From the NCBI GenBank assembly GCA_021432655.1, contig MU271291.1, positions 1 to 64,000 of the forward strand: a stretch of DNA of 64,000 nucleotides. Direction: 5' to 3'. Shown one piece after another: positions 1-64,000 of the stretch. Made by a program: the position numbers and the translations under genes. Every line of letters starts with the position of its first letter. Positions within the stretch are counted from its first letter, which is position 1. Origin of the DNA: Atractiella rhizophila. Taxonomy: Eukaryota. The notes under the pieces are model-generated. The model saw only the letters and a program-made list of their open reading frames with translations. It was not told the origin of the DNA and ran no database searches.

Positions 1-1008
1 GATCATCAGTATCTACTACTAAATGAAGAAAACGTGGCAAACGTACTCTTGTTGGGAACAGTGGGAAGATTCTGGGCATGGCCTTGACTATATCCATTTT
101 AGGTCAATTATTTTGTCACAACAAAATAGGGACGAGGGAGAGAGACGGAAGCGTACTGCCAATCGTAAGCAATGGCATAAGCAAAAACCATCCCAGTATG
201 ATTGAATCCAGTTGCAACTATTGGCCCTCCGCGATTATCGAACGTCTTTAGTCGCGTGCGGGAGTCTTTGTCCCAAATGTAAATTGTGCCATCCGCTCCT
301 GCAAATCCAGAAGTAAGAGTGTGTGACATTAATCTCCAACATCGGGCAACAAATGGAGGACGAACCTGCTGTAGAGAAGGTGCCTTGCTGCTGATGGAAG
401 CTAATGGCATTGACTGGCCAGATCTATTCGTTGTTCAGCAATACAACGAATTCCAAGACGAGAGAGGAAACATACTAGTGACTGCATCTTTGGAATGTTA
501 TTTCCTGGCCCCGCATCCTTCCTGTGACATTTGAACGAGAAATTATTCTTCTCATCCTCAATATACTGAATCGCCACCCTCCCCTCAATCGAGCCCACGG
601 CGTATCCCTTCTGGTCAGGAAAAGCGGAAATGCATCGCGTTTGCATCTTGAGTGGTGATTGCAATTGCTGTTACCCGGTTAGGAAGTGTAAGCAACGGTA
701 CAACGTGGAAAAGGAAAGCACAATGTAACGTACCTTGAAAATAGTGGTGGGGTTGTTCAGGTCCACCACACAAATATGCCTTTCCGCCGTGCCAGCGACG
801 AGTAGAGGGCCCTGGACGTCCATGGCATATACCCGATCCGGCATCTGAAGCGTCGCCACAGGCTGAGACTGTCTCAAGTCCCAATACTATGATCCCAATC
901 ATTCAGGTTAGCAGAGGCACGAGAGAACAGATCCAAAACGAACCTTTATAGTCTTATCCCATGAACCGGTTGCGCAGATCCCATTCTGCATATCAACCCA
1001 TTTGATGT
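1..1008 (-). pseudogene. 5'-truncated second copy of the RAE1/GLE2 gene (3' exons only, continuing off the window start); probably an allelic haplotype copy
   Basis: Colinear with 1382-2405. Exon peptides are the same (e.g. [66 protein letters not shown]). Similarity ends abruptly after ...aacccatttgatgtg at ~1008. Confidence 0.75.
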
Positions 1009-1252
1009 GAGTTGCAGCCTTTTGAATCGGACTTGTGGTGTCCTCGTTATTAAGCGAAGCGAGTCACCTCGCACATGAGCGGGAGGAGTCAAATCTGCGG
1101 GAAGGAGGACTTAGCGGCGGAAGGGAATGGAAACATGTACTTGGAAACATCGAGGAAGATTGGAGTTACTCCATTGCAAGCTTGGAAACAACGTATATGA
1201 CATGACACAAATAACATGTATGCACCAAAATGGGAATGGAATTCAATGGGAA

Positions 1253-3013
1253 TCACTTCTTCGGTCTTTTCTTCACTTCTTCCTCCTATAAACAAAGCAT
1301 ATGTCAGCAAGTTTGCAGATGGACGGTTGAAGGCTGAGGAACATTAACGAACCTTGCAAGCATGCAACATGACTTCGCACGGATCATCAGCATCTACTAG
1401 CTACTGACGAAGAAATGTGGGAAACGTACTCTTGTTGGGAACAGTGGGAAGATTCTGGGCATGGCCTTGACTATAACCCGTTTTAGGTCAATTATTTTGT
1501 CACAACAAAATAGGGACGAGGGAGAGAGGCGGAGGCGTACTGCCAATCGTAGGCAATAGCGTAAGCAAAAACCATCCCAGTATGATTGAATCCAGTTGCA
1601 ACTATTGGCCCTCCTCGGTTGTCGAACGTCTTTAGTCGCGTGCGGGAGTCTTTGTCCCAAATGTAAATTGTGCCATCCGCTCCTACACATCCAGAAGTAA
1701 CAGTGAGTGGCATTAATCCCCAATAACGGGAAACAAATGGAGGACGAACCTGCTGTAGAGAAGGTGCCTTGTTGCTGATGGAAGCTGATGGCATTGACTG
1801 GCCAGATCTATTCGTTGTTCAGCAATACAACAAATTCCAAGATTATGAATGAAACATACTAGTGACTGCATCTTCGGAATGTTATTTCCTGGACCCGCAT
1901 CCTTCCTGTGACATTTGAACGAGAAGTTATTCTTCTCATCCTCAATATACTGAATCGCCACCCTCCCCTCAATCGAGCCCACAGCGTATCCCTTCTGATC
2001 AGGAAAAGCAGAAATGCATCGCGTTTGCATCTTGAGTGGTGATTGCAATTGCTGTTACCCGGTTAGGAAGTGTAAGCAACGATACAGCAACGAAACAACG
2101 TGGAAAAGGAAAGCACAAGGGTAAAGTACCTTGAAAATAGTGGTCGGGTTGTTCAGGTCCACCACACAAATATGCCTTTCCGCTGTTCCAGCCACGAGTA
2201 GAGGGCCCTGAACGTCCATGGCGTATACCCGGTCCGGCATTTGAAGCGTTGCCACAGGTTGAGACTGTCTCAAGTCCCAATACTATGATCCCAGTCCTCC
2301 AGGTTAGCAGAGGCACGAGAGAACAAATCCAGAACGAACCTTTATAGTCTTATCCCATGAACCGGTTGCGCAGATCCCATTCTGCATATCAACCCATTTG
2401 ATGTGCGAAATGGGCTGATCGTGCTGGGCAATCTGGCTCGACTGGCCTGTAGACACGTCGTACATTCTGCCGGCTTTGTCTGCGCCACCAGAAAGAATCT
2501 TGTTTCCTTCCTAATCTCTCCCGCAGCTCCAAGTCAGTTTTTGACGGGAGATAGAACAGGACACCCACCTTGTTCCAGCATACCGACAGCACTGGTGCTT
2601 CGTGCGTGTATTGTGCGCGTCCTTCTGTTGTTGATCCTTTCAGCTCATACACTCGGACCTAGTACATGATCAGCCCATTGTTAGCTGTGTATTTTTGAGG
2701 TATTAAAGCAGTTTCAGACCTGGTTATCCCAACTGCCAGTCCAAGTCTCAGCAAAAGCAACACTATGGTATGGAGTAGCGTACCTTCCGACAGCCAGAAA
2801 ATCAGCGACAGGAGACCAAGAAAGGCAGGAAATGGAGTCGGTAGGAGGATTCGCGACCTGGCAAGAAGTGAGGAGGGATAAGAGTTCAGTGAGAAAAAAG
2901 CGTGCCGAGCGTACCTCAAGATCTGGTGGGTCAGCGTTGGCGGCCACCGTCGTAGAAGAGGACGCTGCTGCACCAAATCCTGGGCGCGACAAAGACCCAA
3001 AAAGACTTGACAT
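1253..3013 (-). CDS. RAE1: Poly(A)+ RNA export WD40 protein Rae1/Gle2 (multi-exon)
   Basis: Spliced peptides [49 protein letters not shown]..., [39 protein letters not shown] and FAYAIAYDW, ending [10 protein letters not shown]. These are hallmark Rae1 motifs. Confidence 0.92.
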
Positions 3014-3148
3014 AGTTACTTGTTTGTCCAACCTGTTGTTCTAACTTGAACTCAGGACGGTTGTTCCTATTTGTCCCACAAAGAAGCAAAGCACTGCTGC
3101 GGACCGACACCTGCATAGAAATTATACAAACACCTACACCTGTTAAAG

Positions 3149-4411
3149 ATGTTCGGTACACCAGCAAGTAGTCAAGATGTTGAGGTAGGACTTCGCAGTT
3201 GGCAGTTTTAAGTGAAAATAGATATTTAAGTTATATGACAGGTTGGACAACCTCCTTCTGATGCTATCTCCTCACTTTCTTGGTCTCCAACGGCAGACTT
3301 CATTGCAGTAGGTAGCTGGGACAACAATGTGTGTTTTATCCCCCCCAGAAAATATATTGACCTGGAGCTAATTCATGAGATAAAGGTGCGTGTGTACGAG
3401 ATGGACCCTTCGAATGGCCAAACGCGCCCCGTCACTTCCTACAGTCACGATTCCCCCGTTCTGAGCGTGTGCTGGAACAAAGTACGTGATGGTCACTACT
3501 CTTCTATTGTATTAAGTATCGTTTGGCGTAGGAAGGTAACAAGATCTTCTCCGGCTCAGCAGACAAAACGGTTAAGGTCTACGATGTGTCGACTGGCCAA
3601 TCAAACAAACTTGGGGACCACCAAGACACCGTTAAGGGAGTGGTATGGGCAGATGCTCAAGGAGGAGTCCTAGCTTCGGCCAGCTGGGACAAAACACTCA
3701 AGGTGCGTTTGTCAAGAGCCCTCTGAATCAACACATCTCATAACCATTTAATCAATGGAGCAGTATTGGGATCTTCGTTCCCCTCAACCAGTGGCGACTG
3801 TCTCCCTACCCGAGCGAGCATATTCAATGGCCACATCCTCCACCTTGCTCCTAATCGCTACTGCTGATCGCCACCTCTGTCTGTTCAACCTCACCTCCCC
3901 AACGACAATATTCAAGCAAGTCTACAGTCCTCTCAAGTTCCAAACCCGCTCTGTCGCATGCATGCCAGAGGGGAAAGGCTACGCTGTCGCCTCTATTGAA
4001 GGTCGGGTATCAGTCAACTTCTTCTCTGATGCGCCAGCTCCCTACTCGTTTAAGTGCCATCGAAAAGACCTCCCAGGACAAAACACTTCTGTAAATGCGA
4101 GCCAATCCAAGTACCAGAAAGCCACATGGTCCGTCAACTCACTGTCGTTCCATCAGCAACTGGGAAGTCTTGCCACCGCAGGGACGGACGCGTCATTCTC
4201 CTTTTGGGATCTGGAGGGTAAATCAAAGCTTAAAACCTTTGACGAAAGAGGTGGGCCTATTGTAGCGACAGAATTCCATCGTTCAGGAGAATGGTTTGCC
4301 TATGCCATTTCCTACGACTGGAGCAATGGTTTCTCTCCCAATATGCCACAAGTTCCGAATAAGATATTTCTGCATAAAGTCCAGCGCGAGGAAGTGAATA
4401 GGAAGAGATAG
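3149..4411 (+). CDS. Divergent Rae1/Gle2 paralogue (WD40)
   Basis: MFGTPASSQDVE|VGQPPSDAISSLSWSPTADFIAVGSWDNN|VRVYE...YWDLRSPQPVATVSLPERAY...SPLKFQTRSVACMPEGKGYAVASIEGRV...FKCHR...FAYAISYDWSNG. Four 5' introns are followed by one long terminal exon. Confidence 0.88.
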
Positions 4412-4669
4412 TGTGGACAGTAACACTCGACGGTTTTCACACGGTTGCTCTCATTCGGCCCATGGATAGAATTCCACACTCAGACCAACGACACATCGTC
4501 AAAGCGTTGTAACGATGATTGACGGAAGTCTGCAAAGGCTCACTGGCGCCAACTTGACTTGATGGCTATAGCACACAAGAATGATATCCTCAATTGTGAC
4601 AACATGTAGATCTGCCCAGTCTGTGACGAGCTTTGCGTCCCTGGAATCCAATGTCGAATAGATTTCGGA

Positions 4670-6589
4670 TCAACCGTCATATACTGCACGCCTCTGAAGA
4701 GGCTCCACTTCTCCTTCAACACCAAATCCAGCTTTGCGACCATCTGCTGCAAAAGACTGTCTCAACTCGCCAAATTTCACTCGCTCTTTCTCTAGTGATT
4801 TCGCTCCTTCGCTACCAGTAGAATGACCCTTTGAAAGGGCGTCCAACGTTGGACTTCCGCGTGTGGTGACGAGAATTTGCGAGAAGGTCTTTCCAGTTGG
4901 GACACCATTACTTGCCAGTGCGCTGGTGAGGGCACGTTAATCATGTTTTTAATTGGGAACACTCTGCTCACCTGACTCCTAAAATACCACAGATTAATGT
5001 AACCATCAAAGCGACAGCGTACGAGACCAGCAAACCAATAGGTCGGTATTGAAAGACCGTTTGAGACTGAGACATCTCACATATCGTTGTAAGAGTTGCC
5101 ATGTTCGTCGAAAGAGTCGAGAGTGTCAGGTTGGCGAGAAGGCTAGGAATGGCACTCGGAAGATTGTGGTCCAGAATCCAAATTTCACCTCCTCTCGTTT
5201 GAGATCCATCCTGAAGTATATCCGTGATGTTGATAGGTATGACTGTGGCAAGAACAGTGTCGAGAATTTTAGAATCGACAACCGTGGTATCATCCGTGGT
5301 TACATTTCCTTCTAGAAAGCTGTAAAATTCGTCGACGAGACCCAGAAACGGCCACCAGGTATTGTCACTTCCATTGGGAAGGGGATCTAGGTCTGCTTGT
5401 AGTTGCGGGAAGTCATTGATGCGTGAGGTAACGACCTCCCAGTGCGGTATGCCATTGTTGAATGAAACCGAAACTTGATAGCTTGCATTGAAGGGAGAGC
5501 ATTGCAGTGTAACTTGGCATGGGTCGCCGAGGAAAATATCTCGCTTGAAATTGCAAACGTTTGCAGGGTCCAAACCTTGCTTCGTAACTGGATCTGTTGT
5601 GTAGTTCAAGTACTGCAGCCATATTTTGCGACCAGGCTGCAGAGTAGTTCCAGGATATCGTTGGACGTATGGCTTTTTCATAACTTCCACAGACGAGTTG
5701 AAAGCAAGCTGATTTTCTGAAGGAGCTGCCTGTGTCGCATCAGTATTGTCGAATCTGCCTATCTGTCAGCAAACCTTCACCAAAACCGATTCTACTAACT
5801 GCCACCATTCCTGTAAGCTACACGAAATTGAGGGGGCATAAAAATCAAGACTGAATGAGCAATTAGCACCACACGGGGAGTTGAACGCGAGAGGTGTTTC
5901 TTCGGACATGGCACGTACGGCCGTCTTGTGCAGCCGTATTGACGGGGAGGTGTAGTTCGATTTGAAAGCAAGGGAATATAAAGACGGCCCTCCCTCGTTG
6001 AAAGTCGGTAGAATACATCCTGCTCTGCCAATTGGCTGTTTAACGTGTACTGTCAGGGATCCTGGAGGGAACAACACTGAAAGAGGTAACAACCAGCCGA
6101 TCAAAGCTACCGCTAGGCACAATGGTGCCCGCGAGGCTGCATCAACAGAAAAAAATGAAAGTGGATTGGACTGTGGATAACACTTTGAAACATCCTGCAA
6201 AAGAAGGGAGGACACACCTGGACTGTAAAGAGTTTGTCTATAGAGGATATCTTGAGGAAAGTCTCGCGAAGAGTATACCACAAGATCTCTTGGAAAGCTG
6301 ATGCGATAACTGGCAGGACCACAGTGTGTCACTGCACATCTACACTCTGCGAGTTGCACTTACCTATCGTCAAGCACGATTTGAACAAAAAAACAACCGC
6401 AGTAGCCAGAAAGTACACCCAGGTTTGATCGAAACGTGAGGTGGTCTTTCCATCCAAATATGAGAATAGACCATGGTGAACGCCAGCGACAACCTGGTCC
6501 CTAGCTGTGAACACAGCTGATGTGGAGAATCAAGGACGTACTACTGCTAGAAGAAAAGGTACGGCCATGAGCAGCGGGGTCTTCCTCAT
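4670..6589 (-). CDS. Fungal multi-pass membrane glycoprotein of unknown function
   Basis: Exons encode HHGLFSYLDGK..QTWVYFLATAVVFLFKSCL, LIGWLLPLSVLFPPGSLTV, SPCGANCSFSLDFYAPSISC and a C-terminal TM (YRPIGLLVSYAVALMVTLICGILG..FSQILVTTR). The start codon is uncertain. Confidence 0.65.
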
Positions 6590-7328
6590 ACCTCGCAGAC
6601 CATGTTTTGGTATTAGGCGTTTGAAGCTAGACTGACCAGAGCCGAAGGAGTACTACTAGGCGATCAAAACAGAGTCATTCCCCATCGGCAACAGCTTCTT
6701 ACACCGTCCGAGCCTTGCCTACGGTTCATGCTACTCCTGCTGTCCACTTCGAAAAGCAGGAAGCTCGATGCTTCAGAGTTCTTGTCCGTCGACTGCGCCA
6801 TAGCCTTCGTTGGAAGACGTCGCGTCTGCGTGTAGAGCCCTCAGGGATGTGCGCCACTTCGAAGAATATGTTGGCCTGCCGAAATCATGACGTGAGAATC
6901 AATATTTCACAAACAATCCCTAGAAAGACATTGGGTTGCGGCAGTGCAGACTGCACACAGACAGTGCGCTTACAGTGACAAAGTGACTTGTGAAGTCCGA
7001 ACGATGCGATTCATTAGGTAACAAATCTACTACAACACCTACGTGTCCCTTCGCTCTGGCATGAAAGGCGTTTCTGAGTGCATGCAACAACATCAACAAC
7101 ATACACAAAACTACTGTACAGGGTTGAATAAAATATGAATAGTACGTCAGTGACGACGTCAGTAGCGGGACATCCCAAATGTAGGCGGGACGCGAATCAG
7201 TTTATCCTGTCCCTCCACCTCCACCCAAAAAAAACCTTCCATATAGATACAGTATATAAGTCGCGCTCCTGAAGCAATTGATGCCGCTGAATTGAAGCTC
7301 AGTAACAAGTGAGTCACTGTCGAAAGAA

Positions 7329-8360
7329 ATGGCACGACTGATGGAGGGGAGAAATATTATTGTAACGGGAGGTGCTTCAGGCATAGGCAAGAAATTGCTC
7401 GCTCCAAGATTCATCGTCTGACGTCCGAATTGAAGGGCTGGCAACAGCTATGCTTCTCTCCCAGAGCGGAGCAAACGTCGCACTTGTCGACCTCGATGAA
7501 GCGGCTGGCGGCAAAGCTTTATCACAGATCTCCGAAGGAAAGAAGCTCTTTCACGCAGTTGACGTGAAGGATCGAGTAGCAGTTCAAGAATGCATTGAGA
7601 AAGTAGCTGCAGAATGGGGGAGAGTCGACGGGCTAGCACACATCGCGGGTAAAAACTCGTTGAATGGATCTGCTCCAGCTTTCCATCTGATTGACAGCTA
7701 GGGATCAACCCCCCATGCCCCAAACTGACAGAAGTCTCGCCGGAATTGTACGAGTCGATTTTGAGCGTCAATCTGCTAGGAACGTTTAACTTCAACCAAG
7801 CAATCATCAAACAGTTTATCCGACAGAATGAGAAACAGGAACCTGTTCCCACAGGTGGATATTCGATCGTCAACGCAGGATCAATGGCTTCTTTGACGGG
7901 TTTGGCGACACAATCCGTTTATTGTGCAAGCAAGCACGCCATTCTTGGACTATCTAGGTAAGCACAAGAGTGTTCATATATCCATATACTGACAACGTCA
8001 AAGAGCTGCTGCGAAAGAATATGGACCAGAACACATTCGTGTGAACGTCGTTTGCCCTGGTATGTCGAGTCAACAGCCACAATTTCCTTTTCTCACGGAC
8101 GAATGTCATTGTGATAGGAGCAATCAAAACACCATTGCTTGACGCATTGAACCTGTCAGAGAAGGCACTGACAGACCCTCTACCTCTCAAGCGATTGGGT
8201 ACAGCAGAAGATGTCGCTCAGGTGCGCAAATATTCTAGCACCACACGTTTCAACCGACCCAAGAGTTGTTAACTCTTAGATCGTTATGTTTTTGCTCTCC
8301 TCACAGTCTAGCTACGTCACCGGGGATCACTACGGAGTGGATGGTGGCTACTTCTCGTAA
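7329..8360 (+). CDS. Short-chain dehydrogenase/reductase (classical SDR)
   Basis: TGGASGIG Rossmann motif, IVNAGS, YCASK catalytic motif, IRVNVVCPG and a terminal YVTGDHYGVDGG. The first intron needs a GC donor (7387). Confidence 0.9.
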
Positions 8361-8838
8361 ATTTCAGCCTGAAGAATCGAAGAAGAGATAAAAGAGTGCC
8401 TTTGTTGCAACACGACGACTCTGCTGTACGATACAGGTTTATTTCAAGAGAGGTTGTGGTATAGCCTCGAAGCACAGGTCTTAAATAGTCATGATATAGA
8501 AAGAATTAGCGCAATGAAATCACAAACAAAGCCTTTGTCAAACGCGCTGTGTACCATTTTTCCCAACCTTGAACTCACCTTCGAGAGCCTCTGCGGTGCT
8601 AACTCGGCCCAACTCCAGTGCTAGCACCTTTACGCCCTGCGTCTGTGCCAGGAGATGCTGCTGTGGTGGATAGGACTTTGTGTCGGCGGCAAATCCGACA
8701 CTCGATCAACATGCGTGAGGCAAACGACTGAAACGACCATTGACGGTTAACTTCTCGACTTCCCTCACTGTAATTGGGAACGCTGCCCACAAGTGTTTAA
8801 CTCCTCAAAACAACTTTGCCATCGTTTGACTGGACAGA

Positions 8839-10525
8839 ATGACTACACCTACCCAGCGAGACAAGATCGCTCTTATCGTAGAGTGGAGAGACCAGCTGGA
8901 TGTTGCTGTGGCGAATAACAAAATGGATGACTTGAAGACGATTCTCATGAAGCTGAAGAACGATATTGTGGTTAATGAGGAACTTATTCGAGTGCGTTGT
9001 TTCTTTTGTAAAAGACACATTCCAGGGTCTGTGGTGGGGTTGAAAGAAAGAAAAGACGTCAGAGGATCAGCTTTCTGATACCGTCCTTAAAAACACTCTC
9101 ATCATTAAAGGACGGGCATGTCCGGGCGATATTGAGTATATACTCATGAGAAGTTTGTGACAGGAAACGAGGATCGGCCTCAAGGTAGGGAAACTGAGGT
9201 CGAGTGACAATAAGGAGGTTTCTAGTCTAGCGAAGGGTTTAGTGAAAAAATGGAAAGAATTAGTAGAGGCTGGGAAGGGTTCAGGAGGCAAGACTAACAC
9301 GCCGAAGCCGGCGAGAAAGGACTCAACCATAAGCGGTATGTTTATTATGTCCATCTGAATGTTCATACCTAATTCTTGTTGTCGGTGTGCTCCCAGTTAC
9401 TTCAAGTGGGGCTCGCCCACCGCCTCCAGCCTCTCCCAAACTTCAAACTTCTACTGGGTCTCCGTCCCCTGCCCCTGGCCCCTCGCATACCAATGGAACA
9501 AATGGAACCGAGACTGGGAAGTCCTATAAGCTTGCGAACGGACAGTCAAGGACGAGTGCTCTTGACGGGATAAATACTCAAGTTTACGGTGATCCAAAGA
9601 GGGATGGACCGTTGAATTTGATCTACAATGCTCTAGCAAGCGACTCTGACGCACGTAAGTACTTCCTATTTACAAAAGGGTTCGGTTCGGGAGGTGTTGT
9701 CCGTTGTCCCCTCCATGAGGCGGGAACGCAAGCGTCTTTGTTAGGATCGCTTCGCGTTCCCGCCTCGAACTGCGTCTTGAGGATTCGAGTGGGCGGGTAG
9801 GATGGATGGACTCTGCACTCTCCTGCGAGTGTAGAATATCCGTCCATCCTACCCGCCCGATTGTGCGTTTCGTGTGGTCATCCAAGATTCTGATTCCGTG
9901 TTGTGGCGTCCAGCTCCATCCGTCGTCTTGGAGAAGGCGACAGCAGTCGAAGCCGCGCTACAATCGGCGCACCCGGACAAGAAACAATATACAACAAAAG
10001 CACGAAGTCTTTACATGAACCTGAAAGACCCAAAGAATCCACAACTAAGAGCGGATGTCATGAGTGGTGCTATTCAACCTGCGAAACTGGTCGTCATGCG
10101 TCCTCAGGTTTGTCCTATCATGCATAATACCATGAATCATGTAAAATGTGTACAGGAAATGGCTTCGAAAGAGCTGAAGGAGGAAAACGAAAAGATTCAA
10201 AGCCAAAACCTCTTCAATGCCCAAGGAGCCACGTTGAATGAGGCCACAACCGATATGTTCCAGTGCAAACGTTGCCGACAGTGGAAGACAACTTATTATC
10301 AGAGTGAGTCATCTTTTTGTCACAATTACCTTTACTGACTGCTTTTGCAGTGCAAGTATGTATAATCGCCATCGAAAAGAATTTCCTTGACTGTTATCAA
10401 CTAGACTCGCTCAGCAGACGAACCGATGACTACATTTGTCACCTGCACCAACTGTGGGAATCGTTGGAAGGTTGGGATCCTTTCTCCCAATATGCCCTGG
10501 CTGACAAATTTGTGAACAGTTCTGA
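8839..10525 (+). CDS. DST1: Transcription elongation factor S-II (TFIIS)
   Basis: N-terminal domain [22 protein letters not shown], central [18 protein letters not shown], and Zn ribbon [34 protein letters not shown] (assembled through a 5-nt microexon). Confidence 0.95.
9717..9858 (+). ncRNA. Candidate structured RNA element (two long hairpins) within TFIIS intron 3
   Basis: GAGGCGGGAACGC/GCGTTCCCGCCTC (13 bp, plus 9 more bp) and GGGCGGGTAGGATGGATGGA/TCCGTCCATCCTACCCGCCC (20 bp, plus 9 more bp). The non-WC pairs are G.U on the sense strand. Function unknown. Confidence 0.45.
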
Positions 10526-10731
10526 ATCCACCCCATGCACTCCTTTTTCGTGTTTTCTGCACTGTTTTACTCTTTCGATTGTTGACTGAGTGAGGTTCAC
10601 GGCTTCATAACAAAATGTACAATTCGTTACCGATCAACGCTTCAACAGAGCCACGTTCCATCATTTGGCGGTTCTCTGATTATTGATGCACGTGCCCTGT
10701 TGACCACTCCAGTTTTGCTTCCGACAATCCA

Positions 10732-11643
10732 ATGCTTCCCTTCCTCAACGAATACTTCTTCAAGTCATGCTTCCCTGGCCGCCAGGCCGTCACAGACACT
10801 TCCGAAGAGTACCGTTCGCGTCCTGTAGTCAAAGATGAGACTTGCATTTTCTGCAATGCTTCAAAGGAGAACGGCTTCAGTGTCGTGCATGAGGTACGTT
10901 GTTTATCTGTGGCATGGCATTCCCTCTTGAGAGTTTGAAAATGATCGCAGGAGGAAGATCTCATAGTATTCCACGACCGGAAAGCAGGGTCGAAGCTCCA
11001 CCTGCTCTGTATCCCAAAGAACCATATTTGTACGCTCTGGTTTCCCTTGCTCCGAAACCGCATGTTTCTGAACCAGACAGTGTCTAGTGAACGTCACGGT
11101 GTTAACTAGAGCCGATGTGCATCTCAGTAGGCAGATTTTTCAAGCCAAATCATGACGGGGTCATCGGAGCACAGTCACTCGTATGGCAAGGGTACTCTCA
11201 CAACAGATGTCTCTTCTGGGATTCTCGCCGCCTGAACAACAGTACGCCCTTTGCTTTATTTGGCACTGAGGTATCTATTGACTTCGAACAGGTTAGGCTT
11301 TCACGTCCCTCCGTAAGCTTTCGCTGGTACTTAGAAGGAACAGACGCATTGGGATCCCCACAGGTTCTTCTCCGTCAATCATCTACATATGCACGGCCTC
11401 TCCCTGCCCCTGAACTCGCCAAAGCATCACTTCATTCCTTCTCGAGCGAAATACAATCCAAAACCTCCACAAACAGAGGGGGAACTCGAAAATCCTGTTC
11501 CGTCTGTGAGCGAAGTGGGGGAAAAGACCGCGAAAATCAAGAGCTTCTCCTGGTTTGTAACGGCGAGACAGACGGTGCAAATTTTGAATGATGGGGGAAA
11601 GATTGGGGTTGTGGGGTATAGAATAAGGGGGCGAAAACAGTGA
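10732..11643 (+). CDS. HIT-family nucleotide-binding protein (HINT3-like)
   Basis: CIFC Zn motif, DLIVFHDRKAGSKLHLLCIPKNHI, LGFHVPP..SVNHLHMHGL (HxHxH triad). Confidence 0.85.
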
Positions 11644-11811
11644 CAGACCGATACCAAGTCAAGTCTCACTCATTCTTTCCAAGTTTGCTGATGTTACGAG
11701 CAAACCACTCGCTCTTTTTCGCCGTGAGCGCTGTCATTTATAACAATTCCAATACAAAGAAAACTACAAAACAATCTCTTCATGAAAGGGAGAGGGGGGT
11801 TGTGCGGGAGG

Positions 11812-13900
11812 TTAATACGCACCTCTTCCCCTTCTTCTTCTTCCCCTTCTGCCCCTGTTTCCTCTTCCCCTTCCCCTCCCAATACTAGTATCGCTAAAAT
11901 TACTCTGTGCATTTGTTACGTATTCAGTACGGCCTTGGGACACAGACGAGGTGGAAGGCTCCTCTATCGTCCAGGCAGAAATGGCATATTCCACTTGGGG
12001 CTCATAAACCGCATATCCTACTCTGTGTACTACAGGTTGAGGAGGCGCCTGAGTGGGAGAGAAATTCTGTGTGTCCGGGTCTTCTATCGTCCAAGCAGAA
12101 ATGGCATATTCCATTCGTGGCTCACGAACCGCGTATCCTACTCTAGGTACTGCTGGAGGATGAACCTGAGGGCGAGAGAAGTTTGGAGGATCGGGGTCTT
12201 CCATCGTCCAGGCAGAAATCGCATACTCCTCTCGTGGCTCCTGAACCGCTGATCCAAGAATGTGGTCTACGGCTTGAAGATGAGAGGAAGAATCTCCATA
12301 TGGTCCGAATCCCCCAGCAGTTGACTTGGTTGAATGTCGACTTCGTTGTCCAGGAACGGATATCGGTGGAACGGCCGCTGCTGGTTGGACTGAAGTAGAA
12401 TCGGTCTGATTTAAGCTGATTCTGTGGTTTGGTTCCCATACTTCCTTCGGCTGACTGTCAAAACCAGAAGCAGACGCCAATTTAATGAATGCCTCTAATG
12501 TGTAGTATGCGTCGTTGCCTATCCATCGCTCAATTTCTGTTCCCACCTATCCAGTGGAGATGTGTGCATACCGGCATTGTGCATGTTGTGCGTCCGTAGA
12601 CCTAGAGCTTTACATATCCGCTCTAATCCATGTCTACAATTCTTCATGCTTTCCTTCTCCCATGCTGCAAACAGCCTTTGAGTATCCACGAGGACGGCAT
12701 CAGCCGGCGGCGCGTTGTATTTCTCTGCGAGTTTCTGCTCTGTCGGAGAGATAAGGCCACTCTCTGGATATCCTAGTTTACGAAGGAGGGAACGCTCTGC
12801 GATGTGGTCATGCACGATGAACAAAGGCGGATGACGGATGCCCTTGGACTCAATGAGGGAAGCCTGGACGTGTGAATGAATCAAGGAGATGATTTCAGAG
12901 GCCGGTAGAGTTTCAGAAAGTCCGAATGCGAAGCCCTGACTTGAACCCTGAAGGCAGCGAGAGACAAGACAGGAAACGACGGACATCGCGATTGTCCTCC
13001 ACCCACTTCCCATTGCGCTTGTTCGGGTGCTCCTTAACGACTGCTTCGATTCGTGAAAAGATAAGAAAATGATGAAATGCGTACTAAAATGCTTGCTGAA
13101 CCTCGTCATCCTTCCTCCCTTAGTCTTTGGCTCTATGGTCAGCGAAGCTAATCCCACCTCCGTTAAGATCTTATTGTCCATCTCCCATGCCTCGATATCA
13201 GTTGCTATGAAAGTACCGCCTTGCCCTTCAGCAGTAGCCCTCTGCCAGGATTCTCTCACATATATCAAATCCTCCAATGGATCCACCTGTGACATTTGGT
13301 CGGGCCTGTCCTTACCTTGCTTTTTCTTGGTCGACGTGACAAGGTTTTTATTCTTTGATGGGTGACGCTTGTAAAATTGATCGATCTCGGATTGCGTCGT
13401 GAAAGTGACAAGTTTCAAATCTGGCAAGTCGCTGGAAGGTATAATATTTGATGTCAAAGTGCCTTCCCTGACCTGCTCGTCTGGAATCCTCAAAATTCGG
13501 CCCGCCAACTTGACGATATTTTCAAAGTCCCTCTTCGCAATCCACAATACTTTCTTTCCTTCGTTTTGAGGATGGTTCCACTGTGGATGCACAGGTATGG
13601 AACTCTCCCAGAGGGTCAAAGACCACTTCCCCGTTTGGGAGTCTTGCGTCGAAAGAAAAGGACGCGGAGTTGAAATTTTTGACTTGTTTTTGGAGTCGAG
13701 GGGTGGAGAATCACCATGACGCGGGAAGTGTTTGAGGGCTTTGACGAAAGTTTTAGAGTGTGCGATGCCTGCGAATTTGTGGGGGAAGACTTTGAAAGCT
13801 GCCAACGTCCAGCAAGGACCATCAATGCCATGAGTGATCCGAAAGTGGGCGACTTACCATAGAAATACTCAACCAGCATTTCTCCAGCTGATGCTTGCAT
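11812..13900 (-). CDS. Gfd2/YDR514C/QIP-like DEDDh RNase H-fold exonuclease with C-terminal repeats and RG tail
   Basis: FIATDIEAWE..ILTEVG (ExoI), LVDTQRLF, LERICKALG..MHNAG|NDAYYTL (ExoIII). First exon MQASAGEMLVEYFY is joined by a GT-AG intron. Confidence 0.75.
11955..12251 (-). repeat. Intragenic coding tandem repeat, ~2.5 units of 117-120 nt
   Basis: atcgtccaRgcagaaatSgcatatt/actcc recurs near 11966, 12086 and 12203. Peptide unit AVxEPxxEYAISAWTxEdP. Confidence 0.9.
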
Positions 13901-14354
13901 TATTATGATTGGCGCGTTGGAATGATACAAAGAATGCGTACAATCAAGGGTGCATTCAATCAGTCATTCCGTTGGAGATCATTTTGCGCGTCCTGTCGCG
14001 CCCTTACGTTACCTTTCGGCTTTCGGCAAGTTCTAGCTCGAAGTTCATCAACATCAACCAAACAGGAACCAGGCAAGAAACTTAGAGATCAGACGAACTT
14101 GAAGAGAGTGAGAAGGTGGTTAAATTGTATCGGTAGTTGTCGACAGCACTTTAGCGACCAAGAAACCGAGGAGCCTGCAAGTATTTCACGCTCAAGTCTC
14201 TAACATCCAACACCCACCAAGAAGGCTCTGGAGTAAGGGGAAAGGTCATCAGAGGCGTGTAACTAACCTGAAAGGTATCTTTACTCGCCTAATTGTAAGA
14301 CACCTTACTCATATTGGCTTTTCACAGACAGCTTTATCCATGGTCTTTGTTGCA

Positions 14355-16802
14355 ATGGACGCAGCAAACGTCAACGGGAAGAAGAGCGGAAAGAGGCCAG
14401 CGGACGCTGCGATGCTAGCAGCACAAGGGAGGATGCCTCCAGGAGCAAAACGCCCACGGACCAATGTGAGGGACTAGCTCCAATTGCGATTGAATGTCTA
14501 ACTATTTTCGTCGGCGAAAGCGTGCCTGTGAGCAATGTGAGTCGGATATCCACTTCCCCCGGGCATTCAACTCAAAATTAATCTTCTAGGCAGAAAACAG
14601 AAATCGAGATGTGAGCCGAGCGCGTCAGTCAGCAAGGCGTGCCACCGCTGCTTCACCCTCACAATTCCATGTTCCTTCCTTACTCTACCGGACGAGCCAT
14701 CAACCGCGGGATCTTCCCCTCCAATCCCACCTTCTACCTCTGACCACAATTATTCTCTTCCCTCTTTTACTCCCGAATCACGGCAAGGTCTTGTGGATAT
14801 TTTGTGGAGGGATTCTTCATACCGACGGCTGAAAGTGGGTCCTGCGCCAATACCCAACAAGCTAGATGATTGACTATTGCATCAAGGGCGAAGAAGACGA
14901 AGATTCAAACCCCGATACGAGCGATTGGGCGGATGTACCTACTCTTCTCAATGGTCTTCTACTCCGCTTCGAGACTCAGCATATTAAACAACCAGTCAAA
15001 GCTGTAGAAGGGGGACCTACACATATTACAGCTGAACGGCGAGCACAATGGGATGAAATGTGTGTCAGATCTTCAGCCGTGAGTAACAATGCTCAAAAGT
15101 GCATCCCAGATATGAGCAGCTCTTTTCACCTTTATTCAGCGCTAGCTCAAAAGCTCAAGCACGCGCGCCGAGTCCTTTTTTACAAGCTGTCCGACATCTG
15201 CTTGCTTCACAGCAATGCACCAACGCTACAGCTGCTGAGACGTCTTTCTTGACCTCGCTGGTCAATCAAGGCGCTTTTCGAGCAATTAGCGCAAACCCTG
15301 CCACATTGAACGAAGAGGAAGTGTTGGATATCATCAAGGTGGGTCATCTGCACTTTCCAGGGTTCAAGCCGAAGTTTTATCAGGCCTTCTTGTTACTGTC
15401 GGAATGGATACCTGCCAATCCAACCCTGCCGCCAACAGGCCTCGGGGATGGAAGTATGTTTCGCGATGCCGCAGTGAAGATGTGCAAGCAAGTTGGGCTC
15501 GATCGACTTGAGTTACAGGCTGGGATGAATGAAGAGGAGCGAGACAAGACGGTCGACAAGATTCTCCTGGTCTGTTAATCTGTGGTTCGTTTACCAAGGG
15601 CTGACATGGTGTCTATGCAGTGGCTTGACGTCTGTAGCGTTGAAGCCCTTCAGAACATTGTTCACGGGCACTCTTGCGGCTCTCAGGAGATTTCCAGGCT
15701 CGAAAACATCCTCCTCAGCCTATCACTTCCCCAAAACTTATTCCTTACCCTTCGGAATCGAATGCGATATCTGCGGATAACGTTAGACGGTTTGGCTCAG
15801 GTCGACGATTACACAGTCGAGCTAACAGCCGAATCCATTCAGCTCATCAGTAAGCGGATGACGAACTCGATATTTGAAATGGAGGAACAAATGCGTTTCT
15901 TCAATCGCTTGACTAGTCTGTCCAACTCTCTGTTGATTTGCGAGTCTAATGGTGGCTCAGTCGCTGGCTGTGCGCACGAAATGGTTCTGAGTTATACCGG
16001 GATTCTTCAAATGGGATGTCTACTCCTTCTGCAGATCAAACCTGCCGTCTGCTTTCGATTACTCCCCACACAAATCCCGAAAAATCAGGCAGATCGCTCA
16101 GAGGCTGAGAAAGCTCTTGTGGAACTCTTGGACGAGAAGATGGTCTTTTTTGGTAGGCAGCTGATGAGTACTGTGGACAGACTTGTTCTCTTGACATATA
16201 ATTGTCAAATCCTCATGAGGTAAGCTTCCTGCCTTAATCACCTTATCTGACGTTACTCTGTGCAGCTTACCGGACAACACACTGCATTTCGTCGCATTTG
16301 CAGTCTTCATCGCAATCAAAATTAATTTCAACGTTTACAGGCATGACCGACCGAAGCTGTTGAAGAACAATGCCTTCTTGTATGTCTGATCCAGTTTTTT
16401 TACGAGCTCAGGTCTAATCTTTGATGCAGTGAGACTATTCAAATCCAAGAAAATATCATTGAAAGTTTGTGCGACAAGTTTGCAACAGCAGGATCCTACC
16501 GTCCTGAACGACTGCTGACCCGATACGCGCGACTTATTCGTGGCATGTTGCATCTGTGGAAAAATCGCGAAGAGATTCTCAGGGAGAAGGGTGAAGCTAA
16601 TTCTCAAGCTTCTGAGCCGCAAAAGACCAATCAGGCACCCGCGCACGTCGATCCGACACTCAGCCTTTATGTTGACTTCTCTTATGCCTTTGCTGGGATG
16701 TTGGACTACCCCTTCCCATCAACTTACGAAGGGAGCACAAATGTTGATTGGCTACAGTCAATTTTACCTCCAGCTGTCTCGACGACAAATTTTAATGTGT
16801 GA
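14355..16802 (+). CDS. Zn(II)2Cys6 fungal transcription factor (paralogue A)
   Basis: Spliced KRPRTN|RACEQ|CRKQKSRCEPSASVSKACHRCFTLTIPC gives C-x2-C-x6-C-x9-C-x2-C-x6-C. A long helical middle region and an acidic/hydrophobic C-terminus follow. Confidence 0.85.
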
Positions 16803-17147
16803 AGTTTTGGGAACGTTGTATATCTCTATTCCAGATTGCTTTGCAACTTCATGTGTTCGAAACAGATAATCCCACGTTAACAATTTGAACTCGTGACTTA
16901 GACTTAAGGATCTCCATATCCCTCCACCGGATTGATAATGAACATGGAACAACTCCGACCGCTCCCGACTGGTTCTTGCCTAGCCTGCGTCCTTTCCATC
17001 TTTCCCTTCCATTCCGCTGGTCAGAGCCGTCTGCGCTCGCTACTATGACTCCAATGTTCACTGTCGCCCGTCGGATGGCACTGACATAAAGGTGAGCAGC
17101 CTTCTGCTACGTCGCAACGAATTTGTAACTCAGATAGTACCATCAAC

Positions 17148-18629
17148 ATGTCAAGCACTAAAGAGGATAGCCTTTACGACTATGAGTGAGCTTTCGCGTA
17201 CTCGCATCCTGAGTACATGGTGCTGATCCGTTTATTTCCAGCCCAAATAAAGTATTACCAATTGTCGGTATCGCCGTCTTCGCAGGCGTCACAATCCTCC
17301 ATTCATGGCAGGCTGTTCGGACAAAGAGTCTAAACTACATGGTGCCAAATTCCTACCTTCCTTTAAACTTCACGGTCTGATTGTGGGACAGTGGCCATTT
17401 ATTGCGGGATTGATACTAGAGATTGGCGGATATGTTCTGCGACAGATTTCGGTGCACAAGCCTGAGTGAGTTCGGAGGAAAGCATTTTGATCTATTCCAT
17501 TAATGATATGAGTAGAAGTAAAGGACCATATATTATTCAGCAAGTCTTGCTTGTCGTGTAAGTAATCCCATCCACATACTTTCGAATGCTCACCTGTCTT
17601 TTAGGGCCGTGAGTGTTCGACGACAATACTCCCCTCCCACTCTTGTTCCAATATGCAACTAACCTACCTTACCTCAGCCTGCAGTTATCGCAGCTTCGTA
17701 CGTGCAGCATCGTCGGCTCCCAACTGTCTGATTGAATCAAATCAGGCTCTACATGTCATACGGAAGATGCACGATTTTTACAGGAGAAGAATACTCTCCT
17801 CTTCGACCAAGGCTTGTGACCAAAGTATTTGTCACATTCGTGCGTATTTTCACTGCCATTTCGCCGACGTGGGTTTATCTAAATGTTAATTACAGGATGT
17901 ATTTTCGTTTGTCATCCAAGGAGCTGGTGCGGCGAAATTTCTCGTTGATAGATGTACATGGTTGATTGCAGATTAGGCGGAGGTATCTTAGGAGGGGACA
18001 ACACGAGTAAGAGTAAGCAGAATCTTGGGAAAGCAATCATCATCGCTGGATTTATTATCCAGGTATGTCGCACTTAGTCATTCAACTCATGCTAACAGCG
18101 TCAGGTCGTCGCTTTCTCCTGCTTCTTGGTCATCTCCTACATATTTTGGAGACGAGCAAAACGAAATATCCCTTATTCTCGCGGACTCCAGCTCGTTCCC
18201 GTTCTATGGATCACAGCCGTACCGATCTTGGTGAGTTGCCATACCTCGATTAACACATGTAGCCGAAGTCTGAGGTTGAACTGGATAGGTCCGTACCATC
18301 TTCCGTTTTGTCGAATACGCCTCCTCGAACAACAGCGGAGGAGAGAATGGTGGGTTCCTTCTGGATCACGAAGTGTTCCGTACGTCTGCCTCTACCATAT
18401 TGAACATTGGGGAATCATGCTTAACCACAATGGGCTCTAGTATGGATCTTTGATGCCTTGCTCATTTTCCTCGCTACTCTCTTTTTCGGGGTCTACCATC
18501 CTTCGAGGTGTGCATGTCTGTCGAGAAGGTAAAACAGAATGACTGACAATGCACAGGTACATCCCTAACGACAAGGCTCTGCGCGAGGCGGATGGTTCTG
18601 TGCCAATGAATAAGGTACAGCACACTTGA
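17148..18629 (+). CDS. RTA1-like 7TM protein (lipid-translocating exporter family)
   Basis: LYDYEPNKVLPIVGIAVF, LEIGGYVLR, LLVVAPAVIAASLYMSYGR, RPRLVTKVFVT..DVFSFVIQGAGG, IRSVYHLAVF and YGSLMPCSF-region exons. Many short exons. Confidence 0.82.
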
Positions 18630-19012
18630 ACCATAGGAACGCGTGTAACAGCTGCTGTGTGTAGAGGGAGCCTTTGCTGACTAGGGAAACTTCGCAGTAA
18701 AGGCTGCTTGGTCAAGTACCTCTTTTGCTGGGACTACATTGTAGCTTCCGCTGGTTTGGACACTGGATTTGCTCGTTCTCATTTCTAATTTAATACCACA
18801 TCACTGTACAAGTTATCTTTGCAAACCCATTGCCACTTCTGACAATCATCATGAGGCACTGACTGCCTGGTCCCAAGATCCTAGTAGTACGGTTAGGAGA
18901 TATTCCAATCCTTTTGATGCTCATTGTACTTCATGCTGCACTTACGTTGACATTTATGAAACATACGACGACACTCCGTACTCAATATTTATCCTGACCA
19001 TTGGCGCGATGA

Positions 19013-20209
19013 TTATTCCAACTCATCGCTGTGCCCAATTTTCACCTCAAAACCAAACGCTTTCCAATCGCGTGAGGCCAACGGTGCTTCCTCTCTCTTC
19101 TCAATCCAGCTACTAGTATTTCTTACCCTCCCTCTGATTAGTTTGAGGTCAGTCCAAGCGGACTGTTCGTATTTTTGCAATGCAATCTTCTCGCTCAGCG
19201 GATCGACGAAAGAGAGTAGCAACGCAGAATCCTTCTCTTCGACGAAAATCACAGATATTGGAGCCAGACCGAAGATGCGTATGAAATCTGTGTTGGAAAG
19301 GTTTCCGCGCGCTGTCATGATCATGCAGACAGATGAATGCCAGGAAAGTCTTTTGAGCTTATTAAATCGTAAAACCTCCAGTCGTTCTTCTTCACCGTCA
19401 TCTGTGTGAGATAACCAGCCAAATATCTGCGTTCGGTCAAATTGAAGTTCTTCCAAAGTCTTATTGCAACTCTTGAGGACATTGACCAAGGTCCGAACGT
19501 CTGCCATCCCTTCGGAAACAGAGAGCTTGACAAGATGAGCAAAATAGGAAAAATCTGTAGTGCTCGAGAACGGAAGTGCAATGTCGATTCTTTCTAGTTT
19601 ATTTAATCGCTGCAGAGAGGTATGAACGCTCCGCGTGACTACTGCAGAGGCCTCGATCGAAAGGGATTTGAGAGTGGCTGGATCGAAAAGTTGAAGGAAC
19701 TCCCAGGCCAACTTCGTCTCCGCGAGCGAAATGTCGGCATTGGAAGCTATGCTTTGGGCGATGGACAATGAAAACGAATGGATTCCTTCGCCCAGAGGGA
19801 AGAGCGTCCGAACGAGACGAAGGAAGCCTTCAATTTCTGGGGAAGAAAGGGAGATGGAAACCTTGAGCACATCAAGCTTTCGGAACTTTTTGATAGCCAC
19901 GGAGAGTTGTTGGACACCTTTCCAGTTCGCCTCCACCTCCAGCCTGAGCTCTCGGACATGTGGTGAAATGCTATCTTCAACCTTCTCCCAAACATCGAGG
20001 TCCCAGGGCAGAGAGCTGAGGGTGATCCTCCTGAAAATGTACGGAAGCGACAATCGGCGAAGGTGTTGGGATGTCAAGCTCAGTTGACGATGCGTAGTCG
20101 CGGGGCAAAAGGTTAAGAGGTAGATGTGGAGCTCCACAGGCAGGCTCGAGAAATGATAGAATTGGGTTTTCAAGTGCGAGTTCTCATCGATGTCATCGAT
20201 GGGAGACAT
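19013..20209 (-). CDS. Intronless F-box protein with LRR-like C-terminus
   Basis: 398-aa ORF with N-terminal FSSLPVELHIYLLTFC..LSLTSQHLRRLSLPYIFRRI F-box, followed by LxxLxL repeats. Confidence 0.8.
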   Translation of the reverse strand: MSPIDDIDENSHLKTQFYHFSSLPVELHIYLLTFCPATTHRQLSLTSQHLRRLSLPYIFRRITLSSLPWDLDVWEKVEDSISPHVRELRLEVEANWKGVQQLSVAIKKFRKLDVLKVSISLSSPEIEGFLRLVRTLFPLGEGIHSFSLSIAQSIASNADISLAETKLAWEFLQLFDPATLKSLSIEASAVVTRSVHTSLQRLNKLERIDIALPFSSTTDFSYFAHLVKLSVSEGMADVRTLVNVLKSCNKTLEELQFDRTQIFGWLSHTDDGEEERLEVLRFNKLKRLSWHSSVCMIMTARGNLSNTDFIRIFGLAPISVIFVEEKDSALLLSFVDPLSEKIALQKYEQSAWTDLKLIRGRVRNTSSWIEKREEAPLASRDWKAFGFEVKIGHSDELE

Positions 20210-20581
20210 CCTTCGATTGTTGCCGGCTGCATTTTCATCAGTCTAGCACTCAGCAGGGGGAAACGTTGCTAACCCAGCAAAAACAAGTTCATATCAAGGT
20301 TCCTTCTGCTTCGTCCAGCTTCTCTGTTTCTCTTTCATTGAAGCTTGACGTGAGGAATCTCGTTCACTTTATCAGCCAACAAAATATGTTCACCCTGCTT
20401 GAATAATGCGCATTATCCCTTCTGCCAGCGCTGAGCGGACCGGGACCTCGGCGGCTCCCGGATGAGGGATACTTTCACGCAGGCATCCACCAGAGTAATA
20501 CCAGAACCCTTCAAGAAGCGAGCATTCCTCCTGCAAGAGCTCCAAGCTAACAAGTTAGAGACAGTTTTAGCAGCTAGAAAA

Positions 20582-22752
20582 ATGGGCAAACCAGTGGCAG
20601 AAGACAACAAGCAGAGTTTGACGGTGATTGGTGAGTACTTCCAAATTCCTCGCTGCCTTGGCTCCAAGGCTTTAGGCAGCTTAAACGAGAATGTCTTGCG
20701 AAATGGAGAATGGAATGACCTTTTGATTCGTGTTATTCCCTTATACATTCGTCAACTTTCCTTCATTATTCGGAGGATGACGACAATTGCTTGAATTATT
20801 ATCAGCCCACAAGTCTGCTTCCCGCTTCAAGCTCCAAGTTTGGGTTGACCGTTAGTGTCACTTTACTGATCCCACGGGTGTAGACAACCGGACAGGGAAG
20901 GAGTATCGCATTCCCATTAAAAACAACTCCATCCCTGCGACCGCGTTTAAAGCCATGTCACTCTCCAACCCAGCCTCCGCGAGTTCTAGACCAGAGGATG
21001 ATGAGATAACTGGCATTCGAGTCTTCGATCCAGGCTTCCAGAACACAGCAACGATACAGTCTCGCATAACCTACATTGATGGAGAGAAAGGCGTTCTACG
21101 ATACCGTGGTTACCCCATTGAACAACTTGCGGAGAAGAGCAACTTCCTTGAGGTTGGCATTGTCCTGACCAAAAGACTAAGCTGACATCGACAACAGTCC
21201 GCGTATCTGTTGATATATGGAGAACTCCCAACCCAGAAACAATACACTAGCTTTTACGAAGAAATCATGCATCACACTTACACCCATGTCGACGTGGACC
21301 GCATTTGTTCCGCCTTCAGATACGACGCTCACCCCATGTCTATCATGATGAGCACCTTCGCAGCTCTGGGAGCATTCGCTCCTGAGGCGAACCCTGCTCT
21401 AGCTGGACAACGCTTATTCACTTATGCTTCGGGTGCCGAAGGCAAGGAGAAGCAAGAGGAGGCCCTGAAGAACATGGATAAGCAAATCTTTCGGATGATT
21501 GGAAAGGCCATTACCGTCGCTGCAGCCGCCTTCCGACATAGACAAGGTCGACCTTTCAACCGCCCTCCGGCGGGTATGGGTTATACGGAAGCATACCTCT
21601 ACATGCTGGACCATTTGGGCGAGACGGTGCGCTCTTGCATTTATCCACATCATTTGCTCCCTCATATGTCATATAGAACTTCCGTCCTCATCCTACAATC
21701 GCTAAAGCACTCGACATTCTCTTTCTCTGTCACGCAGACCACGAGGTTAATGCGTCCACAGCCACCATGCTCCAAACAGGTTCTACCCTTGTAGACCCTT
21801 ACTCTGCCGTCTCCGCATCTATTTCCGCTCTCTACGGCCCACTGCACGGAGGCGCTTGCGAAGCGGTATTTGTTTCTGCTCGCTGCTAATGCTTCGTGGA
21901 CCTGAACAATAGCCTACAGGTTGTGCGAATGTTGGAAGAGATTGGAAAGCCAGAGAACGTACCTCAGTGTTCGGATTTGTTTTGGCTTCGCTTCGCGTCT
22001 AACTTTCAAATTACGCAGTTCTCGAACAGGTTAAGAAGAAGCAAAAGGTTCTCTCAGGCTTTGGACATCGAGTGTACCGCACAACCGACCCTCGCTCCTA
22101 CATTATTCGAAAGACAGCGGAAGAAGTAGAATCTCCCTTCATCCCCTCAACATCATTAACCCCGGATGTAGATATTCGCGCTTACCGGCTCTGACAAGCT
22201 TTTGGATACAGCTAAGGTAAGCGGTAGGAGGGATGGTCCGACCTTCTGATAACGTTTTCTACAGGCGTTGTATGAAGCTGCCAACTCTGACGAATATTTT
22301 ACTTCCCGTCGCTTAGGTGCTAACGTCGACTTCTGGAGCGGACTGATTTATCGAAGCCTCGGGTTCCCAACTGACTACTACCCGGTTTTGTTCGCTGTTC
22401 CAAGGGTGGTAGGATGGCTTGCTCATTGGCGACAAATGATGCTGCAGCCTGGAGGGGTTAAGATCTGGTTAGTCCACTGTAGGAAACTCTTTCACAGCTG
22501 ACGCAAGCTCTCAGGCGACCGAGACAGTTGTACATTGGTGAAGGGGAGAGAAATTATGCACCTCTCGAGCAGAGGAAGGAGAAGGAGAACCAAGATCCCA
22601 CGTCGCAGCCTGCGATGGTTCGTGTTTCCTTTGCAGCCCATACAGTGCACTGAGTTCGCAAGTAGGTGGCACATTTTTGGTCGAAGAGGAACTTCTTAGC
22701 GGACTACGATGAGAAGTCAGCTGAGCGAAAGTTGAGAATGAGCAAGCTTTGA
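20582..22752 (+). CDS. Citrate synthase, peroxisomal/glyoxysomal type, C-terminal PTS1 (SKL)
   Basis: [72 protein letters not shown] and NVDFWSG. The last exon ends RKLRMSKL*. Confidence 0.92.
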
Positions 22753-23069
22753 TTATTACGACTCAGAAATAGTCTGTGTTGCTTTCACAACGTTCGTTCA
22801 TGAGGAATATTTCTATACGACGAAATGGAAATTATATTACAGTTATAATAATGCTAGAGGACAACGGTTTTGAAAGTGAATGACGATCCGCAGGGCGGAC
22901 AAGTTCAGGAAGAGGGATTGACGTCGAAATTTACAAATTCAGTTCAAAACTACCAAGAAATTACGAATATATGATAAGGAAAGGAGCTCAGGACATAAGA
23001 CACACAACACAGACGGCAACACCATGCTCTACTCTAACAGAAAGTAGTTTACGCTTTGCCTCGATGCAG

Positions 23070-25059
23070 TTAATTATGTTCCGATGAGGAGGATGACGCC
23101 GTTTGTGGCTGTATTGAAAGGTCGCAACAACGGTTACCAAAGCAAGAAGGATCCACGCATCCGACTTTGCAGACGAGACCGTCTGCGCTCTGTTGGAAAT
23201 GTCAGCAAGCGAGAAGAATAGATGATCGTGGAGACGCACATGGAGCTTCGAAATGTCTTCTGTTGAGAGGTTCATGATGTTTGGTGAGCCAGGGGGAAGG
23301 TGATCGCCCACAATCTCAGGTTGTATTGTTCTATCCGTAACGCAGGTATTTCAATACGTATGTCTGGGAGGAAGGGAAGGAAAATGCGAACGAGCTGTGG
23401 ATGTTATATCGATGCAAGAGTATCCTGATTTGTTTGGAGACCTCTCCGAAGGCGTCAGGGTCGCGAATGAGGACGTGCACGCTAGCGATGAACTTGCTCT
23501 CGCTCAAACTCCAGATATGAAGCTCGTGCACATCTACCACGCAAGGCTAAGGAGGTGGCGGTGGTTAGAAACTAGCTTTCGCAAAGAAGACACGGTGGGA
23601 CGCACAATTTTGAGGATAGCGTCTCGAACTTTTTCAAGTGGGATGTTCGATGGGACTCCTTGGAGAAGGATGAAAGAGGCGGAACGGACGAGGGGAAGAG
23701 TGCTGGAGAATATGATGACGGTGATGACGAGAGAGATGATGGGATCCGATAAATAACTGGGCGAGGAGGTCAGTAGGTTATCGAGATATCCTAAGAGAAC
23801 GGTATCGCACCGGTATTTCCAATCCGTCAACCAGATGATGAGACCTGCAGCAATGACGCCAATGTTTCCCAAAGCATCTCCAAGAACGTGAAGAAAAACG
23901 CCTCGCATGTTCATACTCCCATTTCCGCCTGCATGCCCATGTCCATCACGACCGTGCCCTTGCTCATGCTCCTCGTCATGATCACATTCATCAATGTGCT
24001 CCGGACCGCACTCTCTCCCCTCTTCTAAACTTCTCCCCACATCTCTGGAGCTCCTCACCAAATCTTTCGAGGTTCGAGCTTCCTCTCTAGATCTACTCAT
24101 CGTCCTCGTCCTCTGCGCTTGCCGAATTACATCCTCCCTCAACTGCGACGGATGCTGATACAAGTTATCGATTTGCTGTTCCGTATCGTCATCCGAATCA
24201 GTATCAGATAGCGCAGATCCCGGACGCTCTTCAAGCAGAGGCGTGTTCTCCATCGGCGCATTCGACCCGACGGGCTTGGAGACAACGATGCGGTGTTGCT
24301 TGGAGTTTGAACGGGAGTGGGAATGCGGACGCGAGTGAGAGTGAGAGTGAGAATGGCCGTGAGAGTGTCCGTGCGAATGACCGTGGTCTAGAGATGGAAT
24401 GAATCAGCACGCATTGATCTACCCTAACACCACAGTTCCATAGCACGCATCCCAGTGCTACTTTAAGGTCGACGGAACCCAAACAAATTGCCGATATTGC
24501 ACGAGCGCATTGAAGGCTCGACACAAAACCACCATACTCAAAAGAAAGAAGACGAACCATGGAAAAGCACGAGCCCGACCAAGTTACTCGCCAATCCAGC
24601 GCAGCCAACAACAACGACCAAGAGAGGATTTGAGACCGGTTTGTTCTCCCAAAACCTTTCGAAAGCCTCCAGAAAGATAGAGAAACAGAGGGCGAGGAGA
24701 AAGACGCCATTGATGAGTGCACCGAGGACTTCGGCACGTTGCCAGCCGTACGAATAGCGAGAGGTAGACGAGCGTTGAGCTAGTCGGATGGCGTACAGAG
24801 CGACGATGAGGGAACAGACATCGTTTAGCATCTATGAGATGTTGAGACTGATCTTTGAATAGACATAGAGGAGGAGCAAACATGGAAACTGTCTGCCACC
24901 TGCAGGTCACCGATCCTCAGCACCAGACCCTGCCAAGAGAGCTGAGAGACGAACCAAAGCCAAACTGCCAACTCCATATCCGATGATGAGTTCAAGGAAG
25001 AAGAAGGCTCCATCAATGACGAGAAGTGTCTTGATTTTGGTCTCCCTTGACATTCCCAT
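23070..25059 (-). CDS. Cation diffusion facilitator Zn/Co transporter (Zrc1/Cot1-like)
   Basis: LALVADSFHMLND, YSYGWQRAEVLGALINGVFL, a His-rich loop (HGHSHGHSH), NMRGVFLHVLGDALGNIGVI and VHELHIWSLS. Confidence 0.92.
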
Positions 25060-25366
25060 CTTGTCAAATCGTTGAGCACGCCTTCAAGTTGATTATTGCG
25101 AATTGGCCACTGGAGGTTGTCACCGCGACAGCAGTGTTTTAAACGGGTCCAAGCTGGTCCAGCGGGTGGTTGTGGGTATGGAAGGAGCGGAACGGGACTG
25201 GTGGCTGGCTGCTGGTTTCGATGATTGGACACGGGACGGATGGAGCGGGAAGTCACGACTGATTGCTCATTTCTCCGGACGCGCGGGGTCGCATAACAGT
25301 CGCGGGGAGGCGCAAGCAAGGCAGGCAAGCCACCATCTGCGACAGTACCGTTCCAAGGCTACAACG

Positions 25367-26344
25367 ATGTCCACGAGCAAAGGAGCAGAGAAGAAGGTTG
25401 AGGAATTGATAGAGGATGAAGATATAGATAAGATACTCAATCAAGAAGCCTCGCTTCTGACCCGGGAAGAAGAGGTGTGTTCATGTCTTCTCGTCAGAGC
25501 CTGTTGGTCGGTTGGCTGGTTTGAAGAATGCTAAATAGACTCTGCGTGGGATAGATGAATCGGATACATAGAGCTTTCAAAATGAATCCATATGAGATTC
25601 TAGGACTCGATATGCTCACAGCAACAGCAGAGGACATCCGTTCGTCATCCTTCCTCTCTTCCTCCTAATGAAACTCATGGACATGCCTCTGTTTCTCTGT
25701 GGTCTGCAGGAAAGACTTATCGTCGGCGCTCGCTCCTCATCCATCCCGACAAGTTCAAAGGCGGCCAGCGAGGAATCGACGCCTTCGACATGCTGAAGAA
25801 GGCTGAAGCTGAGCTCTCGGACGCGAAGAAGAAGGAAGTACTCGACCAGACTATCAAGGATGCTCGGATGCTCGTACTCCGTAATATGAAACCTCCTCTG
25901 CCTCAAGAGACACCGGATGATCATCCGAGGTTGAAGAGTCTTGACCCGCCACTGAGTGAAATGGTCAGAATGAAGACGAAGGAGTTGTTGATTGATGAGG
26001 AGCTGCGTCGACGCCGGTAAGGTCTACCTTCTCCATTGCCTCACTCTCTTGTAGGACCGTCTGCTGATTCTGCCTGGCTGTGGTGTTGATAGGGTCAAGA
26101 AGATGACGATGATTGCTGAAGGCGCAGAAGCGAAGAAGAAGGAAGATGAGGTTGTGGCGCGCAAGCGGAAAGCAGAGGAAGACAAGGCATGGGAAGGTGA
26201 GTCTTCATTTGTGCATCTATTCTCATGTGGCACCATCCTAACGATCTTGATGGGGTAGATTCAAGGGAGGACCGCGTGAGCGATTGGAGGAGCTTCCAAA
26301 CTGGAGGAAAGAAGAAGAAGAAGAAGCTGAATGTCCTTGGCTGA
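25367..26344 (+). CDS. DnaJ-domain protein DNAJC8/Spf31-like
   Basis: AFKMNPYEILGL..YRRRSLLIHPDK J-domain, KELLIDEELRRR, and WEDSREDRVSDWRSFQTGGKKKKK..VLG*. Confidence 0.88.
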
Positions 26345-26902
26345 TGCGTGTCTGTCTGTCCTCCTCAACTCTTTCGCTTCTCGTTTTTTCGCGCAACTAG
26401 TTGCAGTATTCGCACTTGTACAATCTGAAATACGATGTAGACTGTCAAAAGTTGGCCACGCCGGCGCAAGAACGGGAAGGGATCATAACCTTCCTGCTTC
26501 GTCCCTTTCTTCCGAGTCGTCAAAACATCAGGTCTCTTCTTTAGCTGCTCCACCCGAAGGTGGCAGCATGTGGTTAGTTCCACAACTCTTCATCTCTCCA
26601 ATGCTTCTCTCACGCTGATTTCGACACAGGCTCGCATTTCTCGACCATCTGCACCCTTGCCACACTATCCCGGCAGGCCTGGTGGGCTTTACCACAAACG
26701 CTTACGCAACGTGAGATCCACCAAAGTGGCACCTTTCGCAGCAATTCCTGCTTGTGTTGGGGATAGAGAGCAGACGGAAGAATTGTGCAATGTGCCCGTA
26801 GGCTCCTGCGCATCGGACTGGCCATCGGTTGGATGGATTCTTCGACCGACGACCACCGACCTTTAGTATGTGTAGCATGCCAATCCACTCGGAACAAGAC
26901 AG

Positions 26903-26973
26903 TCTCAGATGGTCCAATGGTAGGATACCTACTTGTCTTGCAGGTGGTAGAGGTTCAATTCCTCTTCTGAGAG
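26903..26973 (+). tRNA. tRNA-Asp(GTC), atypical (possibly pseudo-tRNA)
   Basis: Acceptor TCTCAGA/TCTGAGA+G, D arm GTCC/GGAT, anticodon loop TT-GTC-TT, T arm AGAGG-TTCAATT-CCTCT, with a downstream T-run at ~26985-26994. Confidence 0.75.
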
Positions 26974-26984
26974 TAAAAAATATA

Positions 26985-26994
26985 ATTTTTTTTT
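26985..26994 (+). terminator. Pol III oligo-dT terminator of the tRNA
   Basis: A run of ~10 T starts ~12 nt after the tRNA 3' end. Confidence 0.6.
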
Positions 26995-27366
26995 GCACAG
27001 CTCGATTTTCCCCCCGAATGTCGTAGTCCAGAGGGAATATTGGGCCTCGCCTCCACATTATGGTCCCTGATTCTGGTTTTCAAGAACATGTTGTCCACTG
27101 CAATTGACAGCATGATGAGAGGGCTCACTTGGTCTTTGCCAGTGCTTCAACTTGAAGGTTGGACGGACGACAGGATTTTGTTCTGTGAGAATTTACGATC
27201 AAGAGTAAAATATTTGAGAATGTAGTATTCAAGCTGCATGTGAGAGAAGATAAAGGAGAAGATAAGAGTCCGCACGAATTTGCAGGTAGACGTGAGAGGT
27301 GAAGCGCGTGAAGAATCACGTGGACACGGGGTTGTTGAGGTGAGGTGAGGAAAGTATCAGCATTCG

Positions 27367-27377
27367 ACGCGACGCGT
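27367..27377. promoter_or_regulatory. Tandem MCB-like (ACGCG/ACGCGT) cell-cycle element upstream of RMI1
   Basis: ACGCGACGCGT lies ~30 nt before the ATG. It is identical in the second copy (30497-30507) although nearby sequence differs. Confidence 0.5.
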
Positions 27378-27408
27378 CAAAACGACTTTCACGACGAGCG
27401 CAATTTCA

Positions 27409-28647
27409 ATGACGAGCACGAGCGCATCCATGCAAGCGGTCATAAAATGGTTTGCTTCAAAATATCCCAACTTTGCATTCCATCCCGAATGGTATCGTTG
27501 CCTTCACTCCCCGCCATCCTCCTTATTCTGAATGTGCCTTCCGAGCAGGATTGAAGGCTGCGTGGACTTTATTCAAGTATGCCGCTTGTTTACTGCACCC
27601 ATGCGACATGGGGAGCTAATCCAGGCTGGTATTCAAGTCGCAAGGCTGCTCTTCGAACCCAGAACTCATCAAACGAGTTCACCATGAGCTGCTCTCTGAT
27701 GACCTAGCAAAGACGGTCTCTCCCTCTCCAAGCCACCTCGCACACGCGAACAAACTCCTCCCCCCTCCGTCACCGACGACGTGCGTGCTCAACTCGAAGC
27801 TGTTGCTGCAAATCAACGAGATCGTCGAGATCGGTCATCCCGCTCTTTCCATGCTCGAGGTGGCGAATGAGAGGAGGGAGGAGGAGGAGGAGATGAGGAA
27901 GCGCGCGGATGGTGGGATGATGGAGGTTGGAGCGGTGACGAAGAGGTTTCCGAGACAAATGTTGAAGTTTCGACTCGGGGACGGACTCAAAGAGGTGAAG
28001 GCTATCGAGTATGAACGGATTGATGAACTTGAGCTGGGCGATGCGAAAGTGGGGATGAAGGTCCGTGCTACTCTCACGTCTTCTTTCCACGATTCTCCCT
28101 CTGAATAGTTATGGATTGGAATTAGCTACTCGTCACTGGCGCGATGTACAAAAACGGCATCCTCTTCCTCACTCCCAAAAACACCAAAGTTGTTGGGGGC
28201 GGAATAAAAGAATGGGACTCCGATCAATTACTACGTCAAGCGCTGGAGGCACGTCTGGAAGCTGCAAGGCATGCGCCGACCACTGATGTGGAAGCTGAGG
28301 AAGAAACTAAGAAGAAGAAGCGTGTCGCACCGCGGAAGAAGAGCACAGTGAAAGCCAGGGATGGGGAAGGTGGACAACCGAAAAGGATGACGCAGGGGAA
28401 GAAGAAAGCTGCAGTTCAGCGCAGGGACAGCGATGTGACTGGCTGGATGGAGGAGGAGATGGTCATTCTCGACTCTGATAGAGCTCAAGTTCAACAGACT
28501 GAGGTGGTGGAGAAAAAGGCGGAAGAAGACTATGAGATGGATGAGTGGGATGATGCCCAGCTGGAGGAAGTTGATATGATCCTCTCGCAGACTGCGAGTC
28601 AAAAGACGAAAAAGACTCAGAACGTCATCCTTCTTGACAGTGACTGA
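27409..28647 (+). CDS. RMI1: RMI1-like protein (RecQ-mediated genome instability, N-terminal OB fold), copy A
   Basis: HPEW|IEGCVDFI, ELLSDDL, LLLQINEIVEIG, PRQMLKFRLGDGLKEVKAIEYERI..GMK|LLV..GILFLTPKNTKVVGG. Confidence 0.82.
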
Positions 28648-28722
28648 TTCTGCTCTCCCTGTACAGATCTGTGGCAACTTTGCAAGAGCCTGTTGTAACC
28701 ATAATCAATACAACAATAAGTC

Positions 28723-30258
28723 CTACTTCCTTCCTTGCGCCGCAACGGCAGCCGCCGTCCGCTTTTGGATCAGCTCAACTTGTCCCCTTTGCTCCCACAC
28801 CATCGCAGCTTCCTCAATCCACTGTCCCTCCGTCCAAGTCTCATCCTTCTCCCACCTCCTCCTCTCATGTTCGTCTCCTCCAGCCGGCAACGAAACCTCC
28901 GCGCGAGTGGTGCCTTCGATCAAACGTCCCAAATCGAAGGCTTGGCTATTCATCCAAGTTTGTAAAAAGGTGATGGGTGACAGGGCAAAGTAGGCGTAGA
29001 ACTCGCGACGGGTGGCATGGGAGCGAAGAGATGTGTAGAGAGAGGAGAGGTGCGAGTCGGCACGGATGATAGCTTGGATAGATGGGGAGGATAGGTCGAG
29101 CGCTGACAAGCAGCGACCGAGGAGTGTGGTCAGTGGTGAAGGGACAGCGATGGGAATTGTAAATGTGCGTTTACGCTGCGCGCAGCTTTCAGAGAGACTG
29201 AGCATGTCAAGTCAATTATGGCTCTTGGAAAGCTGTAGGCCATAGAGAACAACTCACTCAATCGTATATTCGATAGTCACGGGGTCCAATGGAAGTAGGT
29301 GCCGCACAACTATATCACCTATCTGGCCAAACTGCACCTTCTCTGCCCCATTGCAGATCTGATTGATGACCCAAATCAGTATCCGCAGGCTGATAAATAG
29401 ATCGAAAGACGTACAGCTTTCAGCGCATCGTCGCACCTCACCAATCTCTTGTCCTCGGCATCATGCAGGCCCTTCTTCTTGATATAACTCCAAAGACCCA
29501 TGACACATCTCTCCCTCGTCCCTTCATTCACCATCACAATGCTCGATAAGGGTTGACGAACTTTGAACCGCTCTGGCGAGTGGTTAATGGAAATAGAAAT
29601 GCGTGCGTGGAGGGAGGACGAGGAAGCCCTTCGAATGGTGAATCCGCTTGTGGCCGCACTAGAACTTGGGTTCCACTATAACCCGTGATTAGTTTCTTCA
29701 GGTTAGAAGAGAAGACGTACCTCGGCTGTATTTGAATCCGTATGTAAATTCTCATCTCTATCCAATAACTCTACCTTGAGGCCCTTGATAAACTCAGTAA
29801 ATTTCTTCTCTCCAATTTCGTCCTCTTCATCCTCCAGCCTCTCCTCCTCCTTGAGCGGCAAAAGCTTTCCAGAAATTCTGAGGTCGAACCCTGGGATCCC
29901 CGTTTCCTTCTCAAAGTCTGGCGGCTGGATAACCTCTTCTGTAGTCCCGTCTAGGGAGATATCATTGGCGCCTGCTTTTTGAGCTGCCTCTGTCGAGGCC
30001 TTCAAGACTTGCCATGCTTGAAAGCGCGGTTCGTGCTCGATGTCCACTTTCAGAAGTCGTTCGCACTTCACACAACCAAATGTCACAACGTGCGCCAATT
30101 GCAAACCCAAGGAATAGAAATGATAACGCACAGAATGATCCTTCGTGTGTTGATCCTGCAGCTCTAACCTCTTTCGCGATATCTGCCAATCCATCCTCTT
30201 CTCTAACACTCTCAACCGCTCATGCACGTCTCCAAGTCCCTTCAGAACATCCGTGCTC

Positions 30259-30260
<2 letters not shown>
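28723..30260 (-). pseudogene. 5'-truncated copy of the SMARCD/Snf12 gene (probable allelic haplotype copy)
   Basis: Colinear with 31868-33406. It lacks the N-terminal exons and is cut at the poly-A junction. Confidence 0.7.

Positions 30261-30305
<45 letters not shown>
30261..30305. other. 45-nt poly-A run at the duplication junction (possible filled scaffold gap)
   Basis: Pure A45 lies exactly between the end of unit 1 and the start of unit 2, with no counterpart at either outer boundary. Confidence 0.7.
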
Positions 30306-30309
<4 letters not shown>

Positions 30310-30537
30310 GTTCTGTGAGAATTTACGATCAAGAGTAAAATATTTGAGAATGTAGTATTCAAGCTGCATGTGAGAGAAGATAAAGGAGAAGATAAGAGTC
30401 ACCACCAATTGCAGGTAGACGTGAGAGGTGAAGCGCGTGAAAAATCACGTGGACACGGGGTTGTTGAGGTGAGGTGAGGAAAGGTATCAGCATTCGACGC
30501 GACGCGTCAAAACGCTTTCAAGACAGGCGCAATATCA

Positions 30538-31796
30538 ATGACGAGCACGAGCGCATCCATGCAAGCGGTTATAAAATGGTTTGCTTCAAAATATCCCAAC
30601 TTTGCATTCCATCCCGAATGGTATCGTTGCCTTCACTTCCCGCCATCCTCCTTATTCTGAATGCCTTCCGCGCAGGATTGAAGGTTGCGTGGACTTTATT
30701 CAAGTACGCCTCTTGCCCTACTGCAACCATGCGACACGGGGAGCTGATCCACGCTGGTGTTCAAGTCGCAAGGCTGCTCATCGAACCCAGAACTCATCAA
30801 ACGAGTGCACCATGAGCTGCTCTCTGACGACCTCGCAAAGACGGTCTCTCCCTCTCCAAGTCACCTCGCACACGCGAACAAACTCCTCCCCCCTCCGTCA
30901 CCGACGACGTGCGTGCTCAACTCGAAGCTGCTGCTACAAATCAACGAGATCGTCGAGATCGGCCATCCCGCTCTTTCCATGCTCGAGGCGGCGAATGAGA
31001 GAAGGGAGGAGGAGGAGGAGATGAGGAAGCGCGCGGATGGAGGGATGATGGAGGTCGGAGCGGTGACGAAGAGGTTTCCGAGACAAATGTTGAAGTTTCG
31101 ACTTGGGGATGGACTCAAAGAGGTGAAGGCTATCGAGTACGAACGGATTGATGAGCTTGAGCTGGGCGATGCGAAAGTGGGGATGAAGGTCCGTTCTACT
31201 CTCACGTCTTCTTTTCACGATTATCACTCTGAATAGTTATGGAATGGAATTAGCTACTCGTCACTGGCGCGATGTACAAAAACGGCATCCTCTTCCTCAC
31301 TCCAAAAAACACCAAAGTGGTTGGGGGCGGAATAAAAGAATGGGACTCCGACCAATTACTACGTCAAGCGCTGGAAGCACGTCTCGAAGCCGCAAGACAC
31401 GCACCCGCCACTGATGTGGAAGCGGAGGAAGAAGCCAAGAAGAAGAAGCGTGCCGCCCCGCGGAAGAAGAGCACAGTGAAAGCCAGGGATGGGGAAGCTG
31501 GACAGGCAGGCGATATTGAGGAACAACCGAAAAGAGCGGCGCGGGGGAAGAAGAAAGCTGCAGTTCAGCGCAGGGACAGCGATGTGACTGGCTGGATGGA
31601 GGAGGAGATGGTCATTCTCGACTCTGATAGAGCTCAAGTTCAACAGACTGAGGTGGTGGAGAAAAAGGCGGAAGAAGACTATGAGATGGATGAGTGGGAT
31701 GATGCCCAGCTGGAGGAAGTTGATATGATCCTCTCGCAGACTGCGAGTCAAAAGACGAAAAAGACTCAGAACGTCATCCTTCTTGACAGTGACTGA
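30538..31796 (+). CDS. RMI1: RMI1-like protein, copy B
   Basis: Same exon structure as copy A, with a few amino-acid changes and 7 extra residues in the disordered tail. Confidence 0.82.
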
Positions 31797-31867
31797 TTCT
31801 GCTCTGTACAGATCTGTGGCAACTTTGCAAGAGCCTGTTGTAACCATAATCAATACAACAATAAGTC

Positions 31868-33827
31868 CTACTTCCTTCCTTGCGCCGCAACGGCAGCCGC
31901 CGTCCGCTTTTGGATCAGCTCAACTTGTCCCCTTTGCTCCCACACCATCGCAGCTTCCTCAATCCACTGACCCTCCGTCCAAGTCTCATCCTTCTCGAAC
32001 CTCCTCCTCTCATGTTCGTCTCCTCCAGCCGGCAACGAAACCTCCGCGCGAGTGGTGCCTTCGATCAAACGTCCCAAATCGAAGGCTTGGCTATTCATCC
32101 AAGTTTGCAAAAAGGTGATGGGCGACAGGGCAAAGTAGGCGTAGAACTCGCGACGGGTGGCATGGGAGCGAAGAGATGTGTACAGAGAGGAGAGGTGCGA
32201 GTCGGCACGGATGATGGCTTGGATAGAGGGGGAGGATAGGTCGAGCGCTGACAAGCAGCGACCGAGGAGTGTGGTCAGTGGTGAAGGGACAGCGATGGGG
32301 ATTGTAAATGTGCGTTTGCGCTGCGCGCAGCTTTCAGAAAGGCTGAACGTATTGGGTCAATTATGGCTCTTAAAAAGCTGTAGGTCATAGAGAACAACTC
32401 ACTCAATCGTATATTCGATAGTCACGGGGTCCAATGGCAATAGGTGCCGCACAACTATATCACCTATTTGGCCAAACTGCACCTTCTCTGCTCCATTGCA
32501 GATCTGGTCAATGACCCAAAATCAGTATCCGCAGGCTGATAAACATATCGAAAGACGTACAGCTTTTAGCGCATCATCGCACCTCACCAATCTCTTGTCC
32601 TCGGCATCATGTAGGCCCTTCTTCTTGATATAACTCCAAAGACCCATGACACATCTCTCCCTCGTCCCTTCATTCACCATGACGATGCTCGATAACGGTT
32701 GACGAACTTTGAACCGCTCTGGCGAGTGGTTAATGGAAATAGAAATGCGTGCGTGGAGGGAGGACGAGGAGGCTCGTCGAATGGTGAATCCGCTTGTGGC
32801 CGCACTAGAACTTGGGTTCCACTATAACCCGCAATCAGTTTCATCAGGTTAGAAGAGAAGACGTGCCTCGGCTGTATTTGAATCGGTATGCAAATTCTCA
32901 TCTCTATCCAATAACTCTACCTTGAGGCCCTTAATAAACTCAGTAAATTTCTTCTCTCCAATTTCGTCCTCTTCATCATCCAGCCTCTCCTCCTCCTTGA
33001 GCGGCAAAAGCTTTCCAGAAATTCTGAGATCGAATCCTGGGATCCCCGTTTCCTTCTCAAAGTCTGGCGGCTGGATAACCTCTTCTGTAGTCCCGTCCAA
33101 GGAGATATCGTTGGCGCCGGCTTTTTGGGCTGCCTCTGTCGAAGCCTTCAAGACTTGCCATGCTTGAAAGCGCGGCTCGTGCTCGATGTCCACTTTCAGA
33201 AGTCGTTCGCACTTCACACAACCAAATGTCACAACGTGCGCCAATTGCAAACCCAAGGAATAGAAATGATAACGCACAGAATGATCCTTCGTGTGTTGAT
33301 CCTGCAGCTCTAACCTCTTTCGCGATATCTGCCAATCCATCCTCTTCTCTAGAACTCTCAACCGCTCATGCACGTCTCCAAGTCCCTTCAGAACATCCGT
33401 GCTCCTCTTGACACCTTCGTACAGCGCAGAATCCTTCGCGCTTTTCGGAAGGTTCTCTTCTCTCAGAAATGTAGGTAAATCAAACGTGGGCAGAGTCTTG
33501 TCTACCGGCTTCCTCCTCCTGCATACACAAATGTATCAGAATGCATGACCAAAAGTAAAGTAGAGCAAAGGACTTTGCAGCGCGCAACGCCTCCTCCGCC
33601 TGGTTCTGGAGCTGTGGCAGCAGACCACTATTTGGCGGGACGAGGCCCTCCCTGTCGCGGTTGGAAGCGTTGCGGTCGCGTTTCTTGGACATTTGCGGCT
33701 GAGGGACCTGCTGGAGCTGGGAGGGGAGTCGATGGAGCTGTGGCGGGACGGGATACTGGGGAGCGTATACTGCAGTCGGCGCGAGGCTTGGGTAGCCTGC
33801 AGGTGCACGTGGTGGGTAGTGAGCCAT
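31868..33827 (-). CDS. SWI/SNF-RSC subunit SMARCD/BAF60/Snf12/Ssr3 (SWIB domain)
   Basis: MAHYPP.., LRVLEKRMDWQISRKRLELQD, FDLRISGKLL, KFTEFIKGLKVEL, MGLWSYIKKKGLHDAEDKRLVRCDDALK, HLLPLDPVTIEYTI and FLQTWMNSQAFDL. Confidence 0.88.
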
Positions 33828-33955
33828 GATACCGATCGACGTTTGATTCCTACTTTCGTTGTCTTGCTGCTCTTGTCTAAGCTTTTTCCTCTTTTGGAAC
33901 TTTGCGATATTGCGAATTGTGTTCTTCCGCCCGCCTTTGGCAGACGAACCACACA

Positions 33956-34675
33956 ATGGCTTCTCGCTGGGCTCTGGACTATTCTTCCGTCAAGTAGGTA
34001 CCTATTTGCCAGGTACCTGGCTATACTGACAGGTTGCTCGAAGGCCGTCGCTGGCGCTTCCCGATCCTCCATGCGTTCCACCAAAATCCAGAGCACTTAA
34101 TAGAGGCTCAAAGTCCTCAGCAGTAGCAGTGCGAGACCCTGAGACCATAGCACGGCTGCGACAGAAGAAGGAATGGGACGTCGCGTTGAGTCCGGCGAAG
34201 AACATCCCAATGCAGGGGTTCATGATGTACATGTCGGGAAACTCGATTCAGATTTACAGCTTGTTCATGCTTTATATGCTGTTCAAGAATGTTATTGGTG
34301 GTGTCATGGGCGTCAATAAGAGTGTGTCGTTCTCCCTTTGCCTTGTTCATGGTGGAAGGAAGTGGTGACGTGTGAGGTAAACAGCTTTTCAGCCGCTTGC
34401 TGCACCGATACATGCTCCAGGCTCGAAGGGCACACCACAACCTACACAATCATTGCTTCCCCAAAAGGCAATGTTCGTGATTTGCCAACTGCTCTTAGTC
34501 GGTGTGGGATTCTACAAGGCCAATTCGATGGGACTTTTACCGTCACGGGAAGACTTCTCTTCAAAGTGGGACAGCATGCAAGTGGTACGTGTTCTCTCTA
34601 GTTGGGGAATGTGAACAACGTCGGCTAATGGTGGGTATAAATTAGCATCCATTTTATTCCCCTGAGCTATCATGA
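33956..34675 (+). CDS. EMC4: ER membrane protein complex subunit 4
   Basis: LRQKKEWDVALSPAKNIPMQGFMMYMSGNSIQIYS and GFYKANSMGLLPS. The 3' end is approximate. Confidence 0.85.
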
Positions 34676-34745
34676 TTCGATCCAGTGCAAAGCTCTCATA
34701 ATTCGATTTTTGTACTAATCATGGGAATATTTCCCTTTACCCCTT

Positions 34746-37214
34746 TTAAATGTTCCATGGCAGTCCAATACCCTCACCTATCAAACTCCAGTCCCTCAAT
34801 AACTGAACCATATCATCTTCCTCGCCCCCAGTTACGAATGTGACCTCCCTCAAACTCTCTGCCACTTGGGTATCGTTCCACGGTTGGAAAGGAACCTGAT
34901 CCACCTTGCATGTCGTGTAAGGCTCGGGGACGATGTCTTCCGTGAAATAGTTCTGGAGCACTTTGGCGGTACAATAGCTCGTCTGTCCAATTGCGCAATG
35001 TCCCCAGCCGTCAACTTGCTCCAGGAGGCGTGCGTTTGAACCAAGGCGATTCCATGCTCGTTTTGCGTGTAAGAGAGGGGTGACCTAGACAGTGGAATTC
35101 AGCTTAATATTAATAAACACATGTGCAGAGAGACAAACAGGGTCAAAGTGCTGAGAAGTTATGAGCATTGGCAGTTCCAAAGTGTTATTTGGCAAACCGA
35201 ATGGGCCAGGATATCTATTCGTTGATGCATTAACTGGCTGCAATGTATTGAGGAGAGCACAAACCGGTTCTGCCAGTCTATCTTCCACAAGTCACAATGA
35301 GCCGTGGTTTGAAACCCGTCTCCCATTCTGCTCGAATACTTCTCCAACGTCTTGAGAAGGTAATCCGCAAATTCCTCCGTTGTTGGAGGAGGCCGTTCTT
35401 CGTCGTATGGTCGGGAATCCGCACACACAACGCAATTCCTGAGAACGAGTTCAGGTTTAGAAGGTGCCTAGGCAACATCGAATGAAAAGCCGCACCCAGC
35501 AAATACGCTTCTACCCGGCATCGTTGTTGCATTCGCAAGAGTAACGTTAGCCGGTAGACCCGAGTGAAACATGTCCACAAGCTCTTTCAACGGTTCTTCC
35601 TTCTCCTTTGGAAACAGGGCTTTCTCCAATGCCTCTGAGAAGGATTTCCACTGAGATGTTCTGTAGGTGATCTGGAAGTACGCCTGACGAATATGACCGG
35701 CGCGGTAGATCAATGAAGGGATGTTTTTGGAGCTAGAAGGTTGTGGAGAGAGGTAAAGAGAATCGATGAGCGCATCCATTGCTTCCAAAAGGTCGGAAGC
35801 CTTCGAGAAATGTGCAGCCAAGGGACAAAGCGAAGGTCCATTTGAGAGGCAGGATTCAGCAAAAGAGTATAAAACTACAGACAAGTTAGAATAGATTTGA
35901 GCAAGCAAAACTACAGAAGAAACGAACCATTGTCAATATCGTCCAAACCGTCAGCCATCTCCTCTATTCCATAATCGACCCAGAGATTAGGATCAACGAC
36001 ACCGTCGATGACGACGTGACCGATACGTGAAGGTTCGAGCAATTGCACGAGGTATTGGCCTATTATCGTCCCGTAACTGCCTTCATGTCAGCCTGTTCCA
36101 AATTGTCGGAGTTGCAAGGCAAGGTACCTAAACCCCCAAAAGTTTCTGGAGACGCCATCAACACAAAAACAGCAGCAACAAAAGACAAGCATACACCTTC
36201 GCATCCTGACCACCGATAGCCCGAGCCATCCAGTCGATGTCCCTAACGACATCGGCTGTGCTGACATATTTGAGATAGTCGCCATGTTTCTCAATACATT
36301 TATTCGCAACTCCAATGAGGCTGGCACGGTAGATTCCCAACTGTGAATCAAGGTCGTGCGGTCGAAGGAGGGACAGATTGCTGGGAATGTCCAGACTAGA
36401 AGGTACAGCGATATTGTAGAGATACTGTTCGGCAAGGGTATCGAAGCAGCTTATGGCTGGTTTAGTCAAATTGATTCCTCGTGGATCAAAGCCTGTTCAT
36501 GGAAATGTGAGGCGGGTACGCCGCTCCAATGACCATGACAAACCAACGATATCGTATTGCCCTGCAGATCTGTCAGCGCATGTCAAGCTGCGAAAATAAC
36601 ATACCTTTCAACACTCTCCATATCGCAGGTCCCCTCACACCTTTGTTCCGATGAGTACATTCTTTTAGAACATAAATCGATATCATTTGCGCACCTTGTA
36701 CTTGCGCAGTACCACTTCCACCTAAGAAGGGAGGTCAGTTCCGGCCGATGCTTCCTCAAATGTTCACTTTCCTGGACCTCCAGGATCTACAATAGGTTGA
36801 GTTATAATATTTGCAAAAGAAAACTTCTTAACTAAGAAAGAGAGCTCCTTTCCTCTCTCCTGTCTTCGCAGGAATCATGGACACGGCAATCTGATAGCTC
36901 CGTTCGTCTGTCAGATCGAAGTGGTTGAGCGGCACTGGTATCATAGAGCACAACAAGTTGGCTTCGTGTCTCGGAGAATCAAAACACGGTGTCCATATGG
37001 GTGGAAGAGGACGACCACTGTGCAATAGTTCCTTTGCGTCCTCTGACTTGGTTGTTGGGGCTCGGCACAAAAAGTGATAACTGTTGTATCCGAAATACAG
37101 CCACACGAATAGAGAAATAGCTAATATCTTCGTCAGAACGCTGGAGCCCTTGGATCGGTCACTGTTGTCGGAAACGCTGACAGGGTGTGGCATAGCGCGG
37201 ACTTTCTGCTCCAT
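34746..37214 (-). CDS. Membrane-anchored alpha/beta hydrolase, TAP (tripeptidyl aminopeptidase)-like
   Basis: N-terminal TM, CSMIPVPLNH, PGGPG, GFDPRGI, YVSTADVVRDIDW, nucleophile elbow F|SYGTIIG, VIDGVVDP and HFDP. Confidence 0.82.
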
Positions 37215-37418
37215 AGCTTAGCCCTGCAACCTCCTACGGCGATCAACGTTTGCCTGTCCTTTCCTGAGAAGACCAAAGGAAAACGCAAACGCGGCTTCGC
37301 TAGTCACAAGTGGTATAAATTCGAATTTGCAAATGTGTTTTTGAAATGAAGACCAGAACTTAACTTTAACTTCCCTTGTCTGCGGTTGTTATTCTAACAC
37401 ACCAGCCAACTGAACAAC

Positions 37419-40012
37419 ATGACTTCCTATCCAGCACTCCCAAATCCTCCTCCAGTAGACTTCAACATGTACCCCGGCATCAAAATTAAAGTGCGAAAAG
37501 AGTTGAAGGCTGCTCATACCTTGTGCAGTGAACGAGGACTCCATGTCGCCTCCCGATGGTTGGTTACTACCCCCACCTCTGTTGACGCTAATAAACATAC
37601 GCGTAAAGGGCGGCAGAACTCCTGATATCTATGGAAGATGAAGAGTCAAACCCCACACAACCATTAGCAAGTGCCGCCGACGAATTGCGTCCTCCTCTCG
37701 CACCCGACATATCCATGGAGGTTCTCGATCCAGACGCGTCTAATATTCAGAAAATTCCTCGCGAGACATCGCCTGAGGTGTCAGAAGATGGAGATACATC
37801 TATGATGGACGCAAGAGAGCTGACGGGGAAGTTTCTAATGAAAGATTTGGCAGAGTTTGAAGATGAGACTCGGAAGCGAGATGCTAGTATCCACATCATT
37901 CAAGTACCTGAAGGAAAAGCAGAAGATATCAATCTCAATCCCGTACTTCCGAAAAAGAGCAATCTGGGTCCAGACGAAGTAGAAAGAATATTGGAAGAGC
38001 AGGAGGAAGACTTTTACTTGCTTGGGAAGGCATATTTTGACGACAAGGAGTTTGAAAACGCTTCTCTCCTCCTTCGAGACTGTCATAGTGCGAAGTGCAT
38101 TTTTTTGCGTTGTTATTCGCGGTTTTTAGTAGGCCCACATGTCTTTCAGATGCATGCATTGACTTATATGGTACAGGCGCTAGAGAAGACGAGCCGGATC
38201 CAGCATGGACAATTATTTAGTCCAACTGACAGGAGCACAACGTTCCAACCCGAGATGATCGATATTATAGCCGACATTGACAAGAAACTAAACGATATGG
38301 CATTGCGAGCTCAGCGACCATGTGGCTTTCTGCTCTACTTGTATGTTCACCCTTGTTTTAAGATTACACGCCATCTAACTTAGCAGTGGGAAGAAAAGGG
38401 GTTGTCAGCGTTTGTTGTTCAAGAAGGAAAGACGCCATCGCGTGCCTCGTCAAGAGTGTGAATGCTTATTCCTACAATTGGTCAGCATGGGAGAAGCTTT
38501 GTGAGCTATACGCTTCCGCCCAAGAAGTATGCCTTCTGCTGCTTCCTTTCGTCGGCTACGTGCTGACAACAAAATAGTGTCATGAATTCCAGGCCGCGCT
38601 TCCGAATCCCACCCTTTGCGAGCCTTTTACAGTCTTTTACCAAATTCAAGCGACCATGGAGATTCACTCTGCTTCTGAATTACTGAGGCCGTTCCTAGTA
38701 GCCCTGATCAAATTATTCCCAAAAAGTAAAACCTTGGAAGGGATGAGCGCTCTGACAGCCTACCATTTGCGAGGTTAGCTCACATCATTCGAATCTTTGA
38801 TCTTGACTTAAAATGACTAGAATTCGAAATCGCTGCTGGCATATATCAGGACATCTTCAAATCTGACCCTTACCGGCTAGATGACGTAGACCTTTACTCC
38901 AACATCCTTTACATGATGGAGCAGAAAGGGAAGTTAGCACAACTTGCACGACAGTATTCAGAGATCGATGTTTCTCGACCAGAGACAAGTTGCCTCATTG
39001 GTTGGCAGCTCTTTCCAGTCCCCTTTGCACAAGAGCTAATTTAAATAAAGGCAACTACTTCTCAGCAACACACGACCACGCAGCTGCGAAGGATATGTTT
39101 ATGAATGCGCTCAAAATGGATCTCAACTACCTTTCTGCATGGACTCTCCTGGGACACGAGTTCATTGAACAGAAGAACAAAGCGGCCTGCGTAGAGGGCT
39201 ACCGGCGAGCCCTCTGTAGGACGTTTTTTTGAGGAAGGACAACCAGTTAATGGAATTCCAGGCACAAACTTGAAGGATTATCGTGCGTGGTTCGGCTTGG
39301 GACAGGAGTACATGGCCGACATGGCGCACCATGCTCTTTGGTATTTTAGTCGAGCAACAGCATCACGGTGCGTCGATTCTGCAGCTGATATGCTAAAATC
39401 CGATCGAGCGCTTGACAGACCGTACGATGTTCGAATGTGGCAGAATCTGGGTGAGGTGTATGCGAGGCTTGGGAGGTGTGGCTTTACTCTCCTTTCCCTA
39501 CGTCATCTAACTATTTCGTCAAGGCATCACGAAGCGATCCGGTGTTTCAAGCGGGCTCTCATATCCTGCGAACCTGGAGAGGTCCAAATGCCCATCAAAA
39601 TCGCCAAACTTTATGAGCAGTTGGGCGTGTACGAGGAAGCACTGAAGTTCCATAGTCTGGTCGCAGACATTGTGGATTTCGGGGTTTGTACGAAGCCGGA
39701 AAAACAGGAAGAGCACGTAGCTGCAGGCAGAGTCTTCATTGCCAAGTATGCCATTACGAAATGGCAACAGATGGGGTCTATACAGGCAAGAGAGCGAGCC
39801 AAAGTCCTGATTTTCAAGGCGATTAGGTATGCCACAGATCGAAATGTGAGTCTGCTACCATCATATAGCCAACTTTTTCACAATATCTGCAGGTGAGAGC
39901 TGAAGCACTAGCTCTTCAAAGACGGTATCCTGGCCTCCAGATTCCGTCTTTACATCCACATCCACTGCAACAACCTGGGCCAACGCCTGCCGCAACTGCG
40001 ACACCTTCCTGA
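37419..40012 (+). CDS. CDC23: Anaphase-promoting complex subunit Cdc23/APC8 (TPR)
   Basis: CSERGLHVASRW, YLLGKAYFDDKEF, DPYRLDDVDLYSNILY, RPETSCLIGNYFS, AWTLLGHEFIE and KDYRAWFGLGQ. Confidence 0.92.
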
Positions 40013-40355
40013 CGTCTTTTACTCGCTGCCCTTTTGCTTTTCTAGCAGTTTCTAAACCACAATACGTGTAAATACATGCTTGAGTGCGTCACACCTCTGG
40101 CCACAGATATTATTGCAAGGTATTTCAGAAGTATATACGGAAAAGATGCAACATTATCACGTGTGCTGTGGAGGTAATTGAGCGTACTTCTGGAACAGGT
40201 AATTAGCGCCCTCCGGGCACAGTCTCGCAATTTCGCAGGCAACCCCGAGTACGTTAACATTTCCTTTCTTCTCCTCCCAACCGACCTCATCAAAACCCCA
40301 TCAAACGTCTGTCTTTACGCCCAAAGCACCAGCGAACCCGCACTTTCTCTTGAAC

Positions 40356-41772
40356 ATGGCACGCGCGATGGCTATTCGTCGACGGCACTATCTTATTGGT
40401 CTTTCGCTCTTTCTTTTCCTCCTCGTCCAGGGAAGGAATTTTGGTTCGTCTTCTTCCCGCTCAGAGTTGAAGGAGCGGTACGAGGATGTGAGAGAGAATG
40501 GGCGATTCGAGAGGAGAGATTGGAGGGAACTCGTGGCGAGGCAAGATCCTACAGACCCAACTGGTGGTGGAGACAATGGAGGCGGAGTCCTTCCGGGAGG
40601 TGACACCACCACAGGCACGTCGACTTCGTCATCTACGTCAAGCAGCAGCACCAGTTCGACCACCTCTTCCGATACTAGCACCAGTACAACGACCTCTTCC
40701 AGCAGCTCGACTACTTCCTCGTCTACAGACACAAGCACGAAGACGAAGGAGAAAACTACCTCATTCTCTACTCCAGTAGTCACAGTCGTCGTGACTGAAA
40801 ATGGCTCTACCTTCTCCACGGGTGTTCCCGGGACTCCTGTACCGCAGGATGGTGAGGGTAATGGCGGTAAAGGTGGCGGTTCCTCTTCCAAGACCTGGAT
40901 CATCATTGGTGCCGTTGTTGGAGGCGTTGTGGTTCTCGCCGGCGCCCTCCTCCTCATATTCCGCTTGTCGCAAAAGCGATTCTCGAATTTAGATGACGAC
41001 GATGGCGGCGCGATCAAGTGGCCTGAGCTAATCCGCGACGGTGATTCGAGCACATTAAATCCTATGGTTGCTCGCAGACGAGAAGGGGCGGGAGTCGAGA
41101 TGAGTGAGGTTGGTAGCACGCGTAATAGCATGGAAGGAGATAGTTTACATGGTTCAAGCAAGGCGGGAGGTGCAATGGATCTGAGCAGGAACCAGAGCAC
41201 GATGTCTCATGGAACGATGGGTTACCCACCAAATCAAGGTGGGCAATATTACGACGATCCAAATCAACGTTTCTGTACGTCTTCCCCTCTTCTCTCAGAG
41301 TGGCTCTGATTGATGCGGTGCATGAACAGACGATCCCTATCTAGGTCCTGGCGGGGCACCACCAACGGGCTATCCAGCCCAAATCTACCGCAACGGTCCT
41401 TCCCCTCCGCCAGGACACCAACCCCATCCATCTTTGTCCCAACAACCGCAGTATATACCTCCTTCTAACACATCCTACGACGCCCACAACCCCTACGCGG
41501 GCACCGCCGAACCGTACGATCGAGCCGGCGCTGCCTCCCCGGCCAATTCGCAGCAAGGGTTTCAGTCCGCCAGAAGCTCTTTGGGCTTTAATCCAAACAT
41601 GCAACCTCAGTACGGAGGACCGGGTCAAGCACAGGCACATTATGGCGCTGGGGACGACGGATATCACGTTGAGCATTTGGGTGCGGCTCGAGATGGAAGG
41701 GCCAGTCCTGGACCCAATCAAGCGCTGGGAATGGGTACGACGGAAGGAAGGAAGACGCCTCAGTTGCGGTAA
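40356..41772 (+). CDS. Single-pass Ser/Thr-rich cell-surface protein (Mid2/Wsc-like sensor architecture)
   Basis: Signal-like hydrophobic N-terminus, LVARQ propeptide-like site, S/T-rich ectodomain, TM IIIGAVVGGVVVLAGALLLIF and a Pro/Gln/Tyr-rich cytosolic tail. Confidence 0.75.
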
Positions 41773-42463
41773 ACGACTCTTAGTGATGAGCTAGAGATTC
41801 CTTGATGGATGGAGTACAATTCCACGGACAAGGATTGTGTCAGTTCTAGTTTGTGTTATTCTAGTCGTGAAGTGCAGTGGCTTTCCCTGTCTGTTCATGA
41901 TGCTTGAAGTGGCACCCCAAGTTCAACTTCTCTCCTATAACGCCTTTCGTACTTCCGTTTTTTAACCTTTCGAGCAGAAAGCAGTATTCATAGTCGTTTT
42001 TATCCCCCCATCCCTCTACCTTTCTTCTAACCTATCCTACGGCTGCGTTTGCATTCATTAAAATAACTTTTACGTATAACCAATTAGCTGGTCTGTTCTG
42101 GCGATTTCAAAGTGTTAATAACATTTCTTGTCCAACGCTTGCAGCAGAGCGGCGACTAGACTTTTCGACCTACCCGCTAGTGGCCAGTATGCCATTCCTC
42201 TCAACCGTCACTTGCGTTCCCTTTGGCGCAACCGCTAGCCTATAGCCCTTCTTTTCTCCTGGCTTGACGGCTTGAGCCCTAGTCTTCTTCATCCCCTTCA
42301 TTCCTCTCGCCTCAAAAGCTATAGCCGGGTTTTCACGTTAGTGGTCGGAGGACATGTCATCCCGAATCTACGCCATTGCTTTACTAATCGCGACATAAAA
42401 CCATCGTGAGCTCAGGATGAGCTGGTAAGAGCCGCTCCTTATTAGTCTGGCAAAGAATTTGGA

Positions 42464-43936
42464 ATGGCATCGAGCAGAATTCTGGAAACTGTTGGAGGGG
42501 AGACTCTTGTTGTTGAGGCTGATAACACCATTCGATTGGGAGATGACACGATTGGGAAGGACGCGTTTCTCGGTATAGTGGAGGAAGGAGATGGTTCGTC
42601 ATTGCCTTTTGCGAATGCTGCTAACGAAATGTAAATATGTTGAAATTCTAGCCTTCAATCTGCTGTACTTGACGGATCCAAGCGATCTTTCCTCCATCGT
42701 GAGCAAGACGTTCTCCCCGAACGCGGCCTCTGAACCATCTCGCTTCGTTTCGGCCCCATCAGCAAAAGGGAAGGTGTTACAGATTGTTGTCAATCCCCAA
42801 GCAGGAGACCGTACTTCATCCTCATTTGTGGAAGTTACTCTTATCCCCCTCCTAAAGCGTCTCCGAGTGGCGTCCTCTCTACACACCACTGCTTCCGAAG
42901 GTGGTGGAGTGGATGTTGGTCGGTCTATCGCTGAGAAAGCAGAGAAGGAGACCGACATCCTACTCATTGGAGGGGACGGGACGACTTCTGAAGTGCTTAA
43001 CGGCCTTCAACTTGTTGAAAAAGAGAACAACTTCAACTTCAACATTCTCATCCTTCCCCGAGGCACATCGAACGCATACTATGCGTACCTATTCCCTCCT
43101 CCCCTCCCCACGACTGTGTCCCTCCTCCGGTACCTTCAATCTTTATCGCCTCTGTTTCCTTCCAGTGCACCTCAGCCGTTTCCGGTCATTCGAACCATTC
43201 TCGATGCATCCAACGAACAAACCATCTCACATGTTGTAGTTTCTACTGCCCTACATGCTTCCATCCTGCACGACTCCGAAGCTCTCCGCTCCACCATCCC
43301 TGGCGTGGAAAGATTCAAACAAGCAGCAATGCAGAATTGGGGACGGTTTTACTCCGGCTCGATCCAGTTGCTAGGGGAGGCTCGAATATGGGAAGGGGAC
43401 TGGCGTCCTCTTTCTTCTGAGGAGAAGACGATTAACGGACCATTCGTTTATGCCACTTCGGTGTTAGTCGATCGTCTAGAGCCTGCGTTCGTCATTGCTC
43501 CGCTCAGGAAGAGGGAGGAAGATGAAGGTACGCTGGACCTCATTGTCATGCGCCCATCCATCAGCAGGAATATCCAACAGCTTCTGGAGGTGGAGAAGAA
43601 GGAGGAAGCGGGGAAGAAGTATGGTGAGATCCTTATGGGAGTATTTGGGAAAGCTTATGAAGGCGGTAAACATATCGATATCACTCTACCCGAGGAGGGG
43701 ACGAGGGTTGTGGAGTATTTCAGGGCAGAAGGCTGGGAATGGATACCCGTGCGTTCACTCTCTGAGGAGTCCTGTATTTTCATTGATGATCTTGTGAATA
43801 GGATCCTAACTCGGAGGAAGAAAAAGATAGACTTGTATGTCTTGATGGAACGATTAAATCTATACCAAAAGGTGGCAAGGCAAGAATTTTGACTAAGGGA
43901 GAGAAGGAGCTGAACCAATATTATGTCTGGGCTTGA
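42464..43936 (+). CDS. Diacylglycerol/sphingosine kinase-family (DAGK_cat) protein
   Basis: IVVNPQAG, IGGDGTTSEVLNG and ILPRGTSNA motifs, with C-terminal VCLDG. The start is approximate. Confidence 0.8.
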
Positions 43937-45267
43937 GAGAATTGAAGTTTCACCTACAAAGAAACGACGAGCAAATAATCCTGTTATCATGTAATTTTAC
44001 TCCAACGAGGCGATTCTACCTTAATTAGGCGTGTCACAGTCTCAGCCACCATCAGGTGGCATTTCAGTTGCCAAACAATCACTACTGGGTGTTGAGTACA
44101 AATTCCACAACTGGACGCTATGCGCAGTCTCGGGTTGGGACAAGACTTTCGCGCTTTGCTATGAACAGCGCGTCGCGTAAGCCTCCTTGACGCAGGCGAC
44201 GTTGACCCTGCGAATTCTCTACTAGCTCTTGGCTTTGAGAGAACTTTCGAGTTGAGCTGACGGAATGAGCGTGTCCACGATCAGAATAAGTATGGCTGTA
44301 AACAGGACCAGCACACATCAGTCCATCGTTACTAGAACATCTTCTACAGTAATACTTAAACAATGATTGACACTTCAACGGTTCAGGAACCTGTAGATGC
44401 TAGTTAACGTTGTTATCTAAGCATTGTCTGCTGCCGCTGACTTGAAGGTTTGTGGCCATTTCAGACAGCGAGGATAGACGTTTATTACACCACTTAGACA
44501 GCTGACAGGAAGTACACCTGAGCTTGCATATTTTTGCACATGTTTGCATGTTGTTATTGACTGTCTTTGGAGCATATACAAGTGTCCAAGAAGTAGCTAA
44601 AAGTGGCCAAAAAGGAGTCTGACATGACTCTTTCCCAGATGTTCAAATGTTCAAATGCGAGTCCAAATGTCAATACATGTCAATGTGGACGGATTAGAAA
44701 GTGCAGATTTTAATTTTCAACATTTTAACATTCAACGCAGAGAGCGTGATTGTAATACAGAAGACAGAAGCCGAAACAGGACATCGTGTCACCACAGACA
44801 ACTTTCTTCAACTATGTGGATCCATTTGAATAATGCCTCATTGCACATATCTGCTCTTACGTTTCAAAAACTCACTCCGTGCCAGCAGTTGTAGATGGAA
44901 GGATTGACACCTTGACTCGAGTACTCCTCTCCGGTCAAGTTGACTAACTTCACCACAGATCCTTCAGTAATAATCAATACCTCCCGCTTGCTACGATATC
45001 CATAACAGTGAGTATGATGCGTTCAAATGTGTTGGCTGATCTGTAGTATTGAGACTACCGGAATATCCACAACAAGAGCGTGAATCACCAGAGTTATCAG
45101 CCAATCTCCCCTGATTCTCTGACCAGTAATTCACCTAAAACCGGAAATAGCGCAGGACAGGCTGTACAGGCAGCCCTTTATTTCTTTGCTCTATTTAAAA
45201 GCATGAAAGCTTTGGATCATTCAATTCAGATTGAAAAATAAAATAGAAGCCTGACCTCGAGGTGTCT

Positions 45268-46959
45268 ATGCGTTGGGTGTCGGGTATCACAACCTGTAGA
45301 TTCATAATCTCTCGTAGATCAATCTCCCAAGGGCCAACTTCTCACAATCGCAACATCCGTATCCCTGCTATCGATCATCAACAAAGGAAACCTATGTCGT
45401 CAGATTCCAGCAGTAAGTTGGACGTGCTGGTGATCGGCTTCGGAGCGGTGGGCATCCTGTATTCGTAAGTATTCTATATCAGAGTGATAAATCTGGGAGT
45501 CCTGAACATTCTGGATTTAGCTACCTCCTCGAGAAGTCGGGCAGAGCAAGAGTAACCGCGCTCGCACGGTCAAACTACAACCAAGCTTTAAGTACGCCGC
45601 AGGTTCTCTCTCGCTGTCTGTGTCCTTATATTTCTCCCTTCTATTCAGAGGACGGTGTCGATGTCTATTCTCTCAAGTTCGGCGATGAAAAGAACTGGCG
45701 TCCACACCGTCGTCAGTTCTCAATGATATTCATCCAAATTCGCTCACAAACAATACTTCCAAGTTTTCTCCGAATCCGCACCAGAAGGTGCTAGAGATAG
45801 AACCTACGATTGGCTGATCTGCTCCTCTAAAAATATTCCCGACCTGCTGCCAACAAGTGAAATTCTCAAGCCTTTCGTGACGAAGGAGCTTCCAGGGATG
45901 ATGAACAATATACTTCTCTTACAGTAAGTGTAAGTCACCTTGTTGACCGTCGCTGAAGAACAGGAAACATGACAGGAACGGCTTTGATATCGAGAGACCA
46001 GCGCAAAAGGCCTTTGGTGGGAACTGACACTTAATTATTAGCCATCGCTGATACGTTTGATGCAGAGGACCTCAATATATATAGTGCAGGTAAGAGTGGA
46101 ACTTTTTGCCTTCGCGAATCTAACGATAATTGTTAGGACTCTGGTGCGCAACCTTTGACATTCTTTTGGTTTGATTAAATCTTGATTAGGATAGCTTGCA
46201 ATCTCAAAGACGGAAGGGAGATCCACCACGCGGCACTCGAACGAAGTCGGTCTTTTTCTTTCTCGTTTTCATGTAACTGAGCAGAAACTTTCAGCTGTCT
46301 TTGGATACTACACTGATGATAACATGTCTCCAGCTCGCATGGAACAAGGCCGTCAGAAGATCACTGAGCTGATTGCAATTCTCACCAGCGTCGGCTCAAC
46401 GAGCGAATTATCGCCTGACGTGCACAAGGCACGCTTTGTCAAGAATCTGTGGAACGTCTCTTTCTCCCTCGCTTGTTGTATGACCCGCCTTCCTCTCCCT
46501 CAACTTGTGCATCCTTCACGCTTAAACATCTCGTTACCCATTGTCCGAGAGCTAATGAATGAGGCGATTGGTATCGCGAAAGCTATGGGTTTGCAGGATG
46601 AGGATTGGGATAAAGTCGCTGAAGAGACGCTGAACGTGAGTTGCTTTCAGGTTAGTGTGGCAGCGTTCGATAGTTTAGAACAGGTGACTTTGAAGAACGC
46701 TCAGGCAGCTCATGAGGATTTTAAACCTTCCACGCTTCTGGATCTGGAGAATGGACGACCAATGGAGATTGAAGTCATCATCGGTGAATCCTATCCACAC
46801 ATCATGTCATGTCCACTGATGAAAGTTGTTCTGACAGGTAATCTGGTGCGAAGGGCGGAAGAATTAAACGTCAAGTGTCCCAAGCTCTGGCTTGTGTATA
46901 CAGCCCTTAAAGTCAACCAGAATATCGCTTTACAGGCTCAAACTTTGAGAATTAGGTGA
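45268..46959 (+). CDS. Ketopantoate reductase (ApbA/PanE family)
   Basis: VIGFGAVG, ALARSNY, LLQ|NG, KNLWNVSF and KPSTLLDLENGRPMEIEVIIGNLVR. A second in-frame ATG lies at 45394. Confidence 0.88.
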
Positions 46960-47011
46960 TAGCAGCATCCCCGTTGTATTTTGCAATATAGCTCTGTACA
47001 TCCTGAAATGT

Positions 47012-48745
47012 CTACTGCCCAATAGATTGAGGATATCGAAATAAGTTTGTCGGATCAAACTTCTTTTTCAGCTTCTCGAGACGTTGAATATGGGGCTTGT
47101 AATACATTTCGTACGCCTCTTCCGGCGTCAGTTCGGAGTCGACGTAGCTACAGAGGTCAAATGAGCCTGAGCCTGCTATCCATCAGACGGAAGCGCTACT
47201 TACTTCACGTAGCCACCATATTGCCAATCGCTTGGTGCGTTATTCACAAATGCGCCATACATTCCTTCGATGAGGTCGAAAGCGTCGTCAGGAAGTGGAG
47301 GTAGGGCAGTAGGTGGATATCCAAAGAGTTGCCAGCCCACAAAGGTGCTACGAGAACCGAAAGATGTGCTGTCGAGACGAATGTCATTGATGGCAGATTG
47401 AGCACCTCCCCTATAGATTCGCTATAAGCGCAAACATACTGGCGCTTGCCTAGCCACGCACCAATTATCCATGCTCGCCTGCCAGACTAGGTCCGCCTTG
47501 TTGATGGATACGAGGTAATTAGTGAAGTTGTAAGCCTGTTCCTTTGATATTCTGCTGGAACCCTCAATTTCTAAACTCTTGTAGTACGCCGGGGCTTTGT
47601 AAAAGATGGGATCGCTGGAATTGAGAGAGGTTCCTGCTTGAAGGACCAAATTGTCGAGCCAGCTGACCTGCTGAATCGAAGAGGTGTTGCGGGGTGGAGG
47701 AAGACTATCCCATTGGCTGGCGAAGGATGCATTGAAATCTGCCACGGTACCAAACCACTGACCTACGACCTCTTCAGTATGAAGTTCACCAGATGAGATG
47801 AAGCCTTACCGAGATAGTCAAGCTGGATGGTGTCATTTGTGTGACCCTGGAAGAAACGGAAGTTGAGGCCAAGTTCTTTTGGGGCGGTTTCGATATAATC
47901 TTGAACACGCAACAGGGCTTCTGCAGCTTGAGTGGCGTTGACATCGAAGGTGACGAGAAAGTAGACATTGTCTTCAGGCATCGGCTCTGTGCTAAGTTCG
48001 AATTCCTGTTGCACCAATTAACAAACGAGGAATCCAATCAAGCATGACCTCACGGTGATGACGGCATATGAAGGAGCAGCACCCTTCAGTGCCCAGTAGA
48101 GGTCGGGATTCGACTTCGAGTTCGCTTTAACGATGCTTCCATCCGCCAAAACTGCCTCAAGTCCAACAATGTGATCCAAAGCAAGACCCCACAAGCGGGA
48201 ATAATATCCATATCCTCCTTCGCTATTGAAGAGAAATGAACGAAGAACGAGAGAATAAAGAGAAGAGTGTACCTGACGTGACCGCCTACTCCAACCGTTG
48301 GGCAAGTGCCGTGAGGCATGGCTCTCCCATTAGACGCTAAATTGAGTGCTAAATCGCCCAACAACATCCCAGGCCCAACCTTTGCCCGATTTCCCTCCTC
48401 CACGAACTCGTAACTCGACATGTTCTTCAGGTTCACGATCACATCACCGTCCAACGAGAAGGCCGCGTATGAATGACCTCCTGACAGGCTCGTGACACTC
48501 TTGTTGAATGATTTGGCACAGGTGAGCACCTCGGAGACCTCTCTGGCAGTAGAAGGATAGGAAATGACATCAGGTGTTTTGGTGAAACGATTGTTGTAAG
48601 GTATGGAGGCATTCGCGTATTCTGGGGAAGAAGGGAAGACTGCTGCCACACCAGCGCTATTGACGCAGGTCTCCAGGGATCTTGTCGCTACCGATGGAGC
48701 CGCACTCGCAAAGAGTGGGAGAAGGAAAAGAGAGAGAGTCGACAT
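47012..48745 (-). CDS. Secreted FAD-linked oxidoreductase, berberine-bridge-enzyme / AA7-like
   Basis: Signal peptide, SGGHSY (covalent FAD His), HGTCPTVGVGGH, DLYWALKGA, and C-terminal YVNYVD..KKKFDPTNLF. Confidence 0.9.
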
Positions 48746-49593
48746 CGTGTGGCTTGTGTAGCTTTTGAAATCTACTACACCTTTATAACGCAAGAAAAGA
48801 ATATTTATGGGATGTTCTCCACACGTGTACGGCCGTGCGCCTCACGCTGGTTCTCATGCTTTCGTCGATCCTTCATCAAACCTCGATCCTTCCCGGCTGG
48901 GGAGAGGACTCGAACTGGCATCGTCATTTTCCATTCCGCAGTGTTCCGCTTACACCTTGAAGGCTGCAGGTTACGTACAAGAGAGGTGAACATCGGCCAG
49001 TTGAACGATTTTCAAAATGTGAAGAAATCATAACTGTTGGCTGTCATCCACATGATCAATAAAATTAATAAAATTCAAACAGAATGGAATGAGACGTATT
49101 GAGAAGACAAGTCTGAAAACAGCTGAAGAACAGTAATTCACAAGTTCTGGCGTTCTCTAAGCAACAGTCTTCAGAAAAATCGTGACAGTCTGCCATAAGC
49201 CAGCCAGCAGATTGGTTGCCTTCAGCGTTGGACAAACCGTAACAATTGTGCTCATATGAGGGAGATAGCCATAAGCTGAAGTTACTGTTTCTCACTAGCA
49301 AGACTAAGACAGGTGGTCGAATGAGAAATGAACTTGCATCAACATTCTCAAAGCGGTATAATCACATGGGGTGCGACCCAGAATGTAAACGCTGAAACTT
49401 GATGGATGGGAGCTTTGGCTGTCTTCGAGCAAGGCAGAAAGATCAACGTCCATCATTCGATTTCTATAACCAGTCATGAGAAGAGTGTAGTCTTGAGATG
49501 GAGGATAATGATATCGAGGTTGCAATGCAGAAAGATCCACATTTCAGATCCTGTCCATTGATGACACCAATGAAAGAAAATCGTACCAATCTA

Positions 49594-49833
49594 TCAGGCG
49601 TCCTCCTCCTCCTCGTCGCTTTCATCCTCCTCATCTCTTTGCACCAATCTCACTTCTCTTTGTCTATCGATCTCTTTCCCACCCTCATTAAGTGCTTTCG
49701 TGAGAACCTCGTTCATCTTTGTTTGTGCCGCACTCAATCCTCGCAACAGATCGCCATCTTCAACATCGACCTGGAGAGTTCCGCTCTGTTCAGGGCTCAA
49801 CTTGAGGGAGTAGGATATGCTGATCTGGACCAT
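49594..49833 (-). CDS. Small 79-aa protein, Gon7 (KEOPS/EKC subunit)-like
   Basis: MVQISISYSLK.. beta-strand start, amphipathic helix LLRGLSAAQTKMNEVLT and an acidic tail DEEDESDEEEEDA. This architecture resembles Gon7 (recognised by eye only). Confidence 0.55.
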   Translation of the reverse strand: MVQISISYSLKLSPEQSGTLQVDVEDGDLLRGLSAAQTKMNEVLTKALNEGGKEIDRQREVRLVQRDEEDESDEEEEDA

Positions 49834-50826
49834 ATCGAGGACCGTTCGTACACAGTGATTGAGAAATTGAAAGCAGGCGTAGTGGTCAACTTGCACAGAC
49901 AAAGTCGGCCGAGTTGGCAACTCCGACTCCGACGTTCTCATTCATCTCTCTCGATTCCAATATTTTTGTTCCATCGAGCATACATCTGAGCATACATAAT
50001 ATTGTTCAGTGTCTAGTATTCACTCGGTGTGCCTCACGCTTTCTGCGAGAAAGCAATTGCCAAGCAACACGTCGTTCTGTCACAATAGCACAACTTTGGT
50101 GCGCCAATGAAATGGCCGTCAACGTAATTCTCTGAGCAGATGGTGCAGCATTTTCAGTTCTTCTATTCCTTTTCTGGCGGTAGCACAAACGAATGTAGGA
50201 TTCTGGCTGGTTCTGGAGCGCTTTCTGTTCCTGTGACCCTGTCCATGGTGTCATTTCCAGAGCATCCAACAGACAGGGTTCTTCTTGCGAGAAGTACCCA
50301 ACGCTTTAATTGCTTGGAGGAAAGGTGCTAGTTCACTGGAGAGATACAATCGTCAAGGATTGGAAAAGGGATATTGTTTGTAGAAAGATCAACTAAATCG
50401 TTTATCTTCCCGCTGCAGTTCTGCCTCCTCTGTTCGGGAACACGCAGAGAATTTTGGGATAGCGAGAAACTTATAGTATCGACTGTTGCAACGTTATTCC
50501 GTCTGTTATCTTGACCAGAACAGAACAGGAACACGACGGAATATCGAGTCTGAGACAGTTCTTCTGGTCACTTCCCATCGAGCAACTACCCGTCTCCATT
50601 TTCAGCTCGCAGACTTTTTCTTTGCATTTTTACCTGCCATTTTCTTAACCCTCCTTTACTCTCGTCCTTCCTTTACTCCACAACTTCCAACCAGAACGGA
50701 CGCACTCCAAACTCCAATTTCTCTCCTTTACCAGCTCCAACAGCACATATCCATCAGTACACCTTGTCCGTCCCGGTTCAGCTCACACAGTTCGATGTGC
50801 AATGCTTTTGAGACCGAAATCGAGAA

Positions 50827-52190
50827 GTGAATGGATGCGAGGAGGAGGAATATGATCAATTCAACATCACAGATGACCTGGATGTCGAGCGCCACTTTAA
50901 GGCTTTAGGACCCGGTGACTTCTTCATTCGCATAGATGGCGTGGAGAAAAGGGGAGAGTATCGGCCTACAAATATCTCGGCGGTACCAGTGGGAGATAAC
51001 TCTGCAGAGTCTTTTATAGAGATCTTCCAGAGGGTTATCATTTTTCTTGTGGAAAGCTGATCTGAAGGGTACCAATAGCACTACCTACGGCCTGCGCGAG
51101 ACGAAGGAACGCTGGTGCGCACCAATGCTCAACCAATCGCTACCTCATACCCCTACGCTTTTGGTCTCTGCCCTCGCTGCCCACACCTCTCCACCTCCAT
51201 GGATCCTCAAAATCCTTCCTCCATGCCACCACAACCCGCGCAATTCCGGTCCTGGGTTCAAACTGAGGACGTCAAAGGCGGCTGTCTTCCAATCACCGCT
51301 TTCGAGAGGCTCTATCGTCGTGACATGTTGGGGATAGGTGGAATGAAATTCATCCCATTTGCGGGAAACTACAAGTTCCATCCTTCGAATGGTGTTTGTG
51401 GAGAGGAGGTGCTGGGGGTGGGAAGATTCGACAACCGAGAGTCGTGCATACAATCGTACGTCCACTTTTTCGATCTCCATTGCAGCCTATTGAGCAGAGA
51501 ATCGAAATGGACATGAAAGGACCTTTTACGACGGTCTCGTGCACTGGTTGGAGGGAAAAACAGAGCTCATGAGCGTTTCGAAGCAAGAAGCCGACAAGTT
51601 TCGGGAAATTGGCAGCCTGAAGTTGAAGGTCAACTGGTTCGTGGTTTCTCGAGCCAACCAGTGCAACGCTGACTACTTGTATCCCGCCTTGACTTGCGAG
51701 CAGTTGGAATCCATATCAGTCCTCATCATCAGTGCCGTAAGTCCTTCGTCTCTCCCTTCGCTCGAGAGACTTGATCAGCGCGGCCTGAACGGTGAACATG
51801 GCTAACATATTAATCACCTCCACAGTACGATGTACAAGTGGTACATGTATTTTAAGCTCTGGAACACATTTCCTCTGTCAACTGCAATTCCGATCCAAGA
51901 CTCATCTTCCCCACCGCTCCGACAACTCTGAGTCAGTCCGCTCTTTCGCGCCGCTATTGACCAGTATCCCGTAGACCCCTCGGGACGACGAATTTGTCCA
52001 AAAGTTTAATGACATGGATACTAATCGTAAAATTCGGTACTAGGACGAATGGGTCGTATCCGAGGAGACAGAGAAGGGATGGACAAAGTCGATCAGTTCC
52101 GGGATGTGCTGGATACGTGCATGCTCAAACTGATGCGCTTGACTGGATAAGTGACGGGAGCCTCCTGCGAAGTGGAATAGTGGCATCGTC
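50827..52190 (+). pseudogene. Possible degenerate gene relic
   Basis: Protein-like segments with intron-like gaps are interrupted by in-frame stops and frame changes (e.g. GYQ*HYLRPARDEG..., KIRY*DEWVVSEE). No recognisable family. Confidence 0.35.
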
Positions 52191-52801
52191 GGCGTAGGGT
52201 CGGCTAAAACTATTACAGTAGCAGTGAGTAGACATCTGACTTTGAGGATGCCTTCTTTCCTTGTAATGTGCTTGGGACTTGCGGTGTGCGAGGCGCATTA
52301 ATCAGGCATGTTCCGTTCCGAGCGACTTGATGACAAAATGTTCCAGCAACCGGTTTCTAAACTACAACACATTCGCCTTTTTGGAGGCTAGGAAATCCCT
52401 TCGGGTTCCAGCGGTTCCGCCTCCAGGTCCATTGAATCCGAAAGTGTGATTTTGCATGATTCATGCTGTTTAAGTTCCGTGAGCATTATTGAGTTGCCTG
52501 TTTGGGAGTCACATGCCGAAAGAACACGCTTGCCTCATTGTTCCAAGCAAAATTCATTCACATTGTCCTTAAGCGCCTGTGTCGTAATTACTGTTCGAGC
52601 TGCAAGCCACCAATTGTCCTGACTGCGCGTCACCTTGAGGTATGTTGCTTATTTTATGAGCGCGTAAGCCAGCTTTCGTCTCATCGTCCTCTCCGTCCTA
52701 GGTTACCACTCTCATTTGACTTTTTGACAATCGTATCTGTTCTTTACTTCTTCAAATCAAGTTGTTGTTTCGTCGCACACGCGTTTTCCCGGGCTGTCAA
52801 C

Positions 52802-55244
52802 ATGTATATCGGCGCGAATGATACCCCCGCCTCGAGTACAAGTTCAAGATCCGCGACTCTGAAAAGGCTCGCCGATCCCGCACTGGCTGCTGCGAAAGGC
52901 AGGATGGTGGTTGGTTCAAAAAGGCCTCGAACGAATCGTGCTTGCGAGCAATGTATGTAATTATCTCCTTTTCGTAATCTCATAGCTCATTCGCTGGTTT
53001 TTGCGTTTTGTCGTCAGGCAGAAAACAAAAGTCGAGGTGCGAACCGAGCACGTCCAACACCAGAGCCTGTCACCGCTGCCACAAACTCACGATTCCCTGC
53101 TCCTTCCTTTCCCTTCCCGAACAGCTCGATAGCACCATTCCTTCGCAAGAGTCATCACCCGCAAGCCCGATCATTCACTTCACGCACTCATCCCAATCTC
53201 GAGACGCCCTTACAAACATTTTGTTGCAAGAGCATATTTTCAAACGAATTTCTGGAGAAATTACAGACGAGCAAATGGACAAACTCGATTTTAACAGAGA
53301 CTGGGCGGACATTCCTGGGGTTCTCAATAGTGTGCTCTTGAGCTTTGAGAGTCGGGAGGAGTGCTTTGAATCGTCGCAACAGAGAGCACCAGAGATCACA
53401 GATGACCGGCGCGCGCAATGGGACGAAATGTATGCTCTTTTTACCCTAAAACACGGGTATTACGTTGATTAACCTCGGTTACAGATATCAGCGCTACTAC
53501 GGTATTCTGCACCTACATCCTAACGTATCGAAAGATCGACCCTCAACCCCTTTCTTGCAGTCCGTGAGGCACCTTCTTGCGTCCCAGCATTGTCCCGACA
53601 CCACACCAGAAGAAACCGTCTTGCTTACCTCGACAGTCAACCAAGGTGCATTCCATGCCATCAGTACAAACTCCAAAACTCTAGAGGAAGCAGAATTACT
53701 AGACATCATCAGGGCGTTTATAATTCTCTCGGAGTGGATGCCAGCTAATCCAACCCTTCCTCCCACTGGTCTGAGTGATGGTAGCATGTTCAGAGAGACA
53801 GCCTTGAAACTATGCAACGATATCGGATTGGATCAACTCGAAATGACGCCAGGGTTAAGTGAGAAAGAACAGGATGAAGTAAGGGAGAAGATTCTATTGG
53901 TAGGACGACTTATTCTTTGTGGGACCAATTTCGCTGAATTTAGACACAGTGGTTCAGTTTTTGCACCGTCGAGGCCATGCAATCCATCGTTCGAGGTCGA
54001 TCCTGCGGTTCAGAACGACTTTCACGTCTGGAGAAGATTCTTCCCTCCTTATCTCTCCCTCGAACCCTGTTTCTTACATATCGACATCGAGCTCGGTATC
54101 TACAAACGATGCTCGATGCATTTACTAAACTCTCCGCTTCCGTCGAACAGACTCCGGAATGGATCTCAGTCATAACAGACGTGGCGACTGATGCGCTAGC
54201 TAACCTGGCAACGCATGCAACATACCTTAACCGTGTGATAGGTGAGCATTGACTACTCTTTAGATGGAAAGGGAAGTCATGTTGACCTGTCGTGAGTTAT
54301 AGCTGTAGCATCTCCGGAGGAGAAAAAGGTTCTCAGCGCAAGTGATCTGCATCAATCTGGATGTCTTCTCCTTCTCCTCGTAAAGGTTACCGGCTGTTTT
54401 CGCGTCATGTCGGTCTCCATCCCGGACATACCACATCGTTCTCATGAGGACTTAGTTCTCACTAAGCTCTTGAGAGAGAAGTTTGTGTTTTTTGGGAAAC
54501 ACCTCATAAACACTTCAGAAAAGGTCTTGATTCTTGCTTTCGAATCGCCACTCCTTCCTAGGTATTTCTTCCCGATGCTCTACCAGCCGCTCAAACAGTA
54601 ACCGACTGAAACAATTAGCCTCCCTGACAGCCTTTTGCACCTGATCGCATTTTCTGTTCTCTCATCAACGAAGACTAACTTCGTCTTGTACAAACGTGAG
54701 TTTATCCTTGTTGTATAAAGCAACTTTACTTACTATTTGATGTAGAATTCGTCGACGCGGCACTACTGTATGTAGACCAAACGCGCTTAAACGACCAATT
54801 GACGAAGTTCTTAGTGACACGGTCTCGTGCATGGAAGAAATCATGGAAGGGCTTTGTGAGAAATTTGCGTCTGTTGGCTTCAATCGTCCGGAACGCCTCC
54901 ACACTCGCTTTGCAAGACTCTTTCACGGTTTGCTCACAGTATGGAGGGATCGGGCGTCGATTGTTCAAAGGGCTCCTGAGACAAATGCAGCAAACCTTTC
55001 TAGTCAACCTTCTCCCTCCGATTCGCGATTTCTCACGAGTACACCATCCAGTCAGACCCTTGAGCCTTACTTCGATTTATCCATTGCTTTCCCTGGTATG
55101 GTAGATTACGCAGGAGCCCTGCAAGGCGGTGAAGCGATTGATTGGGTCCAGTCAATACTCTCGATTGGAGCCACGAGTGGACCCTTATCGACAACTCCCA
55201 TGAGTTTTGATTATGGACCGCTTAATGGACCTCCGTTTTCTTGA
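52802..55244 (+). CDS. Zn(II)2Cys6 fungal transcription factor (paralogue B)
   Basis: KRPRTNRACEQ|CRKQKSRCEPSTSNTRACHRCHKLTIPC. It shares RRAQWDE, PFLQxVRHLLASQ and SEWxPANPTLPPTGL with the gene at 14355. Confidence 0.85.
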
Positions 55245-55410
55245 TCACGTTAGAATATGTTTTTCTGGGTATAGAAATGTCACAATATCGCTATATGTAC
55301 TCATAAAGCTCTGTATCATTACATTCACCTCCTATATTATACTTGGTTTCAGTTCTGCTGCTGACTTTATAGCGAATGGTCTTTCCCGCAACTTTGAAAG
55401 AAAATGAGCA

Positions 55411-58264
55411 GATCGTATAAATATCCCCATCTCTAATACCCTGCTCGAGTTTAACACCAACAATTTGAGGCAGCAGGAGACAGATTCGTGGGCTGAAGGC
55501 AACGCTGCAGCAGCAATATGTTCACCAGGCAGCCGGACAGATCCATGGGACTGACATCTCGAATCAAAAGGCGTTCCTTGTAATCTTTCCGTCAGATTCT
55601 CTAAACGAGGACATCCTCGTTGCGTACTACCCTCACAATTAATTCCAAAGAACAAGGAAGAGCAGCTTGATAGGAAGCGCAGAGGAACACTTCCAATCAA
55701 CCAACTAGCCTCAAAACACTGCACACGCTCCAAAAGAAATAATTCTCTCCAGCTTCTCATGCAAATGACCATACATCCTTACACTTGTAATGCCGCGCGA
55801 AGTTCTACGTCGTTTGTCACCATTCATCATGCATTTTCACGACACTGCGGCTCCGGGGTGTCGACTCCAAAATTTTTCGACAACCAACAACACGCAGCTT
55901 CTTCTCCCAGCTTACGTTCTGTGCAGCTCCACTCGCTCGTCTGCCTGAGCCCTCCCAAGCAGTTTTCCCATGCTTACTTCTGTTCGTCGCCAATTTCGAC
56001 CTCTCCGTTCCACGACAGCAGCGCGAGTCCGCCAATTCTCGCTCACGCGCACCATCCGACAAGCCCCTGAGGCAGACCCAGAAGCAGATGTGGAAGCTGA
56101 AGACGAAGACAGTGCTGATGTGGGAAGACAAGCAGAAGAAGATTTCGGAGAGCAGGGAACCCGTGGGTCCTCGAGGGTTACGCTGAATGCTGCATCGGGG
56201 TATTTTGAGACTTGGAAGGCTACAAGTGGAGAGTATAAGGCCATGGATCCGAGGTTTAGAGGTGCTGCATTTCCTGGAGGAGAGAAATTTAAGCATGGCG
56301 TTGATGGAACGAACTGGTTGGGTGGAGAGGTGGTCAGTTGAATTTCCTTTCCTTTTGCTCATCCTTCTGGGTTGAGACAGTGGACATGCACTCCCTGATG
56401 TGACATTTCCCGACAGTCGAAACTGCCATAAAGTTTAGCTGTAGCTGAACATCACAGTAAAGTCTAGACTGCTTCAGCATCCTCACTTGTAGTCCGTCTG
56501 AATGTTTGTGTTGACGATTTTTTCTAGCCTTTTCCAGGGAATCCCACATTTCGACCGCCCACACCTCTCTCCGCTCTTACTATGTCCTTAATACACGCCT
56601 ACTACCTCAACCGCCTCCGCACTCCCCTCCATTCAGAAGCCTCTCAGAAAGAGTTGGTCAACATTAAATCCAAGCTGTCCGTCTGGTCCGATCGCGCACT
56701 GAGCGAGCATCAAGAGGAGGAAGCTCGAGCGTCTCGAAAGAATGGGAGCGACGATAAATACGGGTCAACTTCGAGACGGAGAGATGAGATGGATATGATG
56801 GATGAAGACGATATGATGGACGAGGAGCACATGATGATGATGAACCATATAAATATCCCCGTCTCAACTACCGTGCTCGAGTTTAACACCGCCAATCTAA
56901 GGCAGCAGGAGACCAATTCATGGGCTAAAGTCAACGCTGCAGGCAAAAAAGGCAGCTGAACAGATTGATGGGACTGACATCGCAAAATGAAAAGACAATA
57001 TTTGGGTCAGATTCTCCAAACGAGGACATCTTCGTTGCGTACTGCCTTCACAAATTAATGCCAAAGAACAAGGAAGAGCAGCTGGATAGGAAGTCGGAAG
57101 AACACTTCCAATCCACTAACAAGCCTCAAAACACTGCCACGCTCCAATAAGAAATAATTCGCTCTAGCTTCCATGGAAAGGACCGTACGCCCCTACATTC
57201 GTGATGCCGTGCGAAGTCGCAGATTAGTACCATTCATAATGCATTGTCATATTTCGTGATACACTACGGCTCCGGGTGTCCACTCCAAAATTTTTCGACA
57301 ACCAACAACACCTAGCTTCTTCTCCCAGCTTACGTTGTGTTGTGTGCAGCTCCATTCGCGCGTCTGCCTGAGTCCTCCAAGCAGTTTTCCCATGCTCACT
57401 TCTGTCCGTCGCCAATTTCGACCTCTCCGTTCCACGACAGCAGCGCGAGTCCGCCAATTCTCGCTCACGCGCACCATTCGACAAGCCCCTGAGGCAGACC
57501 CAGAAGCAGAAGTGGAAGCTGAAGACGAAGACAGTGCTGATGTGGGAAGACAAGCAGAAGAAGATTTCGGAGAGCAGGGAACCCGTGGGTCCTCGAGGGT
57601 TACGTTGAATGCTGCATCGGGGTATTTTGAGACTTGGAAGGCTACAAGTGGAGAGTATAAGGCCATGGATCCGAGGTTTAGAGGTGCTGCATTTCCTGGA
57701 GGAGAGAAATTTAAGCATGGCGTTGATGGAACGAACTGGTTGGGTGGGGAGGTGGTCAGTTGAATTTCCTTTCCTTTTGCTCATCCTTCTGGGTTGAGAC
57801 AGTGGACATGCACTCCCTGATGTGACATTTCCCGACAGTCGAAACTGCCATAAAGTTTAGCTGTAGCTGAACATCACAGTAAAGTCTAGACTGCTTCAGC
57901 ATCCTCACTTGTAGTCCGTCTGAATGTTTGTGTTGACGATTTTTTCTAGCCTTTTCCAGGGAATCCCACATTTCGACCGCCCACACCTCTCTCCGCTCTT
58001 ACTATGTCCTTAATACACGCCTACTACCTCAACCGCCTCCGCACTCCCCTCCATTCAGAAGCCTCTCAGAAAGAGTTGGTCAACATTAAATCCAAGCTGT
58101 CCGTCTGGTCCGATCGCGCACTGAGCGAGCATCAAGAGGAGGAAGCTCGAGCGTCTCGAAAGAATGGGAGCGACGATAAATACGGGTCAACTTCGAGACG
58201 GAGAGATGAGATGGATATGATGGATGAAGACGATATGATGGACGAGGAGCACATGATGATGATG
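55411..58264. repeat. Tandem ~1.43-kb duplication (55411-56842 / 56843-58264)
   Basis: Both units begin ..tataaatatcccc and end ..gagcacatgatgatgatg. The upstream non-coding part is strongly diverged and the distal part is identical. Confidence 0.93.
55970..56842 (+). pseudogene. 3'-truncated copy of the Bot1/mS45 gene (probable allelic haplotype copy)
   Basis: Same first exon, intron and start of exon 2 as 57392 onward. It runs into the unit-2 upstream region at 56843. Confidence 0.7.
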
Positions 58265-60972
58265 GAGGGGCGAGAAAGCTCGGAGGCAGAGGCAGACGGG
58301 GCTGAAGGGGCTGAAGGGGCGGAGGAGCTGGAGGAGCTGGAAGATGAATGGGAGCTGCCGGAAGAGTATGACGCGGAGGTGGAGCAGAAGCTGCGAGATA
58401 TCGTGCCATCGATGGGACCTGCGCTGGAGAGAGATTTGGCTAAAGATTTAGGGTTAGAGGATCAAAATGACCTCCTTCACCCTATTTTCGAGGAAGCGGC
58501 GCAGTGGTATGCTCAGTGGAGGGCTTTGAGTCCTCTCAGGGCCATGAATAGGGTCAGGAAAGAGGCGGCGTCTACGTTGCTTTTCTTACAAGAGATGAGA
58601 GATTTAGCCAAGACTCTAGAAGAGAAAGGCGTCCAGGTGGATGTCGAGGAATTGGAGCGAGCGGTCAGGAATCGCTGGCTGCGGTCGAAAGGGAAAAGCA
58701 GTGGAGCAACGTCAGAAGCCGCTATAGGGAACCTCGCTTTGATAGCTAAGGAAAAAGTTGATCGAGTTGAGGCGAGGGCAAGGTATTTTGAAGGGCAAGG
58801 ATTGGAAGCGGCTGCTGCATGGGAGAAAGCGGTTACGGTTGACGATGCCTTTGTTCGCTTCGAGAAAACAACGAAAGATGTCGCCAGCGCACTCTCCACG
58901 AAGCAGGATGATCCCACGCTCGATGCGCTTTACACAGACATTCGGCAATCGTTTCCTCTTTCCTCTTCAGAGTCCAGCAATCTCTCAAATAACATCACGG
59001 ATCTAGAAGTGGAATTCAAGTCTTTCAGCCTTGCGAATCAAGGCGCAACGACCCGTCCTGCACTCTTGCCCAAATTTATTGAGATGGCTGCTCGAGAACA
59101 TCCCTTTGTGCAAGGAGAGATCTGGCGACCAGCAGAGGATAAATCGGCAGACCGACATCCTTTCGTGCTTGAATATGAGCAGACAGCAATTGAAACCTTG
59201 CCTTCGATACCCCTAACCCATTTTGGATCACCACAACAACCACTGAGACAGCTACTGGAATACGTTCACGAGCCTATCGTGGAGAAATCAGTGGTCGAGG
59301 GTGTCGATGTGTCTGAAAATGTGGTTCAGGAGAAAGGGGAAGAGGCAACACAGGCGGAGAAGGTTGAGGAGGAAGAGAAGGATCAATCCGCATGGGCCGT
59401 CGCACTGAAAGGGAAGAAGAAGGTCTATGCATCCAATCTCCCCATTCCTCTTCTTCCAGACTTTTCCGAAATATTATCTCCGCCTTCAACTTCGAAAGCA
59501 CAAACTGCGACGCAGAGTGATGATTGGGCCCTTTCCGACACTTTGCAATATCGAACAAGGACCATGGCCGCCAGAGAAACTGCCGCTAAGTTTGGAATCT
59601 CGATGGATAGAGTGCGAGCTGTGATCAAGCTTATGGAGCTAGAACTCGAGTGGAAGAAGAAGGTTTGCTTTTCACCTAATACATGCTGGTCGATGATGCT
59701 CAAATATTTGCCCATGTTTAGGGAATCACCCTTCAAGAAAACCTCAATCGTGGAATGGAGAAGCACATGGGAGTCAAAACCTTGCCAAAGCACCATATCG
59801 AGTACGAGATGTACGAGAAGGATCGTCACAGCGCTCTGCAGAGCGACTTCATTTTCGCTGAACCTGATGTCGCCGAGCGATTCGAGCAAAGTCGAAAGGA
59901 TGCAGAACTCCAACTTTATTCCGCCGAATCATCAAAATCTATTGTCTTGCCAGACGGTACACGTGAAACTATTGTTGAACAGACCAAGCGGACCAAATCA
60001 AGTCGCACTACCACGAGTTCCGCTTCCTCGACGGCCGCCATTCCTTCTGAAACCAATGGTGACCTACCAACGTCGACCCAACCCGTTGAGGCTGTTGAAA
60101 TCGACCTTGATGACCGACTGCTCTCCGACCCAGAGGTTCAATTAGACGCCAAGTATCAGTCTGAGCGGCGACTAGCATCGTTAGCCATTGACGGAATGGA
60201 CCAACCTCACAAGCTCACCTTTAACGTCCCGTCCAAACTTCGCCGTGAACGAGATCATCGATCTGTTTGGCGGTTTGTCGACGTCACTGGAACGGAGAAG
60301 GGACAAGAGCTCGAAAAGTCTTATCAACTTAGTGATCGTGGCAATCGCCGACAGAGGCGAAAGAGACGAGCTGCCGCTCATCACATCTCACGTCCGCTCC
60401 CAGAACCGAAGTCTTCGGCTCACCTCCAAGCCTTGCTGGAGGAAAAGAAAAGACTGGATCTCAAAATTTGGAATTCGTCTCTTCCAGTCTCTTTGGCATC
60501 GCAACTGTCGAAATCCATGTATGACCCCAAACCAGTCAGTCCGGCCGAAATAGGTGCGTCTCGGCAACGGACAGAACGATTACAAGTGGAACGTTTAAGG
60601 AAGTCGATGAAGCGGGTCCAGACTCGATTATCGAAGCTTCAGCAGAAGGACTGGGGTACACGTGGATGGGGTGAAGATGCAGCAGCGGCACTTGAGATTG
60701 GAGAAAACCCTGCCGTTCGAGACTCCACACCAATTCATATTGACTTCAAAGATGGTGATCGTCTATCAAGCTACCGCCCGCCAGTTGGATACTCTATCGA
60801 AGGAACACCAACTCAGGGTAAGCTAAACAAGATGAATTGGTGGCAGAAAGCGAAAGGGAAGCAGAGGGCGGAGAGACTGAAGAAGGCTGAGGAGCGAGAC
60901 GCTTGGTTTGCGTCCGTAATGGATAGTGCGGAAACCACTCCTTCCGAAGGAGCAAAAGAATCCTCCAGTTGA
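57392..60972 (+). CDS. Bot1/mS45 (Mrps35)-like mitochondrial small-subunit protein, strongly expanded
   Basis: Arg-rich presequence MLTSVRRQFRPLRSTTAARVRQFS, then WLGGEV|PFPGNPTFRPPTPLS and, much later, RETAAKFGISMDRVRAVIKLMELELEWKKK|GITL..GMEKHMGV. Confidence 0.7.
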
Positions 60973-61281
60973 GGCCAATAAGCATCATAATCAGTTCCTT
61001 GCTTACAGCATTCGATATTTCGCTCGCATGTATATCCCAGGCAAAATTGCATTCCATATCTAGCATAATTTAAGCCCTACCACTATTCACTTCAAAGTTG
61101 CACTGAGTTTTAGCAAGAACTTGAAGTGGTCTCCCTTGACTTCTATCCATTTTGAGTACCGAAGTCTGAGACGTAGGCCAATGTGGCATGGAACACAAGT
61201 AAAGCGTAATCCACTGACTTATATTTCATTGTACATTCATCTTTTGGCCCAATACTTCTACTGAGAGTCCATTTTGCGTTT

Positions 61282-64000
61282 TTATTCTTCTCGACTGAAC
61301 TTTTTCAAGAAATGGAAGAAGTTTATCTGAGAGGCTGACGGTCCGTACTCATATATGTAGCTGCAAAATTGGGGTAAGCATATTGGCAGACGCCGATGAG
61401 AGCACATACCGAGATGCTACATAGCTCGAGAAGAGGGAGCGTTGATAAACCAAGGGCAACCGCTTCATGAGGACGTCCAATCCAATCTCGTTAATGAGCA
61501 ATTTGGGCAACGCCCGTTTTAAAACATTTTTCTTCACCACCTCATCATCGAACAAGTCAGAATCTTCGAGAGCGCTTTGAAGATCTATCAAAGTCCTTCC
61601 AATCTCATCCGTGAGATTGGCACGCGGTTTTTGACCATTTTTGCTCGCTTTCCAGATACAGTCAAACTAGAAAACAATCAGTCACCCAAAACTGGTTTAT
61701 CATGATCGAACCTCAGCAGCGGCATTGCGAGTAATGGTCTCTTGGATGGCGCGAACATAACCCTATTCAATTTCAGGACTGAGTGGCGCGCTTGGACTGA
61801 AATTCTCACAATGTAAAACTCAGAGAATCCAGCACCGTCGAGAGCTGTCATCTGTTCACAGCGAGTCAGACCAGCAGAGGGAAAAGGAAAGGGGTTTCAC
61901 CATCTCAATGTATTCTTCATCGTTCAAAGCAAGACCGACCAAGACCTCCAAGGAGCTCGACGTGACACCTCCCTGCACAATCAATCTGAGAACATGCATA
62001 GTGCGCGATGGAGTAAAAATGGCAGACCTTGTTGGCGCTGGCATCCTTAAACAGAATGACACCTCGTTTTTCCAACTCCAACCTTGCAGCCTGGGTGATA
62101 AAAAGATTGGCTCCTTCGACAATGAACCTGATCTCTCTCTATCAGCACTGGAGTCGAGGCACGCAGAGAATAGAGACGCACTTGAACTTGAGCTGTCCTT
62201 CAGCATCCCACAGCTGATTGACATTCGTGATGGACACAGCTTCCGGCCTATCATGCCAACCTCATTTGGCTGCTTCAGTGGGACGAAACAACTCACCTGC
62301 CACCACAAGGCACAAACATATCAGCCTTATATCTGAAGTGGGCAAGGTTTCTGAAAACAGTTCCGTCCGGAACGAGCTCTCCAGCTGCATGCGCTCCTCA
62401 GTCTGGTCACTAGCATGAACGGAAAAACAGCGTACAAGGAAGGGTGACATCAACGTCATCAACAAGAACAAGGTAGCCCCCTGGTCCAAGTTTGGACTTG
62501 TCAAAATTCTGGACCATTTGGCGAGCTTTTGCAAGACGCTCAAGTTCCGCTGAGCCCTCCATTTAGTTGAGATACTAGCACGAAAGAAGCACCCTACCGC
62601 GATTGAGACCATTAGGATCATGGGCAACACCAGAACCGTCAATTATAGCAATTGTCTTGTCCTTGCTCAGGAGAATCTCGTCTGTCCATCACACGGTCAG
62701 CAAAAGCACCACGACAAGCAGCACCACATACTCGAACCGAGATCTCCGTCTGGCCCACTTCACAACAACTCAGTTTATCTTCAACGTATGGAGGATCTCA
62801 CATACCCGGTCTGAACCTTTGTAATGTCTTCTTCCTTCAGGCCCATTTCTCTGTAAATTCCGGTTGTGTACTGTCTGATGGAAAGGGATGTACATCCGAA
62901 GAGATCGTGTGGCTATCCCACACATTCAGACTCGATTGTTCCGATATCAAGACCACATCTACTCACCACACCACCAAGAGTCTCTGCCGTCTTTCCGGTT
63001 GCTGCAAACGGAAATTAGCGCACTGAGCTAGTGCAGGAAGGATGACATACTGAAAGACTTCCACCAGCTCGCACCACGATCTCTTGCGTGAGTAGCAGCC
63101 CAATCCATAAAATCAGCCGTTCCTTCATCAGGTCCGAAGAAAAGCTGTCATCGCAGGATTAGCAGTGGTAAATAGTCGGGAATAAAAGATAGAAGTACAA
63201 TTTCCTCCTTGTTGTACAGATCGACAATGGCTTCCTTGATACCCGGAGAGTTGCCCTTCAGGAGGAGATCCAGAATTGAGTCGACATATTTCTCAAAGCA
63301 CAATCTCGGAGTAGCATCAAGATCAGGGAGGATTGTGCCCTTGCTGCCACCTTCTGGGATATCCTTATTCTTCAACGCTTGAGTGGAGGCCAAAGAGTAG
63401 TTCTCGTCGAACAAATTCCTTTGATTGATGGAATACGTCTCCGTGTTCCTACTCCTCACGATCCTGATCCCACCTCTCGCCACGTCCTTGAACCTCAAAT
63501 GGAAGCCTCTAAAGTCCGATCCAACCACAAAGAAGAGACCAAACGGAGTGATGGGGTACTCCTCAGTGGGAAGGAAGGAACAGTCAAGTCTGAACGAGAG
63601 TGCGACTTTGGTGGGCGTGTAGAAGTTAGTTTTGAGAACTGCAGAGTTGAAGACGAGGAAGGACTGGAGGACCGCAATGTGGTGCTTATTCGTCGTGAGC
63701 CTTTGAATGCGGGTCGACAGTTCCTCCGCCGTCAAATAATCGACCGTCTTCAGTCGCTGGTATGACAAGGTAGGGCTATGGAAGATTGGTCAAGCTTGAT
63801 CCAGTCTCAGAAACGCATGAAACGTACATGAGCTGAGGAGAAGCGGAGGCAGTATGATGAGTGACTGCAAAGTTAACATAAAGCAGTCTGATCATGTCTG
63901 GATAAGTATGCAAGACCTATTCGTATCCAAGGATCAGCGCCATTCCATTTTCTCCATCAGGAATGGCCTACCTCCAAGATACTCTGTCTCGTGTAAGTCT
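61282..64000 (-). CDS. GDH2: NAD-specific glutamate dehydrogenase (large Gdh2 type); 5' part outside the window
   Basis: LKTNFYTPTKVALSFRLD, FRGFHLRFKDVARGGIRIV, KNKDIPEGGSKG, FFGPDEGTAD, GPDGDLGSNEILL and GGVTSSSLEVL. Confidence 0.95.

Follow-up and report, generated by a model that had tools for sequence, protein, structure and literature searches.

Stable stems and inverted repeats inside introns have been described in several settings, which we take here as far as the available excerpts of the cited reports go. For the long introns of Saccharomyces cerevisiae, hairpins are described as lowering the effective distances between splice signals (PMC12350175; PMC2536676), and a zipper or downstream stem is given for 55.6% of the long introns that were probed (PMC12350175). 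Introner-like elements of fungi, at roughly double the length of regular introns, have stable predicted structures and occur in many near-identical copies (PMC3609843), while the symmetrical stwintrons of the Hypoxylaceae carry terminal inverted repeats of 45 to 55 nt and have no target-site duplications (PMC8469720). Fungal loci of hairpin small RNAs that are fully contained in introns are described as very rare (PMC9757828). A further source of hairpins is replication template switching, which produces single-copy perfect hairpins in place (PMC8794818; PMC10710096). Here we compare with these systems the third intron of a TFIIS gene of Atractiella rhizophila, which holds two exceptionally strong hairpins, H1 and H2. 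The gene lies in the 64,000-nt stretch of DNA that was analysed as a whole (the window).

Gene structure and splicing of intron 3

Comparison of the translated exons with Pfam identified the seven-intron gene as that of transcription elongation factor TFIIS. In the exons flanking intron 3, the Med26/TFIIS_N helical bundle was matched at E 2.9e-10, TFIIS_M at E 3.6e-18 and Zn_ribbon_TFIIS at E 3.5e-13. Contigs of four public runs (X1, X3, X4, and X5) were placed on positions 8800-10600, and intron coordinates were read from the joints of these contigs as compared with the window sequence. X1 is DNA, X4 is guessed to be RNA, and X3 supplied a transcript contig of 3,440 nt; over the exons, each of the four runs agrees with the window to 99% or more. 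The introns, all on the plus strand, are intron 1 (8992-9163, 172 nt), intron 2 (9336-9396, 61 nt), intron 3 (9655-9913, 259 nt), intron 4 (10108-10155, 48 nt), intron 5 (10304-10350, 47 nt), intron 6 (10356-10404, 49 nt), and intron 7 (10471-10519, 49 nt). Intron 3 lies between exon 3 (9397-9654, plus strand), a Ser/Pro-rich linker delimited by run-contig pieces and joints, and exon 4 (9914-10107, plus strand), which run contigs and Pfam place at TFIIS_M profile positions 29-92.

The initial annotation had called intron 3 oversized next to introns of about 45 to 60 nt. This stands in that five of the seven introns measure 47 to 61 nt and intron 3 is the longest of the gene, with the qualification that intron 1 is long as well. 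A crude splice-motif scan found 26 candidate introns of 45 to 69 nt in the window versus about 11 in Markov shuffles, which lends weak support to the notion that short introns may be the norm across the window.

Several features of the gene outside intron 3 came to light in the same contigs. A micro-exon of 5 nt, TGCAA (10351-10355), sits between the 47-nt and 49-nt introns in the zinc-ribbon region of TFIIS, and the RNA contigs of X3, X4, and X5 all carry these five letters between 10303 and 10405. One X4 contig (9096-9302) starts within intron 1 and reaches exon 2, and X4 also has spliced contigs downstream; the contig suggests either some retention of intron 1 or DNA in X4. Over 9301-9600 (from late exon 2 through intron 2 into exon 3), X1 yields several short contigs with a summed depth of up to about 900, and at 9328-9335 X3 differs from the window at three of eight letters. 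The broken X1 contigs and the X3 differences indicate that the linker region is highly polymorphic or heterozygous.

Both of the RNA runs whose contigs pass over the junction, X3 and X5, skip 9655-9913 exactly (joints 9654/9914), as a 259-nt GT..AG intron. The intron and its borders are therefore real, as had been proposed from the window alone, and it is present whole in a single X1 DNA contig of 875 nt (9597-10472). It is a U2-type intron that begins with GTAAGT at 9655 and ends with CAG at 9911-9913. The branch-site consensus is CTRAY, and by its fit to this consensus we take the CTGAT at 9890-9894 (plus strand), with its A at 9893, to be the probable branch site, which precedes the 3' splice site by 20 nt. 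None of the three signals falls within either hairpin. No alternative joint inside intron 3 and no retained-intron contig appeared in the four runs, a count to be read with the fact that contigs drop rare forms. The inside of the intron is uncovered by the RNA contigs of X3, X4, and X5, and contigs cannot show absence.

Two hairpins and their strand asymmetry

H1 (9717-9766, plus strand) comprises 22 bp with two bulges of 1 nt each (U9747 and C9753), a 4-nt UGUU loop and one G.U pair (U9737.G9744). H2 (9791-9858, plus strand) comprises 29 bp, 20 in an outer and 9 in an inner stem, with a 1x3 internal loop (C9811 opposite AUA at 9836-9838), a 6-nt terminal loop and two G.U pairs (U9807.G9842 and G9815.U9832). 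The stems thus total 51 bp with three G.U pairs, two bulges and one 1x3 internal loop, and in the predicted fold the pair probabilities of the outer stems are 0.89 to 1.0. The hairpins are 24 nt apart (9767-9790) and together take up 118 of the 259 nt of the intron.

How far these folds depart from chance was measured in three ways. The sense strand of intron 3 folds at -124.5 kcal/mol against a shuffle mean of -84.1 kcal/mol (z -8.48), and 0 of 200 shuffles did as well. When the window was cut into 80-nt windows at 10-nt steps on both strands (n = 12,786; mean -15.4, sd 5.25 kcal/mol), H2 ranked first at -58.5 kcal/mol and H1 second at -41.9 kcal/mol, the best unrelated window reaching -37.7 kcal/mol. 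A scan for inverted repeats (11-nt seed, at least 16 nt, arms at most 150 nt apart) returned only two in the 64 kb, one of which is H2. The minimum free energy (MFE) indices of the two hairpins are 1.21 and 1.39. These results confirm that both hairpins, which the initial annotation had put at about 22 and 29 bp, are real at these coordinates and lie far beyond chance. Intron 1, the other long intron of the gene, is not unusually structured (z -1.81, with 9 of 200 shuffles folding as well). The second inverted repeat of the window-wide scan is located at 51540-51665 and has 22-nt arms that are 82% complementary and 82 nt apart.

The hairpins had been described as sense-strand-specific, on the grounds that each non-Watson-Crick pair is a G.U on the sense strand. 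The count itself is borne out: U9737.G9744, U9807.G9842, and G9815.U9832 are the only such pairs in the stems, and there is no sense-strand A.C. The strand specificity was overstated, as the antisense strand of intron 3 also folds strongly, at -104.6 kcal/mol (z -6.79 versus -8.48 for the sense strand), with 0 of 200 shuffles as good. In isolation, H1 folds at -37.4 kcal/mol in the sense and -34.9 kcal/mol in the antisense orientation, and H2 at -56.8 and -50.3 kcal/mol, respectively; this gap between the strands exists because of the three G.U pairs. Folding of both strands far better than shuffles is what a DNA palindrome gives.

It had further been argued that the G.U pattern speaks for selection on folded RNA and against a DNA palindrome. 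That three of three non-canonical pairs are G.U rather than A.C has a binomial p of 0.125 if symmetric transition decay is assumed. Within intron 3, X1 and the window differ at two of 259 positions (9673 and 9727), and the C/T at 9727, opposite G9756, is the sole strain difference in a stem and keeps the pairing. Counting it gives four of four structure-preserving changes, a post hoc tally with p of about 0.06 on the G.U versus A.C comparison, or about 0.01 to 0.04, likewise counted post hoc, on the assumption that pairing survives one random substitution in three. Over 8800-10600, moreover, transitions that separate X1 from the window show a strong strand asymmetry (C>T 9 versus G>A 0; A>G 6 versus T>C 1), and this asymmetry may reflect a transcription-linked mutation bias. 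If the changes lie on the X1 side, it is G and T that are favoured on the sense strand, a bias by which alone decaying stems could come to wobble on the sense side. Thus the pattern holds in all three pairs, while the p values of 0.125 to 0.06, the strand-biased substitutions and the folding of both strands leave a weak G.U-based case for RNA-level selection.

Copies, sources and known RNA families

Intron 3 was searched for relatives at several levels of stringency. At up to three mismatches, no second copy of either arm was found in the 64-kb window, and a lenient BLAST of intron 3 against the window returned only the intron itself, its own palindromes and one weak match of 59 nt. No target-site duplication was seen at the hairpin borders, where the flanks read CAT|H1|GAA and AGT|H2|GAT without a direct repeat. 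The X1 contig runs across both hairpins with no loose ends at a depth of 297, versus 337 and 314 in the flanks. An unbroken contig at flank-level depth means that the locus is single-copy in X1 at 31-mer identity; near-identical extra copies would break or inflate the contig, so a young multi-copy family or MITE is unlikely, and diverged copies are still possible. Many genomic copies with target-site duplications, which the initial annotation had named as the mark of a MITE-like insertion, were accordingly seen neither in the window nor in the X1 depth. A MITE or foldback transposon was rejected on the same evidence: inverted arms are present, but there is no target-site duplication and the window holds no other copy. 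Of the properties of introner-like elements, intron 3 shows the length (259 nt versus 47 to 61 nt) and the low folding energy (z -8.48), and many near-identical copies are absent from the 64-kb window and from X1, given its flank-level depth.

The weak match joins 9668-9725 to 4039-4096, at 69% identity, within a probable minus-strand intron of another gene (3993-4142, 150 nt, GTGAGT...CTGAT...TAG). Its local alignment score of 20 exceeds the maximum of 16.5 in 1000 shuffles and its BLAST E value is 0.016, for a pair that was found post hoc. A profile built from the 59-nt match found no third member in the window, and the same lenient BLAST settings applied to the intron at 3993-4142 gave a match of E 0.003 that looks like chance. 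The likeness may be fortuitous, or it may be left over from a common origin of long introns.

Sources within the locus itself were considered as well. An internal direct duplication was rejected as the source of the hairpins, as the best direct-repeat score (8.5) falls below the mean maximum of shuffles (8.9), and no donor sequence for an inverted copy was found. A structural switch in which the arms of H2 would pair with 10-mers in exon 3 (9599-9608) and exon 4 (9915-9924) was also rejected, given that likeness of this degree is expected by chance and that H2, with its roughly -57 kcal/mol, would outcompete it in every case.

Pattern searches were extended to other sequence collections. Contigs from metagenomes, viruses and prokaryote genomes yielded 0 matches to the two-arm pattern of H2, and those from viruses also 0 to the pattern of H1. 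In bacterial genomes, the H1 pattern gave 48 matches whose loops are all unrelated, and these were set aside as generic GC-rich stems of high-GC bacteria. When the exon-4 peptide was searched against metagenome contigs, 599 pattern stretches were obtained and 0 were confirmed by tblastn. Elsewhere in the window, at 58004-60145, lies an open reading frame of 713 aa with a weak Bot1p (mitochondrial regulator) domain, for which a near-length search of a large protein collection found no relative. A kinase encoded in the neighbourhood falls solely into protein clusters of Ascomycota and Basidiomycota, which marks the genome as fungal.

Known RNA families were examined with Rfam. Over 9400-10200 and at E values up to 10, five matches were obtained, all below their gathering scores; the best was mir-491, which reached 30.4 bits where its gathering score is 62, in agreement with the expectation that the intron would match no known family. 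The sub-threshold matches are miRNA precursor models, and their scores reflect generic hairpin shape. At the gathering threshold, the sole match in the whole window is a tRNA, and there is none in intron 3; the tRNA gene lies at 26903-26973.

Box C/D snoRNAs carry a C box (RUGAUGA) and a D box (CUGA) close to their ends, and H/ACA snoRNAs have the order hairpin, H box, hairpin, ACA with pseudouridylation pockets. The C box is absent from intron 3, the only CUGA there is that of the branch-site CTGAT, and there is no Rfam snoRNA match, so a box C/D snoRNA was rejected. An H/ACA reading of the hairpin-spacer-hairpin arrangement was likewise rejected: ANANNA was not found in the 24-nt spacer (9767-9790), no ACA follows H2, and the stems are near-perfect and without pockets. 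The earlier statement that neither box pair is present is therefore upheld. A mirtron was rejected since H1 starts 62 nt past the 5' splice site and H2 stops 55 nt short of the 3' splice site.

Origin and role of the hairpins

The reading that we favour, and to which we give about an even chance, is that a genuine and normally spliced U2-type TFIIS intron tolerates two DNA palindromes that fold, H1 and H2, each of them young and single-copy. In the pre-mRNA, each palindrome would snap shut, probably co-transcriptionally, into a very stable stem-loop. With 118 of the 259 nt folded away in this manner, the hairpins would not interfere with pairing at the splice sites, and they would be discarded with the lariat. 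Their origin may lie in an inverted copy made on the spot, of the kind that replication template switching produces, or in an insertion of some age, and less probably in a mobile family with recent activity. The near-perfect stems suggest a fairly recent origin, and the hairpins would be tolerated passengers rather than a selected RNA device. Since intron 1, at 172 nt and z -1.81, is spliced, the long introns of the TFIIS gene need no such structure.

Four observations count against passengers of this kind. The changes in the stems, that is, the three G.U pairs together with position 9727, are structure-preserving in four of four cases, as tallied post hoc. The two strongest folds of the 64 kb lie side by side in one transcribed intron, an arrangement that two independent neutral accidents would rarely produce. 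The hairpins have also outlived the split between the window and X1, at about 1% divergence, and an origin in place has to reckon with the missing donor sequence.

A possible but doubtful alternative is that the hairpins are kept as an aid to splicing: by looping out 118 nt, they would draw the branch point closer to the 5' splice site for a spliceosome tuned to introns of about 50 nt, in a manner like that of hairpins and zipper stems in the long introns of yeast. When the fold is limited to the two outer stems, the predicted path that leads from the 5' splice site as far as the branch point would shorten from 238 to 124. This idea also draws on the free splice signals, the exact splicing of intron 3, the G.U-only pattern and the yeast precedent of zipper and downstream stems, as the accessible parts of those studies describe it (PMC12350175; PMC2536676). 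The hairpins, however, make up 118 nt of the surplus themselves, and without them intron 3 would measure 141 nt, less than intron 1, which is spliced in the X3 contig with no exceptional structure. Nor does the full MFE structure show compaction beyond chance, its path of 26 steps comparing with a mean of 26.4 when the interior was shuffled (47 of 100 shuffles at or below 26). Both hairpins are local, and the region after the 5' splice site does not pair with the region before the branch point. A yeast-type zipper stem was rejected on this basis, the weak outer helices of the MFE structure having no support beyond shuffles.

It is unlikely, in our judgement, that the intron serves as a small-RNA precursor from which a Dicer-like enzyme cuts one or both hairpins, out of the pre-mRNA or the excised intron, to yield miRNA-like RNAs or hairpin siRNAs. 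The stems (22 and 29 bp) have a suitable form, being interrupted by no more than a few wobbles and bulges and highly stable per nucleotide, and the sole near-misses in Rfam are miRNA precursor models, though all are far below threshold and their scores are those of any hairpin shape. Intronic hairpin loci do exist in fungi, if rarely, and many published fungal milRNA loci fail re-analysis, according to the portion of the survey at hand (PMC9757828); the distances of the hairpins from the splice sites, moreover, set them apart from mirtrons. The stronger version of this proposal, in which intron 3 is a tandem two-hairpin small-RNA gene within a housekeeping gene, with Dicer-like release after splicing and the sense G.U pairs as the trace of selection, we hold to be decidedly unlikely.

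A mobile origin seems improbable to us, be it of intron 3 as a whole, as a degenerate form of introner-like element, or of one or two short foldback or MITE-like insertions in it whose family copies lie outside the window. Fungal introner-like elements are likewise long and stable or of inverted-repeat form, as far as the excerpts of those papers describe them (PMC3609843; PMC8469720), and the 59-nt match to the minus-strand intron at 3993-4142 would fit a shared descent. Against this stand the lack of a second hairpin copy in the 64 kb, of a third member of the 59-nt match and of a target-site duplication, the chance-like match of lower E value under the same BLAST settings, and the unbroken X1 contig at single-copy depth. 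The symmetry, besides, is that of two local hairpins and not of the terminal inverted repeats of known elements.

RNase III-type enzymes and dsRNA-binding proteins have stable dsRNA of at least 20 bp as their generic substrate, and it is very improbable that such a protein destroys or holds back unspliced TFIIS pre-mRNA here, or that cryptic splice sites, for example the UUAG|G at the apex of H1, are hidden by the hairpins: the stems fit the generic substrate and the pyrimidine-rich TTAG at 9741-9744 is paired inside H1, but no supporting motif was found, and the contigs of the four runs, which drop rare forms, hold neither an alternative joint nor a retained intron.

What the locus means depends on which of these readings applies. 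If the hairpins are only young palindromes, the most likely case, they are an example of how very stable hairpins arise and are tolerated inside an intron, and such hairpins are raw material for the later evolution of structured RNAs. If the stems prove to be conserved or processed, the locus would offer a fungal test case of how long introns are handled by a spliceosome accustomed to those of about 50 nt or, alternatively, of whether fungi make small RNAs from the introns of housekeeping genes. If the small-RNA gene reading were true, intron 3 would represent a clearly delimited cluster of hairpin small RNAs inside a fungal intron, in a context that the available text of the fungal survey gives as very rare (PMC9757828).

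The comparison with known systems, made against the excerpts cited at the outset, shows both likeness and difference in each case. Like the zipper and downstream stems of yeast, H1 and H2 are stable helices in an over-long intron of a short-intron fungus and leave the splice signals free, and they would likewise shorten the effective distance from one signal to the other. Zipper stems form between a segment that follows the 5' splice site and one that precedes the branch point, whereas H1 and H2 are self-contained local hairpins; they are also far more perfect and GC-rich than the yeast stems described, and their compaction, which is predicted only, equals that of shuffles. With introner-like elements and stwintrons, intron 3 shares its oversized length, low folding energy, inverted-repeat symmetry and lack of a target-site duplication, whereas no further copy of it was found and its symmetry is internal, that of the described elements being between the intron termini. 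As in fungal milRNA loci and animal mirtrons, to go by the descriptions in those excerpts, the stem-loops are intronic and of pre-miRNA-like size and stability. Unlike those of mirtrons, their ends lie away from the splice sites, and H1 and H2 are known from predicted folds, not from small RNAs. A template switch is called against an outgroup that lacks the inverted copy, and for H1 and H2 no donor was identified. With template-switch hairpins, as the excerpts present them, H1 and H2 have in common that they are single-copy, near-perfect inverted repeats without target-site duplication, of a kind from which RNA hairpins are possible. Taken together, these comparisons assign the two hairpins of the TFIIS intron to a class already known, that of long introns with structure and of palindromes within introns, rather than to a new kind.
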